In this document: in pieces, positions 1 through 64,000 of the stretch | Position numbering within the stretch: the stretch's first letter is position 1 | How the letters are laid out: every line of letters begins with the position of its first letter | Sequence record: PZ583739.1 | Source: a phage | Length of the DNA stretch: 64,000 bases | Reading direction: 5' to 3' (one strand) | Translations under genes and position numbers: made by a program | Notes under the pieces: generated by a model | Told to the model about the DNA's origin: nothing | Database searches by the model: none | What the model saw: only the letters and a program-made list of their open reading frames with translations

Positions 1-183
1 TTTAGTCATGAAGTGAACATAGATAAATCCTTGCTCAACACATTCCCGCCAGATTGGGTTATCCTTGACCGGATTAATATCAAACGAGTAATTATGATTC
101 ACATGACGAATAAACTGGTTAACATGACCGTAATCCATCGTGGTGACTGGACCACGGTCTGAAATAGTATGAACGACAAACAT
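1..183 (-). CDS. hypothetical protein, N-terminal part only (gene runs off the left edge)
   Basis: ATG at 183-181 overlaps the TGA stop of the upstream gene (ATGA junction); frame stays open to position 1 (MFVVHTISDRGPVTTMDYGHVNQF...). Confidence 0.35.
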   Translation of the reverse strand, partial: MFVVHTISDRGPVTTMDYGHVNQFIRHVNHNYSFDINPVKDNPIWRECVEQGFIYVHFMTK

Positions 184-1007
184 CAATTGCCCCCTTGTCC
201 GCCGGTCGGTTGATTGTACCAATATTCAATACCAGTACCCACGCGTGGGCCATATTGATATGGATATGCTGGATTATAACCAGGAGTCCACGGTTGTCCA
301 GGCTGCCAGCCCTGCTGCATTTGTTGCTGAAGACGGCGAGTTTCACGAAACAGCTCTTCCAGTTTACGGAGTTCATCTGGGGTGAATTCTGGTTTGACTG
401 GTTCATCTTTGTGTTTCAGTTTAAGCTGTCCGGCTACATCGTCCCAATTAAAAACTTTGGAAGCTGTTTTAGGAATAGCATCACGTTCGCCGCGGGCCAT
501 CCAATAAACCGGGACTTCAAGAATTTCACTCGCATGGTCGCAATGGTGTGCAAGGTCATCAATATAACAAATGACATTATATTTGTCTTTTGCCTTCTGA
601 AATAACTCCTCTTTAGAGGCTGTATGGCCGCACATCATCACTTCTTTAAATGCGCCAGGGAACAAAGCGTTCAGGTTGAATTGACGATTCAGACGGGCAT
701 CAATGGAATCACCCAGAGCCGTAACAGCCACAAAATCATATTGCTCTTTGAGGTTATTAATAACCCTTAACGCATCCGTGTAAGGAGACAAATAGCGAAT
801 AAAATCTGAACAGTTATATTTCTCAATCAACTGTGCTCCCAACTCTTCATCACAATTGAACAGTTTACCAGGGGTCACAAATTTTTCATCCTGAATCATT
901 TTAAGGATATGTTCCAGGGGTAAATTATATTTTTGAGCGAAATAAGGCAAGCCTGACTGCCATGACAAACATACGCCATCAATATCTGTTAAAATAACGG
1001 GTTTCAT
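183..1007 (-). CDS. HAD-superfamily hydrolase-like protein with P/G/Y/Q-rich C-terminal tail
   Basis: 274-aa ORF; N-terminal ILTDIDGV (HAD motif I), later YIDD acidic motif; low-complexity tail QGWQPGQPWTPGYNPAYPYQYG; overlaps next gene by 4 nt. Confidence 0.5.
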   Translation of the reverse strand: MKPVILTDIDGVCLSWQSGLPYFAQKYNLPLEHILKMIQDEKFVTPGKLFNCDEELGAQLIEKYNCSDFIRYLSPYTDALRVINNLKEQYDFVAVTALGDSIDARLNRQFNLNALFPGAFKEVMMCGHTASKEELFQKAKDKYNVICYIDDLAHHCDHASEILEVPVYWMARGERDAIPKTASKVFNWDDVAGQLKLKHKDEPVKPEFTPDELRKLEELFRETRRLQQQMQQGWQPGQPWTPGYNPAYPYQYGPRVGTGIEYWYNQPTGGQGGN

Positions 1008-1471
1008 AATGCATCTCTCAATTGGTTAAGTATGTCAATAAATTCTTGTTCAGTCAATATTGTATCATGAACAGTAAGGTGGCTCGCCATCGAATGCTTT
1101 AAAACTTTGCCCTTTGTAGCTTGTAATGCGTCGCGGAATCCTTTGTTTTGGAGCGCTGCTTCAAAATAAGCATTTGTATACAACTCTTTCCATGATGCAG
1201 AGTATCTTGAAAAGGGAATTCCAAGCCAGAAAAGCGTCCCACGGTCCGCAGCTCTTGCATAAGCTCTTCCACTTTGCTGGGCGGCCAATCCGGACATCCC
1301 AAATATACGTTTTTGTTGTTCATTATTTCTCACCTTGCACCCTTGTAGGAAGCATTCAAGACCCCCAAACTGGATACCCTCCATAACAAAAGGCCATTTA
1401 GCAAAGTTACTTAATGCACATGATGGCCACGGAAAATTACTTCTGATTTCTAACTCAGACATCTTTGACAC
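1004..1471 (-). CDS. NADAR (YbiA/DUF1768-like) domain protein
   Basis: 155 aa; LSNFAKWPF...ECFLQGCKV pattern resembles the FSNF / EHYFQAxKF signature of E. coli YbiA-type NADAR domains (recalled, not aligned). Confidence 0.5.
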   Translation of the reverse strand: MSKMSELEIRSNFPWPSCALSNFAKWPFVMEGIQFGGLECFLQGCKVRNNEQQKRIFGMSGLAAQQSGRAYARAADRGTLFWLGIPFSRYSASWKELYTNAYFEAALQNKGFRDALQATKGKVLKHSMASHLTVHDTILTEQEFIDILNQLRDAL

Positions 1472-1667
1472 TGATAATATCTACATCAGCCCAATGACCA
1501 TAACCAGGTAGACGGTCTTTAATAGATAATCCACCGTCAGATTTCAGCATTTTAATTGTTTTAGTATATGGTTCAATATTTCGGGCCCATGGGCTCACGT
1601 CTGTTACACGATAAGTAACTTCAACCATTTCTGTGCCCAAAATTTTCTGAATCAGTTTCTTAAACAT
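1455..1667 (-). CDS. hypothetical protein
   Basis: 70-aa ORF in co-directional packed array; start may be downstream of the track start. Confidence 0.4.
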   Translation of the reverse strand: MFKKLIQKILGTEMVEVTYRVTDVSPWARNIEPYTKTIKMLKSDGGLSIKDRLPGYGHWADVDIISVKDV

Positions 1668-1668
1668 A

Positions 1669-1863
1669 TTATCCTCGCTTTAAGCATTTGATTACAGACA
1701 ACTCACCACCCATGCGAACGTCTTCAGTTCCATCAACCCACAAGACTGCATATGCTTCTTTAATTCGGGTATTGCCTAATTTAAACGCAGGCAGGACCTT
1801 TGAAATCATTCCAGGAATACCCACACCTTTTAACTGAACTGTTTGTGATAAGAATAGTTGCAT
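1669..1863 (-). CDS. hypothetical protein
   Basis: 64-aa ORF, tightly abutting neighbours. Confidence 0.4.
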   Translation of the reverse strand: MQLFLSQTVQLKGVGIPGMISKVLPAFKLGNTRIKEAYAVLWVDGTEDVRMGGELSVIKCLKRG

Positions 1864-2150
1864 TAGAACCTCGTCAGGAAACCGCGTGATTTAACATTAC
1901 CGCCATTAATATCAGATGAATTAATTTCCCGCGCCGCAATTGGGTCAATATCAATGTCGCGTCTAAGCTTGGTGATTGCCAGAGTATCACGTCCATTAAC
2001 AGTCCTGAATTCAACTGGGCAAACTACATCAACATAGTTCTTAATGGAATCGCGTGTTGGTTCACACCCAGCAGGAACATTAGGGCCTTTTTTAGAGAAA
2101 ACAACTTCACAGAAATTTTTACGTGTATCAAAGTAAGTAGTCATAAACAT
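1863..2150 (-). CDS. hypothetical protein
   Basis: 95-aa ORF; GC hairpin GGGGC-tttc-GCCCC at 2165-2178 just upstream. Confidence 0.4.
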   Translation of the reverse strand: MFMTTYFDTRKNFCEVVFSKKGPNVPAGCEPTRDSIKNYVDVVCPVEFRTVNGRDTLAITKLRRDIDIDPIAAREINSSDINGGNVKSRGFLTRF

Positions 2151-2191
2151 AGTATTTTCCTCAAGGGGCTTTCGCCCCCCCCCATTTAAGA

Positions 2192-2557
2192 TTAGATATC
2201 AAATTCATTAAGAACTACATCAAAGATTGCTTCCAGGTGTTCAGGTTTTGCTTTGTTGCTCAGGATGTGACGAATCCAAGTTTTAACCAGAAGCTTGCGA
2301 TTAACACCATTCCAGCAAGGATGAGTCCCTAAATCACGTTCACGGAAATCATCATCTAAAGCAATTTTAAAAGTTGAACCAGTCATAGTGATTGAAAGAG
2401 TGATACCATTTTCAAATCGCATATAAACGTAGTTAGGAGTCATATACTGTTCAATTTCGCACACTGAACCATTTTTATGTTTCCATAAGCAAATAAATTC
2501 AGAAGAACCTGGGATGCAGTTAGAAACATATTTGCGTTCAAAGTTGATGTAGTTCAT
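2192..2557 (-). CDS. hypothetical protein
   Basis: 121-aa ORF preceded by conserved CTGGAGAATAAAATG initiation region. Confidence 0.5.
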   Translation of the reverse strand: MNYINFERKYVSNCIPGSSEFICLWKHKNGSVCEIEQYMTPNYVYMRFENGITLSITMTGSTFKIALDDDFRERDLGTHPCWNGVNRKLLVKTWIRHILSNKAKPEHLEAIFDVVLNEFDI

Positions 2558-2584
2558 TTTATTCTCCAGTTGTTTTCATTTGTT

Positions 2585-2624
2585 GGTACAGGTCTATAAT
2601 ATCATAACCTGTACCAAAGTAAAC
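2585..2624 (-). promoter_or_regulatory. early sigma70-type promoter with stem-loop (PeSL-like cassette)
   Basis: minus strand GTTTAC-17nt-TATTAT; inverted repeat GGTACAGGT (2585-2593) / ACCTGTACC (2607-2615) brackets the -10. Confidence 0.5.
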
Positions 2625-2628
2625 TGTT

Positions 2629-2997
2629 TTATGCGACTTTAATCCAATTATCTAAATTTAATTCACCCTTAGCTTTCATTTTTTCAATCAAATCATCAGC
2701 AGTAGTGCGACCATTTTGATACCATGTAACATCTTCAGAATAACCAGTTTCTTCATCTTCATAGGTCTTACAACGAATCTTACCAAGAATCAAAGTTTTC
2801 AGTTCGTAGGTATCACCAGTAAAAAAGTTTGTTACCATAATTTTCCAAGAGAAGTCATCAGAAGGACCTTCTGGAGTCATACAAGAAACGAATTCAAATT
2901 GTTCTTTATACAAGTGCCATTGCATTTCTTTAGTTTCAATGGCTTTGTAACCGTCGTGGTCTTTACCTTTGATGTATGAGTTAAGATTGATTTTCAT
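2629..2997 (-). CDS. hypothetical protein
   Basis: 122-aa ORF; conserved leader and CTGGAGAATAAAATG start context. Confidence 0.5.
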   Translation of the reverse strand: MKINLNSYIKGKDHDGYKAIETKEMQWHLYKEQFEFVSCMTPEGPSDDFSWKIMVTNFFTGDTYELKTLILGKIRCKTYEDEETGYSEDVTWYQNGRTTADDLIEKMKAKGELNLDNWIKVA

Positions 2998-3035
2998 TTT
3001 ATTCTCCAGTGTTTTATTGTGTAACTCAGTATGGA

Positions 3036-3068
3036 ATCATTATGCACTGGTCAAACCCTGTTGTAAAC
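3036..3068 (-). promoter_or_regulatory. early promoter with conserved leader
   Basis: minus strand GTTTAC (3063-3068 rc) -18nt- CATAAT then conserved leader GATTCCATACTGAGTTAC. Confidence 0.45.
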
Positions 3069-3080
3069 CCCTTTATGGAA

Positions 3081-3107
3081 AATAAAAAAGGGACTCCGAA
3101 GAGTCCC
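3081..3107 (-). terminator. rho-independent terminator, UUCG-loop hairpin
   Basis: GGGACTC-cgaa-GAGTCCC (3090-3107) preceded on plus strand by A-run, i.e. U-run after the hairpin on minus-strand RNA. Confidence 0.6.
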
Positions 3108-3112
3108 TGAAC

Positions 3113-3274
3113 TTATGCTTTCGGCTTACCAAAGCAAGCTGCATCGGCACGCAATACCGCACGAGCACGAGCCTGAAGTTTATCAGTTACCTGATTGATT
3201 CGCTGGTTGGACGCACGCTTGTAACCAGCGCGTTTGGAGGAGCCATCAACAACTTTAACTTCTTTCTTAGCCAT
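3113..3274 (-). CDS. small basic protein (53 aa), not in ORF track
   Basis: ATG 3274, TAA 3113; MAKKEVKVVDGSSKRAGYKRASNQ...; sits immediately before the terminator. Confidence 0.3.
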   Translation of the reverse strand: MAKKEVKVVDGSSKRAGYKRASNQRINQVTDKLQARARAVLRADAACFGKPKA

Positions 3275-3305
3275 ATTAAATTCTCTTTAAAATAGAATGC
3301 AGGAC

Positions 3306-3596
3306 TTATTGACATTGCCTGCGCAAGCCCTCAAGGGGGAACATAGGTTTTGTATATTTAACGACAGGATAACCATAAACCTCGTCATCATACCAACCAC
3401 GACTTAGACAGATAACCTTTTTCTGACGCGTGATAGTACAAAATACATTCAAGAGGTACACCACAAAATTATCGGGGTCTAAAACTATAATGATTCGCAA
3501 ACCATTAATCAGATAATTCGGTGGCTCCTCGGATGATATTAAAGACAATATACAAGCAGGTATCATATTATAGTGGAGGTACCTGCCAACATCCAC
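3306..3596 (-). CDS. hypothetical protein (start uncertain)
   Basis: 96-aa ORF using GTG start; a TATAAT-containing inverted repeat GCAGGTA/TACCTGC (3556-3586) lies inside its 5' end, so the real start may differ. Confidence 0.3.
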   Translation of the reverse strand: MDVGRYLHYNMIPACILSLISSEEPPNYLINGLRIIIVLDPDNFVVYLLNVFCTITRQKKVICLSRGWYDDEVYGYPVVKYTKPMFPLEGLRRQCQ

Positions 3597-3603
3597 CTAA
3601 AGC

Positions 3604-3858
3604 TTACTTCAGGGTTACGACAAAATGGCGAACAGCTTTACGGGCAGCAGATGCCAGTGGCTTAGCAAATTTCAGTTCATCTTTTGCTTCGAGCACTGCG
3701 CGAAGGTCGGTTTGAACCGGGTTAAGATGTTTGAAATACTGCAGAATTTCCAGTGCTTCGGCTTCAACATCAATAGATGCGCCGTAGTTTTCGTGACCGT
3801 TATTCCATGCAGTGCGTTGCAGTTCAAGAGCGTGTTGTAATTGTTTGTTTAAAGACAT
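3604..3858 (-). CDS. rIII: rIII lysis-inhibition accessory protein
   Basis: from internal ATG 3858 (SD GAGG): MSLNKQLQHALELQRTAWNNGHENYGASIDVEAEALEILQYFKHLNP... matches T4 rIII as remembered. Confidence 0.85.
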   Translation of the reverse strand: MSLNKQLQHALELQRTAWNNGHENYGASIDVEAEALEILQYFKHLNPVQTDLRAVLEAKDELKFAKPLASAARKAVRHFVVTLK

Positions 3859-4029
3859 TTTAGAAGCCTCAATATGAGGTGAATATTTGGTGGACACGTT
3901 CTTCTGAATTTCACTTCCTTTCGGCAAGTCTCTCAGTTGTAGTCCACCGTTTAGGATTAGCTAACCCCATACACCAGCAAAGCTCTGTATGACATCAACC
4001 AATCCATATTATTATTTATAACGCTAATT

Positions 4030-4353
4030 TTACTTATAAAGACAAGGAACAGCTTTATAATGACAGGTCACAAATTTCTGCTTAACTTCTTTAGCCTGCT
4101 TAAGTCCCAGAGCAACCAGAGGATGTGGAACGTTTGCAATCTTGCCAACCGGAAGAGGAGTCAAATCACCCACTTCACAGAAACCTTCAGGAACATCCGG
4201 ACCAATCGAAAATACTTCACACATCTCTGGGATTTCACCCTGATGGAGTTTTCCGATAACGATACCTGATGCCGTAGTTTCTTCATCACCAGCTTGCTTT
4301 GGCTCAGAAACCAAAATAATATATTCACCTACTGCTTTAATTGGTAATTCCAT
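4030..4353 (-). CDS. 31: gp31 co-chaperonin (GroES-like)
   Basis: ...[23 protein letters not shown]...[15 protein letters not shown]...[14 protein letters not shown] matches T4 gp31; start set at ATG 4353 (track start 4377 also possible). Confidence 0.85.
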
Positions 4354-4408
4354 ATTTAATCCATGTTGTTTGGTCATGTATTAATAATAACACGCACCGT
4401 TTGAAGCA

Positions 4409-4708
4409 TTAAAGGACAAGCAGAGTCTCGGTCTGTAGCCCATTCACGGAAATCAATTTATTGAAACAGAATGAACGCCATTCATTAAGCTTGGTATCAA
4501 ATACCCGGATATAGCTAACTGGTTCTTTATTGGCTTCTGGTCCAGGGGCCTGGATTTCTTTATACGGTAGCAGGTCCAGGTCGCGAGTACAAGTCATACG
4601 ACGGATGCTACCATCTGCTTTTTCAAACAGAACTTCGTGAAAACCAACAGACAAAATAGTCTTGACTTTTTCACGGAGACGAATTGTTTCTTGTTCAGTT
4701 AAAATCAT
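4409..4708 (-). CDS. hypothetical protein (31.1 position)
   Basis: 99-aa ORF between 31 and cd as in T4. Confidence 0.45.
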   Translation of the reverse strand: MILTEQETIRLREKVKTILSVGFHEVLFEKADGSIRRMTCTRDLDLLPYKEIQAPGPEANKEPVSYIRVFDTKLNEWRSFCFNKLISVNGLQTETLLVL

Positions 4709-4710
4709 AA

Positions 4711-4944
4711 TTATTCCAGAATAGTTTTGATAGTGGTTGCATTACGCTCTTTTAGAGCTCTTAATAGGCTATGGCAATTATCAAGAATAGGCACCGTTTT
4801 ATATTTCATTTCGGGGCGAACCCACTCGGATTTATAGTACGATTTCCAACGAGAGAAAAAGTATTTTTTATATTCTACTGAATAGGCTACCAGGTTTTCA
4901 CCTTTTGAGTTCAGACCTGAAAACTTAACTAGACGAAATTTCAT
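4711..4944 (-). CDS. hypothetical protein (31.2 position)
   Basis: 77-aa ORF; ATGA overlap with cd stop. Confidence 0.45.
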   Translation of the reverse strand: MKFRLVKFSGLNSKGENLVAYSVEYKKYFFSRWKSYYKSEWVRPEMKYKTVPILDNCHSLLRALKERNATTIKTILE

Positions 4945-5525
4945 TATTCACCACAAAATTCGTTAATGTTTTCCCAGTTCAATTTGTCTAGACTACGCTT
5001 AGGCACATTGAACACCTCAATTCCCGCGTTCTTCAGGATATCATCCCAACCAGGAATATTCTTATCATACGTTTCACAGTAAACCAATTTCTTGATTCCT
5101 GATTGAGAAATTGCCTTTGCACAATCAGGACAAGGAGAAAGCGTCACATACATAGTAGCGCCTTCAATTGACGAACCCATTCTGGCTGCGAACAGAATCG
5201 CATTAAGCTCAGCATGAATTTCGTTGTTCTTTGACCATGCAGAATGTTCTTCGCGATGAGCTTTCGCCAATACAAAACGGTCAACCTGACTGAATCTCAC
5301 GCATTCTGGCTTATGACCAGGGATGAGAACAGGTTTAGGTTTATTCAGTAACCAACCTTGCTCTTCCGCATGCTCGCAACAGTTAACCCCACCTGCAGGG
5401 GAACCATTATACCCTGTAGAAATAATGCGGCCATTCTTTTCAATAACAGCTCCCACTTTCCAGGAGCAACATTTGGATTCTTGAGATACAAGGTATGCGA
5501 TTTGCAGAACAGTAGTTGGTTTCAT
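4944..5525 (-). CDS. cd: dCMP deaminase
   Basis: 193 aa; zinc motifs CCEHAE / HAELNAI / SPCPDCAKAI; near-identical to T4 Cd as remembered. Confidence 0.9.
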   Translation of the reverse strand: MKPTTVLQIAYLVSQESKCCSWKVGAVIEKNGRIISTGYNGSPAGGVNCCEHAEEQGWLLNKPKPVLIPGHKPECVRFSQVDRFVLAKAHREEHSAWSKNNEIHAELNAILFAARMGSSIEGATMYVTLSPCPDCAKAISQSGIKKLVYCETYDKNIPGWDDILKNAGIEVFNVPKRSLDKLNWENINEFCGE

Positions 5526-5861
5526 TTACATCACCACGAGATAATTGGTTTTAATAGTTTCAACACGATATAATTCATGTCGCAATTTAGTAATGCTCTT
5601 AACATGTGTTGTAATTATACTATCACCGTCGCTGAAGCGTTTTTTCTTATCGCCAAAAATCACCCCAAACATTCGCTCACCAATTTCTACAGGAGCTTCT
5701 GTGATAACAACCGCATCATAATTACTTGGGTGAATACTTTTAAACAGAGCATCATTCACAAGCGTTACTTTGATAAATGCAGCTGTCTCCGGGTCCAACT
5801 TACGATGGTCACCCAAATCATTTTTAAGTGCTTCCTGAAAAATATCCATTAAATTCATCAT
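5526..5861 (-). CDS. hypothetical protein (cd.x region)
   Basis: 111-aa ORF. Confidence 0.45.
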   Translation of the reverse strand: MMNLMDIFQEALKNDLGDHRKLDPETAAFIKVTLVNDALFKSIHPSNYDAVVITEAPVEIGERMFGVIFGDKKKRFSDGDSIITTHVKSITKLRHELYRVETIKTNYLVVM

Positions 5862-6103
5862 TGAATATACACTCGCTGCGCTTCAACCAGACCGTCAGAA
5901 CCCAATTTCAGTTGGGTCAACTGGTCACCACCTTTTAGAGTAATTTTCGGATTAATGACAATCATAAAACTGCGTGCAGATTCCTGAATAACTTGCAAAG
6001 TCGCAGCAGGGAATCGCTGTGATACGCGGTTAATCATCTCTTGAGCAAATGCCTTCACTTTTTCGTGGAACTCTTCAACAGTAATTGGGGTTTCGCTAAG
6101 CAT
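5858..6103 (-). CDS. hypothetical protein
   Basis: 81-aa ORF, 4-nt overlaps both sides. Confidence 0.45.
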   Translation of the reverse strand: MLSETPITVEEFHEKVKAFAQEMINRVSQRFPAATLQVIQESARSFMIVINPKITLKGGDQLTQLKLGSDGLVEAQRVYIQ

Positions 6104-6645
6104 CAGATTGTCTCCTGTTTTACTTGTTTAACGATAGAAGCTTTTGTGATATCGCCTTTGATAATATAGCAATCTTCAACAGTACCACGGTTTAACAGAC
6201 GCTCTGCTTCGCCTTCCGCATATTCTTTTGACACATGACGAGAGTTAATCTCAATCTTGCCATTTTTAACCACAAGCAATTTCCAAACTGATGCAAGTTT
6301 TACTGGCACAGGTTCAACTTCTGGCTTAACACCAACTTCTGCCTGGATGAAATAATCAAATTCATCAGACAATGGACCAGCAGAAACAAACATTGCCCCA
6401 TGATGCCTGTTCTGTGTGCCAGATATTTTTGGCAAATCCACAAAATCATTTTCATCAATCAAACGAATCTCACAAACTTTTTTACCGCCGCTGATGTCAT
6501 CGGATAAAATCTTAACTTCAAACGGAGTCATACCGATGTATCCAGCAATTTGGTAATTGGCTGCCCAGCCTCCGGCAATAAACTGTTTTTTGGCATTTTC
6601 AGATACAAATTTGTAAAACTTACCTTCTTCAAAGAAATCGCTCAT
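6103..6645 (-). CDS. hypothetical protein
   Basis: 180-aa ORF with its own promoter cassette upstream. Confidence 0.5.
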   Translation of the reverse strand: MSDFFEEGKFYKFVSENAKKQFIAGGWAANYQIAGYIGMTPFEVKILSDDISGGKKVCEIRLIDENDFVDLPKISGTQNRHHGAMFVSAGPLSDEFDYFIQAEVGVKPEVEPVPVKLASVWKLLVVKNGKIEINSRHVSKEYAEGEAERLLNRGTVEDCYIIKGDITKASIVKQVKQETI

Positions 6646-6671
6646 TTTGTTTTCCTCATGTGTTGATGAAA

Positions 6672-6703
6672 TTCATTATACACCATCCATGGTGAAAGTA
6701 AAC
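6672..6703 (-). promoter_or_regulatory. early promoter
   Basis: minus strand GTTTAC (6698-6703 rc) - spacer - TATAAT (6675-6680 rc). Confidence 0.45.
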
Positions 6704-6705
6704 AC

Positions 6706-6984
6706 TTAAATTGCTTCGACAACTACCGTTTGTTTCTGGAAGTCCATTTTGCATGAAATAGCCAAAATATGGTTATCAATTTTAAATGGAACAATTGCAA
6801 ATGCTGCACCAGGCGTGAGTTGAACAGTGATTGCATCAACTGCATCCGGGAACATGATTTCCAGAATAGCAGACAAACGACCGTGCACTTTTAGTTCAGT
6901 CGACACGTCGACGCTTTCGTATAGATAATCAGATACAATCTGACTAAAAAGTACTTTAACAATTTCAGAATATGTAGGAAACAT
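6706..6984 (-). CDS. hypothetical protein
   Basis: 92-aa ORF. Confidence 0.4.
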   Translation of the reverse strand: MFPTYSEIVKVLFSQIVSDYLYESVDVSTELKVHGRLSAILEIMFPDAVDAITVQLTPGAAFAIVPFKIDNHILAISCKMDFQKQTVVVEAI

Positions 6985-7055
6985 TTCTTTTCTCGCTTAG
7001 TTATTGGGGTATCCAAAGGACCTAGACCCCATTATATCATAAAATTTTTAAAGCG

Positions 7056-7271
7056 TTAATGGACGGTATGCACCTTGACATTAACGATAAATCGGTCAAT
7101 GACTTCAGTCAGCGGAACGAATTCAACATAATATTCGCCCTTGTACCGTTCGTTGATGTCATTACGCAGTGCAGCCAGGTTATTGATAAGAGCAGGAGAC
7201 ATATTCTGACCTACCAGTTTCTGAAGCTCTTTATAAGCTTCTTCTTCAACTTCATGGTGTTTGTTATACAT
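7056..7271 (-). CDS. hypothetical protein
   Basis: start moved to ATG 7271 (MYNKHHEVEEE...); track ORF over-extended into the neighbour. Confidence 0.4.
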   Translation of the reverse strand: MYNKHHEVEEEAYKELQKLVGQNMSPALINNLAALRNDINERYKGEYYVEFVPLTEVIDRFIVNVKVHTVH

Positions 7272-7461
7272 AATGTTCTTCCAAGAAGGCCAAGAGTTCT
7301 GGAGCGGATTTAAAGATACCGCCATCGACCTTGTCTTCATCTTTATAGTCCATTACATCCAGGCCAATACGTCCATCAGTTAAAGGCCATACACTGAAAA
7401 AGTATTCGTAACGTTTTTCAATCTCTTCGATTGTACGAAAAATCTTTTCGATATTATTCAT
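7264..7461 (-). CDS. hypothetical protein
   Basis: 65-aa ORF. Confidence 0.4.
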   Translation of the reverse strand: MNNIEKIFRTIEEIEKRYEYFFSVWPLTDGRIGLDVMDYKDEDKVDGGIFKSAPELLAFLEEHYV

Positions 7462-7653
7462 AGGTTTTCCATGGTAATTGGATTCGAGTTTGTTTTACAG
7501 TAAGCTCGACCTCGGGATTCAATTTTTTCAATCGGAGACATTCTTCCCAGGCGTCTGATTCGTTACTGAACGTATAGAAACGGCCGTCAATAACTACAAT
7601 CTTTTTCTGATTGGTAATATTAACAATGGCCCAGGTATCGCAATAATAGCCCA

Positions 7654-7654
<1 letters not shown>
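7454..7654 (-). CDS. hypothetical protein
   Basis: 66-aa ORF just upstream of pseT. Confidence 0.4.
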
Positions 7655-8876
<1,222 letters not shown>

Positions 8877-8904
8877 AATAATTTCCCCAATTTTATAATC
8901 CGTA

Positions 8905-8939
8905 GGAGCATTATACTCTGCTCCCATGAGTTTGTACAC
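8905..8939 (-). promoter_or_regulatory. early promoter with stem-loop (PeSL-like)
   Basis: minus strand GTGTACA ... TATAAT; inverted repeat GGAGCA (8905-8910) / TGCTCC (8919-8924) around the -10. Confidence 0.5.
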
Positions 8940-9042
8940 TACTTTCCAAAAAGACCTTGAACACATAAAGTGGCCGCAATTCCAAAACAAAAACAGAATG
9001 CACCAAATCTAACAATATCCCAACCAAGGCTACAGTTCTCTA

Positions 9043-9333
9043 TCATTTACAACGTTCCTCTTTTAGTTCAGAACGATAATAACATAACATACCTTTTTGG
9101 TCATGTACATATCTTTTTACATCATTCATCCAAATCCGGAATTCTTGCGATGCTTCAAAAGGCATACCAACCCAGGCTTGACCCTCAATTACCTTAACTT
9201 CCCATTGCTGTTTGTAATCAGCCAATGCAACAGGCCAATTGGGATGAACTTGGATTGTGGGCTCCACAACGGGCTTCTGGGCACATGAAACGAGTCCAAT
9301 AGCCAAACATACTGCCATGATAGATTTCATCAT
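9043..9333 (-). CDS. o-spanin-like outer-membrane lipoprotein (pseT.2 position)
   Basis: signal peptide with lipobox GLVSC; ATGA overlap with the upstream i-spanin-like gene. Confidence 0.6.
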   Translation of the reverse strand: MMKSIMAVCLAIGLVSCAQKPVVEPTIQVHPNWPVALADYKQQWEVKVIEGQAWVGMPFEASQEFRIWMNDVKRYVHDQKGMLCYYRSELKEERCK

Positions 9334-9683
9334 TTGGTGAGCTCCTGGAAGTCCCGGGCGAACTTATCAAAAGACTGATTAATCTGTTTTTCAACTAATT
9401 TAGGCTTCGCTACCACAACCTTAGTACGTTTTGCATCTGCACGGAGTTTATCATTTTCCTTCTGCAGAAGTTCAACATATTCCTGCCGCTCCTGGTCAAG
9501 GAGATTAATTTGATTAATTTGGTCTTTTACTGATTGCAGATTTTTCGCGTTATCTTCTGCAACTTTGGTGACCGCAGCCACCTCTGTCTTGAGATTATCT
9601 ACTTTTGCTTTTAGATAGAAACCACTACCAGCAGTTACTACCAGGGCGAGCATAAGCCCTGCAGTGAGATTACTTATTTGCAT
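9330..9683 (-). CDS. i-spanin-like protein (pseT.3 position)
   Basis: N-terminal TM helix (LMLALVVTAGSGFYL) followed by coiled-coil-like sequence; 117 aa. Confidence 0.6.
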   Translation of the reverse strand: MQISNLTAGLMLALVVTAGSGFYLKAKVDNLKTEVAAVTKVAEDNAKNLQSVKDQINQINLLDQERQEYVELLQKENDKLRADAKRTKVVVAKPKLVEKQINQSFDKFARDFQELTK

Positions 9684-10177
9684 AACTTGATGATTACCTC
9701 AACAATATCATCCTGGGATAAACCATTCAGGAGGATGTGATTTGTACTGTCAGACGCTGAAATGCGGAACTGATTACCAACTTCATCCGCCATATCATCC
9801 TGGGTTAACACTGGGTGTTTAATTCCCAGGCGGTGTTGAAGTGTCAGGGGTTCAACCACAACATAACAAACACATCCATTGATATGTACATTAGGTTGGG
9901 TCTGGTTAATGAACACTTCTGCATCATATTTAACCAAATGGTTCTTTAAGAATTCAACCATTTCAGGAACAGATTCATGCAGTGCTTCTTTCCGCTCTTC
10001 TGATTTTTTATCGCGATATTCTTTTTGTTTCGCCTTCAACTTTTTGTTAGAGGCGAGTTTTTTCCGCAGGTCAGTCATAAGACCAATTTTCTTGGTCCCT
10101 TTATAGACATAAATTCCGTCATGACGGTCACCATATTCATTGACAATCATTTCATTTGAAATCAGTTGCATATCCAT
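9674..10177 (-). CDS. alc: probable Alc-like protein (assigned by position and 167-aa length)
   Basis: start at ATG 10177 with SD GAGGAAAATATT; lies between rnlA and the spanins as in T4. Confidence 0.4.
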   Translation of the reverse strand: MDMQLISNEMIVNEYGDRHDGIYVYKGTKKIGLMTDLRKKLASNKKLKAKQKEYRDKKSEERKEALHESVPEMVEFLKNHLVKYDAEVFINQTQPNVHINGCVCYVVVEPLTLQHRLGIKHPVLTQDDMADEVGNQFRISASDSTNHILLNGLSQDDIVEVIIKLCK

Positions 10178-10190
10178 AATATTTTCCTCA

Positions 10191-10424
10191 TTAGTAGCGG
10201 TTATAACCCCGGGGACCAAAAGAGTTGGCACCCAGGCGCTCATCTTTCTTTTTGGCTCTTGCTCTAAACCCGGAATCACCTGTTTGAGCTTTCAGTTCTT
10301 TTAACAATTTGGCCTTTAGGTCAGTAATGAAACCAATCCGGCGGTCTCCCTTATAGACATAGATTCCATCATTTCTGTCACCATATGCCTTTGTAACTCT
10401 GTCATTTGTAATTAAGTTTAACAT
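10191..10424 (-). CDS. small protein paralogous to the N-terminal module of the downstream alc-like gene
   Basis: 77 aa from ATG 10424; shares YGDRxDGIYVYKGxxxIGxxTDLxxKL with the 9674-10177 product. Confidence 0.4.
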   Translation of the reverse strand: MLNLITNDRVTKAYGDRNDGIYVYKGDRRIGFITDLKAKLLKELKAQTGDSGFRARAKKKDERLGANSFGPRGYNRY

Positions 10425-10454
10425 GTTTTGGTCCTCATCAGTAGTTGATGGAAC

Positions 10455-10488
10455 CATTATGTATAGAAAGAAGGGGCTTGTACACCCC
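10455..10488 (-). promoter_or_regulatory. composite terminator hairpin / early promoter
   Basis: hairpin GGGG-cttgtaca-CCCC (10473-10488) follows rnlA; its loop carries the GTGTACAA -35-like motif, CATAAT at 10456-10461 rc. Confidence 0.4.
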
Positions 10489-10494
10489 TTTTTA

Positions 10495-11631
10495 TTATTC
10501 AGGAAGGATTACTTCCGCCTGGTAGTCTAACGGAATGTAAAGTTTATGATTTTTAAGGAAAACTTTATTGATTTGAGCAATCGTTTGTTCAGTTTCCTGT
10601 GGGCGTTGATAGGTGTTCATTAATACGGAGAACAATCCCGGATATGGTTTACATAACTCTTGACCTTTAATCGCAAACTCGCGACGGTCTTTTCCTGCTA
10701 ACTGTTTTTGTGCATCAAGCAACAGTCCAAGAGTGTTGGACAGATAATCCAGATGTGTTGCAGTAAAGGCAGTAACTTTTTCACGAGCATAAGTATCGCC
10801 AGTAAACATGGCAATAACATCATCCGCGCCGCCAGCAACAACAACTTCAAACAGTCGCTCATTATTATTAATGGAGTCTTTAGTATGATGCAGAGCACAA
10901 TACCATTCTGTTTTCATCTTGAACTTCTGACCGTTAGCCATCTCATAGACGAAGCCTTCAATCTCTTTCATACCGCGAACATTCTCAATGGTTGCCGGGT
11001 CATATGCTTCAACCAGGAAAGGACGAAGCGCTGCATCTTTGAACAGCTCCTGATAAGGAATATATTCACCAGTTTCATTATGACGAACGTTCAGTAAAAT
11101 CAGGTCACGTTCCTGGTAAGGCAAAACAATGCGGTTGGTCGGTGCAACATATTCCATGTTGCATGTATAACCAGCTTCAGTGATTTCAGTCACACGAGCC
11201 CTGAATGCACTGCGATGTTCTTGTTTAAACACCTGCAAGGATTCAGCTGCTTGGGAGCTTTTGATTGACCCTTTGGATTTAAAGGCGATATTGGTCTGGT
11301 CCATATAAGTGGAAACCAAACTACCATCAGCTTTTGCAGTAACCAGGACAACTTCATCAAGGTTAAGGTCCATGGTCATTGGATTCTCACCCAGATTAAA
11401 GAATTTTTCCATAGGACGAGCAGCAATGCGAACTGGACCATTGTCATCCATTTCAAACATAATGCCACGGCACTCCAGCGCATCATCAAGGAGCCAATCA
11501 CTATAGGAAGCATAGTTATAGCTAAAGATGCGGAACTTAGTTTCAAATGGAGAAACAAAATCCGTATAGAAAAACTTACCTTTATCAGATTCGGCGCAAA
11601 GCTTCATTAAGTTATCATATAATTCAATCAT
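10495..11631 (-). CDS. rnlA: RNA ligase 1
   Basis: 378 aa; ...FFYTDFVSPF...FRIFSYNYASYSDWLLDDALECRGIMFEMDDNGPVRIAARPMEKFFNL... matches T4 gp63 as remembered. Confidence 0.9.
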   Translation of the reverse strand: MIELYDNLMKLCAESDKGKFFYTDFVSPFETKFRIFSYNYASYSDWLLDDALECRGIMFEMDDNGPVRIAARPMEKFFNLGENPMTMDLNLDEVVLVTAKADGSLVSTYMDQTNIAFKSKGSIKSSQAAESLQVFKQEHRSAFRARVTEITEAGYTCNMEYVAPTNRIVLPYQERDLILLNVRHNETGEYIPYQELFKDAALRPFLVEAYDPATIENVRGMKEIEGFVYEMANGQKFKMKTEWYCALHHTKDSINNNERLFEVVVAGGADDVIAMFTGDTYAREKVTAFTATHLDYLSNTLGLLLDAQKQLAGKDRREFAIKGQELCKPYPGLFSVLMNTYQRPQETEQTIAQINKVFLKNHKLYIPLDYQAEVILPE

Positions 11632-12038
11632 TTCTTCACCTTATGTTGGTAATTCCACGGGGGATTAAAAAGCTTGATGAACATCGGCTCTTCCAGTGAC
11701 ATAGTTTCGACTGACATTGTGCCAAGTTCATTGGTCATTGACAGATTGAAACACTGTCGAGCATAGAATACCACCTTTTTACCTTCTTGTAAAGCTTCGT
11801 GTATCATCCGGGATTTGTTTGAATCGCTCGTCTGGTCGATTCGGTTAATTGCAGTCCGGTAATAGTTGATACGCTTCTTAAGGTTGTTCGTCTTACCAAT
11901 ATACACTAGTTCATCATCAACTGAAATAGCATAGATAACATTTTTCTTGTTCGCGAGAGTAAGGGTAGGGATTGTACCATTGACTAACTCCAACTCCGCG
12001 TATTTTATAAAACTATATTCGTCAGCGATTTGTTTCAT
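11628..12038 (-). CDS. denA: endonuclease II (GIY-YIG family)
   Basis: 136 aa from ATG 12038: MKQIADEYSFIKYAELEL...VIYAISVDDELVYIGKTNNLKKRINYYR; matches T4 DenA as remembered. Confidence 0.85.
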   Translation of the reverse strand: MKQIADEYSFIKYAELELVNGTIPTLTLANKKNVIYAISVDDELVYIGKTNNLKKRINYYRTAINRIDQTSDSNKSRMIHEALQEGKKVVFYARQCFNLSMTNELGTMSVETMSLEEPMFIKLFNPPWNYQHKVKK

Positions 12039-12042
12039 AGAC

Positions 12043-12059
12043 AAAAAGGGCCGGAGCCC
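12043..12059 (-). terminator. hairpin terminator after nrdB
   Basis: GGGC-cgga-GCCC with U-run on the minus-strand transcript. Confidence 0.45.
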
Positions 12060-12064
12060 TTTCC

Positions 12065-13243
12065 TTATAGATATTTACGGAAACCAGCAAGAACGTTCTC
12101 ATCGACGTCATTGTCAATCTGGGCTACCAGGTAAGCAGACAACTCAACTTCTTGTGGTGCTGATTGCACATTATCAGAGTTCAGATATTCGCGAATCCAT
12201 GGAATCGGGTGCTTAGTAGATTCTAACACGATTTCACACGGGAGACCGCATTGCTTCATACGAGAAACTGTAAGGTAATCGATGAACCGGTTAAGAATCT
12301 CGACGCTCAGACCAGGGAGTCCACCATCTTTAAACAGATGCACGGCCCATTCTTTTTCCTGGCGATTAACTTCCATGAAAATGGAAGCGGCTTCTGCTTC
12401 ACATTCGTGCGCGATTTTAACCCATTCGTCACCGTCAACACCAGTCTGCAGCTGACGAAGAATATATTGGGTCCCCTTAAGGTGGAGCTGTTCATCACGG
12501 GCGATGAACTTCATTATCTTCGCATTGCCTTCCATGATTTCCATGTTCTTATGGAAGTTGAAAGTACATGCGAAAGATACATAAAAACGAATAGCTTCCA
12601 GGGCGTTAATAACATGCAGGCAGAGATAAAGAGACTTCATCAATGCTCGTTTGGCGATAGCTTCTTGTTTGATAGCTCGTTCCAAACGTTCGTCCGCTTC
12701 GGGAGTTTCTTTGGCCAGTTCAACAAAAGCAATCTGATTTTGCCATTGACGAGTTTTATTCAGAACATCATCATAGTAATGACCAATGGATTCTGCGCGC
12801 TTCATGATTGCATCATCTAACAGGATTTCGTCGAATACCTTCGCCGGGTCCGTATAGAGATTTCGCATGATGTGCGTATAAGAACGAGAGTGAATTGTCT
12901 CGCTGAATGTCCAGGTCTGAATCCATGTATCAAGACTTGGGTCAGAAACTAATGCGGCTAATGCTGCAGCTGGAGCGCGACCCTGAATACTATCCAGAAG
13001 TGATTGGTATTTCAGGTTGTTGGTAAAAAGTTTTTGTTGATGGTCAGGAAGCTTATTAAATTGAGCTCCGTCCATCATCAGGTTTACTTCCTCTGGACGC
13101 CAGAAGAATGATAATTGCTTTTCTGTTAATTCTTCGAAAACTTTATGGCGCTGGATATCATAACGGGCGATGCCCAATCCTGAGCCAAAAAACATAGGCT
13201 CGGCTAAAACATCCACTGGAGTGGTATTAAAAACTGTACTCAT
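12065..13243 (-). CDS. nrdB: ribonucleotide reductase small subunit (uninterrupted)
   Basis: 392-aa continuous ORF with ferritin-like R2 sequence; adjacent to nrdA. Confidence 0.9.
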   Translation of the reverse strand: MSTVFNTTPVDVLAEPMFFGSGLGIARYDIQRHKVFEELTEKQLSFFWRPEEVNLMMDGAQFNKLPDHQQKLFTNNLKYQSLLDSIQGRAPAAALAALVSDPSLDTWIQTWTFSETIHSRSYTHIMRNLYTDPAKVFDEILLDDAIMKRAESIGHYYDDVLNKTRQWQNQIAFVELAKETPEADERLERAIKQEAIAKRALMKSLYLCLHVINALEAIRFYVSFACTFNFHKNMEIMEGNAKIMKFIARDEQLHLKGTQYILRQLQTGVDGDEWVKIAHECEAEAASIFMEVNRQEKEWAVHLFKDGGLPGLSVEILNRFIDYLTVSRMKQCGLPCEIVLESTKHPIPWIREYLNSDNVQSAPQEVELSAYLVAQIDNDVDENVLAGFRKYL

Positions 13244-13281
13244 TTTATTTCCTCAATAGCTCATCCATGAGCATAATTATA

Positions 13282-15537
13282 TCAAAGTTTACAGGCGGAG
13301 CAGTCTTCTGCTTTAGGAGCTTCGATTTCGTAATCGTCTGTTCCGGAACCATCTCTAGTGTTATGATAATAAAGGTTTTTCCCACCAAAATACCAGAAGT
13401 ACATCAAGTCGTCAAGCATAACTGACATCGGAACTTTTCCTTTCGGATAATTCTGCGGGTCATAATACGTATTTGCCGATGCTGACTGACAAATCCATTT
13501 CAACATAATCGCGACTTGGGTCAGATAAGGTTTGTTACCCTGCTTAGCCAGTACCCATGCGTAATCGTACAATCCTTTATTGTGTTCGATATTCGGAACA
13601 ACCTGGTTAAAGGAACCTTCTTTACTTTCCTTGATACTTACTGGACCGCGCGGAGGTTCGATACCGTTTGTACTGTTGGAAACTTGGGAAGATGACTCAC
13701 AAGGCATAAGTGCTGATAATGTGCTATTACGGATGCCATGTTCAACCAGGTCTTCCCGCAACTGCGCCCAGTCACAAACGTAGTTTGGAGCTGCGATTTG
13801 GTCAATCTTTTTATTGTACCAGTCGATAGGTAATTCGCCTCGAGCCCAACGAGTGTCTGAATAATATTCGCAAGGTCCTTTTTCTTTGGCGAGCTTGATT
13901 GATGCTCGGATAAGGCCATATTGTAATCTCTCGAACAGTTCATGCGTTAAATCGTTTGCATCAGCGTAGGAAGCGAAATTGCTTGCCAACCATGCAGCAT
14001 AGTTAGTAACCCCAACACCCAGGTTGCGGCGTTTTTTGGCTTTCAGAGCTTCTTTAACCGGATAACCCTGGTAGTCCAACAGGTTATCAAGAGCACGAAC
14101 CTGAACTTCAGCCAGCTCGTTAATCTTATCTTGGTCCTGCCAGTCAAAACTATCCAAAACAAATGCAGACAATGTGCACAATCCGATTTCAGCATCTTCG
14201 CTGTTCACATCAGTAGTCGGGATTGCAATTTCGCAGCAAAGGTTTGATTGACGAATCGGAGCCTTGTCGCGGATGAACGGAGTGTAGTCATTCACGTTAT
14301 CGACGAACTGTGGATAAACCCTGGCCGTACCGGAACGTTCGGTCATGAATAATTCAAATACATCTTTTGCTTTGATGCGCTTCTTACGAACCGTCGGGTC
14401 TTTTTCTAAGGCTTCATATAACTCGCGGAATTTATCCGGGTTATCAAAATATGAATAATACAATTCACCGCCAGCTTCGTGTGGACTAAACAGAGTGATG
14501 TAATCATTCTTAGCCAGTCGTTCCATCATCAGGTTATTCAGCTGGACGCCATAGTCCATATGTCTGATGCGGTTTTCTTCAACGCCCTTGTTGTTCTTCA
14601 GAACGAGTAAATTTTCAACTTCCAAATGCCAAATAGGATAATAAGCAGTAGCAGCGCCGCCACGGATTCCACCTTGTGAACATGATTTAACAGCCGTTTG
14701 GAAATGTTTCCAGAACGGAATAACACCAGTATGCTTGACTTCGCCCATACCGATTTTCGAACCTTCAGCACGAATCATGCCAACGTTGATACCGATACCC
14801 GCACGCTTACTGATATATTCGATGATTGAATTAGCAGTCTTATTAATTGACTTCAGGGAGTCAGCCGCTTCGATAACCACACAGGAACTGAACTGCCTGG
14901 TAGGTGTTCTGGCGCCCGCCATGATAGGTGTGGGCAACGAAACCTGTCGGGTGGATACTGCATCATAAAAACGGCAAACGTGCTTCAGGCGGTCCGTTGG
15001 TTCATCCTGGTGCAGTGCCATGCCGATAGCCATGATAGCGAATTGTGGAGTCTCGTAGATTTTACCAGTGGTTTTATCTTTAACCAGGTATTTCTCTTTA
15101 AGTTGCATCGCGCCTGCATAAGTCAGGTCAAAATCACGTTCATGCTTGATACGAGATTCCAGGTAAGTAATCTCTTCGGCGGAGTAGCTTGACAACAGCT
15201 CCGGGTCGTATTTACCTTCATTAACACAATAAGAAATCTGGTCAATAAAAGAACGCGGCTCAAATTGTCCATAAACATCTTTACGCAGAGCAAACATCGT
15301 AGCTTTGGCTGCAACATATTGGTAATCTGGTTCTTCAACCGAGATAAGCCCAGCAGACACTTTGATGATAACCGTCTGAATATCGCGAGTAGTCATACCA
15401 TCGCGCAGATGTGGTTTGATTGTTTCATATAATTCGTATGGGTCGATATTGGTTCCTTCACATGACCAAGAAAGAACTTTAATAATTTTCTGGCCATCAA
15501 AATCTTGGGATACACCACTACTTTTTTGTACTTGCAT
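13282..15537 (-). CDS. nrdA: ribonucleotide reductase large subunit
   Basis: 751 aa; ATP-cone N-terminus, NLCCEI active-site region, C-terminal CSACKL; matches T4 NrdA as remembered. Confidence 0.92.
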   Translation of the reverse strand: MQVQKSSGVSQDFDGQKIIKVLSWSCEGTNIDPYELYETIKPHLRDGMTTRDIQTVIIKVSAGLISVEEPDYQYVAAKATMFALRKDVYGQFEPRSFIDQISYCVNEGKYDPELLSSYSAEEITYLESRIKHERDFDLTYAGAMQLKEKYLVKDKTTGKIYETPQFAIMAIGMALHQDEPTDRLKHVCRFYDAVSTRQVSLPTPIMAGARTPTRQFSSCVVIEAADSLKSINKTANSIIEYISKRAGIGINVGMIRAEGSKIGMGEVKHTGVIPFWKHFQTAVKSCSQGGIRGGAATAYYPIWHLEVENLLVLKNNKGVEENRIRHMDYGVQLNNLMMERLAKNDYITLFSPHEAGGELYYSYFDNPDKFRELYEALEKDPTVRKKRIKAKDVFELFMTERSGTARVYPQFVDNVNDYTPFIRDKAPIRQSNLCCEIAIPTTDVNSEDAEIGLCTLSAFVLDSFDWQDQDKINELAEVQVRALDNLLDYQGYPVKEALKAKKRRNLGVGVTNYAAWLASNFASYADANDLTHELFERLQYGLIRASIKLAKEKGPCEYYSDTRWARGELPIDWYNKKIDQIAAPNYVCDWAQLREDLVEHGIRNSTLSALMPCESSSQVSNSTNGIEPPRGPVSIKESKEGSFNQVVPNIEHNKGLYDYAWVLAKQGNKPYLTQVAIMLKWICQSASANTYYDPQNYPKGKVPMSVMLDDLMYFWYFGGKNLYYHNTRDGSGTDDYEIEAPKAEDCSACKL

Positions 15538-15570
15538 GTTTTCCTCTATAGTTCAAAAGGGTTGGGAACC

Positions 15571-15816
15571 TTAAATTGTCTCTGGTAGTTCCGAAGTCAT
15601 TTCATCATTATATTCTTCTTCTGACTGGACAGTGATGTCAAAATATGACTGGACATCACCGGCTGAATCATGACAGTAGACACGTTCATGTCGTTTGGCC
15701 AGAAATTTGATTCCGTCAATAGTGATATAAGAATTTGGCGCAGGTAAATCCTGTTCGGTAAATTGTGGCATTTCAAAAATGACTTCGCCTGACTGGCGTT
15801 TAAATCGTAAATTCAT
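15571..15816 (-). CDS. hypothetical protein
   Basis: 81-aa acidic ORF between nrdA and td. Confidence 0.45.
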   Translation of the reverse strand: MNLRFKRQSGEVIFEMPQFTEQDLPAPNSYITIDGIKFLAKRHERVYCHDSAGDVQSYFDITVQSEEEYNDEMTSELPETI

Positions 15817-15875
15817 AATTTCCTCTCATTAAATTTTAAATAATTATATCACAGTGCCCTGAAGCGGAATCGTAT

Positions 15876-16175
15876 TTATGTACCCAAATCCTCGAGCGAA
15901 AAGGTGTCTTTGAAAAGTTTGTTAACGACCAGAGCGATAACGTCGCCATGACATGACTTCGGTTTGCATGTGCAGGCTAATCGCATTCCACGAAGGGTTT
16001 CAAGGTGTTCTCTTTTGATTTCACCCGATTTAATCTTTGCTATGAAATATTCTTTAAAGTTCTTTATGTTTTCTTCTCGGGTACCATCTTTATATGGGTT
16101 TCCCCACATGGTACCCCGTTGAATATTCACATCAAAGTCGGATTGATATTTGTTAACAACCCGACAGGCTTTCAT
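15876..16175 (-). CDS. hypothetical protein with conserved Cys/His pattern
   Basis: 99 aa; WGNPY...LACTCKPKSCHGDV; family not assigned. Confidence 0.45.
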   Translation of the reverse strand: MKACRVVNKYQSDFDVNIQRGTMWGNPYKDGTREENIKNFKEYFIAKIKSGEIKREHLETLRGMRLACTCKPKSCHGDVIALVVNKLFKDTFSLEDLGT

Positions 16176-16236
16176 AATAGGAAGTTAAGCCCGACCATTA
16201 CGGCCAGAAATAAAATACCGACAATTTGAATTTTCA

Positions 16237-16433
16237 TTAGACCTCGACAATAAACCAGATAGACCGATTGAAATCATCATATTCATACGATTTAATTACA
16301 CGCATAACATAAAGTTCTTTACCCTGGACAAAAATCGTTGTTTTCTCTTTAGGCAGTTCATCGAGACTTATGTTCATTTTTTCAAACAGCACCTCATTGG
16401 CGCCGTATCTATTGTTTACTATACGAATATTCA

Positions 16434-16434
<1 letters not shown>
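16237..16434 (-). CDS. hypothetical protein
   Basis: 65-aa ORF, stop overlaps td start. Confidence 0.4.
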
Positions 16435-18210
<1,776 letters not shown>

Positions 18211-18220
18211 TATATTTTCC

Positions 18221-18460
18221 TCACGCTTTCTTAGCGACTTTCCAGTCAGCTTTAAATTGGTCAACATCAGAGTGGTGAATCCAGAAACCAGATGAGCTAC
18301 CATCTTCATAAAGAGGACAACCATCACACTCATCTTTCCAACCCATCGCACATAAAGTTTCTTCAGCTTTTTCCAGGGCTTCTGGATTGTTACCCTGGAT
18401 TGTAAAGTACCATTTGCCTTTAACTTCTGAATCTTTGATGCTCTCACGTTGTAATTTCAT
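18221..18460 (-). CDS. hypothetical protein
   Basis: 79-aa ORF; its TGA stop lies inside the SD of the downstream gene. Confidence 0.45.
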   Translation of the reverse strand: MKLQRESIKDSEVKGKWYFTIQGNNPEALEKAEETLCAMGWKDECDGCPLYEDGSSSGFWIHHSDVDQFKADWKVAKKA

Positions 18461-18498
18461 TTTATTCTCCAGTGTTTTAGTTGTTAACTCAGTATGGG

Positions 18499-18531
18499 AC
18501 CATTATGTCATAGCCCCATTTGGTTGTACAC
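18499..18531 (-). promoter_or_regulatory. early promoter with conserved leader
   Basis: minus strand AAAAAGTAGTGTACAA ... CATAAT, then conserved leader ...CATACTGAGTTAAC... Confidence 0.5.
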
Positions 18532-18537
18532 TACTTT

Positions 18538-18804
18538 TTAAATTTTATCAAGCCATTTGCCAAGTTTAATCATTTCCTTGGTGGCTTTTTCCATACTTCT
18601 GAACTTAACTAATAAAGGATGAGTATCAACCCCCATAACAAGATTGGTTGCAAGACTGTGTTCACCAACAAGCCATAATGAGTATGTTTGAACATCCAGA
18701 CCATAATTTCTGTCTTTATGAACTCGTACACCCATTACTTCAAATTGATCGCTTGCTTTTTCTACTGCATCCAGGAAATCATCTTTAGTCATGTTAGACC
18801 CCAA
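18538..18804 (-). CDS. hypothetical protein
   Basis: 88-aa ORF. Confidence 0.4.
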   Translation of the reverse strand: MGSNMTKDDFLDAVEKASDQFEVMGVRVHKDRNYGLDVQTYSLWLVGEHSLATNLVMGVDTHPLLVKFRSMEKATKEMIKLGKWLDKI

Positions 18805-19168
18805 AAGTTGCTTTAATCAGCGCAATGACTTCTGCGGCATTTTTGTGATTGACTTGCACATGAATGGTTTGGGTATCAACATCAGGAGCATCGCCATCAA
18901 CTTCCAGGAAGTGACGGAATTCCCATTCAGCGAGTTCAAAGTACTCATCAGGCCCACCCATACTATTCAGGATAGTGCCATCTTTCATTTCAACTTTTTC
19001 AACAAAATAATCACCTTCAATATAACTCATATCCAGGACTTTGAAGGAATTGCCGTGTTGTTCCATCAACTTGACCATGCATGAATTATAATTATCATCA
19101 GCAATGGCAGAAGTGATGAATTGTTTTTTAGCAGCAGGGTCCAATACGTAAAATTTACCGGTTTCCAT
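18794..19168 (-). CDS. hypothetical protein
   Basis: 124-aa ORF. Confidence 0.45.
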   Translation of the reverse strand: METGKFYVLDPAAKKQFITSAIADDNYNSCMVKLMEQHGNSFKVLDMSYIEGDYFVEKVEMKDGTILNSMGGPDEYFELAEWEFRHFLEVDGDAPDVDTQTIHVQVNHKNAAEVIALIKATFGV

Positions 19169-19226
19169 TTTAATTTCCTCATTTTTGTTGAGGGAACATG
19201 ATAATATGTTCCCATTGGTTTGTATA

Positions 19227-19454
19227 CTACGCTTGAATTAAGCCCATATAAAATTCAGCGTCTTCAGCATGCATACCGTCACAATACTCATCAGCCATAA
19301 AGCGAGTAAGGTCTTCAAGAGGACCTTGAACTTCAATTTGAATACTAAAGAATTGCGTATCTTTAATGTAAGTCATACTCAAAGAAGGATAGCGATTACG
19401 GATAACTTCGTAAGTGTATTCAAAATCAACGATATCAATATTAACCTTAGCCAT
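19227..19454 (-). CDS. hypothetical protein
   Basis: 75-aa ORF. Confidence 0.45.
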
Positions 19455-19478
19455 TTTATTTTCCTCATGTAGTTGATA

Positions 19479-19514
19479 GGTCTATAATAACATAATCATA
19501 GACCCGTTGTAAAC
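19479..19514 (-). promoter_or_regulatory. early promoter with stem-loop (PeSL-like)
   Basis: minus strand GTTTAC (19509-19514 rc) -17nt- TTATTA; inverted repeat GGTCTA (19479-19484) / TAGACC (19499-19504). Confidence 0.45.
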
Positions 19515-19516
19515 TG

Positions 19517-19879
19517 CTATTTGAAAGCTTTTTGTAGAAGTTCAATGATTTGGTCGACGTTATTAGCATCTACAACACAATTAATAGAAACCGCCCCCGA
19601 AGGTGTTTTCGTATAATTGGAGTATTCACGGAAGCAATAAAACTCTTCTTCACTAAGTTCAAAATAATCATCACCCATGCCATCATCATTATAGATTGCA
19701 CCATTAGCACAAATGATTTCGGTTACATAATCATAGCCGTCTGCACTTGATATTGATTTAACTTCAAACCAACCGCCATTTTCTTGGATGATGTCGACCA
19801 TACTAGCATTCGATGAACTAATATCAATGAAAGATTTAATACGATGTGGATTGAACTCATATTTTTTGCCGATTTCCAT
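19517..19879 (-). CDS. hypothetical protein
   Basis: 120-aa acidic ORF. Confidence 0.45.
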   Translation of the reverse strand: MEIGKKYEFNPHRIKSFIDISSSNASMVDIIQENGGWFEVKSISSADGYDYVTEIICANGAIYNDDGMGDDYFELSEEEFYCFREYSNYTKTPSGAVSINCVVDANNVDQIIELLQKAFK

Positions 19880-19914
19880 TTTTATTTCCTCAGTTGTTAT
19901 CAGTAGTTGATGGA

Positions 19915-19947
19915 ATCATTATGCCTTAGCTCAAAGGACTTGTACAC
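19915..19947 (-). promoter_or_regulatory. early promoter
   Basis: minus strand AAAAAGTAGTGTACAA ... CATAAT followed by leader TCAACTACTGA. Confidence 0.5.
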
Positions 19948-19958
19948 TACTTTTTGAA

Positions 19959-19984
19959 AATAAAAAAGGGACCCGAAGGTCCCC
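19959..19984 (-). terminator. rho-independent terminator after gene 32
   Basis: GGGACC-cgaa-GGTCCC (19968-19983) with flanking A/T runs. Confidence 0.6.
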
Positions 19985-19989
19985 TTATA

Positions 19990-20901
19990 TTAAAGGCCAG
20001 CCAGAAGGTCGTCAAGACCATCATCAGAAGGCTCTGGAGTGCTTGGAGCGGTCGCAGTGCGTTCAGACTTAGCAGGTTTGCTGGAAGTGAAGTCTTCCAT
20101 ATCTTTATCAAAATCGTCCAGGTCAGCGCCCAGTTTATCGGCTTGCGCAGCAGCTTTAGAAGCAGCACCACCGAGAGCAGCTGTACCCATTACTTTAGAG
20201 AATTTCTTCTGATTCTCTTCAAGGGATTTAAATGTCAGCAATTCATTCAGGTCAGACATTTCGTCCCAAAGTTTTTTCTGGAATGCTTCATCATTGATAC
20301 CAGCGATTTCAGACTGGTTCATGAATTTGGAATCATCGTAATTTTTATAACCGGAAACCATTTTAGATTTCAGTACGAAGTTCGCACCTTCAAACGGACA
20401 AGTTACATCAATAGCTGTTTCGCCCATGTCAACATCAACTTCAACCATCTGGTTGATTTTGTCCATGATTTTCTTGCCGAAGCGATATTTGAATACTTGA
20501 CCTTCGTTAGACGGAACTGCAGGGTCTTTAATGACCAGGATGTTAGCCCAGTAAGAAGTATTACGCTTCAGTTTACGATATTCGGATTCGTTTGTATTGT
20601 ACAGGTCATTCTTATTCATGTACGCACACACAGGGCAGTTTTCATAATCACCGTGAGTAGAAGTACAGTTTTCAATATACCATTGACCAGCATTTTTAAA
20701 GCCGTGGTTAACGAGCTTGATGAATGGAGATGGATTTTCTTCATTCTTAGAAGGTAGGAAACGAATAACCGCAGAGCCGACGCCATCAGTATCTTTCAGT
20801 TTCCATTCTTTTTTATCGTCAGAAGAGAAACCAGCACCACCTTTCAGAGCGTTAAGGGAAGCAGCCAGGTCAGCAGGGTTTTTACGTTTAAACATAGACA
20901 T
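19990..20901 (-). CDS. 32: single-stranded DNA-binding protein gp32
   Basis: 303 aa; [22 protein letters not shown]... and acidic C-terminal tail match T4 gp32 as remembered. Confidence 0.92.
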
Positions 20902-20961
20902 ATGATTTTCCTTAGATTATTTGATTTTTAGCAGTTGTTTTGATTACGTATTAATTATACT

Positions 20962-21630
20962 TCAAAGTGATTGAAGCGTTATTTGACAGTTTTTAACGGT
21001 CTCGATGAACAATTTACGAGCTTCAAGAGAATCTATATTTAAGATTTTCTTATAGGCATTTAGTTTGGTTGAATACTTTTCCCAAACCAAGTCGTTAGTC
21101 TGTTCATCATGTTTATTTATAATACCTAAAAATGAATCAAGCAAACAAAACGTTTCAAATGAGATAACATTCGATTGGAGAAGTTTGAAAATATAACTTG
21201 TATTCACTTTAGTATTATACTCGAAAATCTCTTGGAGCGATTTGACTTCGACTTTCTTACTGAAGTAATAGATGTTCTTTATATCATCTTCGTATACTTG
21301 TCTAATTCTTTTAAGTCGGCCAATGTATTCTCTATAAAATATCAGAGCATCGGCATCACTTATATCGCCTATCCATGCATCCTGGTTTGCAACCAGGTTT
21401 GACATGAATATTAACGTTAATTCTTTAAGAGTGTACTTATCGCTAAGCTTTTCGAAAAAATACTTATCGCGACGTTTTTGATAAGCACTATCGGAGATTC
21501 GCATGGTCCAGTTATATTTGATAATATCATAACGACCCGAAAAATGCTGTTTGATGGATAAGTACAGTTGGTATACTGATTTACCATTTATATATCGGTT
21601 GTTATTTGGAGGCATGCGAATCGTAATCAT
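20962..21630 (-). CDS. 59: helicase loader gp59
   Basis: 222 aa; ...YINGKSVYQLYLSIKQHFSGRYDIIKYNWTMRISDSAYQKRRDKYFFEKL... matches T4 gp59 as remembered. Confidence 0.9.
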   Translation of the reverse strand: MITIRMPPNNNRYINGKSVYQLYLSIKQHFSGRYDIIKYNWTMRISDSAYQKRRDKYFFEKLSDKYTLKELTLIFMSNLVANQDAWIGDISDADALIFYREYIGRLKRIRQVYEDDIKNIYYFSKKVEVKSLQEIFEYNTKVNTSYIFKLLQSNVISFETFCLLDSFLGIINKHDEQTNDLVWEKYSTKLNAYKKILNIDSLEARKLFIETVKNCQITLQSL

Positions 21631-21920
21631 AACAAAAAGTCCAGCGTATTAGTTTTCTGTGTACGAGACATACTAGGACGAAGCAAGTTATCATCATATG
21701 CTTCATTCATAATCTTATCGACGATTCCCGCAGGGATATATCGCGCAAAATTACCTTCAGGAATTCCACGTTCTTCCAACCAGGCAGTCGCAGCTTCCAG
21801 ATAAGACATTTCAGTTGACTCGACCATGGCTTCAATATCAAGCCCGTTTTGCTGCTTACTAATCGCCCCGGAAGGCGATTCAGTTTTCTGTGTATCAAAA
21901 TTAACTAAAGAGGACATCAT
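21627..21920 (-). CDS. 33: late transcription co-activator gp33
   Basis: C-terminal ...MSYLEAATAWLEERGIPEGNFARYIPAGIVDKIMNEAYDDNLLRPS...KTNTLDFLL matches T4 gp33; start 21920 or 21947 uncertain. Confidence 0.7.
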   Translation of the reverse strand: MMSSLVNFDTQKTESPSGAISKQQNGLDIEAMVESTEMSYLEAATAWLEERGIPEGNFARYIPAGIVDKIMNEAYDDNLLRPSMSRTQKTNTLDFLL

Positions 21921-22170
21921 AGAGCTCCACAGCTTCGGTTTTTTCATCTTCAAAACGCTCACGAGTGCCTTTATGATACAGGCCGAGCTGTGTATTGAAC
22001 ATCTTACCGTCAACGCCTAATTCGGTTTTTGCCTTGTCTTTAAGGTCTTTAATTTCGTCTGCATATGCTTCCATTTTTAATTTGGTATCGGAAGCAGCTT
22101 TAATCAGCTTGGCCAGTTCAGCACCATGAGTATCAGGACAAAATTCAACTTTCACTTTTTTCTCTTTCAT
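21901..22170 (-). CDS. dsbA: dsDNA-binding protein DsbA
   Basis: 89 aa, lysine/glutamate-rich, positioned between 33 and rnh as in T4. Confidence 0.7.
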   Translation of the reverse strand: MKEKKVKVEFCPDTHGAELAKLIKAASDTKLKMEAYADEIKDLKDKAKTELGVDGKMFNTQLGLYHKGTRERFEDEKTEAVELYDVLFS

Positions 22171-22178
22171 AATATACC

Positions 22179-23123
22179 TTAATAAAATTCAGCAATGTTT
22201 GCAGTTAGTTTAGACAAACCAGACTTAACAAAGTAAGGATAAACTTTACTTTTGGCTGGGATAACGTAATTATTATATCGTTCTAAGATTGAAGCGGATA
22301 TTTCCGTTGGGATAAAGTCCATATCAATCAACAATTGGTTTTCACAGAATCTATTATATTGCTCTTCTGTTAAAAGCGTTTTCAGCACGTCATGGTCGTA
22401 ATAGTTGAGAGCAATTTGTTCAAGCTCGGCTGCACGGGTTGGTGGAGTACGTTCACCTTCTTCATGAGTATAATAAAAATCACCACGAACCTTGATGCTT
22501 GACACGTTATCTTTTTTGTCACCTTTAACAACCTTTGTCACGCAATCCATAAGGGCATCGCCTGATTTAGTTTTGACATATTTTTTCTGCATCGGGGACC
22601 ATTGTTTCACCCCAGGGAATTTATGCAACTGTGTAAAGTCACCATCCGAAGAAACAATCATAACCGGATGTCCTAGACTAGTGAGCAACTTCGTTAATAC
22701 TGCAATATGGTCATCAGCCTCGACTTTATCCATATTCATCACGATGTAAGGCATGTATTTTTCCATTTCATCGATGATGATGTGCATGGCAGCATGTAGA
22801 CCTTCCCAATCGAATTGAGACTCTTCACGAGCCTTTGCACGGTTTTTCTTATAATAATAAGATTTAGTCCGGCGCCAATAGCCATTCTTCGAGTTATCAA
22901 CACAAATAATTGGAATTGTATAACCAAGCTTTTTGAACTGTACGATATTTTTTCGGATAGAGTTCAGAACCAAGTGTCTGGTCATTGCAGTTGTTACTTT
23001 CGGAAAGCCTGCGTCTTTGCCGAATTCCTGAAAGGCTGCAGCCATGATGAGCTGACTAAAATCGAGTAACTGAAAACCTTCTTTTTGACGGTCTTCTTCA
23101 GGGAGTAAAAAATCTAAATTCAT
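22179..23123 (-). CDS. rnh: RNase H (5'-3' exonuclease / flap endonuclease)
   Basis: 314 aa; ...GYWRRTKSYYYKKNRAKAREESQFDWEG..., ...DHIAVLTKLL..., ...SSDGDFTQLHKFPGVKQWSP... match T4 RNase H as remembered. Confidence 0.9.
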   Translation of the reverse strand: MNLDFLLPEEDRQKEGFQLLDFSQLIMAAAFQEFGKDAGFPKVTTAMTRHLVLNSIRKNIVQFKKLGYTIPIICVDNSKNGYWRRTKSYYYKKNRAKAREESQFDWEGLHAAMHIIIDEMEKYMPYIVMNMDKVEADDHIAVLTKLLTSLGHPVMIVSSDGDFTQLHKFPGVKQWSPMQKKYVKTKSGDALMDCVTKVVKGDKKDNVSSIKVRGDFYYTHEEGERTPPTRAAELEQIALNYYDHDVLKTLLTEEQYNRFCENQLLIDMDFIPTEISASILERYNNYVIPAKSKVYPYFVKSGLSKLTANIAEFY

Positions 23124-23180
23124 ATGAACCTCTGTTCAATTAGTTGACTCGATTATATTAGCATAAAATTTTTAAAGCAA

Positions 23181-23188
23181 TATAAATA
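23181..23188 (+). promoter_or_regulatory. late promoter (TATAAATA) for gene 34
   Basis: exact TATAAATA about 30 nt upstream of the gene 34 ATG. Confidence 0.6.
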
Positions 23189-23218
23189 CACATATACCAA
23201 TCAATAAGGATAAAGCAC

Positions 23219-26200
23219 ATGGCCGATATTTTAAAACCAGCATTCAGAGCAACATCCGGTCTCGATGCTGCTGGTGAGAAAGTCATTAATGTCGCAAAAG
23301 CTGATTACTCAGTTTTATCAGACGGCGTTAACGTAGGTTTCTTTATAGAAGAAAACACAATTCAACAATATGATGCGACGCGCGGATACAAAAAGAACTT
23401 TGCGGTTATTAATGATAACCGTATTTGGGTTGCTCAACGTGATATTCCGGCACCAGCTGGAGCATTTACCCCTCAGTATTGGTTAGCAACTCGTACTGAC
23501 CCTAAATGGGAAACTGTTGCATCTCCAACTCGTCAGCTTAGCTCCGGGGAATTTATCGCAGTCGACTCAGCTGCAAGCTTTACCACATTTACATTGCCTC
23601 CGAACCCGACTGATGGTGATACCATCGTTATTAAAGATATCGGCGGTAATACCGGTTATAATGAAATTAAAGTTCAATCGAGCAATGTGCCTGGTCAAGG
23701 TAACCAAAAGATTGTTCGCTTTGGTAATCAGTATCCGGAAATTTTAATTACCAAACCATTCTCTTATAACATGCTTATCTTTTCAAACCGCTTATGGCAA
23801 TTTTGGGAAGCTGGCAACGAAGAACGTGGCATCAGAATAGAACCATCGACAGGTCGTTTCCATGCACAAGCTGGCGACTTTATTATGCGTCGTTATACAA
23901 CTGGTGCACCGATTACTTTCATTCTTCCTAAGTATGCAAACCAGGGTGATATTGTCAAATCTGTTGATATCGATGGCATGGGACCAACGTTCCACCTGAT
24001 GGTTGAAACCTTTGACACCAGTTCCAGTCTTGGGAAAGCTGGCCAGCATCAAATGGAATTCCGTACCACAGGTGATGGTTTCTTCGTTTATGATGCTGCC
24101 GAAAAACTCTGGCATGTTTGGGACGGTGATTTTAAAACTCGTCTTCGCGTTATTCGCGACAGCGTTAAACTTTTACCAAACGAAAGTGTCATTGTATTTG
24201 GCGAAGATAACTCAACTCCGGCAACGATTAATATCGATTTGCCAACTAATGTTTTGCAAGGCGATATTGTTAAGATTGCGCTGAACTATCTCCGTAAATC
24301 GCAGACTGTTAATATAAGAGCTGCTGTTGGCGATAAGATTGCAACTGACATTAAATTGCTGCAATTCCCTAAACGTTCCGAGTATCCACCAGATACAACT
24401 TGGGTGATGGTTGATTCATTGACCTTTAATGGCAACATCAGTTATACTCCGGTTATTGAATTATCATATGCAGAAGATGCAGTGTCTGGAACAAGTTATT
24501 GGGTTGTCGCTCAGAACGTCCCGACTGTCGAACGAGTTGACTCATTAAATGATTCCACGCGTACACGTCTTGGTGTTATTGCTCTGGCAAACCAGACTCA
24601 GGCAAACGTTGACCATGAAAATAACCCAGAAAAAGAACTCGCAATTACCCCTCAGACTTTAGCCAACCGTGTTGCTAAAGAGAACCAACGAGGCATTGCC
24701 AGAATCGCAACGACTGCTCAAGTAAATCAGAACAGTGATTTTGCATTTGTTGATGATGTAATTATTTCTCCGAAAAAACTCAATGAACGTACGGCAACAG
24801 AAACGAGACGCGGGCTCGCAGAACTCGCCACACAGCAAGAAACCGATGCGGGTGTAGATGATACCACAATTATAACTCCAAAGAAACTGCAAGCTCGCCA
24901 GGGCTCAGAATCGCTATCCGGTATTGTAACTTACGTTTCAACGACTGGTGCAACTCCTGCTGCTTCGCGTGAATTAAATGGTACAAACGTTTATAATAAA
25001 AATACGGTTAATCTGGTTGTTTCTCCGAAAGCTCTTGACCAGTACAAAGCTACTTACACCCAACAAGGTGCGGTTATTCTTGCGGTTGAAAGTGAAGTAA
25101 TTGCTGGTACTTCTCAATCTGGATGGGCAAACGCAGTCGTTACTCCAGAAATGTTGCATCGCAAAACTGCTCTTGATTCCCGTATCGGTTTAATCGAGAT
25201 TGCAACTCAAGTAGAAACAGATGCAGGAACCGATTATACCAGAGCTGTGACTCCTAAAACGTTAAATGACCGTAAAGCATCAGAAACGTTAACCGGCATA
25301 GCCGAGATTGCTACGCAATCAGAATTTGATACTGGAACTGATGATACTCGTATCTCAACTCCATTAAAAATTAAAAATAGATTTAATAATACTGCTCGTA
25401 CTTCTGTTAATGCATTAAGTGGTTTAGTAGAAACAGGGACGCTCTGGGACCATTATAGCCTGAATATTCTTGAAGCAAATGAGACTCAGCGTGGTACGGC
25501 AAGATTAGCAACTCAGGGTGAAGTCAATACCGGCACTGACGATAAAACAATCGTTACCCCGCTTAAATTGATGTCGAAAAAAGCCACTGAAAATGCCGAA
25601 GGTATTGTTCGCATCGCGACAAACGCAGAAGCAACAGCAGGTACATCAAAAGTCTTGGCCATCAGTCCGTCAGCGCTGAAATATATTGCACAAACGGAAA
25701 CAACCTGGGAAGCATCTGAAACCCTACGTGGATTTGTTCGTTTATCTTCTGGTACAGCTACTTCGGCCGCAACTACAACGACTGGTGCAGGATTTACATA
25801 TGCAAATGGCGTGTATACTCCGGACCCAAGTAAACTGGTTAGCTACGCAAAATCTGGATATGCAGTTTCACCTTACGAATTAAACCGCGTATTGCAAAAC
25901 TTCCTACCGATAAATGCGATGGCTGTTAATGCTGAAAAACTGGATAACCTTGATTCGACCCAGTTTATTCGTCGTGATATTGCTCAGACTGTTGAAGGTG
26001 TGTTAACTCTTACCAAACAGACAAATATATCTGCTCCGGTTGTATCGACGAGCACTGCAGTGTTTACTGATGTAACGGCTGGCACTTCGACGTTCGGAAC
26101 TGTGAACGTTGTTAACGGAACTAACAAGTGGAAAATCACCGCTCCTTCCACCGGAACGACAATGACTATTGGCGATACGACTAACGTATTGACATTAAAC

Positions 26201-27175
26201 ACCGCCTCGGGTAATGCTGCTGTACTGAACAACCTTAGCGCCGGAAATGATGTTCAAGCCAAAAATAATTACGTTCTAAATGGTCGTACTATCGCAACCA
26301 CAACGGGTGAAGCTTCTGGTGCAACTCTGGCTCTGGGTGATAACTCGCAGAATTTAGTGCTTAAAACTCTTGATGCTGGTAATATCATAGCAAATGGTGG
26401 CGGTGCATTTAAAGTCCTGACCGAGAAAAACGCTGTTGAGATTGTAGATAGAAACTTTGTTAACCAAGGCGGTGATACAATGTCTGGTGTGCTCCATGTG
26501 AATGCTCCGGTCCGTGTATTCGGTACGAAACCAAGTCTTATCGCACAAGCTCCGACTGCAGATACTGTTGGCTTCTGGTCTGTCGATATCAATGATGAAC
26601 CGACTTATAGTCAGTTCCCTGGTTATTGGACAATGAAGTTAAAACGTCAGGTAAACATTGATACAGTTCAAACTAAACCTGCTGGGGTAACTGATGAAGT
26701 TTGGAATGCTTCTGGTTGGTTAACTGAAAATGGAACTTTCGCCTCGCCTGTTATTCGTTATCGTAATGACGATGGTACACTCGGTGATGAAGTATTAGGT
26801 AGCTCTGGCCAAAAACTGCGCGGAACCTGGTTTGACTATTCGGTTCGTGATAAGGAAGTTAAATACCCTGGTACGTTAACTCAGTTTGGTAATACATTGG
26901 ATTCATGTTATCAGGATTGGGTGTGTTATCCAACTGGATTGAACGGTGGTACTATTCGTTATACTCGTACATGGCAGAAAAATAAATCTGCATGGACGAC
27001 TTTTGCAATGGTTTACACCGCGGATAACCCTCCGTCTGCAGAGGATGTTGGTGCATTACCGGCCGACAACACAACAATGGGGAACTTAACCATTCTCGAT
27101 TGGTTGCGTATCGGTAACGTGCGCATCATCCCAGACCCGACCACTAAATCCGTTAAGTTTGAATGGGTTGAATAA
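23219..27175 (+). CDS. 34: long tail fibre proximal subunit gp34
   Basis: 1318 aa; N-terminus and C-terminal ...GNLTILDWLRIGNVRIIPDPTTKSVKFEWVE match T4 gp34 as remembered. Confidence 0.92.
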   Translation: MADILKPAFRATSGLDAAGEKVINVAKADYSVLSDGVNVGFFIEENTIQQYDATRGYKKNFAVINDNRIWVAQRDIPAPAGAFTPQYWLATRTDPKWETVASPTRQLSSGEFIAVDSAASFTTFTLPPNPTDGDTIVIKDIGGNTGYNEIKVQSSNVPGQGNQKIVRFGNQYPEILITKPFSYNMLIFSNRLWQFWEAGNEERGIRIEPSTGRFHAQAGDFIMRRYTTGAPITFILPKYANQGDIVKSVDIDGMGPTFHLMVETFDTSSSLGKAGQHQMEFRTTGDGFFVYDAAEKLWHVWDGDFKTRLRVIRDSVKLLPNESVIVFGEDNSTPATINIDLPTNVLQGDIVKIALNYLRKSQTVNIRAAVGDKIATDIKLLQFPKRSEYPPDTTWVMVDSLTFNGNISYTPVIELSYAEDAVSGTSYWVVAQNVPTVERVDSLNDSTRTRLGVIALANQTQANVDHENNPEKELAITPQTLANRVAKENQRGIARIATTAQVNQNSDFAFVDDVIISPKKLNERTATETRRGLAELATQQETDAGVDDTTIITPKKLQARQGSESLSGIVTYVSTTGATPAASRELNGTNVYNKNTVNLVVSPKALDQYKATYTQQGAVILAVESEVIAGTSQSGWANAVVTPEMLHRKTALDSRIGLIEIATQVETDAGTDYTRAVTPKTLNDRKASETLTGIAEIATQSEFDTGTDDTRISTPLKIKNRFNNTARTSVNALSGLVETGTLWDHYSLNILEANETQRGTARLATQGEVNTGTDDKTIVTPLKLMSKKATENAEGIVRIATNAEATAGTSKVLAISPSALKYIAQTETTWEASETLRGFVRLSSGTATSAATTTTGAGFTYANGVYTPDPSKLVSYAKSGYAVSPYELNRVLQNFLPINAMAVNAEKLDNLDSTQFIRRDIAQTVEGVLTLTKQTNISAPVVSTSTAVFTDVTAGTSTFGTVNVVNGTNKWKITAPSTGTTMTIGDTTNVLTLNTASGNAAVLNNLSAGNDVQAKNNYVLNGRTIATTTGEASGATLALGDNSQNLVLKTLDAGNIIANGGGAFKVLTEKNAVEIVDRNFVNQGGDTMSGVLHVNAPVRVFGTKPSLIAQAPTADTVGFWSVDINDEPTYSQFPGYWTMKLKRQVNIDTVQTKPAGVTDEVWNASGWLTENGTFASPVIRYRNDDGTLGDEVLGSSGQKLRGTWFDYSVRDKEVKYPGTLTQFGNTLDSCYQDWVCYPTGLNGGTIRYTRTWQKNKSAWTTFAMVYTADNPPSAEDVGALPADNTTMGNLTILDWLRIGNVRIIPDPTTKSVKFEWVE

Positions 27176-27183
27176 GAGGTAAT

Positions 27184-28314
27184 ATGGAAAAATTTATGGC
27201 AGAGTTTGGACAAGGATACGTCCAAACGCCAGTTATATCAGAAAATAATGCCGTTAAATTTAAAATGAGTATAGCAGGGAGCTGTACTCTTTCCACGGTG
27301 AAATCGTATATCAAATTTCAGGATGAACAAATCGGACCAACTACTTTTGGCAATGGTTTGACTCTATTAGAAATTGATACAACTACGAATAAAATTGTTA
27401 ACACGAAAAACTATTCATTGACCAGCACACATGATGTAATCAGTCAGGCATTAATCACCTTTGTGGAATCTGTTCCAGCTGGAAGATTGATTGCTTTTAT
27501 TTCTTCTGGGAAACTAAATGCCTCGCAAACATTAATTGACTGGCTTCGTAAATGTGGCTCAAGAGCATTCCCCGAGAAATGGCTGATTGATAAAGTTGAT
27601 ACATCGTACTCGGCTTTTTACATAACCGGCCGGAACGTAATTGTTTCGGAGCATGTTAAGTATAATGACGGGAAGTTAGTTGAGGATGTTTCGACTCCGC
27701 TTGAAGTCGTTTATGATACCTTTAGTGATATAGGAGCAACAGGCTATCCTGTGCGCATAACGGAAGACGAGAGCACGTATTCATCAACAGGTGATGGAAC
27801 ATCAACCTCAATTAGAAGGTTCCCCACAGAGGACCTGGTGACTCCTATGAGCACATATAACCTTTTACCTTTGGATGTGCTTTACCTGAAGTTTCAGATG
27901 TCATTTGACGCTGAACTGAAAGCCGCCGGGACTGTAAGGACTTCGGTTCGATTCTTTAAAAGTCCTAGCACTTCTCCGATATCAAATACAAACATCGATA
28001 TTGCAGCAAACGTTCCAGCTGGTGCATGGGTAAGTTTCGAAAGATATGTTGAGATTCCAGCGGGAGCCGATGGCTTTACAGTAGTAACATCAAGGACTGT
28101 AGCTGTGGGAACTGGGTCAATACGTAATATTGTTATTGGTGAGATAACCAGAGGTGACTCGGCATTCAAACCAGCTGAATTTGGTGTCAACGGCATAAGG
28201 ATGTCATATGCAAACGATGCAACAAATACAGGCAATACAATTGTAACATTACCAGATGCACAAGCTCCGAGAGCCGGCAAGATATACGCAGCCGAACTAC
28301 GAGAAAAACAATAG
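27184..28314 (+). CDS. 35: long tail fibre hinge protein gp35
   Basis: 376-aa ORF immediately after 34, SD GAGG; position and size as T4 gp35. Confidence 0.8.
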   Translation: MEKFMAEFGQGYVQTPVISENNAVKFKMSIAGSCTLSTVKSYIKFQDEQIGPTTFGNGLTLLEIDTTTNKIVNTKNYSLTSTHDVISQALITFVESVPAGRLIAFISSGKLNASQTLIDWLRKCGSRAFPEKWLIDKVDTSYSAFYITGRNVIVSEHVKYNDGKLVEDVSTPLEVVYDTFSDIGATGYPVRITEDESTYSSTGDGTSTSIRRFPTEDLVTPMSTYNLLPLDVLYLKFQMSFDAELKAAGTVRTSVRFFKSPSTSPISNTNIDIAANVPAGAWVSFERYVEIPAGADGFTVVTSRTVAVGTGSIRNIVIGEITRGDSAFKPAEFGVNGIRMSYANDATNTGNTIVTLPDAQAPRAGKIYAAELREKQ

Positions 28315-28336
28315 GACTCTTCGGAGTCCTTTTTTC
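28314..28336 (+). terminator. rho-independent terminator after gene 35
   Basis: GGACTC-ttcg-GAGTCC followed by TTTTTT. Confidence 0.6.
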
Positions 28337-28338
28337 GT

Positions 28339-28346
28339 TATAAATA
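28339..28346 (+). promoter_or_regulatory. late promoter (TATAAATA) for gene 36
   Basis: exact TATAAATA directly after the terminator, about 35 nt before the gene 36 ATG. Confidence 0.6.
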
Positions 28347-28381
28347 CAAAATATCATATGCCGGTTGAAGAGGACTTATAA

Positions 28382-29029
28382 ATGGCAGATTTAAAACTAG
28401 GCTCAACAGCCGGAGGTTCGGTCCTCTGGCACCAGGGTAATTTCCCATTAACACCAGTCAGTAATGACTTATATTTCAAAACTTATAAAATTTATTCCGA
28501 ATATAACAAGCCACAAGCAGTCGATAACGATTTCGTTTCTAAAGCTCTTGGTGGTAATTATAAAGCAAACGTATATTTTGAACAAGGCCTGACATTTAAT
28601 GATTCAAATGGTTACGGGATTAAGTTGGGGGCGAGAACGGGCGGTGCACCATTTACAGCATCTTTCCGTATTAAAGGGCCGTTTGGATTTGAGACTGAAA
28701 CGGGAACACCATTCGTTATTTTTGACCCTGACACTACGACAGGAGCAAAACGTCTTACTGTTATGGGTGATACGTTAGCTCGACAGATTTATGATGAAAC
28801 AGGACGTGTATTTTCTCCAGGGAATACTCCGTCAAAAGCTCAAGTTGGTCTTAGTAATGTAACTAACCAGCAACAGGTGGAACTAAATAATAGTACATTG
28901 CAAACAATGACAGGTAACTTGTCAGCACCTAATTTCTTCTCTAGGAACCCAGCATCAGACCCGGCTCACGTGCCCCGTTTTGACCAAATCGTTCTTAAAG
29001 ACTCCGTACAAGATTTTGGATATTATTAA
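28382..29029 (+). CDS. 36: long tail fibre distal connector gp36
   Basis: 215-aa ORF between 35 and 37; MADLKLGSTAGGSVLWHQGNFPL... Confidence 0.8.
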   Translation: MADLKLGSTAGGSVLWHQGNFPLTPVSNDLYFKTYKIYSEYNKPQAVDNDFVSKALGGNYKANVYFEQGLTFNDSNGYGIKLGARTGGAPFTASFRIKGPFGFETETGTPFVIFDPDTTTGAKRLTVMGDTLARQIYDETGRVFSPGNTPSKAQVGLSNVTNQQQVELNNSTLQTMTGNLSAPNFFSRNPASDPAHVPRFDQIVLKDSVQDFGYY

Positions 29030-29037
29030 GAGGCATT

Positions 29038-32000
29038 ATGGCTACTTTAAAACAAATACAATTTAAAAGAAGTAAGGTTGCCGGCGTTCGCCCGGCGCCA
29101 ACAGTTCTTGCCGAAGGTGAACTGGCTATCAACTTGAAAGACCGCTTACTTTTTACTAAAGATGACACCGGCGCCATCATTGACCTTGGCTTTGCTAAAG
29201 GCGGTAATATTGATGGTAACGTTATTCATAACGGTAACTACACCCAAACCGGTGCCTATACTATAGCCGGAGCTATTTCACAAACGTCTGGACATTTTAC
29301 TACTACTGGTAATATAATAGCAACCGGTGATGTCACAGCAAAAGCCCGTTTAATGACAGATAATGGTGAAGTTCTTGTACGAGGTACAGGAACCACTCAT
29401 GTTCGATTCCAGGATTTGGCTGATGCTCGAGAAAGAGGTATAATTTATTCTCAAAACCGTACTGGGGATACCAAGCAAATCTTGAACGTTCGTGTTCAGG
29501 ATTACACTAATTCAACATCTAATATTTTTGCATTCAACGGCGATGGTTTATTTTATGCTCCGTCTATTTCCAGCGGAACATCGGTGAAATCTCCAGTAAT
29601 TTATACTAATACCGTTGATACTGGTAATAAATCAGCTCTTGATTATGATATATCTTCATTAGCAAATAATAATCCTGCAAGTTCAAGCGCAACAGCTATT
29701 AACTATCTTAGAATAAGTAGACACGCTGTCGATGGAATTAGGTATCGTGAACTTAATAATGTAAATGGTATTTCATGGCATTCTATTTCTACAGCCGGAA
29801 CAGCTAAGTATCTTTGGTCATTTAATGCAGATGGCGATGTCAAAACATCAAATTCTCTTTCCGTTGGCCTACCTGGGGATAGCTCAGGATACTCAACATT
29901 AGGTCCGTCTGCTATCGCACTTGGTGACAATAACACAGGTTTGAAATGGAAACAAGACGGTCAGTTCCATACAATTAATAATGGAGCTTATACTTTACTT
30001 ACATCTCCAACTGAAGTTACAAGCCTTAAACAGTTAGTTGCGGGTTATTCAACCAACGGTTCTGATTTAATTCTTCCTACAACTCAAAACTATCCATTAG
30101 TTATTGTTAATACTACTAATGATAAAAACGGCTTCGGCGACGGTCAAACTCTTTTAGGTTACCACCAAAGCGGCAAATATCACCATTATTTTCGTGGCAA
30201 AGGTGTAACAAACGTTAACACCGATGGTGGGTTGTTGGTTACTCCTGGCAACGTTGAAGTCCGTGGTGGTTCGGTTAATATTGATGGTCTCAGTAATGCT
30301 TCGACAGTGCTTTTTAAAGGAAATACAACAGGAAGTAGTTCAGTTGATAATATAGAGCTCAAAGTTTGGGGTGACACTTTTAATACAGTAGATGGTTCTC
30401 GTAAAAACGTAGTGGAAATATCCGATGCTACTAGCTGGATGCACTATATTCAACGAACTACAGCAGGTAAAGTCGAATCCTATTTAAATGGTACCATGAA
30501 TGTAATTGAAGGATTGTCTGTCAATCAAGATACATCCTTAAAACGCAATCTGTATGTTTCCAATGAAATTAAAGTTCGCGCGGCGAGTGGTCTTCGTATT
30601 TGGAACGATAAGTACGGTGTTATTTTTCGAAATTCAGAAGACCAGCTGCATATTATCCCAACCAATGTTAATGCCGGCGAAAGTGGCGGATTAGGTCCAT
30701 TACGCCCATTAAGTATTATGTTAGACACGGGTCTGGTTAAAATCCCTAACTTAGAAGCAGACCAGGTTTCTTTTAAGGGTAGCGGCGTATTAGAATTCCC
30801 TAATAGTAGCGGCGCATCTTATGCCAACCAGAACACGACTAAAGCTCCGTTGTATCAAGCACTTGATGCTGCGACTCAAGCATTTTATCCTATTACTAAG
30901 CAGAAAAATATCGATTCGAATGTAACTGTTACGCAAGGTATGGACCGAGCTACGAGCGAATACCGAATTGTTGCCCAAGGTGATTTGCTTGGCGATGGCG
31001 TTACAACCGGATTAAAATACTGGCGCTTTACCAAAGAAGGTAACTTCATGGCCCAGAACCGCTTATATGCCGGTACAGCTTATATGAATACCGATGGTAA
31101 TATTGCAGGTTCTATTTGGAAAAAGTATAGCGGTGCTACTAACCTTGACGCAGCGGTGAATACTCGTGTAGGTAAAGGCGGCGATACAATGACAGGTAAA
31201 TTGGTCATTGATGCTCCAGGCGATCCTTTAGTATTAAAAACAACCGCAGGTAATAGCTCGCATATCCGTTCTGATGTAAATGGTACCGGCAACTGGTATG
31301 TTGGTAAAGGTGGCGATGATAACGGAATAGCTCTTTACAGTTATGCTACCAACTCGGGTATGTACATCACTAATGATGGGGCTTTCAACGTAGAACTTTC
31401 TGGTGCTGGCTTAGCAATGCAGATGAATTATTATCGCATGTATGTTAATGGCCGAGCATGGGTTAATACACAAGGTCATGGTTACGGAAACCAATGGCAA
31501 ACAGAAGCTCCTTATTTCGTCGACTTTGGTGAATCTGTTCCTAAAGATAGCTATATGCCAATTATCAAAGGAAAAAGCACTCTAATTACCGACGGATATT
31601 CTACTAAAGCAGACTTTGGTATTATTCGATTAGGTGGAGCTGCTACTTGGGGTTCTGCTGTTATTCGTGTGGGTTCTGCCGAAAGCGGCGATGCAAGCCA
31701 TCCTAATGCAATATTTGTATTTCAGGCCAATGGTGATTTTGTTGCACCTGCCGGTTTACGAGCCAGAGCTAACCTAGGCGTGGGCACAATCCCGGTATGG
31801 GGCGGCGCATCCATTGCCATTGGGGACGATGACACCGGCTTAGTCCATGGTGGTGACGGTCGAATTAATATGTATGCTAACTCGCAACATATTGCAAGCT
31901 GGGGAGCCGGTTATCAGATTCATGAAGGTCTTTGGGATACCCATGGGGCTTTGTGGACTGAAACAGGAAAAGCTATTATTTCTTATGGGCATTTAGTCCA

Positions 32001-32382
32001 ACAAAGTGATGCCTATTCTACATATGTCCGTGATGTGTATGTCCGTTCTGATATTCGTGTTAAAAAAGACCTTGTTAAATTTGAAAATGCTTCTCGGAAG
32101 CTTTCTAAAATTAACGGCTACACATATATGCAGAAACGTGGAACTGACGAAGAAGGTAATCAGAAATGGGAACCTAATGCTGGTTTAATTGCTCAAGAAG
32201 TTCAAGCTATTTTACCTGAATTGGTTGAAGGCGACCCTGATGGTGAAGCTTTACTTCGTTTGAACTATAACGGTGTAATTGGTTTAAATACAGCTGCAAT
32301 CAATGAGCACACTGCAGAAATAGCAGAATTGAAATCAGAGATTGAAGAACTTAAAGCTTTAGTTAAATCATTGTTAAAATAA
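29038..32382 (+). CDS. 37: long tail fibre distal subunit gp37 with C-terminal chaperone-like module
   Basis: 1114 aa; [43 protein letters not shown]... matches gp37 N-terminus; C-terminal SDIRVKKDL...GYTYMQK... then heptad-like [22 protein letters not shown]. Confidence 0.88.
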
Positions 32383-32387
32383 TAAGA

Positions 32388-32401
32388 GGGGCTTCGGCCC
32401 C
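32388..32401 (+). other. intergenic GC hairpin between genes 37 and 38
   Basis: GGGGC-ttcg-GCCCC directly before the gene 38 SD; no strong T-run, so probably not a full terminator. Confidence 0.35.
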
Positions 32402-32413
32402 TTGGAGGTTTAT

Positions 32414-33196
32414 ATGGCAGTAGTAGGACCGTGGGTAGGGTGGTCTGCGAGGGTACAAACTGGGGACCCTTGGATGGGCGGCGCTGCCCAACGATTGAGA
32501 ATGGGTATTCCGTTTTGGATGAGTAATATGGTAGGTCGGTCTGTTGAAATAATTCACACACTTGGAGCCGACCATAACTTTAACGGGCAATGGTTTAGAG
32601 ACCGTTGTTTTGAAGCCGGTGCTGCCCCTATTGTGTTTAATATCACAGGTGATTTAGTATCTTATACTAAAGATGTTCCGTTGTTCTTTATGTATGGCGA
32701 TACCCCTAATGAATACGTTACTTTGAATATTCACGGCGGGGTCCATATGTGGGGCCGTGGTGGTAACGGTGGGACCCGTGTTTGGGTAGCGGGTACAAAT
32801 GGTGGTGATGTAATTCAAAACGACATTGGTGGCAGACTCCGTATCTGGAACTATGGCGTTATAGCTTCAGGGGGCGGCGGCGGTGCCGGATGTGCTTCAA
32901 ATAACTCTTGGCTTGTGGCGGGTACAGCTGGTGGCGGTGGCGGTAGACCATATGGATTAGGTGGTACTAATGGCGCCGTAAACCCAGGCGGCAACGCTAG
33001 TTATACCGGACCAGGTGGCGGTGGTAGCTTTGGTGGACAGTGGGGTGGTGGTAATGGCGGCGACGCGGGTGGGGCTGGTGGCGGCGCTTACGGACGAAGC
33101 GTTACATACGGCTCACAAGGCGGAGCTGGACGAGCTGTATTCGGAAGTTCTCCTTCATGGGGCGCTACAGGCACTATCTACGGCTCCTGGCTATAG
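32414..33196 (+). CDS. 38: T2-type receptor-binding adhesin gp38 (glycine-rich motifs)
   Basis: ATG 32414 after SD GGAGG (track start 32402 is TTG); [11 protein letters not shown]...; C-terminal half has poly-Gly motifs separated by variable segments. Confidence 0.85.
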
Positions 33197-33207
33197 TACA
33201 TAAGCGC

Positions 33208-33215
33208 TATAAATA
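33208..33215 (+). promoter_or_regulatory. late promoter (TATAAATA) for holin gene t
   Basis: exact TATAAATA about 20 nt upstream of the t ATG. Confidence 0.55.
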
Positions 33216-33233
33216 TCTTTAAAGGAGAAAAGT

Positions 33234-33887
33234 ATGGAACCAAAAGTAGGAATATCAATACCCGACCTACTTTTTGGACTTCTTGATAGAATTTTTAAAG
33301 ATAATGCGACCGGGAAAGTTGTTTTTTCCCGGGTACTAGTTATTGTTCTATTATTTTTAATGGCGGTAATCTGGTATAAAGGTGATGCACTTTTAGATGC
33401 GTACAGGGATGCTTCATATGCCTCATACACAGAAATGATAAGGCAAGACCAGGACAACAGATTTAAAATTGCAGCTATCGAGCAAATCCAGATAGTCCAC
33501 TCGTCAAGTGGGGCAGACTTTACAGCAATATATTCTTTTAGACCAACTAACCTTAACTACTTTGTGGATATGGTGGGATACGAGGGGATATTGCCTGATA
33601 CAGTCGACGAAAAAAATTTAGGTGGGTTTCCAATAGATAAAACTTCGGCGGAATATTTGGCGGGGGTTAATGGTAATTATTTTGAATCCAGTACGGAATC
33701 TGTATTCTTACCAACAAAGAAAAAAAGCAGCTTCTCATATATGTTCAGCTGCCCATTCTTTAATTTGGAAAACGTTTATGCAGGTACAGTCTCACTGTAC
33801 TGGTATAAGCAAAAACCTAACCTTGGTTTTGATAGGCTTTCTGCTATGTGTGGACAAGCAGGTCGTACGCTTGGGCGTACACGTTAG
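33234..33887 (+). CDS. t: holin
   Basis: 217 aa; ...DLLFGLLDRIFKDNATGKV..., ...LNYFVDMVGYEG..., C-terminal ...MCGQAGRTLGRT match T4 holin T as remembered. Confidence 0.9.
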   Translation: MEPKVGISIPDLLFGLLDRIFKDNATGKVVFSRVLVIVLLFLMAVIWYKGDALLDAYRDASYASYTEMIRQDQDNRFKIAAIEQIQIVHSSSGADFTAIYSFRPTNLNYFVDMVGYEGILPDTVDEKNLGGFPIDKTSAEYLAGVNGNYFESSTESVFLPTKKKSSFSYMFSCPFFNLENVYAGTVSLYWYKQKPNLGFDRLSAMCGQAGRTLGRTR

Positions 33888-34159
33888 AATCCGGAGGTAT
33901 ACATCATAAGATAACGGTGTATATCTTCGAATCCTTCGTTAAATTGTTCAATGATTTGTTCAATTTCATCTTCAGATAAACTTTTAAACAACTTGTTAAA
34001 CGATACATTGTTTAACTCATTCCCATTCTCATTTCTCAATCCCAACTCATTCAAAAACGCGATAAACACATCACGCTTCATCGTAATATCTTCCCGGTCG
34101 GTTTTAATCAAAATTGAAGTTATAGTAACAATTTCAGAAACGATTTCAAATTTAGTCAT
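33884..34159 (-). CDS. asiA: anti-sigma70 factor AsiA
   Basis: 91 aa; ...ITSILIK..., ...FIAFLNE..., ...DEFNEGFEDIHRYLMMYT match T4 AsiA as remembered. Confidence 0.8.
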   Translation of the reverse strand: MTKFEIVSEIVTITSILIKTDREDITMKRDVFIAFLNELGLRNENGNELNNVSFNKLFKSLSEDEIEQIIEQFNEGFEDIHRYLMMYTSGF

Positions 34160-34217
34160 TTTAATTTACTCAAGTATTCAATAAGACATTCAATTATTCA
34201 GTAAGGGTATTATACTA

Positions 34218-34382
34218 TTATTCCTCTGGGTTGTACACATGATTTTCCATGTGTACAACATATTCCTGATACATCTGTTCAACTGGTTCCTGGAACTTAA
34301 AATCAGCTCCAAGGAATTCCTCAAAGCAAGCCAGCTCGCGTGTACGTTGACCGGTGATGGTGTTCTCTAAGTTATGACTCAT
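34218..34382 (-). CDS. small acidic protein (54 aa), not in ORF track
   Basis: ATG 34382, TAA 34218; MSHNLENTITGQRTRELACFEEFLGADFKFQEPVEQMYQEYVVHMENHVYNPEE; contains a perfect 12-bp inverted repeat. Confidence 0.25.
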   Translation of the reverse strand: MSHNLENTITGQRTRELACFEEFLGADFKFQEPVEQMYQEYVVHMENHVYNPEE

Positions 34383-34471
34383 AATGATTCCCTTTGTGCT
34401 TCTGCTTACGTTTGGACTGCATTTTGGTTTTCTTCTTGTCCTTATGGACAGACGCCTTATTGAAATCGTGC

Positions 34472-34753
34472 TTAGCTACCAGATTGTTCATGCAATTTCC
34501 TTAATTGATATTCAAGAGAACTAATAATTTCTTTATTGGTTGCTATATACATATCACGCAGGAAAGGCTTCAATCCTACCATGCTTTCATGAAATGTCTT
34601 AGAACTAATATCCTTTATATATTCATGGTCTAAGGCTATCCATGCAGGTTGGTTAACATAAGTTCCCCAGTTGTCTTCCATCATAGTGTTCAGACGTTTG
34701 ATATGATTGATATGGGTTTCGATTGCATCAATCTGGAGTTGTTTAAGGTTCAT
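34472..34753 (-). CDS. hypothetical protein
   Basis: 93-aa ORF. Confidence 0.45.
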   Translation of the reverse strand: MNLKQLQIDAIETHINHIKRLNTMMEDNWGTYVNQPAWIALDHEYIKDISSKTFHESMVGLKPFLRDMYIATNKEIISSLEYQLRKLHEQSGS

Positions 34754-35250
34754 TAGTAAAGGTCCTCTGAATAAAGTTCTTTTTCGCTACCGCCACGTTC
34801 AATACGCACCTGATTTGCATAAGTCGCAATAATCATTGCTTCTTCGCGGGTCCAGTAATTGCTGTATTGGTCAATGAATCCTTGGTCGTCACCACAAACA
34901 TGGTCCGACACAAGTTTATCACTTACCTGGTCAAGCACTTCTGCCATATCCTTGGAATAATGTCTGGCACCAGGAATAACCAGAGTCCCACCATCTTTTA
35001 ACTTAAAGCGGTTGGCTGCACATACAATCCGTCGCTGATATTTTTCATTATTGTTCCAATGAGCAATCTGCCAACAGATTTCAGGAACTTCTTCTAAAAC
35101 ATCCTCTTCCGTATATTCGGTGTAGTCACCATAGGCCTGTAATTTAGCTGCTAGACTTTCTGGAGTTTCACGAGAAAGAGCTTTATCTAATAAAGCCATA
35201 CGGTCTTTAAAGGATAATTCTTTACCTTTTAATGGATTCATTTGAACCAA
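34753..35250 (-). CDS. hypothetical protein
   Basis: 165-aa ORF. Confidence 0.5.
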
Positions 35251-35570
35251 CCTTTAACACGTTGCCACAGACTTTTCTGTTGAGCTTTATTAACACCAAT
35301 TGAGCGAATAACTGGTTGTGATTCCTGGTATTCTTTATAGTCAGCTTTATATACTTCATATGCTGCTGGAACAAAAGCACCAATCGCTGCCATGAAGTTC
35401 TTGCGGACGCCAAACGGTGCTGTCGCATCATCCTGACGATGAATAAGATACTGACCAGCTTTGACCTTGACAATAGTTCCAAGGTAAGCGCCATGATACC
35501 AAACATCCCAACCCTCTTGAGTAGGTTCCGCACAAGCACGCAATTCATTAACAATATTCAGCTTATTCAT
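35238..35570 (-). CDS. hypothetical protein
   Basis: 110-aa ORF; the overlapping alternative frame 35222-35554 looks non-coding. Confidence 0.5.
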
Positions 35571-35577
35571 AATTTCC

Positions 35578-36186
35578 TCACTTTAAGATGTTAATAACAT
35601 GTTGAATGTTTTCAGTTGACATATGATTGTCAATGTAGGTATTCAATCCACCTACTTTAACGCTAAATCCCACGTCTGTAAACTGTTTTACTATCTTTTG
35701 TTCAGTATTATACGCATGCACACGAATCTGACCATCACGACGTACATCAATCTGTTTTAATGTCTTGATACGCTTGAACTTCACAATCAGATTGCTGCGG
35801 TCTTCTGAAATGCTCTTAAAGTCAATACCAATAGACAATAATTGCTCTTTGATATATTCTGCAGTCGCTTCCATTTCATCAGTCACACCGCGTTTTGTTC
35901 TTGTCTTCTTCACTTCCAGAAGGTCGGGATTATTTTCATTCGCCCACAATTCTGCTGCATCCAGAATAAGGTCAACACCTTTTTCTGTAACCATCAAACC
36001 ATCACCGGAAGCTTCAACATAGTTGTTATTCAACAATGTCTGTACACTATCAATTGATGTGTTCTGCTGGTCTAAAACAACTTCTGGACTCACAAAGTTG
36101 TTTTTGTATACAAACACCAGAGCATTAACATCAGTCTCATGTAGAGCGTTCTGGGAGCATTTAACGATATAATTTAACTTGTTCAC
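35578..36186 (-). CDS. motA: middle-transcription activator MotA
   Basis: 202 aa; MNKLNYIVKCSQNALHETDVNALVFVYKNNFVSPEVV...EASGDGLMVTEKG... resembles T4 MotA; position between asiA and 52. Confidence 0.75.
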   Translation of the reverse strand: MNKLNYIVKCSQNALHETDVNALVFVYKNNFVSPEVVLDQQNTSIDSVQTLLNNNYVEASGDGLMVTEKGVDLILDAAELWANENNPDLLEVKKTRTKRGVTDEMEATAEYIKEQLLSIGIDFKSISEDRSNLIVKFKRIKTLKQIDVRRDGQIRVHAYNTEQKIVKQFTDVGFSVKVGGLNTYIDNHMSTENIQHVINILK

Positions 36187-36188
36187 AA

Positions 36189-36416
36189 TTATCCCTTAAT
36201 AGATTTCATATAATTTGATGCATATGATTGTACCACAGTACGTTTCATATGGGAAGTAGAAACAATCACATCAATCGCTTGTTTACGTTCTTCTTTAGAG
36301 TTTGCCAGTTTGAACATGTCAAAGTAGTAATAACAAGCTTCTTTATTAGATTTGAATTTAGCGTTAATGTATTCTTGACCTTCATTCTGTTGTGCAGTAA
36401 ACATTTTATTCTCCAA
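36189..36416 (-). CDS. hypothetical protein
   Basis: 75-aa ORF with conserved CTGGAGAATAAAATG start context. Confidence 0.45.
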   Translation of the reverse strand: MENKMFTAQQNEGQEYINAKFKSNKEACYYYFDMFKLANSKEERKQAIDVIVSTSHMKRTVVQSYASNYMKSIKG

Positions 36417-36450
36417 AGTTTTTGTGATTCATTGTGTAACTCAGTATGGA

Positions 36451-36483
36451 ATCATTATGCAGCGGGTCAAGGGGATTGTACAC
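36451..36483 (-). promoter_or_regulatory. early promoter with conserved leader
   Basis: minus strand AAAAAAAGTAGTGTACAA ... CATAAT then leader GATTCCATACTGAGTTAC. Confidence 0.5.
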
Positions 36484-36493
36484 TACTTTTTTT

Positions 36494-36520
36494 AAAATAA
36501 AAAAGGACCCCGAAGGGTCC
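36494..36520 (-). terminator. rho-independent terminator downstream of gene 52
   Basis: GGACCC-cgaa-GGGTCC with A/T runs. Confidence 0.6.
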
Positions 36521-36614
36521 TAGTCTTTATCTATCTTATTACCAATAAACATACCAACAATCACACCTGCGATTGCCGCGAAAATACAAAGCAATGCAAA
36601 CTCAACTCCAAAAC

Positions 36615-37994
36615 TCATAGAGCCTCCAAATCATTAAGGTATTCAGTTTTAACATCAGTTGTCTTCCAGTACTCATGCTCAGCTTTCTTAGCCTTTGCTT
36701 CGTCTGCAAGCTTCTTGGCTTCATCAGAGGTCATATGGTAGATGTTCATCGCCACTAACTTCTCTGCATAATCGCCATATATTTCACTCGCCTGGAGTTC
36801 CTCAATCAACTTCTTACGAGGTTTCCCCTGGATAATAACCTTACCATCAATCACTTCTTTAATAAAGAAGACTTTCGCACGGGCCAGTTTAAATGCCGCT
36901 TCAGTTTCTTTAATCTTGCTGTCAATTCGCACTTGAACATAGGTCTTACGGACATCCACGAAATCGCGAATCAGGTCAAGCGTGTTGGTGTATTCAGCTA
37001 ATTTGCCTTTGTGATTAAGCACAGTTAAGTTCTGGGAGAGTTTCTCAATCAGACCAAAGTCTTTCATGATTTTCTCATGATTCTCTTCTTCAGTGCCATC
37101 CAACTTGTATTCTTTGCGGAATTTAATCTTAAACCCAAAACCATGTTCACCGCAGTTATCTTTCCAGGTGATAAAACCTTTCTCTTCCAGCGGGTCAAGT
37201 ATTTTACTTGTATATTTTTCCAGGTTCCATTGGACCGGGATTTCAGTAATTTCCATTTGAGTCCGGGAAGTCATTTTGTATGTGCCATGAAGCTCATACT
37301 TACCAGGCTCTTCCAGCTCAACAACTTCACCGCGGAATTCTGGATATTTTACTTTCGGAGCAACCGGCTCACGACCTTCCACGATAGCTTTAACAGCTTC
37401 CTTGACGTCCTGGAACGAATGAGGAAGTATATCAGTAGCGAAGCCAACAGCAATCCCAGAAGTGGCGTTAAGTAATACAGTAGGAATAACAGGAAGATAA
37501 AAAGCAGGAGGCTTATGTTCTTCATCAGGATGGACCGGAGCATATTCTGTATCCTTAAACAAGTTATAAAAGTTCTTTGAAACCCTTGCGAATACATAAC
37601 GAGCTGATGATGCTTCTGGCACCATTCTGGAACCAAAGTTGCCTTGTCCATCAAACATGGGGTATTCATTTTTATATGTTGCGACCAGACCAGAAGTTGC
37701 TTCTTCCGCTGATGCTTCGCCATGGTGATAACCATAATCAGCTACGCCACCTGCGATGGATGCAACCTTATGGAATTTATTCTTATCACCACGAGCCAGG
37801 TCTAATGCTCTCGCCATAACAAATCTGTGAACTGGTTTAAAACCATCAATCATGTTTGGGATGGCACGACCTTCCACAGTGTAGATAGCATATGACAATG
37901 CTTCCACATCAATAATGTCTTTTAGACTGCGTGGGTTAAGGGTCCCCACGGAATCACTGAACTGTTTGGACATCATACTTAAAACGTCAGACAT
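36615..37994 (-). CDS. 52: DNA topoisomerase II medium subunit gp52 (GyrA-like)
   Basis: 459 aa; ...AIPNMIDGFKPVHRFVMARAL... motif typical of type II topoisomerase A subunits; position as T4 gene 52. Confidence 0.9.
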   Translation of the reverse strand: MSDVLSMMSKQFSDSVGTLNPRSLKDIIDVEALSYAIYTVEGRAIPNMIDGFKPVHRFVMARALDLARGDKNKFHKVASIAGGVADYGYHHGEASAEEATSGLVATYKNEYPMFDGQGNFGSRMVPEASSARYVFARVSKNFYNLFKDTEYAPVHPDEEHKPPAFYLPVIPTVLLNATSGIAVGFATDILPHSFQDVKEAVKAIVEGREPVAPKVKYPEFRGEVVELEEPGKYELHGTYKMTSRTQMEITEIPVQWNLEKYTSKILDPLEEKGFITWKDNCGEHGFGFKIKFRKEYKLDGTEEENHEKIMKDFGLIEKLSQNLTVLNHKGKLAEYTNTLDLIRDFVDVRKTYVQVRIDSKIKETEAAFKLARAKVFFIKEVIDGKVIIQGKPRKKLIEELQASEIYGDYAEKLVAMNIYHMTSDEAKKLADEAKAKKAEHEYWKTTDVKTEYLNDLEAL

Positions 37995-38002
37995 ATATCA
38001 CC

Positions 38003-38143
38003 TTACCAGATTAACGAATGTACTGCCATTATAGCATCAGAAATAAAAAGCACAACCTGCACTAATGCAAATACAACTCCATAATACAGCGCTACCAATA
38101 AGGCAGCAAGGGCTAACGAGTAGCCCAGGATTTTCTTAATCAT
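38003..38143 (-). CDS. small membrane protein (46 aa), not in ORF track
   Basis: ATG 38143 in ATGA overlap with upstream gene; [34 protein letters not shown]... Confidence 0.3.
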   Translation of the reverse strand: MIKKILGYSLALAALLVALYYGVVFALVQVVLFISDAIMAVHSLIW

Positions 38144-38325
38144 TTATTAATAGCCGATTCAAGAAATTTAACTAAGGCATCCAGTACAAACCATGTGCAA
38201 ATAAATCCTGCAAAAAGAGTACTTGGGACCCATACACCTGTAGCAAAAAGAGTCACAGCAACGATAACAGCTACGAGCCAGATAAAAGTAAAAACTGATT
38301 GCATGTTTTCCTCAGGGGCGTCCAA
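38140..38325 (-). CDS. small membrane protein
   Basis: 61 aa with two hydrophobic segments. Confidence 0.4.
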
Positions 38326-38393
38326 AGACGCCAGTTAATTTCAGATTATGACGATGCCATTGCATCACGTGCTCATTATGGAAATTACTCATA

Positions 38394-38843
38394 TTAATAG
38401 CTCTGCAGAATGAATTTAAAGTTATCAGCAAGCATGCGATTCATTTCTGAAAGGGTCTGACAATCAGAATTATGTGAGCGAGTGAACGCCATCGCAATTT
38501 GACCTTTACCGTAACCAGTTGTCAGAGGTTTCATTTTAGAAACTGGGACAAACAGGACTTCATAGATAACCCCATTGTTCGCCATTGTGCGAGACAGTTG
38601 AGAACGCTGTTTGCGGATGTGACTTAATACAGTGTCAAACCCTTGTTGTGAACGTTGGTTACCAACATAAAAACGTGCGGCAACAATACGTGATTCACCT
38701 TCACCTTTAACCACGAAATAAAAACCTGGTTGAGTGATAGCTTCTTTAGTTGGACGCCCTGCAACATAATTGCCATTATGGATGTAAGCAACAGTGGTAG
38801 CGCCAGCATTCAGTACGTCACGACGGGTCATGTAAGTAGTCAT
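38394..38843 (-). CDS. ndd: nucleoid disruption protein Ndd
   Basis: 149 aa; ...[26 protein letters not shown]..., ...[23 protein letters not shown]..., C-terminal [15 protein letters not shown] match T4 Ndd as remembered. Confidence 0.85.
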
Positions 38844-38881
38844 ATTAATTTCCTCAGTAAGTTAAAGTTTTGTGCTCCAGT

Positions 38882-38917
38882 GGGGTCATTATACTCTGAC
38901 CCCATGAGTTTGTACAC
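38882..38917 (-). promoter_or_regulatory. early promoter with stem-loop (PeSL-like)
   Basis: minus strand GTGTACAA -17nt- TATAAT; inverted repeat GGGGTCA (38882-38888) / TGACCCC (38897-38903) around the -10. Confidence 0.5.
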
Positions 38918-39261
38918 TATTTTTGAAGTTGTTCTAAAATAAATCCGCTGGTGTAAAGGCTTGCATTATACAGGCGGTCAAGAGATAACGAATCCAATCC
39001 ATAAGCTTCACGAATTGCATTGATAACACTTTCATAACTTGTATAATAAACATCGCGATAATCGCGGTCCATAGTCATGCGGAACTTAATAAATTTGTAG
39101 AAACCAGTTTCAGGGTCCTGATAGAATGCAAATTCTGCAGACATCAAATTTTTAAGGTTAACAGCCTTTGTACCACCTGAATAACTTAAATCAAATGCTT
39201 CTGATACGCTAATCTGTTTAAAGAACATAATGTTGCGATTACCAAAAAATACTTTAGACAT
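38917..39261 (-). CDS. hypothetical protein
   Basis: start reset to ATG 39261 with SD AAGGAAAATATT; the upstream gene stop lies within this SD. Confidence 0.45.
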   Translation of the reverse strand: MSKVFFGNRNIMFFKQISVSEAFDLSYSGGTKAVNLKNLMSAEFAFYQDPETGFYKFIKFRMTMDRDYRDVYYTSYESVINAIREAYGLDSLSLDRLYNASLYTSGFILEQLQK

Positions 39262-39271
39262 AATATTTTCC

Positions 39272-39484
39272 TTATTCAGCGTCAACAGAAATAGCCATCA
39301 GTTCATCAACGGTAAGGCACTGTACACTAGGGCCTACACAAAAACGCTTAGTTGAATCATAAAGGTCCGTAGCATTAACAGGTTGTAATTCGGTCCCAAC
39401 TTGCAAAGGAGAAATGCGAATCAGTTGTTGGCCATTATGTAATACAAAGCTCTCGCCGACTACCACATCTTTAAAAAGTTTCAT
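39272..39484 (-). CDS. hypothetical protein
   Basis: 70-aa ORF with SD GAGGAAAACATT. Confidence 0.4.
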   Translation of the reverse strand: MKLFKDVVVGESFVLHNGQQLIRISPLQVGTELQPVNATDLYDSTKRFCVGPSVQCLTVDELMAISVDAE

Positions 39485-39501
39485 AATGTTTTCCTCAGAA
39501 G

Positions 39502-39648
39502 TTAAAGAATTTCTTCAATTTGGATGTATTTGCTATAACCTTCCTCAATGAGGATATCACGAGCACAATCAGCACTGATATAAGCATTAAAGCTAAGGGT
39601 TGCAATCACTTTACCGTGCAGCTTTACTTTATAAATTCGATTACCCAT
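39502..39648 (-). CDS. hypothetical small protein
   Basis: start reset to ATG 39648 with SD GAGGAAAATATT; 48 aa. Confidence 0.35.
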   Translation of the reverse strand: MGNRIYKVKLHGKVIATLSFNAYISADCARDILIEEGYSKYIQIEEIL

Positions 39649-39793
39649 AATATTTTCCTCAGAAGTTAAAGAATACACGTACATGGTCAATCATAAAAAC
39701 GATTGGGAAAATGCTCAATACCATTAACAACACAAACATGTTCCAAATGACTTTAAGTAACTTTTTCATAATCATCTCCAGCAGTTGATAGGT

Positions 39794-39824
39794 TCATTAT
39801 ACTACAACCACCGGAGATGTACAA
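39794..39824 (-). promoter_or_regulatory. early promoter
   Basis: minus strand TGTACA (39818-39824 rc) ... TATAAT (39796-39801 rc) followed by leader ...TCAACTGCTGGAG. Confidence 0.4.
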
Positions 39825-39983
39825 CTCTTTTATGCAAGTTTCATTAATAATAAACTAAAACAAACGCAAATTACTGGGATACACAACATCCAGATAAGAC
39901 ACCAGGTTTTGCTGCTCAAAATATCACCTCTTTTATTTCAATCAGACCCCTGTGCAATGCGGTGCGAAGGTCATAAAGAATAT

Positions 39984-40181
39984 CTATGCCATCAACATTA
40001 TCCAGTTTTCCATCAATAAGCTTTTTAAATCACGCTTTGATGCAACTAGCGGGCGAAGAAATTTACATTCAGAAAGAGACAATTCTGTAGTAATATCATC
40101 ACCATCACCTGACGCATCATACATGGCAGCAACAACCATACCTGTAACTTTGTGCTTGGCGTAATATAATTTGATATCCAT
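39984..40181 (-). CDS. hypothetical protein
   Basis: start reset to ATG 40181 (MDIKLYYAKHK...) after SD GAGGAAAACAAA. Confidence 0.35.
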   Translation of the reverse strand: MDIKLYYAKHKVTGMVVAAMYDASGDGDDITTELSLSECKFLRPLVASKRDLKSLLMENWIMLMA

Positions 40182-40191
40182 TTTGTTTTCC

Positions 40192-40347
40192 TCATGCATA
40201 ACGATTGTATGTATTTTTGCGACACGCGTAAAATTGACGCTCAGTAACTGCAAAACTTTTTCCGCGCTGTTGCATTAATTTAAAAAATTCAGTAATATCG
40301 CCATTAACTTCAAGGTATAAAGTCATTGCATATTGAGCAGGTTTCAT
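40192..40347 (-). CDS. small protein (51 aa), not in ORF track
   Basis: ATG 40347 after conserved CTGGAGAATAAA context; MKPAQYAMTLYLEVNGDITEFFKLMQQRGKSF... Confidence 0.3.
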   Translation of the reverse strand: MKPAQYAMTLYLEVNGDITEFFKLMQQRGKSFAVTERQFYACRKNTYNRYA

Positions 40348-40383
40348 TTTATTCTCCAGTCTGTTTGGTAACTCAGTATGGAA

Positions 40384-40416
40384 TCATTATACAATAGACT
40401 CCATACTGATGTACAC
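40384..40416 (-). promoter_or_regulatory. early promoter with conserved leader
   Basis: minus strand AAAAAGTAGTGTACA -18nt- TATAAT then leader GATTCCATACTGAGTTAC. Confidence 0.5.
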
Positions 40417-40426
40417 TACTTTTTAA

Positions 40427-40702
40427 TTAATTGTGCATTTGTTCTTTAACTTCTTTATATGCGCCAACTGCATTCACGACCCCAGTAAAATCTGCAGTCC
40501 CACGATATAGATAGAAAGCAATTTCAGTCAGGTGGTATACTTCAAATTCTGAAAGATAAATGATAACGTCATAATATGCAACTTGACCCTGGACTTCGTT
40601 GAATGCCACATCAAAAATTTCATGGGTTGGAAAATTGATGTTGTTGTTTTTGAGTGCTTGGATAAGGATTTGTTTGATGTTGTGAGTAGTAACGTGTTCC
40701 AT
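40427..40702 (-). CDS. hypothetical protein
   Basis: start reset to ATG 40702 (MEHVTTHNIKQ...) with SD GAGGA. Confidence 0.4.
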   Translation of the reverse strand: MEHVTTHNIKQILIQALKNNNINFPTHEIFDVAFNEVQGQVAYYDVIIYLSEFEVYHLTEIAFYLYRGTADFTGVVNAVGAYKEVKEQMHN

Positions 40703-40749
40703 GATAATGTCCTCATTTGTTGGTATGAGGACATTATTACACAGTTGGT

Positions 40750-41343
40750 TCAGCTTGTAAACCGGTGATAGGGAAATTTTTCTTCTGAACAAGAACGGAG
40801 GTACCAACCATCCCCTTGTGACTTCTGCACAAGACCAGACTCAGGAACGAAAGCACCAGGTCCAGCAAGGAATTTTGGTTTAAATCTATAACCTTTGAGA
40901 GTCTCTTTTACATTAAACATAATCATAAGGTCAGCAAGCTTGTGTTGCATAAAAGGACCAAGATTGACCCCGTAACCATGCGGATAATCACCCTGGTGAC
41001 CAGTATGCACGGATATCCATTTGGAACCAGACTGATGAGTCTTGACTTCGATTCTTACCCCTTCCTTCGAAACTACATCAAATGCAAAGGAATAAGGATT
41101 ATCGTAATCTTCATCACCGCCACATAAAAAACCGGAGGTCCATTTAGCAATAGCTTGTTCAGCCATTGTGGCCACCATACATCTTTGCATGACTTGCTCA
41201 CGGTCCTGACCTGGGTCTTTACGCAATGAATACCTAGCCGTGTCTACAATCTTTTGCAGGGATTCAGGGGTTAAGTCTTCCTTTGTATAAAGAAAGGAGG
41301 GCATCTTTTTCAGATGCTCCCATGTTTTACTCTTCTGAATCAT
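40750..41343 (-). CDS. hypothetical protein at the T4 denB position
   Basis: 197 aa from ATG 41343 (SD AAGGATGAG); between ndd and rIIB where T4 encodes endonuclease IV; identity not verified. Confidence 0.4.
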   Translation of the reverse strand: MIQKSKTWEHLKKMPSFLYTKEDLTPESLQKIVDTARYSLRKDPGQDREQVMQRCMVATMAEQAIAKWTSGFLCGGDEDYDNPYSFAFDVVSKEGVRIEVKTHQSGSKWISVHTGHQGDYPHGYGVNLGPFMQHKLADLMIMFNVKETLKGYRFKPKFLAGPGAFVPESGLVQKSQGDGWYLRSCSEEKFPYHRFTS

Positions 41344-41347
41344 CAGC

Positions 41348-41668
41348 TCATCCTTTAAAATACATATCGGATTTTTCGACAATATCCAAAGAATTTTGCT
41401 CAGCTTGCTCTTGATAATCACTGCCAATATAAACTTTGTCTACATGAACGACGCCATAATAAATTCTGGCACTTTCGGCTAGAGTGGAATGGTCCAGACT
41501 ACGAAGTTCTTCTTTCGTTGCAAGAATGATGTCTCTCGCATATAACCGGCCAGTTGACTTTGTAGAAGCATAATGGCAATCAACACAATAAACAATATCC
41601 GCAACATGATTACCATGCAACCGAATTTCGTTAATAGATTCATCACCAACGTTCATATAGTTAATCAT
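41348..41668 (-). CDS. hypothetical protein
   Basis: 106-aa ORF. Confidence 0.45.
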   Translation of the reverse strand: MINYMNVGDESINEIRLHGNHVADIVYCVDCHYASTKSTGRLYARDIILATKEELRSLDHSTLAESARIYYGVVHVDKVYIGSDYQEQAEQNSLDIVEKSDMYFKG

Positions 41669-41671
41669 AAT

Positions 41672-41869
41672 TTATTCACCAAAATAAGAGATACGAACTG
41701 CCAGTATATGAGCATAAGCGCCCATCGCGTCGAGTTGTGCAATCAAAAGACCTTGTTGACGGATGTCAAGAGTTTCAAAAACACCGCCCTTAATAAATTC
41801 TTCAAGAGCATTGATTTTCAAAACCAGCTGGTCGTATTCTTCAACTACACGTGCTTGGAAACCTAACAT
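41672..41869 (-). CDS. hypothetical protein
   Basis: 65-aa ORF; hairpin GGGGC-cgaa-GCCCC (41882-41895) just upstream. Confidence 0.4.
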   Translation of the reverse strand: MLGFQARVVEEYDQLVLKINALEEFIKGGVFETLDIRQQGLLIAQLDAMGAYAHILAVRISYFGE

Positions 41870-41902
41870 AAAGCCTCATTAGGGGCCGAAGCCCCGATTA
41901 AT

Positions 41903-42874
41903 TTAAAATTGTTCAGTTACATCATCAAGGACCAGGTAACCACAGACCCTCATCTTACTATCCCCATAATCCACCGGGATACTTACAACATCACGCGGGT
42001 GAACTTTACAGGATACGATGCGTCCATCACCATGACCAAAACCACTTCCGATATAGCCTTTAGAGCAAACATGCAACCCGGTTGAACAGGTCTGTTCGTC
42101 ATTGTCATTCACACGAGAGCGCGGCATTTTAACATATTGACCAGGGCTGTTGTCGAATGTGTTTGAGTGACAATCTTTGTAAGTTGCACGAACCATTTTC
42201 CATGCGATGAAATGACCGTCTTCGGTGATTTCGATATCGTTTGCAACCAGGAAGTCAAACAAACGCTGTACAGCTTTCTCACTCGGATTCTCAAGGAGAT
42301 TCTCAAGGAACGGCAGATAGAATTCAAAGTCTTCACCATTTTGCATTGAATCAATGATACGAGTAACCAGGCCAGAGCGCAGTTCAATTCCCTGATAGAA
42401 CAAACTACCACCTTCAATACGCACATCACCTTTCACATATTTTTGTACTGCAGCTTTGATTGAGATAAACTCGATAGCATCTTCATAACGGAATTCAATC
42501 AATGCCTGAATAATATCATCAAAGTGTTTATGGTCTTTTGTTGCGTTCCAGACTGTACGGCCTTCAGTGATGGAAACGAATTTACTCGATGCGTTCCATA
42601 CGATTTCCGGGCGGCTTCCACCGATTGTATCAGTAACCGGGACTTCAACCGTTACTGTCACCGGAGCATTAATCGCCACGCCAACAGCTGCTTTCAGTGA
42701 TGCAGAAATGGTTTTAGCTAATTTTGATTCTTTATCATTTTTCAAAACGCGGCGAATGGTGTCGACGGACACGGCAAAATATTCTGCCAATTCAGGCTGG
42801 GTATAATTGCCTGTTGAATACATCTGGACCACATCAGCTTGTTCGGCTTTAGACATACATTTGATATTAAACAT
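41903..42874 (-). CDS. rIIB: rIIB protein
   Basis: 323 aa; MFNIKCMSKAEQADVVQMYSTGNYTQPELAEYFAVSVDTIRRVLKN... and C-terminal ...HPRDVVSIPVDYGDSKMRVCGYLVLDDVTEQF match T4 rIIB as remembered. Confidence 0.9.
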   Translation of the reverse strand: MFNIKCMSKAEQADVVQMYSTGNYTQPELAEYFAVSVDTIRRVLKNDKESKLAKTISASLKAAVGVAINAPVTVTVEVPVTDTIGGSRPEIVWNASSKFVSITEGRTVWNATKDHKHFDDIIQALIEFRYEDAIEFISIKAAVQKYVKGDVRIEGGSLFYQGIELRSGLVTRIIDSMQNGEDFEFYLPFLENLLENPSEKAVQRLFDFLVANDIEITEDGHFIAWKMVRATYKDCHSNTFDNSPGQYVKMPRSRVNDNDEQTCSTGLHVCSKGYIGSGFGHGDGRIVSCKVHPRDVVSIPVDYGDSKMRVCGYLVLDDVTEQF

Positions 42875-42875
42875 A

Positions 42876-45110
42876 TTATTCCTTATTGGCCGCTTCCACG
42901 GCCTTCATGATTTGAGCAACGTTCTGTACTTGTTCAGTTGACATAGCGTTACGGTTATATAAAAAGTGTGAAACAATCGGGTGATTCTTTTCAAATTCAA
43001 AAACCATTTTATCGCTTGTTACTGAAGCGTTTTTGGTCAGGTCGTAATAAATCTTATTACAAAGGACCAGTGTTTCCTGCATGGTTTTATCAACCGTTCC
43101 ACTGTTATATGCGTTATAAGCAAAGAACTTATTGAACTGCATTAGTTCGGCATAGTCAGTATTCACATCTTTCTGAACATCTTTTGCATAAAAATACTTG
43201 AACATAAAATTCAGTTCTGCATATTCAGACAGGATAGGAATATAATAACGCGAACGGCTTGAAGCGGCAATGTACTGGTCCACATCAACCGCATCAATCA
43301 ATTCTACATAACGATTGACCGCAGCTTCAATCAGACAATCACACTGCGTCAGCTTGGTAACCTTTTTCTGAAGCTGTGGACGAATAACACAGAATTCATT
43401 GATTTCCAACAGGTTTGCCAGTTTACACAATGTCTGGGTCCCGAAGGTCGTGGTGCCATATTCCTGATTCAACGGGGAAATGCTACTGCGGTTAATGAAT
43501 ACAGCATAACCATCGATTTCCTCTGCATCAGCTGCACATGTAAATTCTTCAACAGACTGCCATTTGCCATTAGTTTTAGTCCAACGAATCACCGATGGAG
43601 TCTTTGACTTAACACGCTCTTTCGGGTCCGCAACCGGAATCCAGTCTTTTACAAGGGCAGTCAGTTCAGACGTACGATAGATATTAACTGTATCGCCTTT
43701 AAATCGTTCCTGGAGTTGAACCATCAACCGTGTTTGAATTTCGCTGGTCGGGTCAACAAACAGTAAACTACTACCCTGACGAGTCGGGACTTTACCAGAT
43801 GCAATAAGCTTTTTGGCTTTTGCACTGGTATCATACAACATTGAACTGATACCGCGAATCATCGCAATTCGCCCTTTAACATCATCAATAACAATGTTCA
43901 AGGTATCATTCTGAATACCAAACATGCTCGTCAGACTTGCTGTGTTCGAGTTTGAGCTTGAGTTGCGCAGACGTTTCAGACGAGTGTCACGATAGATATC
44001 ATAAACAACCCCGGCATTAATAAGGTCTTTGTCCAGCTCGAACATTTCGTACATCTGGTTAAAGGTCAATTGTGATTTCGTAAATTTCGTTTCAGCATTA
44101 CGAGCTTTCAGAAAATTACGAGCTTCATAATTCAGATTCTGCAATTCGCGATATGTATGGCGGAGACATTCTGATTCCTGCCATTTCTTACAATCGTCTT
44201 CCATGACTTTCTTATCAAGGGTTTCAATACGTTCAACGATATTTGCGACCGTACGTTTGTCCAGCGATAATGCTTCACGAGAAGGTGCGATATCCAGCGA
44301 ACCCATCGGGAACTTAATAAAGACAACATCATTTTTGGCAGTCATCCAGGTTTTCTTTGTATACCCGCCATCAATCGGATAAACAATTCCGCCATAAATT
44401 GCATAAAGTCCATAACGTTCTGGGCTGCTATAATCAATACGCTCTGGAGCATAATAATCATCAAATTCCGGGAAATAATTAATTTCGCCTACGCCTTGTA
44501 CTTCAGCCAGTCCAGCAAATGGGCGCATGATATATGCAATCTCGTGGCGGAACTTACCAAAATCATTACTATCAACCGGGACAACAACTTCAATCCCTGT
44601 GCGGTCGCCAGGTTTCATTGGTTCGCTAAAGGTTGGCTTAATCTGTGGACCATCGCCGTCCATATAAGCGACATAACCATTAACTTGACCATCATGATAT
44701 GAAATCAGGCTAAACGTCTCTGTATAACTGAACGGAGATTTAGAACCCAGACCAAAGCCACCAATAAAATCGTTGGATTCAGCCTTGGATGATGCAAAGA
44801 AACTGTTATACAGACCTGGGGTATTTTCATCACCACGAATCTGGAAATCACTCATACCTGGACCAAAGTCACGACATACAAAACGTGGGTCCAGTTCGCC
44901 AGGAGCTTGAACAATGAATTTATCCTGACAGCCATTGAGCATATGAGCATCAATCATATTGGTAATCAGCTCACGAACAACCGCGCGCACCTTGTTTGTA
45001 TAAAGGTCGCTGGTCAGAATCTTAAACACCTTTGGAGATGCCTGGATTGTGAATGCTGATGCTTTGGCACCATTACCAAGGATTGTTTCTTTTTCAGTTT
45101 CTAAAATCAT
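42876..45110 (-). CDS. rIIA: rIIA protein
   Basis: 744 aa; MILETEKETILGNGAKASAFTIQASPKVFKILTSDLYTNKVRAVVRELITNMIDAH... matches T4 rIIA as remembered. Confidence 0.92.
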   Translation of the reverse strand: MILETEKETILGNGAKASAFTIQASPKVFKILTSDLYTNKVRAVVRELITNMIDAHMLNGCQDKFIVQAPGELDPRFVCRDFGPGMSDFQIRGDENTPGLYNSFFASSKAESNDFIGGFGLGSKSPFSYTETFSLISYHDGQVNGYVAYMDGDGPQIKPTFSEPMKPGDRTGIEVVVPVDSNDFGKFRHEIAYIMRPFAGLAEVQGVGEINYFPEFDDYYAPERIDYSSPERYGLYAIYGGIVYPIDGGYTKKTWMTAKNDVVFIKFPMGSLDIAPSREALSLDKRTVANIVERIETLDKKVMEDDCKKWQESECLRHTYRELQNLNYEARNFLKARNAETKFTKSQLTFNQMYEMFELDKDLINAGVVYDIYRDTRLKRLRNSSSNSNTASLTSMFGIQNDTLNIVIDDVKGRIAMIRGISSMLYDTSAKAKKLIASGKVPTRQGSSLLFVDPTSEIQTRLMVQLQERFKGDTVNIYRTSELTALVKDWIPVADPKERVKSKTPSVIRWTKTNGKWQSVEEFTCAADAEEIDGYAVFINRSSISPLNQEYGTTTFGTQTLCKLANLLEINEFCVIRPQLQKKVTKLTQCDCLIEAAVNRYVELIDAVDVDQYIAASSRSRYYIPILSEYAELNFMFKYFYAKDVQKDVNTDYAELMQFNKFFAYNAYNSGTVDKTMQETLVLCNKIYYDLTKNASVTSDKMVFEFEKNHPIVSHFLYNRNAMSTEQVQNVAQIMKAVEAANKE

Positions 45111-45117
45111 GTTTTTC

Positions 45118-45321
45118 TCACTTTATGTTACGTTTGATTAATTCTGCAACTTCAAGAAGTTCATCCTTTGTTGCGGTGTCTGAAGCTATTTTAATACGGA
45201 TTTCTTTGAAGCGTTCTTTAAACTCTTCAGCTTCTCTTATATCAAAAAATCGTTGGATAACACGGTATTCTTTATGGATAGCCTTATCAAACAGTTCCAT
45301 ATTAACTTTGAAGTTCGTCAT
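45118..45321 (-). CDS. hypothetical protein (rIIA.1 position)
   Basis: start set to ATG 45321 (SD GGAG); track start is TTG. Confidence 0.4.
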   Translation of the reverse strand: MTNFKVNMELFDKAIHKEYRVIQRFFDIREAEEFKERFKEIRIKIASDTATKDELLEVAELIKRNIK

Positions 45322-45586
45322 TTCCAATCTCCTGCAATATTTTTCTCATACTACGCATGGTAGCTTTATGTTCTTGGCCATGGTATATCAATGCAAGGAG
45401 TGCTTCAATTCGCTCCTCAGGGACCTTCTGGCCAGCCTTAATGCTCATGGCTGTTGTTCTTACCGCTAACAAGTAACTTCGCTTCCTGTCGTTATCTGGG
45501 AGCCCCTGCACCTTCCTCAGGCCTGCTTCCATAATACACCGTGCGACATTTTGCAGATTAACTAAACTTCCGTCAGACATAATCAT
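45302..45586 (-). CDS. hypothetical protein
   Basis: 94-aa ORF. Confidence 0.45.
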   Translation of the reverse strand: MIMSDGSLVNLQNVARCIMEAGLRKVQGLPDNDRKRSYLLAVRTTAMSIKAGQKVPEERIEALLALIYHGQEHKATMRSMRKILQEIGNDELQS

Positions 45587-45634
45587 ATTTTCACCTCAAA
45601 GACATATTAACACACTTTTTGTGGCTTGTACATA

Positions 45635-45656
45635 ATAAAAAAGGACCCGAAGGTCC
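45635..45656 (-). terminator. rho-independent terminator
   Basis: GGACC-cgaa-GGTCC with flanking A/T runs. Confidence 0.55.
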
Positions 45657-45662
45657 TTTTGG

Positions 45663-45815
45663 CTACTCAACTTTATAGACTTGCCCATATGCGGTATAGT
45701 ATTCACCATCCCAGGTCTCGCACATAATGGTGACAAAGGATGCAAACAGAGGTTTAGTCTCGGCCCACAGATAACCGTATTCGCCATTTGACAACGTAAC
45801 CCACCACTTTTTCAT
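45663..45815 (-). CDS. small protein (50 aa), not in ORF track
   Basis: ATG 45815 after SD GGAGAAG; MKKWWVTLSNGEYGYLWAETKPLFASFVTIMCETWDGEYYTAYGQVYKVE. Confidence 0.35.
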   Translation of the reverse strand: MKKWWVTLSNGEYGYLWAETKPLFASFVTIMCETWDGEYYTAYGQVYKVE

Positions 45816-45857
45816 GGACTTCTCCTATAAGACGGGAGAATATTCTCCCGTATCTAT

Positions 45858-47690
45858 TTATAGCGTCGCATTCATCCAGTCTTTACGCTGCTGGGAATCT
45901 TTACCGAATAGCATTTCGAACAGTTCTTTCCAATTGTCGGGCAATTGAACAACTTCGAATACTGGCTCGAGCAATACGCGTTTGTACTCTGAATCTTCCA
46001 GAGAACCAAGCCCCTTGATATATCGAATGGTATGCTTCGGAAGTTTATCCTTAGCTTCTTCGTAATCAGGAAGAGAATAGAACCATTCTTGTTTATCTTT
46101 GAGCTGTGCAATAATAACAGGAGTTTTCACAAAGCGAATTCGTCCTTCATGGAACAGCTCTGGCCAGTTACTGAAAAACGCCAATAACGATGGATAGATA
46201 CTACCAACACCATCCACATCCGCATCTGTCATGATAGCAATGTTTCGGTAATTCATATTCTCGGCCGGTTGTCCAATCGTTAAACCAGTAATCGCACACA
46301 CATCAAAGGCTTCAGCGTTCTTCATAACTTCAACAGCTTTCAGACCCCATGTGTTTTTAAACTTACCACGTAACGGATAAGCACCTTGCAATTCACGGTC
46401 ACGAACCTTGATAAACGGACCCGTTGCAGAATCTCCTTCGGTCAGGAATAGAGTCGTTTCCAGCTTATCATTACCCCATTCGTTGGCTTTGATATGCTTT
46501 TGTACCTTGGCCTTTGAAGCTTTCTTATTTGCTTTAGTCTCTGCTGCTTTCTCTGCAGCCAATTTACGAGCCAATGCAGCTTCAATGATAGGCGTCAGAA
46601 TAGCTTCTGATTTTAACAACGAACCAGCTAACTTTTTGCCATCAACCTGGATATGTGATTTAATTTCACCGGCAGGTGAAGTCAATCGCTCCTTAGTCTG
46701 GGAATCAAATCGCATGTTCTTCATATTGCGAATAAACATCAACAATGTAATACATTCTTTAACGCGTGCTTTGGTTACTTCAATTTTATACTTGCGTTTA
46801 ATCGCCGGGATTAACACATCACACATTTCATCCATAACACATTCAATATGGTGACCACCATTTTTTGTATGGATTCCGTTAACATAAGTCACATGACGGA
46901 AACCATCGGGTGACCGACCAATTGCAATTGAGCAATTATCTTGTTCCTGAATAATGATTTCATCATCGTATTGCTTGGCATATTTTTTAAAGTGACCTTG
47001 CACTTTTTTACCATTGAACTTGAATTCGATATCCGGATAAATGACTGCAAGAGTCTGGATTTGGTCAAGCATAATTTGGACATATGTTTCGTCAAAACCA
47101 GACGTTTCAAAATTCGAAAAATCCGGAATAAATTTAACTTTAGTTCCTTGCAACTTTGATGGTTTTGATTTCCATGAAATATTATCAAGTCCATTTGAAC
47201 AATTAACGGTTAATTCATTTTTCCCATCTGATGTAGTGCCTGTGAACAATATTGAAAAAATATTGGTAAGACTGGACCCAACTCCGTTCATCCCAGTGGT
47301 AACACGATTTGCATCATCACTAAAGTTTCCACCCGAACGAACCTTGGTCCATGCAGCGACCGGCCCAGGAATTTCTTCGCCTTCTGGGGTTACAACAATC
47401 GCCTGTGGAATGCCTCGACCATTATCTTCAACGGTCACTTCGTTTGTTTTGATATCAATATTCAATGAAATTTTGTTTGCAAATTTAAAATTGGTGCGAA
47501 TAGCTTCATCAATAGAGTTATTTGCAATTTCTTCGATTAATTTAATTAAACCTGGAACGTATTGAACCTTTTTATATTCACCAAACAGAAAAATTTCTTT
47601 GTCTTCATTGGTAACACTACCGATGTACATTGATGGGCGAGCTTTTACGTGAGCTACATCAGAAAGGATTTGAATTTCATTCTTAATCAT
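45858..47690 (-). CDS. 39: DNA topoisomerase II large subunit (fused gene 39+60 equivalent, GyrB-like)
   Basis: 610-aa continuous ORF; ATPase motifs ...EDNGRGIP..., TOPRIM ...TLFLTEGDSA..., C-terminus continues through the region that is gene 60 in T4. Confidence 0.9.
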   Translation of the reverse strand: MIKNEIQILSDVAHVKARPSMYIGSVTNEDKEIFLFGEYKKVQYVPGLIKLIEEIANNSIDEAIRTNFKFANKISLNIDIKTNEVTVEDNGRGIPQAIVVTPEGEEIPGPVAAWTKVRSGGNFSDDANRVTTGMNGVGSSLTNIFSILFTGTTSDGKNELTVNCSNGLDNISWKSKPSKLQGTKVKFIPDFSNFETSGFDETYVQIMLDQIQTLAVIYPDIEFKFNGKKVQGHFKKYAKQYDDEIIIQEQDNCSIAIGRSPDGFRHVTYVNGIHTKNGGHHIECVMDEMCDVLIPAIKRKYKIEVTKARVKECITLLMFIRNMKNMRFDSQTKERLTSPAGEIKSHIQVDGKKLAGSLLKSEAILTPIIEAALARKLAAEKAAETKANKKASKAKVQKHIKANEWGNDKLETTLFLTEGDSATGPFIKVRDRELQGAYPLRGKFKNTWGLKAVEVMKNAEAFDVCAITGLTIGQPAENMNYRNIAIMTDADVDGVGSIYPSLLAFFSNWPELFHEGRIRFVKTPVIIAQLKDKQEWFYSLPDYEEAKDKLPKHTIRYIKGLGSLEDSEYKRVLLEPVFEVVQLPDNWKELFEMLFGKDSQQRKDWMNATL

Positions 47691-48483
47691 TTTTGACCTC
47701 TAAATTTTTAGTATAACCTAAACATTTCCAACTGGACCATTTTACATCATCGGAATTGCAGCGTTTTCGTAATGTAGGATAACTAATACCAAGAACTTCG
47801 GCGGCTTCTTTTCGGGTTGTGAATATGACCCCATTTATAGAGTACGTTTTAGCCTCGGGATTTTTATCACCAGAGAATAATTTTGATAATTTATCTTTGT
47901 GTTCAAGAGAAAGATGTTTGCCAAAGAAATGATGATTTTCGCCTGCTTTACGCAGGGAGACATTATAACCAAAATCATCGGGGTATGGCTTTCTTTTAAC
48001 ACCAGTTCCATATATTCTATTATATTCGGTTTTATCTAACAGTTTATTCCGTTTTTTAACGGCTTCGCCTTTAAGTAAATTAATTTCCGCTTTTCTTGGA
48101 TGATTGGACATTGTGTCACCACCAAAATCCGCCAACGTTATATTATAACCGTTTTTGATAGAATTTAATTCAGTTATCCAGAAACTTTCTCTTTTCAAGA
48201 AATATTTTTTATTATAAACTTCTATATTTTCTATTAGTTTGCATACAAATGATTCTTTACCGTATTTGTCATATGCAAACTGTAAATGGCTGTTTATGCC
48301 AACACCTTTGGATAAATTCCGAAAATGCGTGGCAATTCTACGATGAAAATCATTTGAACTTCCTATATAATATTTTTGAGATATTAAATTATAAATTATA
48401 TAAATCCCACTATTTCCACTCGATGGTGGAATATAATCAGGAAATTTATTTTTTATTATCCCGAATACTTCATTAATCATCAT
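47683..48483 (-). CDS. free-standing GIY-YIG homing endonuclease (mobile element)
   Basis: 266 aa; N-terminal GIYIIYNLISQKYYIGSS...R...N; basic linker with repeated motifs and C-terminal helix-turn-helix-like ...TTRKEAAEVLGISYPTLRKR; stop overlaps gene 39 start by 8 nt. Confidence 0.8.
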   Translation of the reverse strand: MMINEVFGIIKNKFPDYIPPSSGNSGIYIIYNLISQKYYIGSSNDFHRRIATHFRNLSKGVGINSHLQFAYDKYGKESFVCKLIENIEVYNKKYFLKRESFWITELNSIKNGYNITLADFGGDTMSNHPRKAEINLLKGEAVKKRNKLLDKTEYNRIYGTGVKRKPYPDDFGYNVSLRKAGENHHFFGKHLSLEHKDKLSKLFSGDKNPEAKTYSINGVIFTTRKEAAEVLGISYPTLRKRCNSDDVKWSSWKCLGYTKNLEVKND

Positions 48484-48528
48484 CTTTCCTCTTGTGTATG
48501 GAGGTATTATAAGTCACATGTTTTAAAG

Positions 48529-48546
48529 CAAAAAGGCCCGAAGGCC
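48529..48546 (-). terminator. rho-independent terminator upstream of the homing endonuclease gene
   Basis: GGCC-cgaa-GGCC with flanking A/T runs, between the 48549 gene and the HEG start. Confidence 0.5.
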
Positions 48547-48548
48547 TT

Positions 48549-48947
48549 TTATTTGAATCGAAGCTGCTCTAACATTTTAATAGCTTGTAGACGGCCGGCT
48601 TCAGTTTTAACCGTAATAATAACATCGCCGCCAGTAACAACGATATCCTCTTTTGATTCCTGTTCGGTTATTTCAGAATCACATTCCGGGACTTCTTCAA
48701 AATATTTAAATTCATCACCAAAAATAAGACCGGTTCCATTACGACTATGGAAAGAAAATCCAGTTCCATCGATAGTACTAAATTCCGTAACAACATTTGC
48801 TTCCATCTTAGTGACTGAAAACTCTTTGGTAGTAACCAAATCAATGATAGAGGTTCCCTGTTGGTTCAAAATGCTACCAGGCATACCAACATGTTTAAGG
48901 AAGCCATCTAAATCTTTAATGTGATAACTCTTTCCAATTTTAAACAT
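48549..48947 (-). CDS. hypothetical protein
   Basis: 132-aa ORF. Confidence 0.5.
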   Translation of the reverse strand: MFKIGKSYHIKDLDGFLKHVGMPGSILNQQGTSIIDLVTTKEFSVTKMEANVVTEFSTIDGTGFSFHSRNGTGLIFGDEFKYFEEVPECDSEITEQESKEDIVVTGGDVIITVKTEAGRLQAIKMLEQLRFK

Positions 48948-48954
48948 AATATCC

Positions 48955-49215
48955 TCATTCGAATCGGATGGTTGAATTCTTAAACAGCAATCCAGAACAA
49001 ACAGTTCCTTTAACTTTCTTACCAGTTGGCCCTACGGCCGTAAAGCCTGTGTGTTGGAAATCATCTTCAGAGCAACCCAACCAGTTATAACCGGTGATTT
49101 GGATTTGTTCATAGCCGTTTGCATCTAATACACGAATGGCATTATCTGCATCAGTACAACTAGCCAATGAAACCGCCAGTACCAGTGCTGCAATAGAACG
49201 ATTAATGTATTTCAT
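48955..49215 (-). CDS. small lipoprotein
   Basis: 86 aa; signal peptide with lipobox LASC; several Cys in mature part. Confidence 0.5.
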   Translation of the reverse strand: MKYINRSIAALVLAVSLASCTDADNAIRVLDANGYEQIQITGYNWLGCSEDDFQHTGFTAVGPTGKKVKGTVCSGLLFKNSTIRFE

Positions 49216-49221
49216 ATATCC

Positions 49222-49395
49222 TCACTTCAAAAGGTCGTAAAAACCGCCATTAACATGTTTAGGAGCCGAGACTAACCGAACAGCCAGCCGATGGCAATCA
49301 GGACAAACATCATTATCTCTTTCAGAGATTTTCTTGATTTTTTCGTATTCTTTCGCGCAGTCATTGGATTGACATTTGTAATCATAAAGTGGCAT
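49222..49395 (-). CDS. small zinc-ribbon protein (57 aa), not in ORF track
   Basis: MPLYDYKCQSNDCAKEYE...CPDCHRL: paired CxxC motifs; its TGA stop sits in the lipoprotein gene SD. Confidence 0.4.
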   Translation of the reverse strand: MPLYDYKCQSNDCAKEYEKIKKISERDNDVCPDCHRLAVRLVSAPKHVNGGFYDLLK

Positions 49396-49396
49396 G

Positions 49397-49771
49397 TTAT
49401 TCCTTAAAGTGTGCTTTCAACATCTGGTAAACGGTCCAGGCTTCAGAGTTATTAGAAATGGTGATTTTAGTCAAAGGGAATTCGCTTGGTTCAAATGCTT
49501 CATCAGCGTCTTCGCATTCATCTTCAGTATCGTCATCTTTTTCTTCTTCAAAGAAACGACGCTCATCTTCCTTTATGAATATTCTCTCTATTCCACCGGT
49601 CGAAAATTCTATCCGATATACATCACCACCTTCAATTCCGACTGGTCTAAATCCTTCACCATTGATTATAGCATCAGCTATATTATCATTATCAGAGCAT
49701 AACAAACGAAATCTGCTTTCAGCAACATTATCTTTAAAATAATACCATTTATCAGTTTCAAATTTCAACAT
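49397..49771 (-). CDS. hypothetical protein with strongly acidic segment
   Basis: 124 aa from ATG 49771 (SD AAGGAGA); contains EDERRFFEEEKDDDTEDECEDADEAFEPSE. Confidence 0.45.
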   Translation of the reverse strand: MLKFETDKWYYFKDNVAESRFRLLCSDNDNIADAIINGEGFRPVGIEGGDVYRIEFSTGGIERIFIKEDERRFFEEEKDDDTEDECEDADEAFEPSEFPLTKITISNNSEAWTVYQMLKAHFKE

Positions 49772-49988
49772 GATAAGTCTCCTTCCAAAAATCTGTGCCA
49801 TCTTCTGATTCTTCGCGGAACAGCGCATAGCTAGGTAGTTCTGCATCTTTATCTGCGTACACATAAATGATGTCAGTGGTACAAAGAAATTCATTGATGT
49901 TTTTCTTCACAATCACTTTATCACTTTCAGCAGTGTCCCAGAACTCTTCAGCAGTCAGGGAAGTGGTCACACAATTTTCATTAAACAT
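49758..49988 (-). CDS. hypothetical acidic protein
   Basis: 76-aa ORF. Confidence 0.45.
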   Translation of the reverse strand: MFNENCVTTSLTAEEFWDTAESDKVIVKKNINEFLCTTDIIYVYADKDAELPSYALFREESEDGTDFWKETYHVEI

Positions 49989-50036
49989 AATATTCTCCTC
50001 ATTGATAGGGTAATTTTACCCTATCATTTTTATAAT

Positions 50037-50597
50037 TTAGGCACGATGAATATCAGCATACTCAACGATAAAGCTTTCAGGAACCACCTTAAAGGTTCCA
50101 AGGAACACGATGTTATAGAGCTTAACGCCTTCTTCAACCCACTGGTCTGTGATGTAACCAGACATGCTAGTGGTTTCATAAGTACCAAAAGGTTCGTCAA
50201 CATATTCAAACGGTTTAGGTGAAACAAAAAAGACACCTTTGCCCAATTTCCATTTAAAATCAACCCCAACATGAGACTGGTCAATGGTTTCAACGTCTTG
50301 AGCAATTACGCCACGGATATCATTGCTTTCGCACACATATCCATCATGGGATTCAACTTCTTCAACCACAGGGAGGTTGGCGGCAGTAATAGCAGTTGAT
50401 TCCAGGAATTTAGCACGAACATAAGCGAATTGAGTTTCAGTCTGACCATTTTTGGGAATGATACGCACCTTTACTTCATTATCAGGATGGTCAACAAAAA
50501 TATCAGCACGAATACTGACAACCTCAACAAAACGTCCAGCGGCTCTTGAACGAGATTTTTTGGATACGCGAACGATTTCGCCAGCTTCAACTTTCAT
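50037..50597 (-). CDS. hypothetical protein, paralog of the 50677-51429 product
   Basis: 186 aa; C-terminal GYITDQWVEEGVKLYNIVFLGTFKVVPESFIVE matches GWVTDQWIEDGVELLNVVHAGEFTVVPRSMVVE in the neighbour. Confidence 0.5.
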   Translation of the reverse strand: MKVEAGEIVRVSKKSRSRAAGRFVEVVSIRADIFVDHPDNEVKVRIIPKNGQTETQFAYVRAKFLESTAITAANLPVVEEVESHDGYVCESNDIRGVIAQDVETIDQSHVGVDFKWKLGKGVFFVSPKPFEYVDEPFGTYETTSMSGYITDQWVEEGVKLYNIVFLGTFKVVPESFIVEYADIHRA

Positions 50598-50633
50598 AAT
50601 TTTCTCTCTTGGTTAATAAGTTTATTCTCCAGT

Positions 50634-50669
50634 GGGGTCATTATACTCTGACCCCAAGAGTTTGTACAC
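50634..50669 (-). promoter_or_regulatory. early promoter with stem-loop (PeSL-like)
   Basis: near-identical copy of the 38882-38917 element: GGGGTCA / TGACCCC around TATAAT, GTGTACAA upstream. Confidence 0.5.
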
Positions 50670-50676
50670 TTTAAAT

Positions 50677-51429
50677 TTAATTAAAAATTTCAACAACCAT
50701 GGAACGTGGTACAACAGTAAATTCACCAGCATGGACAACGTTCAGGAGTTCAACACCATCTTCAATCCACTGGTCTGTTACCCAACCACAAATGGAACTA
50801 TTAAATGGGCGTTTGATTTGAACTGGTTTGCACAACAAGTCAATAGGGTCACCCAGCTCGCTAACTTCTTCCAGCAGTACAGATTCACGCGGATAAAGGA
50901 TAGCTTCAAGATTGTCACCTGATTCATTGACTGCAGTAAATTCAAAGATGCTTTGGTGATTGTGGTACTTAACTGTTTTAACGGTAAATGGAGCAAATCC
51001 AAAAATACCTTTCAGTACCCGCCAACCAGCATTCAATGCATTAGTATTATCAAAATCACCATATCCAACAAGTTGATAGGTTTTGTCAACTTTGATAGGA
51101 GTTTCTTCAACTTCTTTGAAGAGTTCAATCTCAGCTTCATAAACCGTAATTTTTTCTACTTCATTTGTATCAAGGCGACGTGCATGTAGAATATATGCTT
51201 TATCAAACCAGTTACTTTTTACAAAAGTTTCAACAATAAATTCACCTTCACCTAAAGCATCAGTCAGAGTATTATACCCAGAAACCATAGCTGCGTTTTG
51301 AATAATAGGTTCAATCAGTTGATAAGTTTTGTTAATTTCAATAGTCATATTTTGTTTCTCAAGTTTTAATGGTTTAATTGGGCGAACATACATACTTACA
51401 ACATCAAAGTCAATAAATTCTGGTTTCAT
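50677..51429 (-). CDS. hypothetical protein, paralog of the 50037-50597 product
   Basis: 250-aa ORF sharing its C-terminal module with the neighbour. Confidence 0.5.
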   Translation of the reverse strand: MKPEFIDFDVVSMYVRPIKPLKLEKQNMTIEINKTYQLIEPIIQNAAMVSGYNTLTDALGEGEFIVETFVKSNWFDKAYILHARRLDTNEVEKITVYEAEIELFKEVEETPIKVDKTYQLVGYGDFDNTNALNAGWRVLKGIFGFAPFTVKTVKYHNHQSIFEFTAVNESGDNLEAILYPRESVLLEEVSELGDPIDLLCKPVQIKRPFNSSICGWVTDQWIEDGVELLNVVHAGEFTVVPRSMVVEIFN

Positions 51430-51686
51430 TATGCAACCTTATTGAACATCGCCAGTTGATTAGGTTGTACAACCATAATTTCACGACGACCTTTTGCGTT
51501 TGACACGTTCAGGTAGATGCCTTTGTTCATGTCTGTTTCTTTATCATATACCGCAATTTTATTGACAGTAAAGATTTTACCACGAATATTTGTAAATGCA
51601 CATTCAAACGCTTTGGTCAGACCTGCTTCAGCAGCTTGAAGAGCAGACATTTCATATTGTTGGCCAATTTCAAAAGAAGTAATCAT
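51429..51686 (-). CDS. hypothetical protein
   Basis: start reset to ATG 51686 with SD GAGGATAACAAA; track start lies upstream of the promoter -10. Confidence 0.4.
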   Translation of the reverse strand: MITSFEIGQQYEMSALQAAEAGLTKAFECAFTNIRGKIFTVNKIAVYDKETDMNKGIYLNVSNAKGRREIMVVQPNQLAMFNKVA

Positions 51687-51714
51687 TTTGTTATCCTCAT
51701 CAGTAGTTGATGAG

Positions 51715-51747
51715 ATGATTATGTCTCTTTCCATTGGCCTTGTACAC
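51715..51747 (-). promoter_or_regulatory. early promoter
   Basis: minus strand AAAAAGTAGTGTACAA (51741-51747 rc) ... CATAAT then leader CATCAACTACTGATGAGGA. Confidence 0.45.
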
Positions 51748-51753
51748 TACTTT

Positions 51754-52437
51754 TTATCGTTTTTTCGGTAAAGATAACGGGTCTGCATCTTCTTCGGAAG
51801 GAACTTCATCTAAACCAAGAGCATAGCGCTGGGCATACTTCAACATCAAAATATCTTTCGCGCAGTCATGTACCGAATCGTGCGCCACAAATCCATCTAA
51901 AGTCCCTTTCGGTAATGGGGTTTCACACATCTTACGGACGAGTGACAGGGCTTCGATGGCTGTCCTGATATCTCGCTGGTTCCAGAATACAACCGGCTCC
52001 AGGTCATAGGTATTCAATTCACGCTCAGGAATCCCCTCATTGCGCTGTAGGTCGCGGATAAGGTCAACAAATAACGGAAAGTCAAAAGACATTCCACGAC
52101 ACCACATAAGGCTTTCGTATTTGTTAATTCCATTACCATTCAGATAATCAATTGCCTGTTGGATACCGGTCAGAGTATCAACATCTTGCGCAGAAGGAGC
52201 CAAGTTAACACGGGCTTCTGCTGATTGCTTTTTCCACCAACCCATGGTTGTTGTATCGAACAACCGCTTACCTTTTTGATATTCAAGACTAAACTTAATG
52301 CGTTTGCCGCGATTAACCAGGGTTTCGAATGATTCCACAATAGCAGGGTCAGATTCGAATGTAATCAGGGCCAAGTCAATAACGGCTCCCTTCGAGCCGT
52401 TTCCCAGAGTTTCAAAGTCAATAATAGCATCAATCAT
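51754..52437 (-). CDS. dexA: exonuclease A
   Basis: 227 aa; MIDAIIDFETLGNGSKGAVIDLALITF... and ...CRGMSFDFPLFVDLIRDLQRNEG...GFVAHDSVHDCAKDILMLKYA match T4 DexA as remembered. Confidence 0.9.
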   Translation of the reverse strand: MIDAIIDFETLGNGSKGAVIDLALITFESDPAIVESFETLVNRGKRIKFSLEYQKGKRLFDTTTMGWWKKQSAEARVNLAPSAQDVDTLTGIQQAIDYLNGNGINKYESLMWCRGMSFDFPLFVDLIRDLQRNEGIPERELNTYDLEPVVFWNQRDIRTAIEALSLVRKMCETPLPKGTLDGFVAHDSVHDCAKDILMLKYAQRYALGLDEVPSEEDADPLSLPKKR

Positions 52438-52669
52438 CGCACATCTCTTTTAATTTCTGAATTTCACCAGCAACATAGTCGGAGATAAAAATTCCTGGCT
52501 CTTCATTGTTAAAATATTCAATCGCGGCCATACGTTTCTGAATAAGACTCAGTTCCAGTAAAACGTAATTACCCTGTTGGACGATAGTCGGATTATCTTC
52601 GAAAAATTCAACCTCGTCCTGAATACCATAGATAAGAGTATCTAAATCTTCTTTATGTACTTTATACAT
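52430..52669 (-). CDS. hypothetical protein (dexA.1 position)
   Basis: 79-aa ORF between dda and dexA. Confidence 0.45.
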   Translation of the reverse strand: MYKVHKEDLDTLIYGIQDEVEFFEDNPTIVQQGNYVLLELSLIQKRMAAIEYFNNEEPGIFISDYVAGEIQKLKEMCDD

Positions 52670-53990
52670 AATATGCGTCGTACCTCGCTCGTGTGATTCC
52701 TACATAAGCCAACTGGCTCGCTAATGAAGCTTCGGCCATATGGATGCATGGAGTATAGATGAATGCTTTGTCCACTGAAACGCCTTGGGCCTTGTGGATT
52801 GTACTAACCGGAAGAGCACGAACTTTCAAGAAGGTCCGGCGAGCTTTCCAGAAGTCTTTCCACTCTGGACGTTTACCAGCGGCTTTCATCTGTTTGTATG
52901 TGTCAGCAACTTTAGCCAGATATGCCTGGAATTTCGGTTGCTGGTCTTCTGGTAAAACTTTGATGCGGTCAACCTGATATTCTTCATCTTCATCAATTGA
53001 CTCAACTTCCAGGTCCCAGTAATTAATCACTAACTGGTGTGATTCACCTTTACAACGGAGAATGGTGGAAGTGTATTTGCAATCCTTGATGCGAACCAAC
53101 TGACCATTATTAAAAATGGTTTCGCTGAATTTCTTGCCTTCAAATTCCAGCTCTTTCATGTGTGGCTCTTGCATAACCAGGACTTCATACGGTAAAAATG
53201 CTTTATCCGTTTCATAGAGCTTGCGACGAATAATATTGTTCAGTTTTTCAACTGATTTATTCGTGTACGCATACATCCTGTTTTCCATCAACATATCAGC
53301 ATCTTTTACAATACCAAAATAGTTTACCATGAAATCCTTTAAAGCGGTTTGTGAGGTGAAACCCTGTACGCCATGACCATCATACATACAGTCGCGGAAC
53401 CAACCCCCATTACGAATTTCTGTCGCCACTTCAATGATAGGAGCATTGCTTCGCATAACCTCAGTCAGATGAATCTGTTTGAACTTAGGATGCGTAAAGA
53501 ATGGGCTTATCTTTTGTTGTGTGCTTCCTGGGTCAACTGGCTGCAGCTGGTGCATATCACCAATCCCAAGAATAGTACACCATTCAGGAACAGAGTTAAG
53601 AATAATCTTAAACAGAGACCCGTCATACATACTTGCTTCATCACAAACCAGAACATTGCATTTTGACATGTCAGGCATTTCGCGCTGTTCAAAAACGTTT
53701 TGGTCTTCATATGTGGTCGGGTTAATCTTCAGAATACTATGGATTGTATTCGCCGTTTGACCAGACAATTTTGATAGAACTTTTTTTGCCTGGTGAGTTG
53801 GTGCAGCAAGCACAATTCCCATAACTCCATTACGCACCAGATGGTCAATGACAAATTTTGTCAGAGTAGTTTTACCTGTACCCGCTGGACCATTCAGAGT
53901 GATACATTCCCCTGAACGTCGCTGAATAGCTTCAGTGATATAATCAAAAGCTTCTTTTTGTCCTGTGTTCAAGTCTTCAAATTTAATCAT
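52662..53990 (-). CDS. dda: Dda DNA helicase (SF1B)
   Basis: 442 aa; Walker A GPAGTGKTTL; ...VLVCDEASMYD...; C-terminal ...KAQGVSVDKAFIYTPCIH... match T4 Dda as remembered. Confidence 0.92.
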   Translation of the reverse strand: MIKFEDLNTGQKEAFDYITEAIQRRSGECITLNGPAGTGKTTLTKFVIDHLVRNGVMGIVLAAPTHQAKKVLSKLSGQTANTIHSILKINPTTYEDQNVFEQREMPDMSKCNVLVCDEASMYDGSLFKIILNSVPEWCTILGIGDMHQLQPVDPGSTQQKISPFFTHPKFKQIHLTEVMRSNAPIIEVATEIRNGGWFRDCMYDGHGVQGFTSQTALKDFMVNYFGIVKDADMLMENRMYAYTNKSVEKLNNIIRRKLYETDKAFLPYEVLVMQEPHMKELEFEGKKFSETIFNNGQLVRIKDCKYTSTILRCKGESHQLVINYWDLEVESIDEDEEYQVDRIKVLPEDQQPKFQAYLAKVADTYKQMKAAGKRPEWKDFWKARRTFLKVRALPVSTIHKAQGVSVDKAFIYTPCIHMAEASLASQLAYVGITRARYDAYYV

Positions 53991-54286
53991 GCCAATTTTA
54001 CTCGCTTAACATATAAAGTATCTAAAACTAATTTCAATTCTCGTGCGTGTTCTTCAGTAGGAAAAACTGTTTTTGTTTCGCGCTTATCAAACCACCATTT
54101 TCTGGGAGTATACCGTGTTTCAATACGTCCCATGCGTAAATAGCAGTTTGTAGTATATGAATAGTTGGCAAGTTCATATTCTGCGCCCGCTTTTGTGGTG
54201 TATAAGGTAACCTTTCCATCATACTCCAATGGGCGTTCAAAACCATCTTTATCTTTGTGAACCAGCACATATGCGTAGTACATCAC
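53987..54286 (-). CDS. hypothetical protein (dda.1 position)
   Basis: 99-aa ORF. Confidence 0.45.
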   Translation of the reverse strand: MMYYAYVLVHKDKDGFERPLEYDGKVTLYTTKAGAEYELANYSYTTNCYLRMGRIETRYTPRKWWFDKRETKTVFPTEEHARELKLVLDTLYVKRVKLA

Positions 54287-54287
54287 A

Positions 54288-55034
54288 TTAACCTCTAATC
54301 AGTTTAAAAATTGACGCGTTCAAAGGCAGACCACGTTTCAGTTTTAATTTACCAATAAAACCAATCTTCTCAAAACGCTCAAGACCTTGAATGATTTTAT
54401 CATAGCAATCAAAAAGCGTTTCAGCATCAGTTAATTTCTTGGTAACCTTCCAGTCATTACCTTTGAGCAGGACATTCAATTTAGTAAGCTCATGCCCTTC
54501 CGCAACACGGGAACCATCAATGCGAGCCTTCAGAGCAACCATTTTTAATTGGTTTTCTTTAGACTGCTCTGATTTACTCATTTGAGCATAATGCTTAACG
54601 CGATTCTCGCGTTTGTGTTGGATGTTCTTGATATGAGTATATGACTTTTTAATCTGTTCCCATTTCTCTGCAGTCAGATTTAACTTTTCAATCTTCTTGG
54701 CGGAGGGGCGAGCAATTTTTACAGCAACATCATCGCGACGTTGTTTAAGCTCATCCAGGGACCAATCAGAACGCATGGTATTGTATTTCTTTTTAACAGG
54801 AATAACATTACCTTTGATATAACCAATATCATTGTTAAAACGCTCTAATGATAACTTCTCACCTTCAATAGAGTTATTAAATGTCTCACCAGAATAAGCA
54901 CAAACTTTTTGGTCAAGAATGTTAACCAGATAATTGAAATCCAGGTTAAAGTCCTTACCGCGACGTTTAGCGGAAGCTTGAGTGTGTTCCAGACGACGTT
55001 TAACTTTCAGCGTTTTGGTTTTTGATAAAGTCAT
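54288..55034 (-). CDS. hypothetical basic protein at the T4 srd position
   Basis: 248-aa lysine/arginine-rich ORF between dda.1 and the ADP-ribosyltransferase pair; Srd identity not verified. Confidence 0.4.
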   Translation of the reverse strand: MTLSKTKTLKVKRRLEHTQASAKRRGKDFNLDFNYLVNILDQKVCAYSGETFNNSIEGEKLSLERFNNDIGYIKGNVIPVKKKYNTMRSDWSLDELKQRRDDVAVKIARPSAKKIEKLNLTAEKWEQIKKSYTHIKNIQHKRENRVKHYAQMSKSEQSKENQLKMVALKARIDGSRVAEGHELTKLNVLLKGNDWKVTKKLTDAETLFDCYDKIIQGLERFEKIGFIGKLKLKRGLPLNASIFKLIRG

Positions 55035-55078
55035 GATATTTTTCTCATCTTACAGACGATTGAATAACTCAGTACGGA

Positions 55079-55110
55079 ATCATTATACACTATTCATCTT
55101 TTATGTACAC
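55079..55110 (-). promoter_or_regulatory. early promoter with conserved leader
   Basis: minus strand AAAAAGTAGTGTACA (55104-55110 rc) ... TATAAT then leader GATTCCGTACTGAGTTAT. Confidence 0.45.
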
Positions 55111-55191
55111 TACTTTTTCACCTTTAACGCTTTTATTTTTACTGTGTATAATGGTTCTAAGGTCTTTGGCCTTTTGTTAACCCAGAATACT

Positions 55192-55806
55192 TCAGTAAGA
55201 AAGAACGGAAAGATTCCATAATTTATAGTCTTCCCATCTATAAATGCTCTCAATAGAGTCCACGCGTAGCGTAGTTCCCGCAGGGAACATCATCTCATCT
55301 TCATCATTTACTAATTGCAAGTTTGAAGAACGAGTTATTTCAGGATATAGTCCGTTGAACTCTTCAGGAGGTGCCGCACAAATCATTTTAAAAATCGCTT
55401 CCTGATAATCAAATGCGAATGGTGCATCATTAATACAGAAAATATTTTTGGTTCCATAGAAGCTAAAGGAAGCAAAGTTACGCGCAACACTGAAATCTTT
55501 GGAGAAACTCATTACACGGTCAAACTCAATCGTAGCACCAACACATCCTACGGTTTCAAGATATGCCAAAGTTTTCTTAGAAATCCCGCGATATAACTTA
55601 CCAGGCACAGCAGAAGTCAAATTCTTACGAATAATTTTGTTCAAAGTTTCCTGGATAGTGTCTGGCTTATTTTCCATACACTGCCAGAGTGTACTCTGTT
55701 CCAACTCAGAGTAAATTTCATCAATTTCAATCTGGGTATTTTCACGAAAATATTCACATTTAACTGCATTGATGTACTCTGCTAATTGGTGACTTGCGTA
55801 CAGCAT
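55192..55806 (-). CDS. ADP-ribosyltransferase, ModA/ModB family
   Basis: start reset to ATG 55806 (SD GAGGATAATAAA), 204 aa; R (KLYRGIS), S-x-S (MSFSKDFSVA) and acidic (DEDEMMFPAG) motifs in ART order. Confidence 0.6.
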   Translation of the reverse strand: MLYASHQLAEYINAVKCEYFRENTQIEIDEIYSELEQSTLWQCMENKPDTIQETLNKIIRKNLTSAVPGKLYRGISKKTLAYLETVGCVGATIEFDRVMSFSKDFSVARNFASFSFYGTKNIFCINDAPFAFDYQEAIFKMICAAPPEEFNGLYPEITRSSNLQLVNDEDEMMFPAGTTLRVDSIESIYRWEDYKLWNLSVLSY

Positions 55807-55834
55807 TTTATTATCCTCATCAGTAGTTGATAGG

Positions 55835-55867
55835 AACATCTTAACGTGTCTTATTGCTCTTGTACAC
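55835..55867 (-). promoter_or_regulatory. putative early promoter
   Basis: minus strand GTGTACAA (55861-55867 rc) with weak -10-like TTAAGAT; leader CATCAACTACTGATGAGGA follows. Confidence 0.35.
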
Positions 55868-56411
55868 AGTCAAGAACATAATAATCACCAACAAATCCAG
55901 CATCAACTATCACGAATTTCTGGTCAACTGGAACAAACCATTCAAGCTCAGAATCAATCATGTCCATGTATTCTTCACGCCTTAATGTTGCCGCCTGTTC
56001 GGAACCAGAAGCTGTATTGAAGAATTCAAGTGGAACATCAAGTGCGATTTTGCGCATTACATCATGGTAACAAAAAGCTTTTGTATGATTCAATCTGATG
56101 ATAGTCCTTGACACATATTCCATTGCAGCAAAATCCCTGGCAATACCATAGTCTTCTGTAAAGGAGGTTATCCGTCCAAATTCAAAAGGTCGCATTGATT
56201 CTTTTGCTTCATCCAACAAATCAATCTCTTGCTGGGTAACCCCACGATACAAGACTGTATCAGGCACAGATAACCTTGACTTGATGATTGAGTTAACGTT
56301 TGAATGTAAGGTCTTATTAACCTTTGATGTGCGACACTCAAATAATGAAGCTATCTCCATTTCACTAAATTTTAACTGGTTGGGTTCGGTATCAGATTTG
56401 ATGATGTTCAT
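55851..56411 (-). CDS. ADP-ribosyltransferase, ModA/ModB family
   Basis: 186 aa; VLYRGV, ITSFTEDYGIA and acidic REEYMDMIDSELEWFV motifs; tandem to the 55192 gene. Confidence 0.6.
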   Translation of the reverse strand: MNIIKSDTEPNQLKFSEMEIASLFECRTSKVNKTLHSNVNSIIKSRLSVPDTVLYRGVTQQEIDLLDEAKESMRPFEFGRITSFTEDYGIARDFAAMEYVSRTIIRLNHTKAFCYHDVMRKIALDVPLEFFNTASGSEQAATLRREEYMDMIDSELEWFVPVDQKFVIVDAGFVGDYYVLDCVQEQ

Positions 56412-56470
56412 AATGGTCTCTCTGTTGTAAGAAAGACCATTATGTCATTAGGAGGGGAGTAAGTAAACTA

Positions 56471-56644
56471 CTATTTCCATGGTGCCCATGGAGGTGGGTC
56501 GTCGTAATATGAGGCCAGGTCGCGTAGAACTTCCAACGGGAGACTAAAACCATGCTTCTGTATAATCACATCAAGCTCATCAACTAGGTCCACACGGGCT
56601 TCTGTGGGAGCTTTAGGCTCTTCAAAAAGTTCAAATAAATCCAT
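56471..56644 (-). CDS. small acidic protein (57 aa), not in ORF track
   Basis: ATG 56644; [57 protein letters not shown]. Confidence 0.3.
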   Translation of the reverse strand: MDLFELFEEPKAPTEARVDLVDELDVIIQKHGFSLPLEVLRDLASYYDDPPPWAPWK

Positions 56645-57126
56645 TAGTAGCCACCGATAGGACCGTAACCATACATCCGAGCTCGGACTTTAGTATCATG
56701 CATGGCTTCTTCTGTTAAAGTAAAGCGCAGGCCGATATCAAAGTGTTTCCAAATCTGACGTTCGACTTCAGTAAGGTCTTCAGGTGCAGAAATCAGATAT
56801 GTGCGACCTTTAAGGCGTTCAGTGGCCATTTTATCTCTATCTTTATAGAAAATGACATCTTCGCCATAAAGGTCCGGATGACGATAGCCTTTGATGTGCA
56901 GAGCTTCAGAAACAGTAAACGGACACCCTTCGGCAACATCAACATTTTTTCTATGAAATACCTTCATCATGACATTTTCTGGCATCGTCAGGTTCATTAA
57001 TTTTGTTTCCAACTCAGTAACCGAATCCATGCCATTATATGGCAAGATAAGACATGCTGTTGCATCGTAAGGTCGTGTTTGCCCAGCAGAATCACGGACA
57101 TAGAATTCTAATTCGTATACTTTCAT
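56644..57126 (-). CDS. hypothetical protein
   Basis: 160-aa ORF. Confidence 0.5.
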
Positions 57127-57268
57127 AATGATTTCCTCTTACCAACTAATGGACCATCAGGAACTTTATTTTCCTTGATGTACTTTTCATTTTCTTCCAT
57201 CATTTTACTGCCAATTTTCAAAAGCAAATCCAGTGCTTCTTTTGCCTGACGTTCAGCTTCTTCTTGTG

Positions 57269-57463
57269 TCATGATTTATCCCCGTAGATATCACGCAGCA
57301 GTTTAAGCGCAGTTCGTTCGGTCTTCTTTTCCTGCATGGCTTTAAGCCCTGTAGCAGCCCATTCTTCAGCTTCGCGCTGCATTTCTTCCTCGGCTCTGGC
57401 CACCCAGGAATCATCAATCCCTGGGGTAACCAACCAATCTTTAAGCCAACTTGTAATTCTCAT
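57269..57463 (-). CDS. hypothetical protein
   Basis: 64-aa ORF. Confidence 0.4.
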
Positions 57464-57817
57464 TTAATCACACGAGCTGGAAGACGAATCGCAGCTTCCT
57501 GAATCATAGGAGGAATAAGACGAATCCCCAGTCCACGAACTAACTGCAGCAGCGACTACAATCGGAGTGGTATCGATATGTGGTGTGTCGATATGACTAG
57601 TAGAACGTCTTGAATCCAGATGCTCTTTTAACTGTTTCGAATTCAATGGTAATGCGCCTGGTCCGACATTACCGGCTTTTTCTGGACGTCGACGAACTTC
57701 TTCCATCATACCATCACCCATGTAAACATATTCTCTTAGCTTGGCATCTGGTAGGCTAACAGGAACCACACCTTCACCCGGTTTGGTCTTGAATAAATTC
57801 TTGAGCCAACTAATCAT
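57464..57817 (-). CDS. hypothetical protein with Ser/Cys/Asp-rich C-terminus
   Basis: 117 aa ending ...SWTGDSSYSSYDSGSCDSSSSSCD. Confidence 0.4.
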   Translation of the reverse strand: MISWLKNLFKTKPGEGVVPVSLPDAKLREYVYMGDGMMEEVRRRPEKAGNVGPGALPLNSKQLKEHLDSRRSTSHIDTPHIDTTPIVVAAAVSSWTGDSSYSSYDSGSCDSSSSSCD

Positions 57818-58011
57818 AGGAAACCTCGTTTAAATTCAACTTTACCATCATCACAACGGATTTCAATATTGAATTCTAAAGAATCATCATCGTGCATCAT
57901 GAATGAATGTACGACAACCTCATCAAACACACCCAGACCATACTTAAAATGTACATCATGGGCAATAACTTCGTCTAAAGTTTTGTTTGGTTTAATCCAA
58001 CGGTTTAACAT
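57814..58011 (-). CDS. hypothetical protein
   Basis: 65-aa ORF. Confidence 0.4.
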   Translation of the reverse strand: MLNRWIKPNKTLDEVIAHDVHFKYGLGVFDEVVVHSFMMHDDDSLEFNIEIRCDDGKVEFKRGFL

Positions 58012-58054
58012 AGTATTCTCCTCTGTAGTTGAGATAATTATACCATCTCTATTA

Positions 58055-58082
58055 AAAGCAAAAAGGGAACCCGAAGGTTCCC
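58055..58082 (-). terminator. rho-independent terminator after soc
   Basis: GGGAACC-cgaa-GGTTCCC with flanking A/T runs. Confidence 0.6.
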
Positions 58083-58087
58083 TATAA

Positions 58088-58321
58088 TTAAACTACTGGG
58101 GTAGGCGTAAACATCGCCGCGTTCTTAGTTCGCCAATCAGCTGCACTAGACGCTACGGTGACATAAGCGGCCTTTTCGGAAGGAAAAGTCTGATAGTGTG
58201 CATTAGCAATACGGTGCTCGTTCGAATAGATTTCAAACGGAACAGATACTTCAACACCTTTAACTTCTTTACCTTCACCAGCTGGATGCGTGAAGGTTTT
58301 GATATTAACGAAACCACCCAT
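58088..58321 (-). CDS. soc: small outer capsid protein Soc
   Basis: 77 aa; ...VNIKTF... and ...HYQTFPSEKAAY... match T4 Soc as remembered. Confidence 0.85.
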   Translation of the reverse strand: MGGFVNIKTFTHPAGEGKEVKGVEVSVPFEIYSNEHRIANAHYQTFPSEKAAYVTVASSAADWRTKNAAMFTPTPVV

Positions 58322-58352
58322 AATTAACTCCTTTGTTGTTTAATTACAGGCG

Positions 58353-58360
58353 TATTTATA
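58353..58360 (-). promoter_or_regulatory. late promoter (TATAAATA) for soc
   Basis: TATTTATA on the plus strand is TATAAATA on the minus strand, about 30 nt upstream of the soc ATG. Confidence 0.55.
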
Positions 58361-58362
58361 AC

Positions 58363-58644
58363 TTACAATTTGATGGCTTGAACTGCTTTATTGGCTTCAG
58401 TCATTTTAGCTAGATTTTCAGCAGTAGGATTCGCCATCCATTCTGCTGTTGCATTAGCAAAAGCATTATGAGTTTCAATTACATTTTTAGCATTTTCAGT
58501 ATTCGTATCAATTTCATGTTTAGATAAATGTTTTAGTTGATTAGATAAGAGTTCTACGAAGATTTCGGTATTAACATTTTCAATTATATCGTTAATATAT
58601 TTCTTGCGAGCTTTCTTAAGCTGACGTTTATTTAATCGAGCCAT
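58363..58644 (-). CDS. hypothetical protein
   Basis: 93-aa ORF between 56 and soc. Confidence 0.45.
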   Translation of the reverse strand: MARLNKRQLKKARKKYINDIIENVNTEIFVELLSNQLKHLSKHEIDTNTENAKNVIETHNAFANATAEWMANPTAENLAKMTEANKAVQAIKL

Positions 58645-59162
58645 TAATAACCTCGGTCTTGACGAGCAAAGTTTTCGGCATTTTTCAGATAATACAATTT
58701 AAAGATTTCTTCTGCAGTCAGTCCAAGACCGTGGAACATGTTCAGGACAAAGTGCAGGATATCAATCATCTCAAATTTAATTTCGAGCTGGTCTTCAGGA
58801 GATAAATCATTAATCAGGGTTTGCTGCATTTCGCCATGTTGTGCTTTCCATGGTTTCCATACGGCCGAGGCAGCTTTCTCGCCATTGGACATGCCACCTA
58901 ATGCAGTAATCAGTTCACGGAATTCATCATCAATATAATCTTTCTGGTTGCGGAGCCAGGTAACAACTTCACCAGCAGTCGCCAGGTTATCAGGATGTTC
59001 GTTATATTCTGGTTTTTCTTTAGCCAGACGAACCTGCAATGATTTCTGCATATCAAGCATAACTTGCAGTGGGTCAGTGCCTTCAAAAATTGCATTATCA
59101 TAAGCGCCCTGAGCTTTATCAACACCAGCAATCAGTTGAGAACATTCATTAAAATGAGCCAT
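58644..59162 (-). CDS. 56: dCTP pyrophosphatase (dCTPase) gp56
   Basis: 172 aa from ATG 59162 (SD AAGGAAAAATATA): MAHFNECSQLIAGVDKAQ...; C-terminal ...EEIFKLYYLKNAENFARQDRGY matches T4 gp56. Confidence 0.9.
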   Translation of the reverse strand: MAHFNECSQLIAGVDKAQGAYDNAIFEGTDPLQVMLDMQKSLQVRLAKEKPEYNEHPDNLATAGEVVTWLRNQKDYIDDEFRELITALGGMSNGEKAASAVWKPWKAQHGEMQQTLINDLSPEDQLEIKFEMIDILHFVLNMFHGLGLTAEEIFKLYYLKNAENFARQDRGY

Positions 59163-59246
59163 TATATTTTTCCTTATCAATTCATGTTGTTTGTATGTTA
59201 ATTATATCGTATTGGTTTAAAGCATAAATACAAGAAAGGGGGATGT

Positions 59247-59444
59247 ATGCTAAAACTATCTAGTCTAATTCAAGCCATCAAAGGCAGTCGTAAGCGAACG
59301 ATTCTGGTCCTTTCGGTACTCTGTTTAGTTCTACTCTGGAACTTCATTGTTGCTCCAGTTGCAATGGCACATGGTGTTATATTACCAGTCGTCGCGCTCG
59401 AATCAGTTGTAGATGTTTCACTGGCATTAATCGGCCTTATATAG
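59247..59444 (+). CDS. small membrane/secreted protein, tandem paralog A
   Basis: 65 aa, strong SD AAAGGGGGAT; hydrophobic core LLWNFIVAPVAMAHGVILPVV. Confidence 0.4.
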   Translation: MLKLSSLIQAIKGSRKRTILVLSVLCLVLLWNFIVAPVAMAHGVILPVVALESVVDVSLALIGLI

Positions 59445-59452
59445 GTGGAACT

Positions 59453-59659
59453 ATGGGAACATTATTCTATCAGATTTGGAAATTAACCAGTAAGAAAGAC
59501 AAGAAGCTCATCATGGGCTTTTTAGCTCTTGATGTTTTCCTGTGGAACTTACTGGTTGTGCCTATCGCTGCAACACAAGGGGTACACTTACCCCAGGTCA
59601 CAATGGAACATATCCATTCCATCATCGGTTACTTTACCGGAATCCCTTCCTCGTCTTGA
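59453..59659 (+). CDS. small membrane/secreted protein, tandem paralog B
   Basis: 68 aa, SD AGGTGGA; FLWNLLVVPIAATQGVHLPQV parallels paralog A; 3' end converges on the HNH gene. Confidence 0.4.
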   Translation: MGTLFYQIWKLTSKKDKKLIMGFLALDVFLWNLLVVPIAATQGVHLPQVTMEHIHSIIGYFTGIPSSS

Positions 59660-60396
59660 TACTTCCAAAAATGGCCGTTTGACCTATACATTCGGCCTGT
59701 CTTTTTATTTCTTTTACAAGCTGTGTATATATTTTGAGTATTGCCCGCCAATTGTAATAATTCCTTTGCCTCAGCTCCCGAATTATACTTTTCAAGTATA
59801 TTACCAAATTCATCGCATCTACAAACCGGTGTTCCAGTTGCCTTTCGGCATGCTTCTCGCCGCAACTTTTTCGTTTCTTCGGTTTGCGGATTTTCTTTAA
59901 ATCTTCTCATTTGTGCATCGCGATTCTTTTGCCGTTGTTCATCAGTAACTGGATTATTTTGATAATACAATTTTAATGAGTTAGCTATTTTACTTTTGGT
60001 TTTATCAGACACAGGGTGGTCGTTATGTCGCTTGTGTAAAGCAATTAACATTTTGTCTTTAAACTCGGATTGACTCCATAAGTTTGACATATGTTCACTA
60101 ACGGCTTTACTATGTTCTTTTCGCATCCATTCATATTTTGCGCTATCAAATTTGTCACCGCACATCCGGTGTATAGCAAACATTAATTTAGAAAGTCGAT
60201 AAATTTTAAAAAGTAACAAATGTGCAATAAAATGTTCTCTTGCTGATAACAATACCAAATTATCTTCGGTGTCAGGTCCACCCAAACACCTTGGTAGTAT
60301 ATGATGGGACTCCGTATAAAATGGGATATTCTTTTTGTTTAGGCCCCTTGCGAGGCCTTTGTCTATTAATTTATTATATAATTTTAGATAATTCAT
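59629..60396 (-). CDS. free-standing HNH homing endonuclease (mob-like mobile element)
   Basis: 255 aa; HNH core ESHHILPRCLGGPDTEDNLVLLSAREHFIAH; basic C-terminal region; ATG overlaps the gene 61 TGA stop (ATGA). Confidence 0.8.
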   Translation of the reverse strand: MNYLKLYNKLIDKGLARGLNKKNIPFYTESHHILPRCLGGPDTEDNLVLLSAREHFIAHLLLFKIYRLSKLMFAIHRMCGDKFDSAKYEWMRKEHSKAVSEHMSNLWSQSEFKDKMLIALHKRHNDHPVSDKTKSKIANSLKLYYQNNPVTDEQRQKNRDAQMRRFKENPQTEETKKLRREACRKATGTPVCRCDEFGNILEKYNSGAEAKELLQLAGNTQNIYTACKRNKKTGRMYRSNGHFWKYQDEEGIPVK

Positions 60397-61421
60397 ATTT
60401 TTGCATATTTGGATAATCGAAGTTTTGCCATTAAACCTTGTGCAATATTATCATTCATATAGGCTTCAATTTGCTCAGGCGTTGCTCCTTCCGATTTAAT
60501 CATTTCATTTATATCTTTCGTATGCCACGGTGCGTTGTCCCAGAACATAACAGCTTCTCCTGCATCGACTAATTTCTTCATACGTTTAATCGTATCAGGA
60601 TGTCTTGCTTCTGAATCCATCACCCATACTCTGGTTTCTGGGTAAGGAACAGCTTCCAATGCTAATGTTCCACCGGTTATCGCAATGCTGTTAGGGATAA
60701 ACAAACTATCAATTGGACCTTCCATTACCCATACGCGTTTACGCTCATCAATCTTGTCTACGCCATAGACTTTGGAAGCTTCTGGGTGAGCTTTGATTGT
60801 GATATATTTTTGTGGTGCATCTTTGCGAAGAGCTCGTCCTTGGAAAGATTCGATTTCTTTTTTGCCGTTGAAGATAGGAATAACCAAGCGTGGTTCATTC
60901 GTTTCATTCTTATACGTCCCAGGATTAACGGAGTTAACTAATGCAGGCCATTTGTTTGTAAACCATAACCGGTTCCAAACATTGCTCGGAATACACCGAC
61001 TTTTTACATACTTAATTATCGGATGTGCTTCTGGTAAAGTATCGAGTCTTTCACAAAAAGCAAGCTGCTCAATAACCGGAGTTTTTTCTGGTTCTTTCGG
61101 AGCTTCTGCAACTTCAGTGCGTTGTCGCCCAAATGCATTCTCCTTATACTTCTCAACCATATATTCCCGGTGTAAATCCGGCTCAAACTCTTTTATGTAT
61201 TTGCTTATATGCGTGGAGTAGTCACAGTTAAAACATTTCACGTAAACCGCGCCATCAGTCGGATTAGTATACGCCCAGAATCGAGCCTTGTGTGAATCTT
61301 TCTGGGAGTCCCCACAAACCTTGCAACGACAGTTTGCTTTAAATGTGCTCCCGGTGACTTCTCTATAACGTGGTTGATACGATAAAGCTCTGACTGCAAA
61401 TTCTTTATCAATATATGACAT
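60393..61421 (-). CDS. 61: DNA primase gp61
   Basis: 342 aa; zinc motif ...CKVCGDSQKD...C.NCDY...; ...VMEGPIDSLFIPNSIAITGG...; C-terminal IAQGLMAKLRLSKYAKI match T4 gp61 as remembered. Confidence 0.92.
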   Translation of the reverse strand: MSYIDKEFAVRALSYQPRYREVTGSTFKANCRCKVCGDSQKDSHKARFWAYTNPTDGAVYVKCFNCDYSTHISKYIKEFEPDLHREYMVEKYKENAFGRQRTEVAEAPKEPEKTPVIEQLAFCERLDTLPEAHPIIKYVKSRCIPSNVWNRLWFTNKWPALVNSVNPGTYKNETNEPRLVIPIFNGKKEIESFQGRALRKDAPQKYITIKAHPEASKVYGVDKIDERKRVWVMEGPIDSLFIPNSIAITGGTLALEAVPYPETRVWVMDSEARHPDTIKRMKKLVDAGEAVMFWDNAPWHTKDINEMIKSEGATPEQIEAYMNDNIAQGLMAKLRLSKYAKI

Positions 61422-61453
61422 AGTTTCCTCATTTCAATGGCCCCGAAGGACCA

Positions 61454-61621
61454 TTATACTGTAGGTTTATCGTCTTTGTTCTTACGCTTTTTTGATGGGA
61501 TTTGTTCAGGGCCTTTATTGACAACTGCCCCGGAAGTGGTACCTGTTGCGATATTAGTTGGGTTTCCACCCGCATCACCGGCAACCATATTTTCGTTGAT
61601 AAAATCTTTGAATGTTTTCAT
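61454..61621 (-). CDS. small protein (55 aa), not in ORF track
   Basis: ATG 61621, TAA 61454; MKTFKDFINENMVAGDAGGNPTNIATGTTSGAVVNKGPEQIPSKKRKNKDDKPTV. Confidence 0.3.
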   Translation of the reverse strand: MKTFKDFINENMVAGDAGGNPTNIATGTTSGAVVNKGPEQIPSKKRKNKDDKPTV

Positions 61622-61640
61622 AACACCCCCTTTCCGCTAT

Positions 61641-61832
61641 TTATACAACGAAGATAGCTTTATCACCATTTGCATCAGTCACTTCATAAGTGTCTTCATG
61701 ATACAACGGAATAATCCAGGTAACACCATCATCAGCGATAACATGGATTGCTTCTTGGTCTTGCGATACGATTTCATATTCTTCAAAAATCTGGAAGACA
61801 GAAATCTTAGAGCCCGTACACATTGCACTCAT
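61641..61832 (-). CDS. hypothetical protein
   Basis: 63-aa ORF. Confidence 0.4.
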   Translation of the reverse strand: MSAMCTGSKISVFQIFEEYEIVSQDQEAIHVIADDGVTWIIPLYHEDTYEVTDANGDKAIFVV

Positions 61833-62028
61833 ATTGTTCCCTTCTTTTAATCAGTTGACGATGTGCCTTTTTAAGTTTACGAATCTGGCGTTTAGTTGGT
61901 CGAGCAACGTAAGCTTGAGTAGTTACTCGTCCAAAAACTCCGTACTTGGGAGACGGAGTGTCAATAAAGACTTCCCATTGACAAGAGTAACTATATATTG
62001 CTTTAGAGAATTGGGTCAAAACAAACAT
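61807..62028 (-). CDS. hypothetical protein
   Basis: 73-aa basic ORF. Confidence 0.4.
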   Translation of the reverse strand: MFVLTQFSKAIYSYSCQWEVFIDTPSPKYGVFGRVTTQAYVARPTKRQIRKLKKAHRQLIKRREQYECNVYGL

Positions 62029-62029
62029 A

Positions 62030-62380
62030 TTAACCTCGCTTCATGAAGGCATTAAAAATCTGGTCGTCGACAGACTGTTCTTGAGCTTTGCCTACCCCAT
62101 TCAAAATGTCGTTCGCTTCATCAGATAACATGACTCCAATTTTGGGATTTCCCGTTATCCAGGCGGCGCAATCACGCACATTCTTTTTATCAAACGGATA
62201 ACCGCGAGTATCTTCATAAGGTCCTTTCATTACCAGGAATGAGCGAGCCTTTATGATAATATCATCTTTAACGATAATATAACCAATCGCCTGATTAAAC
62301 CGAGGGTCGCGGAATTCATAATGAGCATTACCATCATTATTGCTCGCCAGTTCAAAATTCAGAAAATTGTAATCATTCAT
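62030..62380 (-). CDS. hypothetical protein, paralog sharing C-terminus with the 62382 gene
   Basis: 116 aa ending SVDDQIFNAFMKRG. Confidence 0.45.
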   Translation of the reverse strand: MNDYNFLNFELASNNDGNAHYEFRDPRFNQAIGYIIVKDDIIIKARSFLVMKGPYEDTRGYPFDKKNVRDCAAWITGNPKIGVMLSDEANDILNGVGKAQEQSVDDQIFNAFMKRG

Positions 62381-62381
62381 A

Positions 62382-62819
62382 TTAATCTCGCTTCATGAAA
62401 GCATTAAAAATCTGGTCGTCAACTGAATAAACAGGGGTTTCCAGAATTTTCAAAAGACTGTTTTTGATGTACTTGCCAGGGATACCCATATTAACAATAC
62501 TGTCATTCAATTCATTATCAGGGTTGATGTCTTTAAATTCAAACCCGTCAAACTCAACCTTGTCAGGAATACCATCAGCGAAAAAATAAACCAATTGGTG
62601 CATTGTATTGCACGAAAATAATTTGGACTTGACCGCAATAAGTTCTTTCCAATGGTTTAATTCTTTGTTAAGAAGCTTATGAGCAAACGTAATTCTATCA
62701 TCACTATCAACAAGAAAATAACCCAGGTATTGATGGTCGTCGCTCCAAAACGCCCTGTATGCTTGTGCATTTGGATTTTTACAACGAAGTTTTTTGATAA
62801 CTAAATTTCTGTTAATCAT
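62382..62819 (-). CDS. hypothetical protein, paralog sharing C-terminus with the 62030 gene
   Basis: start reset to ATG 62819; ends SVDDQIFNAFMKRD. Confidence 0.45.
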   Translation of the reverse strand: MINRNLVIKKLRCKNPNAQAYRAFWSDDHQYLGYFLVDSDDRITFAHKLLNKELNHWKELIAVKSKLFSCNTMHQLVYFFADGIPDKVEFDGFEFKDINPDNELNDSIVNMGIPGKYIKNSLLKILETPVYSVDDQIFNAFMKRD

Positions 62820-62820
62820 T

Positions 62821-63114
62821 TTATTCACCTGTAACCCATTGAACAATCTTGCTGTTGTCAAATGAAGCATCGCAATACAGAACATAGTTATACTGCATAA
62901 CGTCACCAGAAGTCAATTGGTCAGATACTTCTTTAACCATATCAGGGCGGTCACGTTTAGTAATATTCATGATATCAGCATAAATCTGATGTTCAACATC
63001 AGTCTGGTCAGCAGTCATAGACCACTCACAAAGGTCTTTATCAAGTCCAGCAGTAACTGGAGCTGTACCACATGATGCTACGGTAAGAATTGCTGCGATT
63101 AATAACTTTTTCAT
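62821..63114 (-). CDS. sp: Spackle periplasmic protein
   Basis: 97 aa; signal peptide MKKLLIAAILTVASC...; ...DKDLCEWSMTADQTDVEHQIYADIMNITKRDRP... and ...VMQYNYVLYCD... match T4 Sp as remembered. Confidence 0.85.
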   Translation of the reverse strand: MKKLLIAAILTVASCGTAPVTAGLDKDLCEWSMTADQTDVEHQIYADIMNITKRDRPDMVKEVSDQLTSGDVMQYNYVLYCDASFDNSKIVQWVTGE

Positions 63115-63134
63115 TTCAATCTCCTCAGTAGTTG

Positions 63135-63172
63135 ATAGGGATAATATACTGCATTACCCCTTTGATGTAAAC
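63135..63172 (-). promoter_or_regulatory. early promoter upstream of sp
   Basis: minus strand GTTTAC (63167-63172 rc) ... TATATTAT; leader CCCTATCAACTACTGAGGAG. Confidence 0.4.
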
Positions 63173-63174
63173 TG

Positions 63175-63378
63175 TTATTTTTCGTTAGAACGATAATCAT
63201 ATTCAAAAACTTTATTGTCATTAACAAAGGCTTTAACCAGCGCATTATTCACTTCTGCATACTGCACTGTAACCCATTCAATCATATTTTTGTCACTGAC
63301 ATCCAGCGCGGTTTCTTTGGTAAACATATTACCATTTTCAAACCAACCAATAAACACTACGTTCTCTAATTTATACAT
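63175..63378 (-). CDS. dmd: Dmd, inhibitor of RnlA/LsoA toxins
   Basis: 67 aa; ...VVFIGWFENGNMFTKE... and ...VQYAEVNNALVKAFVNDNKV... match T4 Dmd (gene 61.5) as remembered. Confidence 0.85.
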   Translation of the reverse strand: MYKLENVVFIGWFENGNMFTKETALDVSDKNMIEWVTVQYAEVNNALVKAFVNDNKVFEYDYRSNEK

Positions 63379-63696
63379 TTAGATTTCCTCACAGAAGGCC
63401 CAGTCAGCGTGATAAACTGTTGCGCCTTTAGTATCATTTAAACAAACCACGTCAACAGGTGCAATCACACGATAAAGACGGGGTTCTCCTCCATATGAGC
63501 GAGCTGCTCTTCCTGCATAGATACGTGCCAAACCAATATCTTCAGTAAAAAACACACGCCCTAAATTTTTCTTACGCCCAACTTCTGACAGAACACCAGT
63601 TGCATCAGGAGGGCAAAGCATATTTTGGATTCCAGCATTAGAGCTTGACCCATGATAATAAACTTTGTATTCTGCCTTGCAATCAATGGTTTTCAT
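63379..63696 (-). CDS. hypothetical protein, unassigned; candidate counter-defence gene
   Basis: 105 aa; stop abuts the dmd ATG; MKTIDCKAEYKVYYHGSSSNAGIQNMLCPPDATGVLSEVGRKKNLGRVFFTEDIGLARIYAG...; own promoter cassette upstream. Confidence 0.5.
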   Translation of the reverse strand: MKTIDCKAEYKVYYHGSSSNAGIQNMLCPPDATGVLSEVGRKKNLGRVFFTEDIGLARIYAGRAARSYGGEPRLYRVIAPVDVVCLNDTKGATVYHADWAFCEEI

Positions 63697-63722
63697 TTTA
63701 TTCTCCAGTAGTTGATAGGGTC

Positions 63723-63755
63723 ATTATAACATAAGAAAAAGGGGCTGTAAGCCCC
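63723..63755 (-). promoter_or_regulatory. composite terminator hairpin / early promoter
   Basis: hairpin GGGGC-tgtaa-GCCCC (63741-63755) then T-run and TTATAAT on the minus strand, leader CCCTATCAACTACTGGAGAATAAA. Confidence 0.4.
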
Positions 63756-63767
63756 TTTTAAAATATT

Positions 63768-64000
63768 TTAAAATTTCATTTGAGCAGCAAGGTCGTCCAG
63801 GTCGCTCCTGTTGACCCTGGTTTGTCGATTCATTTCAGCCTGGCGATTCATCTCACCGGTGGCTTCTTTAACTGTAGGGCCTTGTTTAGGAGCCGAATCA
63901 TCATCAACCTCATACCAGCGCTGATTACCTTTCTTAACACCCATCTTGAATTTATTATAGTAGTTCTTATCACCATAACGAGACTTAAGCTGTTTGATTA
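63768..64000 (-). CDS. 3' end (C-terminal ~77 aa) of a gene running off the right edge; probably gene 41 helicase by synteny
   Basis: open frame ends ...VNRSDLDDLAAQMKF with TAA at 63768-63770; T4 places gene 41 after dmd. Confidence 0.4.
   Translation of the reverse strand, partial: IKQLKSRYGDKNYYNKFKMGVKKGNQRWYEVDDDSAPKQGPTVKEATGEMNRQAEMNRQTRVNRSDLDDLAAQMKF

Follow-up and report, generated by a model that had tools for sequence, protein, structure and literature searches.

A candidate free-standing homing endonuclease related to I-TevI at the start of topoisomerase gene 39 in a T4-like coliphage

The window, the whole 64,000-nucleotide stretch of phage DNA that was analysed (record PZ583739.1), comes from a T4-like coliphage of Gaprivervirus. 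It contains an ORF on the minus strand (47683..48483 in the ORF list; 266 aa, or 265 aa if the second ATG at 48480 is used) that overlaps the start of gene 39, encoding the large subunit of topoisomerase II. The predicted product is a GIY-YIG endonuclease similar to I-TevI in which none of the catalytic residues is lost, and the ORF is predicted to be read from the ancestral middle promoter, Shine-Dalgarno box and start codon of gene 39. It is quite probable, judging by sequence comparison, that we are dealing with a free-standing homing endonuclease gene (HEG) from the I-TevI branch of the GIY-YIG family which is still active, or was so until very recently, and which moves together with the N-terminal module of gene 39. 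The part played by free-standing homing endonucleases in the mosaicism of T-even phages is well recognised. Thus the category is not new, and the HEG is an ordinary but very clean case of a well-known type of phage mobile element.

The GIY-YIG module of the original prediction is clearly present. Pfam assigns residues 25-114 of the 266-aa protein to GIY-YIG (E 3.5e-11, 43.7 bits vs a cutoff of 22.6), and PHROG 314 'homing endonuclease' matches the protein at 1.6e-36. The catalytic domain, delimited by phmmer and Foldseek, spans residues 25-118 (48130..48411, minus strand) and contains the motif pair characteristic of the GIY-YIG superfamily, GIY(26-28)-N10-YIG(39-41). I-TevI is the endonuclease of the td intron of phage T4; structures 1LN0 and 1MK0 are its catalytic domain, and 1I3J its DNA-binding domain. 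The catalytic domain matches 1MK0/1LN0 at E 1.8e-19 in phmmer, with Y28, Y39, R49, H53, E99 and N114 aligned to Y6, Y17, R27, H31, E75 and N90 of I-TevI. The modelled catalytic fold superimposes on 1LN0 with TM 0.92, rmsd 1.1 A and 44% identity (Foldseek). Overall, identity to I-TevI is 36.5% over HEG residues 25-249.

The DNA-binding region was found by Pfam, phmmer and Foldseek at residues 176-252 (47728..47958, minus strand). It consists of a NUMOD3 element (residues 176-200, Pfam E 1.2e-5) and an I-TevI-type helix-turn-helix (I-TevI_DNA-bd, residues 201-252, E 1.6e-5, with 25.1 bits slightly below the gathering score of 27), and it matches 1I3J both in phmmer (residues 178-249, E 2e-4) and in Foldseek (probability 1.0). 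This region had been described as basic and repeat-containing. The basic character is confirmed for the C-terminal half (residues 119-266: pI 9.6, 29 K/R vs 19 D/E); the repeats are weak, with one significant NUMOD3 stretch. The protein has the same bipartite build as I-TevI: a long linker of low confidence (pLDDT below 50 at residues 116-123 and 160-191) joins the GIY-YIG domain at the N terminus to a NUMOD3-type element, and a helix-turn-helix forms the C terminus. Unlike I-TevI, it has no linker zinc finger, as there are three cysteines only (C81, C242, C254) and no CxC...CxxC pattern in the protein. The linker zinc finger, formed in I-TevI by C151/C153/C164/C167, is not universal among I-TevI-like endonucleases. 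In I-TevI it is a spacing determinant, and since the HEG protein lacks it, the cleavage geometry of I-TevI may not transfer.

All ten natural variants of the HEG are full length and show no decay, and the catalytic residues are unchanged in these ten close variants and in eight distant homologues. Comparison with the Logan lineage yields 25.5 synonymous and 9.5 non-synonymous differences (dN/dS 0.08), which indicates purifying selection. The HEG lineage is rare, a point against the reading of the HEG as active: it comprises one phage record and one protein cluster of nine variants, and a further carrier is a metagenome contig of 1988 bp (L009). Nothing close was found in IMG/VR, where 16 loci all have at most 33% identity over comparable match lengths, in unrelated context; the lone 40% row spans 54 residues only. 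Among the matches listed, the nearest relatives outside the lineage are AbTZA1 gp123 and KpV477_238 from Acinetobacter and Klebsiella T4-like phages (38-43% identity). They are likewise free-standing and I-TevI-like, but lie between nrdA and td, in orientation opposite to their neighbours. No further copies of the HEG were found within the window by BLASTP with the three junction nuclease types and a motif scan. The possibility that the endonuclease is intron-encoded was ruled out: the E-value scan of 45500-49500 with Rfam found no intron or relevant RNA element at E<=1, and gene 39, downstream of the ORF, is intact and has an initiation of its own.

Comparison of the gene 39 upstream regions bears out the prediction of a free-standing HEG inserted at this junction. 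A 391-nt probe for the empty junction matched 25 records, corresponding to 22 Gaprivervirus phages, over its full length at 95.4% identity or more. In the phage collection the junction is thus empty in 22 phages and occupied by an unrelated Endonuclease_7-domain ORF in four (RZ, TH15, VR26, VR7), and P479 is the only phage with this HEG (99.7% nucleotide identity). Among close relatives the insertion thus varies in presence at one fixed site flanked by conserved genes, as is typical of free-standing HEGs; an ORF shared by all relatives, which would have spoken against the prediction, was not found. In other genera (Bp7, G2285, TG1, Biddle_MM4) the same junction contains a third, unrelated seg-like ORF of 226-227 aa, which ends with ...ND* over the 8-nt overlap ATGATTGA in Bp7, G2285 and TG1 and with ...SD* over GTGATTAA in Biddle_MM4. 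The junction ORF of Yersinia phage TG1 is annotated as GIY-YIG and was considered as a possible ortholog of the HEG and rejected: the similarity is NUMOD3-like only (BLASTP E 0.089) and Pfam finds NUMOD3 only; the HEG is closer to I-TevI than to this ORF. The Endonuclease_7-domain and seg-like ORFs occupy the same gap as the HEG, from the gene 39 promoter to the gene 39 start, but encode unrelated proteins (PF02945, or NUMOD3 only), start right past the -10 element without a Shine-Dalgarno box, and are linked to other alleles of the 5' part of gene 39.

The HEG was predicted to end 8 nt inside gene 39, and this is exactly what the sequence contains. The 8-nt overlap ATGATTAA (47683..47690, minus strand) combines the gene 39 start codon with the HEG stop codon, and gene 39 itself (45858..47690, minus strand; Pfam HATPase_c, DNA_gyraseB, Toprim, TOPRIM_C) is unsplit and encodes 610 aa. 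Neither mobA nor a bypass cassette was found in the gene 39 of the window, unlike the split arrangement of T4. Alignment of the window with the empty-site phage UPEC01 demonstrates that the overlap is the right-hand copy of a direct repeat, whose left-hand ATGATTAA copy lies at 48473..48480 (minus strand). Compared with the empty site, there are 790 nt of inserted sequence, which can be placed at 48480..47691 or, equivalently, at 48471..47682; the BLAST boundaries are 48472 and 47690. The first 12 nt (four codons) of the HEG ORF, ATGATGATTAAT, coincide with the gene 39 start of HEG-less relatives. Hence the HEG resides inside the first codons of gene 39 (codon 4-5) and is not simply intergenic, and look-alikes of the empty-site sequence persist at both junctions. 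The gene 39 codons open a 24-residue N-terminal extension, MMINEVFGIIKNKFPDYIPPSSGN (48412..48483, minus strand), which precedes the GIY-YIG domain and is another difference from I-TevI. There are no in-frame ATG, GTG or TTG codons from HEG codon 3 to the GIY motif. The extension is constant across the ten variants apart from positions 21-22, and none of the relatives among the matches listed align with it: all listed tblastn matches other than P479 begin at HEG residue 25.

Upstream of the HEG, the Shine-Dalgarno box GAGG (48488..48491, minus strand) has the same sequence in the window as in UPEC01 and P479; it serves gene 39 in HEG-less relatives and the HEG here. Further upstream there is a site resembling a MotA-dependent middle promoter (48506..48533, minus strand), formed by tttTGCTTTA (48533-48524), a 12-nt spacer and TATAAT (48511-48506). 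It matches the MotA consensus (a/t)(a/t)(a/t)TGCTTtA at a distance of 12+/-1 bp from TAtaaT (PMC2988021). No sigma-70 -35 element was found. The site occurs also in UPEC01, P479 and T4, and is common to RZ up to the -10 region. Finally, a UUCG-tetraloop hairpin, AAAAGGCC-UUCG-GGCCUUUU (48531..48550, minus strand), is the element that resembles a terminator of the upstream 132-aa ORF. It folds with -11.1 kcal/mol (z -2.4) but was not called by a simple terminator scan. The hairpin had been predicted at 48529-48546, corresponding to its GC core and U run. Its existence is thus upheld, but it is not immediately adjacent to the HEG, as the promoter and GAGG intervene. Nor is it part of an HEG arrangement: the hairpin, the promoter and the Shine-Dalgarno box occur also in HEG-less relatives and in T4, and thus they are ancestral signals of gene 39, not of the insert.

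Gene 39 in turn seems to be served by the HEG. A second GAGG lies inside the HEG 3' end, 6 nt before the gene 39 ATG (47697..47700, minus strand), and we infer that it acts as the gene 39 ribosome-binding site. The last 20 nt of the HEG thus hold a replacement GAGG-N6-ATG, and gene 39 begins within the HEG stop ATGATTAA. RNA structures masking either ribosome-binding site were considered and rejected, as the start regions of the HEG and gene 39 fold no better than shuffled sequences (z +1.1 and +0.8); there is just a weak 4-bp CCUC/GAGG pairing, likewise present in the empty site.

This mode of expression differs from that of known HEGs. I-TevI has a late promoter and a sequestered ribosome-binding site, whereas the HEG has a middle promoter and a good Shine-Dalgarno box. 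Such signals are unusual ahead of a potentially toxic nuclease and count against the reading of the HEG as active. In most free-standing HEGs of T4 the translation-initiation regions are weak or missing (PMC2988022). Among the seg and mob genes of T4, several have no initiation region and overlap the ORF that precedes them; here, unlike in these cases, the HEG owns an initiation region and the essential downstream gene 39 is coupled to it.

The 5' part of gene 39 adjoining the HEG is divergent. The divergent block, identified by sliding identity and BLASTP, extends from nt 1 to about 1140 of gene 39 (aa 1-380; 46550..47690, minus strand) and encodes the ATPase and transducer domains. It has 58-83% nucleotide identity to empty-site relatives, as opposed to at least 93% in the flanks. 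The N-terminal 380 aa are 82% identical to those of Klebsiella phage Biddle_MM4 and 68% identical to those of UPEC01 (BLASTP). The sliding identity profile against P479 reveals a patch of at least 99.3% identity (about 46800..48548, minus strand), which takes in the HEG together with 65 nt upstream of it and approximately 0.9 kb of gene 39. Outside this patch, identity is 93-98% in the left flank and 77-95% in the right one, and the upstream gene context differs. The patch is the candidate recent conversion tract. Three classes of gene 39 5' alleles follow junction occupancy, and their divergent tracts are nested and all anchored at the junction: the VR7 allele departs from the empty type only in approximately the first 45 nt of gene 39, and the RZ-class allele departs from the window over nt 1-700. 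The linked divergent block together with the P479 patch is what co-conversion with the HEG would leave, as a comparative signature only. As a single allele class is linked to the HEG, its target site is bracketed no tighter than to about 1.2 kb. As regards prediction of the cleavage site by the CNNNG rule of I-TevI, the alleles are about 63% identical, and chance alone would account for the loss of any short motif.

One could suppose that the HEG is a passive passenger, with an inactive or irrelevant ORF, and that the mosaic at the gene 39 5' end results from ordinary homologous or illegitimate recombination of T4-like phages. Early regions of these phages are generally mosaic, other low-identity patches exist nearby (e.g. 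50250-50550), and ordinary T-even recombination could yield both the P479 patch and the mosaic. However, the three allele classes match the three junction states, the divergent tracts start from the junction, the ORF has not decayed in any of the ten variants, and the same spot is held by three unrelated endonuclease families. Thus this explanation is unlikely.

I-TevI and the Seg enzymes of T4 suggest, by analogy, how an active HEG may move in a mixed infection. The C-terminal NUMOD3/helix-turn-helix region of the monomeric enzyme would bind the HEG-less gene 39 allele at its 5' end or a short way into it, and the tethered GIY-YIG domain would introduce a staggered double-strand break into it. 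The HEG-bearing genome would then be the recombination template for break repair. Homology between the alleles probably returns only in the promoter region on the upstream side and at approximately nt 1150 of gene 39 on the downstream side, so the HEG and the entire block encoding the ATPase and transducer domains would be copied as a unit of about 1.9 kb. The carrier would be immune by virtue of the site being split by the insertion, or of its different gene 39 5' sequence, or both. Free-standing HEGs, co-conversion and marker exclusion form a known framework for such events (PMC2988022).

Another explanation is that the nuclease has been domesticated or re-purposed and no longer copies itself into other genomes, being kept for some benefit to the phage, e.g. 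as a repressor in the style of I-TevI that acts on the promoter and translation start of gene 39, or as a weapon against relatives in co-infection. Strong purifying selection, the position directly behind the gene 39 promoter and Shine-Dalgarno box, and the look-alikes kept at both junctions are all compatible with such a role, and I-TevI is known to repress its own synthesis via an operator resembling its homing site (PMC2988022). However, a useful housekeeping function would hardly be expected in just one of 27 collection phages, full conservation of the catalytic residues is needless for repression alone, and the near-identical P479 patch in differing flanks indicates recent movement; domestication hence seems improbable. 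Far less credible still is the suggestion that the HEG-bearing state is ancestral and the empty sites arose by precise deletion between the ATGATTAA repeats: such a deletion would leave ATG-ATGATTAA..., and the empty-site gene 39 indeed opens with an unusual double ATG (ATGATGATTAAT), and T4 reads GTGATGATTAAG at the gene 39 start position, but over about 1.1 kb the identity of the empty-site gene 39 to the HEG-linked allele is only 58-73%, so that it is no simple deletion derivative, T4 and the 22 Gaprivervirus phages are empty, the closest HEG relatives sit elsewhere, between nrdA and td in other genomes, and, as sampling grows, a continued absence of empty-site phages with the window-type 5' allele and an ATGATGATTAAG scar also counts against it.

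With the HEG regarded as a mobile element, a more specific and rather tentative reading, which we consider somewhat less likely to hold than to fail, is that it captured the ribosome-binding site and start codon of gene 39 as a four-codon fusion and lost its own start, that translation of the topoisomerase depends on the HEG 3' end, and that the unit of about 1.9 kb drives domain swapping between genera. If this is true, simple deletion of the HEG would be costly, creating an addiction-like lock-in. The mobile unit would then measure about 1.9 kb and combine the HEG with a complete, functional ATPase/transducer module, and domains of an essential enzyme would be swapped between genera at a hotspot for which three unrelated nuclease families compete. 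The locus offers a compact natural experiment: three junction states (empty, GIY-YIG, Endonuclease-VII type) in about 27 near-identical genomes, each with its own gene 39 5' allele, nested tracts anchored at one point, and an element that first borrows and then replaces the start of translation of an essential gene. It could be used to gauge co-conversion across a heterology block of about 65% identity, to test HEG-driven movement of enzyme domains between phage genera, and to test whether capture of translation initiation stabilises a selfish gene.

Among the known systems, the HEG resembles the SegA-G genes of T4, with SegF at genes 56/69 and SegG at gene 32 as cases of 'intronless homing', in being a free-standing GIY-YIG gene beside conserved DNA-metabolism genes. 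The Seg endonucleases are polymorphic in presence, co-convert flanking markers and overlap neighbouring ORFs (PMC2988022), and the sequence suggests the same here. I-TevI differs in location, as the HEG is not within an intron and lies at gene 39 rather than td. The T4 MobA element, an HNH HEG with a 50-nt bypass segment, splits gene 39/60 and brings replacement host-gene sequence (bioRxiv 10.1101/2022.08.31.505936). It is similar in that a homing endonuclease exploits the same gene of the topoisomerase large subunit, but it belongs to a different nuclease family and its insertion, at nt 1399-1419, leaves the gene in two parts, whereas here the 610 codons are uninterrupted. The MobA element, at nt ~1400, was the one match in literature searches, which found no description of an HEG at the gene 39 5' junction. 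The P479 copy of the HEG is annotated just as 'hypothetical protein', and the same-site ORFs in other genera carry inconsistent labels, HNH or GIY-YIG.

The 266-aa ORF at 47683..48483 (minus strand) encodes a candidate free-standing GIY-YIG homing endonuclease of the I-TevI branch, and its presence and coordinates confirm the original prediction. The GIY-YIG domain occupies residues 25-114 (Pfam, E = 3.5e-11), and is followed by a NUMOD3 motif at residues 176-200 and the I-TevI DNA-binding helix-turn-helix at residues 201-252, the latter scoring 25.1 bits, slightly below the gathering score of 27. The protein belongs to PHROG family 314, 'homing endonuclease' (1.6e-36). The top matches among solved structures are both halves of I-TevI: the catalytic domain (1MK0/1LN0) aligns with residues 25-121 (E = 1.8e-19) and the DNA-binding domain (1I3J) with residues 178-249 (E = 2e-4). 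In the catalytic alignment Y28, Y39, R49, H53, E99 and N114 correspond to I-TevI Y6, Y17, R27, H31, E75 and N90. The AlphaFold model has a mean pLDDT of 66.5 (79-89 in the catalytic domain, about 75 in the helix-turn-helix, below 50 in the linkers); it superimposes on 1LN0 (TM 0.92, rmsd 1.1 A, 44% identity) and also matches 1I3J. The DNA-binding region had been described as basic and repeat-containing. The C-terminal half is indeed basic (pI 9.6), but with one significant NUMOD3 the repeat part of the description is weak. With only three cysteines in the whole protein, a zinc finger is absent. The Rfam search yielded no intron, and thus the gene is free-standing.

The protein is 36.5% identical to T4 I-TevI (tblastn). 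The closest relatives outside its own lineage (38-43% identity) are products of free-standing genes located between nrdA and td in T4-like phages of Acinetobacter and Klebsiella. All tblastn matches listed, other than that in the carrier phage P479, start at residue 25, and thus residues 1-24 seem peculiar to this lineage, as far as sampled. In a large protein collection the endonuclease falls into a single 90% cluster; its nine variants are all full length, with every catalytic residue invariant. IMG/VR contained nothing close. In one carrier contig, L009 (metagenomic, 1988 bp), the ORF overlaps gene 39 as in the window.

The window belongs to Gaprivervirus, a genus of T4-like coliphages including VR7, SP18, RZ, UPEC01 and P479, and is identical to no record in the phage collection. 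Comparison with the gene 39 upstream regions of relatives demonstrates that the insertion is polymorphic. The ORF occurs in P479 alone (99.7% nucleotide identity, annotated as 'hypothetical protein'), whereas a 391-nt probe of the empty UPEC01 junction matches 25 records, or 22 phages, over its full length with at least 95.4% identity; thus the ORF is far from universal among relatives. The T4 junction is empty as well. In four phages, RZ, VR7, VR26 and TH15, the same gap is filled by an unrelated ORF of 231-252 aa with a C-terminal Endonuclease_7 domain (PF02945; L003:2295-3002, L004:2307-3002, L005:1677-2435 and L007:91-798, respectively, in the comparison sequences). It starts with cctccATG directly after the -10 element, without a Shine-Dalgarno box.

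A third, unrelated ORF, seg-like and 226-227 aa long, with an FYIGST motif and two NUMOD3 repeats, is found at the junction in other genera: Bp7 (Dhakavirus, L013:828-1508), G2285 (Mosigvirus, L015:825-1508), TG1 (Tegunavirus, L006:1825-2508) and Klebsiella phage Biddle_MM4 (L014:827-1507). It ends with ND-stop over ATGATTGA of gene 39 in the first three phages and with SD-stop over GTGATTAA in Biddle_MM4. Beyond NUMOD3 it shares no homology with the window ORF. The labels of this ORF are inconsistent: 'HNH endonuclease' in RefSeq, 'GIY-YIG' or 'hypothetical' in GenBank. In Biddle_MM4 the apparent start of gene 39 is GTG (GTGATTAAGAACGAAATT, VIKNEIQILS..., L014:1500-1560), lying within the stop of the upstream ORF; the annotated start is 60 nt downstream of it, and the protein in the record is probably truncated.

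The junctions of the insertion are precise. The empty-site phages have hairpin-tttTGCTTTA-N12-TATAAT-acctccatacacaaGAGGaaagATGATGATTAAT followed directly by AATGAAATT. The window matches them through ATGATGATTAAT (48483-48472) and then runs on as GAAGTATTC, which is the endonuclease ORF. The boundaries given by BLAST are 48472 and 47690. The insert is 790 nt long, and a direct repeat ATGATTAA (8 nt) lies on either side, at 48480-48473 and 47690-47683. The latter copy is the predicted 8-nt overlap with gene 39. The endonuclease ORF thus uses the promoter, Shine-Dalgarno box and first four codons of gene 39, having taken over the translation-initiation region of this gene. There is no further in-frame ATG, GTG or TTG upstream of the GIY motif, and synthesis of the protein therefore requires this N-terminal fusion. 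The 3'-terminal codons, GAGGTCAAAAATGATTAA, carry a new GAGG (47700-47697) 6 nt ahead of a new start for gene 39, ATGATTAAGAATGAAATT, which shares its first 18 nt with T4. Possession of a strong translation-initiation region, and of an essential gene under its 3' end, sets the element apart from the T4 seg and mob genes, which lack such a region.

The predicted UUCG hairpin, AAAAGGCC-UUCG-GGCCUUUU, does exist upstream of the ORF (48550-48531, -11.1 kcal/mol, z -2.4), but its implied link to the element does not hold. The hairpin, MotA box, -10 element and Shine-Dalgarno box also precede gene 39 in T4 and the empty-site phages, and thus are signals of gene 39, outside the mobile element. The tttTGCTTTA-12 nt-TATAAT sequence matches the consensus of MotA-box middle promoters (PMC2988021); this promoter has no sigma-70 -35 element. 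Between gp39.1 and the hairpin there is a 132-aa ORF (48549-48947, minus strand; PHROG 622, C-terminal similarity goF-like), present in RZ and UPEC01 and missing in P479, P896, VR7 and VR26. A second presence/absence polymorphism thus lies just upstream of the endonuclease site, with the same hairpin following either arrangement.

Gene 39 itself (45858..47690, minus strand) encodes an unsplit topoisomerase II large subunit of 610 aa (HATPase_c, DNA_gyraseB, Toprim, TOPRIM_C), the one-piece equivalent of T4 genes 39 and 60, in agreement with the predicted fusion. Neither mobA nor a 50-nt bypass cassette is present in this region, and gene 60 does not form an ORF of its own, whereas in T4 the gene is split and mobA remnants are present. 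The MobA/bypass element targets nt ~1400 of gene 39 and is distinct from the endonuclease at the 5' junction. The literature search found no paper on a homing endonuclease at this junction. In general, it is established that homing endonuclease genes lie next to essential genes and mark the boundaries of recombination (PMC2988022, PMC10055350).

The insertion is linked to a divergent block of gene 39. The window is at least 93% identical to the empty-site relatives UPEC01 and P896 on either side of 46500-47690 (nt 1 to ~1140 of gene 39) and just 58-83% within it. Its product, residues 1-380, comprises the ATPase and transducer domains; the boundary of the block falls in the linker ahead of Toprim. 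This protein segment is 82% identical to that of Biddle_MM4 and 68% to that of UPEC01, and thus the block looks imported from outside the genus. The gene 39 5' alleles of Gaprivervirus form three classes that track the junction state: U (empty site), R (Endonuclease_7 ORF) and W (GIY-YIG ORF of the window). Identity between W and R is 66-78% up to nt 720 and 87-98% from there to nt 1150; from nt ~1200 it is 92% or more among all classes. Thus the tracts are nested, with the junction as one common anchor, a pattern that repeated break-initiated gene conversion there would leave. VR7 is of class U save the first ~45 nt of gene 39, which hints at a target or immunity determinant of the Endonuclease_7 ORF within this segment.

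The polymorphic insertion, intact catalytic residues and absence of an Rfam intron support the predicted selfish homing endonuclease, and it is quite probable that the enzyme is active or was so recently, working in the way outlined below. The ORF could instead be a passive passenger within ordinary mosaicism, but this is improbable: allele class correlates with junction state, the divergent tracts are anchored, and three nuclease families occupy a single spot.

Comparison with L009, a more distant carrier lineage, yields 25.5 synonymous and 9.5 non-synonymous differences in the endonuclease gene (dN/dS 0.08), and so the gene is under purifying selection. Such selection, together with the placement of the gene, would also fit a domesticated regulator or weapon that has lost mobility. 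This is equally improbable, given the rarity of the gene, its conserved catalytic residues and a recent patch shared with P479. The patch, a sign of recent movement, is at least 99.3% identical between the window and P479 (46800-48450) and covers the endonuclease gene and ~0.9 kb of gene 39, with flanks of 93-98% (left) and 77-95% (right). The structural difference between these two phages just upstream is the 132-aa ORF missing in P479. An ancestral endonuclease gene lost by repeat-mediated deletion, suggested by the double ATG of the empty-site phages, is very unlikely, as the gene 39 5' region of these phages is not the W allele. In this single comparison with L009, dS is higher in the gene 39 block (0.46) than in the endonuclease gene (0.18), which is compatible with movement of the latter between related W-type alleles. 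The window and L009 have no differences for about 100 nt across the junction of the two genes (47655-47758), and one per ~12-20 nt elsewhere.

By analogy with I-TevI and the T4 Seg enzymes (PMC2988022), a homing endonuclease monomer would use its C-terminal module to bind a gene 39 allele lacking the insertion, at the 5' end of this allele or just within it; any particular target position is much less certain than homing itself. The tethered GIY-YIG domain would then make a staggered double-strand break, and the carrier genome would serve as the template for repair. Since the alleles are ~65% identical over 1.1 kb, repair would have to find homology in the promoter region at one end and past nt ~1150 at the other. 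Thus the endonuclease gene and the N-terminal module of gene 39 may move as a ~1.9-kb unit. Carriers may owe their immunity to the splitting of the site, to sequence divergence or to both.

One more mosaic patch was observed at 50250-50550, within the ORF 50037-50597 of the motB region. Here the window matches RZ completely (100% identity) and drops to 77-86% against P479, UPEC01 and P896, whereas the adjoining sequence is 92-100% identical to all four phages.

Follow-up and report, generated by a model that had tools for sequence, protein, structure and literature searches.

Genes 39.2 and 39.1 of an SP18-like T-even phage: an ortholog of the T4 GroEL modulator NwgI and a predicted disulfide-bonded lipoprotein

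In phage T4, gene 39.2 encodes a 58-residue protein, NwgI, which, as genetics and biochemistry have shown, acts on the equilibrium between open and closed GroEL in favour of the open form, to which GroES or the phage cochaperonin binds. T4 with a deletion of 39.2 grows on ordinary hosts, but is completely blocked on specific groEL mutants (PMC4396842, PMC5153855). Both statements are taken from the summaries that these two papers give of the work of Ang and Georgopoulos (2012, Genetics 190:989).

For the product of the neighbouring gene 39.1, no experiment or published function was found in the searchable literature, and its nearest described counterparts are envelope proteins of other families. 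Llp of T5 and Cor of phi80, T1 and N15 are small phage lipoproteins (about 60–80 residues in mature form), which gp39.1 resembles in size, in early expression (going by T4) and in its predicted position at the inner face of the outer membrane; in addition, gp39.1 carries a predicted disulfide. In contrast to these proteins, gp39.1 does not co-vary with receptor specificity, and its family spans very different hosts. A second point of comparison is provided by Spackle (Sp, gp61.3) and Imm of T4, which are early, non-essential and envelope-located, and which act after adsorption whatever the receptor, a role that is also possible for gp39.1. However, Sp is helical and soluble in the periplasm and Imm resides in the inner membrane, unlike the predicted lipoprotein gp39.1, and the scan of gp39.1 against the PHROG families returned only phrog_902.

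Here, we analysed a stretch of 64,000 nucleotides of phage DNA (the window), in which a zinc-ribbon gene and a lipoprotein gene lie side by side. With a probability of roughly three in four for the reading as a whole, including the roles proposed below, the two genes are Gaprivervirus orthologs of T4 early genes, which are functionally independent and expressed from one polycistronic early mRNA.

Locus and gene layout

A megablast search with 1.6 kb around the pair gave 93–97% identity to SP18, DK-13, UPEC01 and related phages. The source phage of the window is a Gaprivervirus, i.e. an SP18-like T-even phage of the Straboviridae. The features of the locus are as follows, with the basis of each assignment in brackets.

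49397–49771, minus strand: ortholog of goF, directly upstream of 39.2 (SP18 annotation; phrog_622 and goF phrogs)
49222–49395, minus strand: ortholog of gene 39.2, a 57-residue zinc-ribbon protein of the Zn_ribbon_8 / FmdB CxxC_CxxC_SSSS family (ORF, PF09723, TIGR02605, T4 identity)
49357–49374, minus strand: first zinc knuckle of gp39.2, C8-x4-C13, CQSNDC (translation)
49294–49305, minus strand: second zinc knuckle of gp39.2, C31-x2-C34, CPDC (translation)
49219–49224, minus strand: TGAGGA, the stop codon of 39.2 fused with the Shine-Dalgarno sequence of 39.1, in a junction with 6 intergenic nucleotides (sequence)
48955–49215, minus strand: ortholog of gene 39.1, an 86-residue lipoprotein precursor (ORF, phrog_902, T4 identity)
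49156–49215, minus strand: signal peptide of gp39.1 with lipobox L17-A18-S19-C20, lipobox codons at 49156–49167 (PS00013)
48958–49155, minus strand: mature 66-residue domain of gp39.1, predicted to be periplasmic (AF2 model and family alignment)
48549–48947, minus strand: goF-like paralog (RB69ORF005c-like), directly downstream of 39.1 (phrog_622, E 2e-17; SP18, T6 and T2 annotations)
48506–48530, minus strand: MotA-box middle-promoter-like site, TGCTTTAAAACATGTGACTTATAAT (pattern search)

The arrangement described by the initial annotation, a 57-residue ORF at 49222–49395 followed 6 nt later on the minus strand by an 86-residue lipoprotein ORF, is borne out by the sequence. In the annotation of SP18 the same two ORFs are named gp39.2 and gp39.1, and they stand there in the order motB, cef, goF, 39.2, 39.1, RB69ORF005c-like ORF, 39. 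The corresponding order in T4 is goF-39.2-39.1-39. Because the encoded proteins share 96% and 77% identity, respectively, with their T4 counterparts and the synteny is shared as well, the two ORFs are orthologs of T4 genes 39.2 and 39.1. Both genes were thus already known, as catalogued T4 genes in their usual, densely packed place in the early region.

Both ORFs are real genes and a chance origin is excluded, because the dN/dS ratios against the T4 orthologs are low (0.043 for 39.2 and 0.054 for 39.1, corresponding to strong purifying selection), tblastn retrieved homologs in 873 (39.2) and 1065 (39.1) phage records, and the gp39.1 protein of T4 has been detected by proteomics. In the same T4 omics data, the RNAs of 39.1 and 39.2 are both early. 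In the T4 reference record NC_000866.4, differences from newer T4 sequence records truncate both genes, and gp39.1 appears there as a shortened product of 65 residues which lacks the lipobox.

Along the string motB-cef-goF-39.2-39.1, genes overlap or adjoin closely, and the stop codon of goF lies 1 nt ahead of the 39.2 ATG. The junction between 39.2 and 39.1 reads ...AAG TGA GGATAT ATG..., in which the TGA belongs to TGAGGA and stands 6 nt before the ATG, as the initial annotation had noted when it placed the upstream stop codon inside the Shine-Dalgarno sequence of the lipoprotein gene. A junction of the form TGAGGATAT(T)ATG also links 39.1 to the next ORF (48948–48957). The "mini-operon" that had been proposed holds in so far as both genes point the same way and lie close together. 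It does not hold as a dedicated two-gene unit, because the neighbouring genes are packed or overlapping as well and the junction motif recurs after 39.1; 39.2-39.1 forms one stretch within a long early transcription unit.

The MotA-box pattern has 11 matches in the window, compared with 3.2 expected. The site at 48506–48530, the one noteworthy promoter-like element, lies downstream of the pair, ahead of an endonuclease gene and gene 39, and 39.2 and 39.1 were therefore assigned to the transcription unit upstream of this site. Around the pair, sigma-70-like and terminator-like matches occurred at chance level, and a scan against Rfam gave no RNA element matches.

The zinc-ribbon protein gp39.2

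The gp39.2 of the source phage consists of 57 residues, MPLYDYKCQSNDCAKEYEKIKKISERDNDVCPDCHRLAVRLVSAPKHVNGGFYDLLK, with four cysteines in two knuckles, C8-x4-C13 and C31-x2-C34. In the alignment, C8, C13 and C34 are invariant, and C31 is kept in all T-even sequences. The protein scores 44.3 bits against Pfam PF09723, Zn_ribbon_8 (cut-off 34.4, E 1.8e-11), and 45.6 bits against NCBIfam TIGR02605 (cut-off 31.3, E 5.5e-12). By both curated profile cut-offs it is a member of the zinc-ribbon family, and zinc binding is predicted. With the Zn_ribbon_8/FmdB family, gp39.2 shares the two cysteine knuckles and the N-terminal M-P-x-Y-x-Y-x-C motif, but its first knuckle is Cx4C instead of CxxC and the serine-rich tail is missing. 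Of the CxxC...CxxC zinc ribbon originally described for this ORF, the family assignment and the second knuckle (CPDC) are thereby retained, whereas the first knuckle (CQSNDC) has a wider spacing.

Alignment with NwgI of T4 showed that 55 of the 57 residues are identical (96%). The two proteins share all four cysteines and the opening MPLYDYKC, and both genes follow directly on goF, an order that is common to the source phage, T4, T2, T6 and SP18. They differ in length (57 residues compared with 58, the terminal Gly being absent from the source-phage copy) and at two positions, K11N and T28N. On account of this identity and the identical synteny, gp39.2 of the source phage is almost certainly functionally equivalent to NwgI, as far as sequence comparison can indicate. 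Many databases label the relatives of gp39.2 as "FmdB-like transcriptional regulator". This is an inherited family label which comes with no evidence of regulation, and the "regulator" name finds no support in T4 gp39.2, the sole phage member of the family that has been studied experimentally.

The lipoprotein gp39.1

The gp39.1 of the source phage begins MKYINRSIAALVLAVSLASC. As lipobox criterion we used [LVI][ASTVI][GAS]C following a hydrophobic stretch and a basic n-region, with the Cys at position 15–35. The residues L17-A18-S19-C20 match PROSITE PS00013, with the Cys at position 20 and with K2 and R6 in the n-region, so that this signal-peptide check agrees with the lipobox LASC of the initial annotation. 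The +2 residue is Thr, and sorting to the outer membrane is therefore predicted by the E. coli +2 rule. Combined, gp39.1 is a lipoprotein-type exported protein, for which lipidation and an outer-membrane location are predicted.

Compared with gp39.1 of T4, 66 of 86 residues are identical over the full length (77%). The profile phrog_902 (function unknown) matches residues 1–86 of the source-phage protein with an E value of 5.5e-36. Lipobox position, the two cysteines, the C-terminus and the synteny are all shared with T4 gp39.1 and PHROG 902, and nothing of substance sets the source-phage protein apart from them. In a profile search of 1.84 billion representatives, the family comprised 2293 clusters (50% identity) at E≤1e-3 and 1127 at E≤1e-10; among the 150 matches listed, nearly all are 80–130 residues long and carry the gp39.1 domain at the extreme C-terminus. 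Homologs are found in phages of Klebsiella, Serratia, Stenotrophomonas and Agrobacterium, and also in prophage or phage-like regions of Pandoraea, Achromobacter and Flagellimonas. The genes in Pandoraea and Achromobacter lie downstream of a CI-like S24 repressor, i.e. in prophage early regions, and the one in Pandoraea adjoins RdgC. A scan of bacterial genomes gave only four loci with a homolog, of which those examined are prophages or phage-like regions; hence there is no host counterpart that could lend gp39.1 a function.

The core lipobox pattern is present in 178 of 219 family members (81%), and the members outside this group either have a near-lipobox or are anchored by a hydrophobic N-terminal segment that stays uncleaved. 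Since one of these three elements was seen in the members examined, the domain appears to be always tethered or exported. The Pfam model LPAM_1 matches 14 of 66 members. For the minority with a transmembrane-helix anchor, the inner membrane would be the expected location, and this makes the case for the outer-membrane face less clear-cut.

Of 242 family sequences, 234 have Cys at both of the positions that correspond to C48 and C73, and most of the exceptions lose both residues. Positions 74 and 81 form a second pair, with Cys at both places in 26 sequences; none of the 12 commonest pair types listed has a single Cys. This covariation of cysteine pairs indicates disulfide bonds (C48-C73 in gp39.1), and in turn an oxidising compartment, in line with a periplasmic location. 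In the AF2 model of the mature protein (pLDDT 90.6), one helix is packed on a four-stranded sheet, and the last strand lies within the folded sheet, leaving no free tail.

Across 66 diverse members, 11 alignment columns are invariant, and the invariant charged residues are D52, K79 and R84. The most conserved stretch of the protein is the C-terminus, where KNSTIRF(E) is near-invariant: in 192 of 209 members the chain stops at an aromatic or hydrophobic residue or one residue past it, and in 144 of 209 one extra, often charged, residue follows the Phe. T4 and T2 have identical mature domains, and that of T6 departs from them at one residue.

Searches for a characterised relative gave the following results. 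A Foldseek comparison of the gp39.1 model with the PDB yielded no significant match (best E 1.2 to 2.4), a profile search of the PDB gave nothing below E 1.6, and among viral structure models gp39.1 matched only its own relatives. Pfam returned no family at E≤1 for gp39.1 alone, and only the lipid-attachment-site model recurred when all 66 aligned members were scanned. No informative match was obtained in the NCBIfam and PADLOC scans.

Relation of the two genes and candidate roles of gp39.1

T2 and T6 carry an RB69ORF005c-like ORF of 318–372 nt between 39.2 and 39.1; in the source phage and SP18 this ORF is placed after 39.1. Among 72 loci with a 39.1 homolog, a T4-type zinc ribbon lies within 3 kb in 26, all of them T4-like, and is absent from the other 46. 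Neighbour clustering over the 72 loci detected no other recurrent partner outside the T4-like synteny. Generic Cys-knuckle ORFs were found upstream in 7 of the 46 loci (6 distinct), which, estimated from a background of 11 in 841 ORFs, is about the rate expected by chance. If 39.2 and 39.1 were a true functional pair, for example with gp39.2/GroEL aiding the export or folding of gp39.1 or with both proteins as subunits of one system, this would account for their tight translational coupling. It would also fit their adjacency, with a gap of 2–6 nt, in SP18-like phages, T4 and many other T-even phages, as well as the case of T4-like Klebsiella phages, in which a diverged zinc ribbon precedes the lipoprotein gene by about 90 nt. 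However, such a pair is hardly credible when set against the ORF that intervenes in T2 and T6, the 46 loci that lack the zinc ribbon and the different predicted compartments of the proteins (cytoplasm for gp39.2, periplasm for gp39.1). Moreover, Klebsiella dominates the 39.1 matches (249 records) but is outside the ten commonest organism names for 39.2, and the identical junction motif joins 39.1 to the next, unrelated ORF. Because of the intervening ORF, the loci without a zinc ribbon and the separate compartments, the pairing is lineage-specific synteny: the two genes are neighbours by descent, functionally independent, and do not form a module.

The localisation and architecture of gp39.1 are well supported, and its role was considered against this background. 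A small, early-expressed, predicted outer-membrane lipoprotein recalls T5 Llp and phi80/T1 Cor, and the initial annotation had proposed that the lipoprotein masks a receptor and that the zinc ribbon may be a co-expressed regulator, the latter in keeping with the database label discussed above. Neither suggestion finds favour with the data. The zinc ribbon is nearly identical to a GroEL modulator, and gp39.1 has no sequence-profile or fold similarity to known exclusion lipoprotein families or solved structures in Pfam, PHROGs, PADLOC, the PDB or Foldseek. T4 uses OmpC/LPS as receptor, T2 uses FadL/OmpF and T6 uses Tsx, but the mature domain is the same to within one residue in all three and thus does not vary with receptor usage; the domain is also conserved in phages of unrelated Gram-negative genera. 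Receptor masking is unlikely for these two reasons, and the combined proposal of a Cor/Llp-type factor, which masks the outer-membrane receptor of the phage, with a co-expressed transcriptional regulator is quite improbable. Near-invariance across receptors and distant hosts makes a broadly conserved envelope partner most likely, and binding of such a component is more likely than masking of a particular receptor. We therefore tentatively prefer early envelope protection or post-adsorption exclusion as the role of gp39.1, although the odds for this reading are well below even. As far as is known, Imm and Sp are responsible for essentially all T-even superinfection exclusion, which argues against a major exclusion role of gp39.1, at least towards T-even phages.

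The main rival to envelope protection or exclusion is the inhibition of a conserved periplasmic host enzyme, by which gp39.1 would stabilise the envelope or tune the timing of lysis with no part in exclusion; a peptidoglycan hydrolase or lytic transglycosylase, a protease (DegP, Prc) and endonuclease I are candidate targets. The compact, disulfide-stapled helix-on-sheet domain resembles many proteinaceous inhibitors in size and shape, and the invariant charged residues, the occurrence of the family across Gram-negative phages regardless of receptor and the existence of both lipid- and helix-anchored variants, which suits a soluble periplasmic target, agree with this idea. However, the fold matches none of Ivy, MliC/PliC and ecotin, and the gene neighbourhoods offer no target candidate, so that enzyme inhibition seems possible but doubtful. 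A different route would be for the C-terminus to disturb outer-membrane protein biogenesis or envelope-stress sensing by docking to BamA, BamD or a PDZ protease (DegS). The C-terminal β-signal of outer-membrane proteins has the form G-x-x-hydrophobic-x-aromatic, which the ending K-[N/G]-S-T-I-R-F seems to resemble. This ending belongs to the most conserved part of the family, and the very short tether together with the predicted inner-face location would place gp39.1 beside BAM. On the other hand, the modelled last strand is part of the sheet instead of a free tail, and the extra residue after the Phe in 144 of 209 members should weaken recognition of a free C-terminal Phe. Docking of this kind is very improbable. 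A spanin role for 39.1 was considered and rejected, since its RNA is early and no inner-membrane partner gene is adjacent; the T4 spanins are PseT.3 and PseT.2, which also counts against it.

Under the reading we prefer, 39.2 and 39.1 would be translated from one polycistronic early mRNA of the non-essential motB-cef-goF-39.2-39.1-(39) region. In the cytoplasm, gp39.2 would bind or modulate host GroEL and shift it to the open conformation that accepts GroES or gp31, as shown in T4 and expected here from the 96% identity; this effect may safeguard the folding of phage proteins on sub-optimal hosts. gp39.1, as its sequence suggests, would be exported via Sec, lipidated at Cys20 and sorted, by virtue of Thr at +2, to the inner leaflet of the outer membrane, where the mature 66-residue domain, stapled by C48-C73, would be held on a very short tether. 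There the domain may engage a periplasmic or outer-membrane component that is widely conserved, and in this way shield or re-programme the host envelope soon after infection begins. Post-adsorption exclusion, resistance to lysis from without and the inhibition of an enzyme in the periplasm are examples of what such an action might be.

The finding itself is ordinary. It corrects the inherited "FmdB-like transcriptional regulator" label, given that the studied T4 ortholog is a GroEL modulator, and it presents gp39.1 as an exported, disulfide-bonded lipoprotein (predicted), a character that was hidden in NC_000866.4 by truncation. The remaining interest lies in gp39.1, which is widespread, expressed and structurally without a solved match. 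Its family is among the larger uncharacterised phage envelope protein families and is easily open to T4 genetics; its target, once found, could reveal a receptor-independent manipulation of the Gram-negative envelope by phages. A broader version, in which the family members are widespread periplasmic effectors that target a universally conserved Gram-negative envelope machine, e.g. BAM or a PDZ protease via the β-signal-like C-terminus, is improbable. If it were true, T-even, jumbo and some temperate phages would share a receptor-independent early re-programming or sealing of the host envelope.

Paralogs and an endonuclease gene around 39.2-39.1

In the window, the zinc-ribbon gene 39.2 and the lipoprotein gene 39.1 are flanked on each side by a goF-like paralog, and further genes and candidate regulatory elements are situated nearby:

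48549-48947, minus strand: goF-like paralog, phrog_622
49397-49771, minus strand: goF-like paralog, phrog_622
47683-48483, minus strand: GIY-YIG/group I intron-type homing endonuclease gene, 266 aa (TIGR01453, E 4.8e-29)
48506-48530, minus strand: MotA-box middle-promoter-like sequence TGCTTTAAAACATGTGACTTATAAT, located 5' of the endonuclease gene and of gene 39
50003-50026, motB-cef intergenic space: perfect palindrome with a 10-bp stem, TGATAGGGTAATTTTACCCTATCA, followed by a T-run

The location of the shorter of the two goF-like genes, the RB69ORF005c-like paralog, depends on the lineage. In the window and SP18 it lies 3' of 39.1; T2 and T6 carry it between the zinc-ribbon and lipoprotein genes, and T4 lacks it. 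The endonuclease gene has the middle-promoter-like site on one side and gene 39 on the other, overlapping the start of gene 39 by 8 nt. At the equivalent position SP18 carries no endonuclease gene, and the flanking genes are just 65 nt apart. The alignment to most close relatives begins only at window position 48472 and continues onward from there.

Across the whole window, the MotA-box pattern was matched 11 times compared with 3.2 expected, with all but one of these matches (10/11) on the minus strand. The TGATAGGGTAATTTTACCCTATCA palindrome with its T-run looks like a terminator on the plus strand, and the motB and cef genes lie on the minus strand.

Relatives of both genes in other phages and prophages

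Klebsiella T4-like phages, represented by phage Roth79 (comparison locus L004, 2194-2704), have a diverged zinc ribbon near the 39.1 homolog, with an annotated 29-aa ORF in between. In this zinc ribbon, CxxC is followed by Cx4C, so that the knuckle spacing is swapped compared with T4. Lipoprotein genes of the 39.1 family are also present in temperate prophages:

L008, 1853-6680: Pandoraea morbifera prophage locus
L010, 2822-5252: Achromobacter veterisilvae prophage locus

In both, a repressor gene of the CI-like HTH/S24 type is found 1-3 kb upstream of the lipoprotein gene and in the same orientation; the Pandoraea lipoprotein gene adjoins rdgC.

Annotation of 39.1 and 39.2 in the T4 reference

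The T4 RefSeq record NC_000866.4 (L011, 199-640) differs from the newer T4 record MT984581.1 (L003, 2322-2761) by several substitutions and single-base indels. As a result, both genes are annotated in shortened form in NC_000866.4: 39.2 with 45 instead of 58 aa, and 39.1 with 65 instead of 86 aa, lacking the signal peptide and lipobox Cys. This shortened annotation in the classical T4 reference probably explains why gp39.1 has rarely been recognized as a lipoprotein.

What the first reader, a model, noticed from the sequence alone, without database searches (positions are those of the whole stretch)
50037..51429. Adjacent paralogous genes sharing a C-terminal module
The 186-aa and 250-aa products share a conserved C-terminal segment (G[YW][IV]TDQW[VI]E[ED]GV[KE]L...F.VVP.S..VE) but have divergent N-terminal halves, indicating duplication followed by N-terminal diversification. 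Both are unassigned and sit where T4 has motB-region genes.
Basis: seen in the sequence. Interest (0 to 1): 0.35.

Follow-up and report, generated by a model that had tools for sequence, protein, structure and literature searches.

The report
motB and motB.1 share C-terminal domain

Summary
The 186-aa and 250-aa products share a C-terminal segment (BLASTP 24/52 identical, E 2e-12; family profile comparison 98.3% probability, E 1.7e-14).

Neither gene is unassigned. The window is a Gaprivervirus, a T4-like phage 97% identical to vB_EcoM_RZ. The 186-aa protein is MotB (Pfam PF17613, E 2.6e-57). The 250-aa protein is MotB.1 (phrog_2333, E 3.6e-78), already labelled "MotB-like" or "MotB domain-containing" in public records.

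Patterson-West et al. 2021 (PMC7827196) described the shared C-terminal domain, the different N-terminal domains and a probable duplication. Kim et al. 2025 (PMC12152347) described the LSm-like N-terminal domain of MotB.1.

Added here:
- This MotB.1 carries two tandem LSm-like N-domains of different lineages.
- The N-terminal differences come from domain swapping and accretion, not divergence. Hybrids with a MotB-type N-domain and a MotB.1-type C-domain exist.
- The shared module is a small five-strand barrel with SH3/Tudor/KOW-like topology, confined to T4-like phages.
- The module is acidic, whereas the MotB N-domain is basic. The module is therefore more likely a protein-interaction domain than the DNA-binding surface (inference).

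Novelty: already known. Interest is low.

The parts
50037..50597 (-). motB gene (186 aa plus stop)
   Evidence: Pfam PF17613 motB, E 2.6e-57, 193.6 bits. phrog_1671 'MotB-like transcriptional regulator', E 3.5e-69, full length. 58% identical to T4 MotB and 99% to vB_EcoM_RZ MotB. Lies between cef and motB.1, as in T4.
50394..50597 (-). MotB N-terminal domain (aa 1-68): basic five-strand KOW/SH3-like barrel
   Evidence: AF2 strands 8-11, 23-29, 41-46, 56-61, 65-67, with a 3-10 turn before the last strand. pI 9.86 here; median 10.1 over 48 relatives. KOW assignment published for T4 residues 6-45 (PMC7827196).
50265..50393 (-). MotB linker (aa 69-111): acidic, predicted disordered, about 23 aa longer than in T4 and SP18
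   Evidence: pLDDT below 50 for residues 69-107. pI 4.05. Alignment gap against T4 and SP18. Long-linker forms of 183-191 aa also occur in JS98-type phages.
50040..50264 (-). MotB C-terminal domain (aa 112-186): five-strand barrel with a long beta1-beta2 hairpin. The part shared with MotB.1 is aa 118-182 (nt 50052-50246).
   Evidence: AF2 pLDDT about 90; strands 121-134, 138-155, 158-165, 168-173, 177-180. hhalign match to the MotB.1 C-domain. Joint alignment.
50634..50669 (-). Early-promoter-like element with a stem-loop around the -10 box (PeSL-like), between motB.1 and motB
   Evidence: TGTACA-17-TATAAT, 10 of 12 matches. The same 36-nt element recurs at 38882-38917 and 8905-8936. It is conserved upstream of T4 motB with compensatory stem changes. 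The class is described in PMC2839356 and PMC4122927.
50677..51429 (-). motB.1 gene (250 aa plus stop)
   Evidence: phrog_2333, E 3.6e-78. Pfam motB over aa 210-246 only. Orthologues are annotated motB.1 in SP18 and 'MotB domain-containing' or 'MotB-like' in UPEC07 and vB_EcoM_RZ. Foldseek match to T4 MotB.1 (P39415), E 2.3e-7.
51349..51429 (-). MotB.1 leader (aa 1-27): predicted disordered, carries the conserved short motif FIDFDVVSMYVRPIKPL
   Evidence: pLDDT below 50 for residues 1-27. D7, D9, Y14, P20 and L21 are nearly invariant in the family. The motif recurs between the N- and C-domains in other family members.
51100..51348 (-). MotB.1 N-domain 1 (aa 28-110): LSm-like/SH3-like barrel with an inserted helix
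   Evidence: AF2 elements E35-38, H46-59, E63-71, E78-85, E91-97, H98-103, E104-106. Aligns with the single N-domain of the 141-183-aa MotB.1 proteins. Weak hit to phrog_3710, which the GoF-like neighbours also hit.
50851..51099 (-). MotB.1 N-domain 2 (aa 111-193): a second LSm-like barrel, present as an insertion relative to most MotB.1 proteins
   Evidence: Same secondary-structure pattern as N-domain 1. 29% identical to N-domain 1, E 1e-4. 49% identical to the sole N-domain of P0101, E 2e-24. Seen as an insertion in the family alignment.
50680..50850 (-). MotB.1 C-terminal domain (aa 194-250): the shared module, a five-strand small barrel
   Evidence: AF2 strands 202-205, 213-223, 226-233, 236-241, 245-247, with a 3-10 turn before the last strand. 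hhalign match to the MotB C-domain. Invariant D, W, E, G, L, N and V across both families. pI 4.5.

Best explanation
These are the early genes motB and motB.1 of a T4-like (Gaprivervirus) phage.

Shown:
- Both proteins end in the same small domain of about 55-75 aa. Its core motif is G-[WYF]-[IV]-[TS]-D-Q-W-[VI]-E-x-G-x-x-L-x-N-[IV]-V. It is predicted as a five-strand beta-barrel with SH3/Tudor/KOW-like topology.
- In MotB this domain follows a basic KOW-like barrel and an acidic disordered linker.
- In this phage's MotB.1 it follows a disordered leader carrying a conserved short motif and two tandem LSm-like barrels of different lineages.
- The pair arose by an old duplication of the C-terminal module. 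That module has since been combined with different N-terminal modules by recombination, in a hyperplastic region rich in repeated promoter/stem-loop elements.

From the literature, for T4: MotB is an abundant early protein that binds DNA tightly and non-specifically. It co-purifies with H-NS and StpA, changes the H-NS footprint, relieves H-NS repression and doubles burst size.

Inferred here: non-specific DNA binding resides mainly in the basic N-terminal barrel. The acidic shared C-terminal barrel is a common protein-interaction module, either for self- or hetero-association or for binding one shared partner. It would deliver two different effector ends to the same place: a DNA-binding KOW-like domain in MotB, and LSm-like, possibly RNA- or protein-binding, domains in MotB.1.

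The 0.85 confidence covers the identification and architecture. The inferred role of the C-terminal module stands at about 0.3.
For: - Identity: Pfam motB E 2.6e-57 and PHROG hits. Window 97% identical to vB_EcoM_RZ, with the same gene order and public annotation. T4 synteny.
- Shared module: BLASTP E 2e-12. hhalign 98.3%, E 1.7e-14. Joint alignment with invariant D, W, E, G, L, N, V.
- Fold: AF2 models give five strands plus a 3-10 turn before the last strand in both C-domains, with pLDDT about 90 in MotB. Foldseek finds strings of KOW, Tudor, Agenet and Spindlin barrels for MotB.1, E 7e-5 to 1e-3.
- Modularity: N-domain 1 against 2 is 29% identical, while N-domain 2 against P0101 is 49%. There are three or more N-terminal arrangements. 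Hybrids with a KOW-type N-domain and a MotB.1-type C-domain score 88-106 bits on the MotB.1 C-domain model against 47-52 bits on the MotB one (P0247, P0253, P0254). In some phages the hybrid is the only family gene at the locus.
- Charge: MotB N-domain median pI 10.1 (net +6). MotB C-domain median 4.85 (net -3). MotB.1 C-domain 4.1-4.95, and whole MotB.1 4.6-5.2.
- Published function and the shared C-terminal domain: PMC6070864, PMC7827196, PMC12152347.
Against: - The role proposed for the C-terminal module rests only on charge, conservation and fold class. No interaction data exist.
- The published in-silico assignment calls the MotB C-domain a cold-shock-type OB-fold that could bind DNA. T4's own C-domain is near neutral (pI 7.96).
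- Foldseek matches for the MotB model are not significant (E 0.015 or higher), and I had no coordinates to superpose the two C-domains.
- T4 motB.1 knock-outs have no phenotype, and MotB.1 did not affect the RNA reporter that was tested.
- AF3 did not support homomultimers of MotB.1, though the authors' analyses assume the 13.8-kDa (119-aa) product that ends inside the shared module; which construct was modelled was not checked.
Confidence: 0.85

Rival explanations
1. Both proteins are DNA-binding nucleoid-associated proteins, and the shared C-terminal module is the DNA-binding domain (a cold-shock-type OB-fold), as predicted in the literature for T4 MotB.
For: HHpred-based assignment of T4 MotB residues 69-149 to SCOPe b.40.4.5, with eIF5A as the closest hit (PMC7827196). 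MotB binds DNA tightly. The T4 MotB C-domain is roughly neutral (pI 7.96).
Against: - The module is acidic in nearly all members: MotB C-domain median pI 4.85, MotB.1 C-domain 4.1-4.95, whole MotB.1 4.6-5.2.
- The invariant residues include D and E.
- The predicted topology has the 3-10 turn between strands 4 and 5, typical of SH3-like barrels. It lacks the helix between strands 3 and 4 typical of OB-folds.
- Foldseek returns KOW, Tudor and Agenet proteins, not OB-folds.
- No Pfam OB or CSD hit.
Confidence: 0.15
2. Simple tandem gene duplication, after which the N-terminal halves diverged beyond recognition.
For: The genes are adjacent and co-oriented, and the C-terminal ends are clearly homologous. 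All N-domains are predicted to be small beta-barrels of the SH3-like class, so a very remote common origin cannot be excluded.
Against: - No profile-level similarity between the N-terminal halves.
- Different domain number and secondary-structure pattern.
- N-domain 2 is much closer to another phage's N-domain than to N-domain 1.
- Hybrids and alternative N-terminal additions exist.
- GoF and Frd.2, elsewhere in T4 genomes, carry the LSm-like domain without this C-domain (PMC12152347).
Confidence: 0.1
3. The similarity is a chance or compositional match between unrelated ORFs.
For: The shared stretch is short, about 50 aa.
Against: BLASTP E 2e-12. hhalign E 1.7e-14. Pfam motB hit above its gathering score. 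The motif is conserved in hundreds of phage records.
Confidence: 0.01

Closest known systems
T4 MotB (gene motB, Pfam PF17613; Patterson-West 2018 and 2021, Son 2021)
   Same: The 186-aa protein is an orthologue. It matches the Pfam model over its full length and is 58% identical to T4 MotB. It has the same KOW-like N-domain motif (RVS..SRS.AAG), the same C-domain and the same position next to cef.
   Different: It has a roughly 23-aa longer, strongly acidic linker. This makes the whole protein acidic (pI 5.07 against 9.23 in T4), and its C-domain is also more acidic. About half of the MotB representatives sampled are acidic overall.
[quoted passage not shown]
   Same: The 250-aa protein has the MotB.1-type C-domain (DP.DLLC...GWVTDQWIEDGVELLNVVH...VVPRS). 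It has an LSm-like N-domain and sits immediately upstream of motB.
   Different: It has two tandem LSm-like N-domains plus a conserved leader, 250 aa in all. Most relatives are 141-183 aa, and the T4 reference annotation gives 119 aa. The second N-domain belongs to another N-domain lineage. The T4 reference protein stops inside the shared motif because of one extra G that a resequenced T4 lacks.
Tandem SH3-fold reader and adaptor proteins (Spt5/NusG KOW repeats, 53BP1 tandem Tudor, Agenet, Spindlin)
   Same: The models predict a string of small five-strand barrels, and Foldseek retrieves these proteins for MotB.1 at E 7e-5 to 1e-3.
   Different: There is no sequence similarity, TM-scores are low (0.16-0.25 on the query), and the domain order and linkers are not comparable. 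This is a fold-class resemblance only. Matches for MotB are not significant.
PeSL promoter/stem-loop cassettes of T4-type phages (Arbiol 2010, Comeau 2014)
   Same: A repeated early-promoter-like element with a stem-loop lies between the two genes, with two more copies in the window. It sits in a hyperplastic region where modules are shuffled.
   Different: Here the stem encloses the -10 box instead of preceding the promoter. Its role in shuffling this locus was not shown.

Membership tests
MotB (Pfam PF17613), for the 186-aa protein | Full-length match to the family model above the curated threshold | tested here: met
   193.6 bits against a cut-off of 25, E 2.6e-57. phrog_1671 matched over 1-186 against profile 1-166.
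MotB (Pfam PF17613), for the 186-aa protein | N-terminal KOW-like barrel followed by the conserved C-terminal domain | tested here: met
   AF2 gives two five-strand domains separated by a disordered linker. Alignment with T4 and SP18 MotB.
MotB (Pfam PF17613), for the 186-aa protein | Conserved position: downstream of motB.1, upstream of cef, between dexA and gene 39 | tested here: met
MotB (Pfam PF17613), for the 186-aa protein | Tight non-specific DNA binding, alteration of H-NS binding, toxicity in E. coli | not testable with these tools
   Known only for T4 MotB (PMC6070864, PMC7827196). This orthologue is acidic overall (pI 5.07), so its DNA binding should be checked.
MotB.1 group (phrog_2333; Patterson-West 2021 categories 2-4), for the 250-aa protein | MotB.1-type C-terminal core motif | tested here: met
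   phrog_2333 E 3.6e-78. Invariant DP.DLL...GWVTDQW..DG.ELLNVVH in the family alignment. The MotB.1 C-domain HMM scores 130 bits against 50 bits for the MotB C-domain HMM.
MotB.1 group (phrog_2333; Patterson-West 2021 categories 2-4), for the 250-aa protein | N-terminal LSm-like (SH3-topology) barrel as described for T4 MotB.1, GoF and Frd.2 | tested here: met
   AF2 gives two copies of a strand-helix-strand-strand-strand-(3-10)-strand unit. Foldseek match to T4 MotB.1 (P39415), E 2.3e-7. Direct single-sequence profile comparisons with this window's GoF-like neighbours were not significant.
OB-fold / cold-shock DNA-binding domain (published assignment of the shared C-domain) | Five-strand barrel with OB topology (helix between strands 3 and 4) and similarity to OB/CSD families | tested here: inconclusive
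   No Pfam OB or CSD hit and no PDB sequence hit with a C-domain profile. The predicted secondary structure has a 3-10 turn between strands 4 and 5 and no helix between strands 3 and 4. Foldseek top hits are KOW, Tudor and Agenet. No coordinates were available for a domain-level fold comparison.
KOW/Tudor/SH3-like small beta-barrels (fold class) | Five bent antiparallel strands with a 3-10 turn before strand 5, and structural matches to members | tested here: met
   Secondary structure. Foldseek E 7e-5 to 1e-3 for MotB.1. Matches for MotB are only E 0.015 or higher, so this is a fold-class statement, not family membership.
Anti-phage defence or counter-defence families (PADLOC), NCBIfam | Any model hit | tested here: not met
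   No hits at E up to 0.1.

The most novel reading that the evidence does not exclude
The shared acidic C-terminal barrel is not a DNA-binding OB-fold. It is a common docking or oligomerisation module through which MotB (basic, DNA-binding KOW-like end) and MotB.1 (LSm-like, possibly RNA-binding ends) act on one shared partner or on each other, for example H-NS/StpA-coated DNA. If so, motB.1 would belong to the same anti-silencing, nucleoid-remodelling system. Its lack of phenotype in T4 could partly reflect work with a product truncated inside the module. The conserved disordered motif (I/V)D.D(V/I)..MY..P..P would be a second, portable docking peptide.
Probability: 0.2. Interest if true: 0.45.

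Novelty: already known. Interest (0 to 1): 0.15.

Why it matters
As stated, the finding re-discovers a published relationship (MotB and MotB.1 share a C-terminal domain) in a phage whose close relatives are already annotated that way, so it changes little.

The added details could help groups working on T4 host takeover:
- The module is a portable, phage-restricted, acidic small barrel joined to at least three kinds of N-terminal domain. This points to a shared interaction function and argues against it being the DNA-binding surface.
- The Gaprivervirus MotB.1, with two LSm-like domains and a complete C-domain, together with full-length T4 MotB.1 (143 aa), are better subjects for experiments than the 119-aa product annotated in the T4 reference.

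Tried and rejected
- Sequence searches of both proteins, and of a C-domain profile, against PDB chains found nothing meaningful.
- PADLOC and NCBIfam gave no hits.
- Single-sequence-to-profile comparisons of the neighbouring 101-aa ORF, GoF and the 132-aa GoF-like ORF with the MotB.1 family were not significant (probability below 4%). BLASTP of GoF against the 132-aa ORF gave E 0.12. I therefore do not claim from my own data that these neighbours share the LSm-like domain. Only PHROG cross-hits and the literature suggest it.
- An Rfam scan of 49000-52500 found nothing credible.
- The long multi-repeat proteins found with the C-domain profile (P0259, P0261, P0263-P0265, matching only profile positions of about 4-50 several times) look like tail-fibre-type or low-complexity repeats (e.g. 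SGYATEQWV). I set them aside as not homologous.
- I considered recent gene conversion between the two C-domains and rejected it: only 73% DNA identity over 60 nt.
- I considered that the KOW-N-domain/MotB.1-C-domain hybrids arose by deletion between the two repeats. The gene order (motB.1 upstream of motB) would give the opposite chimera, so I rejected this.
- Son et al. 2021 (NAR) could not be read. What I say about it comes from citing papers.
Full report
**What is there**

The window is a T4-like phage genome. The stretch 49700-52500 is 97% identical to Escherichia phage vB_EcoM_RZ (genus Gaprivervirus) and 90-96% identical to SP18, VR7, VR20, VR26, UPEC01/07 and others. On the minus strand the gene order is:
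- gene 39 (topoisomerase large subunit)
- a GIY-YIG endonuclease
- a 132-aa GoF-like ORF
- 39.1 and 39.2
- goF and cef
- the 186-aa ORF
- the 250-aa ORF
- a 101-aa ORF
- dexA, a 79-aa ORF, dda and srd

This matches T4. The two ORFs of the finding lie exactly where stated: 50037-50597 and 50677-51429.

**Checking the observation**

- BLASTP of one protein against the other gives one significant alignment. It covers MotB 128-179 and MotB.1 201-247, with 24/52 identical and E 2e-12.
- I collected relatives of each protein and aligned 48 and 33 of them (A3 and A4). Comparing the profiles gave 98.3% probability and E 1.7e-14, covering MotB 118-182 and MotB.1 199-250. Nothing matched in the N-terminal halves.
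- The Pfam motB model matches residues 210-246 of the 250-aa protein above its gathering score.
- At DNA level only 60 nt at 73% identity remain.

**What the genes are**

- The 186-aa protein is MotB: Pfam PF17613 E 2.6e-57, phrog_1671 E 3.5e-69, and 58% identity to T4 MotB.
- The 250-aa protein is MotB.1: phrog_2333 E 3.6e-78. It is called motB.1 in SP18, 'transcription regulator MotB domain-containing protein' in UPEC07, and 'MotB-like transcriptional regulator' in the RefSeq record of vB_EcoM_RZ.

So 'both are unassigned' is wrong.

The relationship is also in the literature:
- Patterson-West et al. 2021 (PMC7827196) report that MotB and MotB.1 share a conserved C-terminal domain and differ in the N-terminal domain. 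They suggest one gene arose by duplication of the other, and sort 102 homologues into MotB and three MotB.1-like categories.
- Kim et al. 2025 (PMC12152347) report that the N-domains of MotB.1, GoF and Frd.2 are LSm-like/SH3-topology barrels. T4 motB.1 mutants have no growth phenotype.
- For T4 MotB, published work shows several things. It binds DNA tightly and non-specifically and co-purifies with H-NS and StpA. It alters H-NS footprints, de-represses H-NS-regulated genes, is toxic in E. coli and gives a two-fold burst advantage.

**Anatomy**

AlphaFold2 on the family alignments gave usable models (mean pLDDT 74.5 and 72.5).

MotB:
- Residues 1-67 form a five-strand barrel with a 3-10 turn before the last strand.
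- Residues 69-107 are disordered.
- Residues 108-186 form a confident (pLDDT about 90) five-strand domain with a very long beta1-beta2 hairpin (121-155) and a 3-10 turn before the last strand.

MotB.1:
- Residues 1-27 are disordered.
- Residues 28-107 and 113-190 are two copies of a strand-helix-strand-strand-strand-(3-10)-strand unit.
- Residues 196-250 form a five-strand barrel with the same strand order as the MotB C-domain but a short first hairpin.

A joint alignment of 64 distinct C-domains shows that the whole C-domain is homologous. MotB carries an extra segment of about 20 residues in the first hairpin. D, W, E, G, L, N and V are invariant in the core ...DQW.E.G..L.N.V....

Foldseek against the PDB retrieves chains of small SH3-fold barrels for MotB.1 at E 7e-5 to 1e-3, but with low TM-scores: Spt5 KOW repeats, 53BP1 tandem Tudor, Agenet and Spindlin. 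The same kinds of protein appear for MotB, not significantly (E 0.015 or higher). Against BFVD the matches are MotB.1 relatives, including T4 P39415.

I therefore describe the shared module as an SH3/Tudor/KOW-like small barrel. The published OB-fold assignment is neither confirmed nor excluded, because I could not compare cropped coordinates.

**How the N-terminal differences arose**

- The family alignment shows that most MotB.1 proteins (141-183 aa) have one N-domain.
- The Gaprivervirus proteins have a second N-domain inserted before the C-domain.
- Another group (about 248 aa) instead has an extra domain at the extreme N-terminus.
- N-domain 1 and N-domain 2 of the window protein are 29% identical (E 1e-4). 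N-domain 2 is 49% identical (E 2e-24) to the only N-domain of P0101, a 165-aa MotB.1 from another T4-like contig with the same dexA-motB.1-motB-cef order.

A profile of the C-domain, searched against 1.84 billion representative proteins, found only 33 hits at E 0.001 or better. Apart from the five long repeat proteins discussed under 'What led nowhere', these are short proteins resembling the family, and the two checked lie on T4-like contigs. Scoring those hits with separate domain HMMs shows proteins that combine a MotB-type KOW-like N-domain with a MotB.1-type C-domain. P0247, P0253 and P0254 score 88-106 bits on the MotB.1 C-domain model against 47-52 bits on the MotB one. In two contigs such a hybrid is the only family gene between dexA (or motB.2) and cef.

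The pattern is therefore a conserved C-terminal module combined with different N-terminal modules. It is not one gene pair whose N-termini drifted apart. A single KOW-plus-C-domain gene may be the older state (inference).

**Mechanism**

Charge analysis separates the domains:

| Domain | pI | Net charge |
|---|---|---|
| MotB N-domain (48 relatives) | median 10.1 | +6 |
| MotB C-domain (48 relatives) | median 4.85 | -3 |
| MotB.1 C-domain (33 relatives) | 4.1-4.95 | -5 to -2 |
| Whole MotB.1 | 4.6-5.2 | not computed |
| This window's MotB | 5.07 (T4: 9.23) | -8 |

The window's MotB is acidic because of an acidic linker about 23 aa longer than in T4.

An acidic, highly conserved barrel with invariant D and E is a poor candidate for tight non-specific DNA binding. 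The basic KOW-like N-domain is a good one. My best reading is that MotB binds DNA through its N-domain. The shared C-domain would be a common protein-interaction module, for self- or hetero-association or for one shared partner. MotB.1 would couple that module to LSm-like domains. This step is inference, and I put it at about 0.3. The identification itself is secure.

**Other things seen**

1. The T4 reference sequence has ATTGGAAGATGG where this window and a resequenced T4 clone (OL964745) have ATTGAAGATGG.
   - The annotated 119-aa T4 MotB.1 therefore stops inside the shared motif.
   - The rest of the module is intact in the next frame.
   - T4_7t1, T4_ev151 and RB7 encode 143-145-aa full-length proteins.
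   - Neither paper mentions a frameshift.
2. The 80-nt gap between the genes holds an early-promoter-like element whose -10 box sits in the loop of a 7-bp stem.
   - The same element occurs at 38882-38917 and 8905-8936 in the window and upstream of T4 motB.
   - The stem shows compensatory changes between copies.
   - It resembles the published PeSL cassettes linked to modular shuffling.
3. The disordered MotB.1 leader carries a conserved short motif. The motif reappears between the N- and C-domains of the hybrid proteins.

**What led nowhere**

- PDB sequence searches, PADLOC, NCBIfam and Rfam gave nothing.
- My own profile comparisons did not link the neighbouring GoF-like ORFs or the 101-aa ORF to the MotB.1 N-domains.
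- Multi-repeat tail-fibre-like or low-complexity hits to the C-domain profile were set aside as not homologous.

**Verdict**

The finding is already known and already annotated. The new details are increments within a known family: two tandem N-domains in this genus, hybrid architectures, a consistently acidic shared module, and a T4 reference frameshift.

Noticed in passing
L004 (T4 NC_000866) 2143-2340 minus strand; compare window 50740-50780: The T4 reference motB.1 (119 aa) ends ...GGWVTDQWIGRWR* because of one extra G (ATTGGAAGATGG against ATTGAAGATGG). The next frame continues EDGVELLNVVHAGEYSVVPRSAVVAILN, which is the rest of the shared module. The resequenced T4 clone OL964745, T4_ev151 and RB7 encode full-length proteins of 143-145 aa. 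This is probably a sequencing error or a stock-specific mutation in the reference. Published MotB.1 work cites the 13.8-kDa product.
   Followed up: partly
window 50634-50669 (-), 38882-38917 (-), 8905-8936 (-): A repeated 32-36-nt early-promoter-like element (TGTACA-17-TATAAT) whose -10 box lies in the loop of a 7-bp stem. The stem arms differ between copies and from T4 by compensatory changes (GGGGTCA/TGACCCC, GGGACCA/TGGTCCC, GGGAGCA/TGCTCC). It resembles the published PeSL promoter/stem-loop cassettes of T4-type phages.
   Followed up: partly
window 51349-51429 (-), MotB.1 aa 1-27: The predicted disordered leader carries a conserved motif (FIDFDVVSMYVRPIKPL; consensus [IV]D.D[VI]..MY..P..P). 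The same motif occurs between the N- and C-domains in hybrid family members (P0250-P0254, P0257, P0258) and in P0251. It may be a portable docking peptide.
   Followed up: partly
loci L009 730-1203 and L010 4001-4381: In some T4-like contigs, a single gene with a KOW-like N-domain and a MotB.1-type C-domain is the only motB-family gene between dexA (or motB.2) and cef. This may be the ancestral one-gene state of the locus.
   Followed up: partly
window 50265-50393 (-), MotB aa 69-111: The MotB linker is about 23 aa longer than in T4 and SP18. It is strongly acidic (pI 4.05) and predicted disordered, making this MotB acidic overall (pI 5.07 against 9.23 in T4). Of 48 MotB representatives, 25 are acidic overall.
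   Followed up: partly
window 47683-48483 (-): A 266-aa ORF directly downstream of gene 39 has a GIY-YIG catalytic domain, a NUMOD3 motif and an I-TevI-type DNA-binding domain, so it is a Seg-like homing endonuclease. The closest relative, vB_EcoM_RZ, has a differently sized ORF (708 nt) annotated 'endonuclease VII' at this position.
   Followed up: no
window 51429-51734 (-): A 101-aa ORF (phrog_17795, no Pfam family) occupies the place of T4 motB.2 but is unrelated to it. Its stop overlaps the motB.1 start (TAATG), which suggests translational coupling.
   Followed up: partly
window 48549-48947 (-) and 49397-49771 (-): The 132-aa ORF and GoF both match phrog_622 (E 2e-17 and 2.9e-29), so they may be a second pair of remote paralogues in this region. 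Direct BLASTP is not significant (E 0.12). The ORF listing extends goF to 165 aa, but homologues start at Met42 (124 aa).
   Followed up: partly
protein P0260 (43 aa, from the representative search): This is a fusion of the first 15 or so residues of MotB.2 (MKIYRVESSFSIL.Y) to the last 28 residues of the MotB.1 C-domain. It is a deletion product and further evidence of rearrangement at this locus.
   Followed up: no
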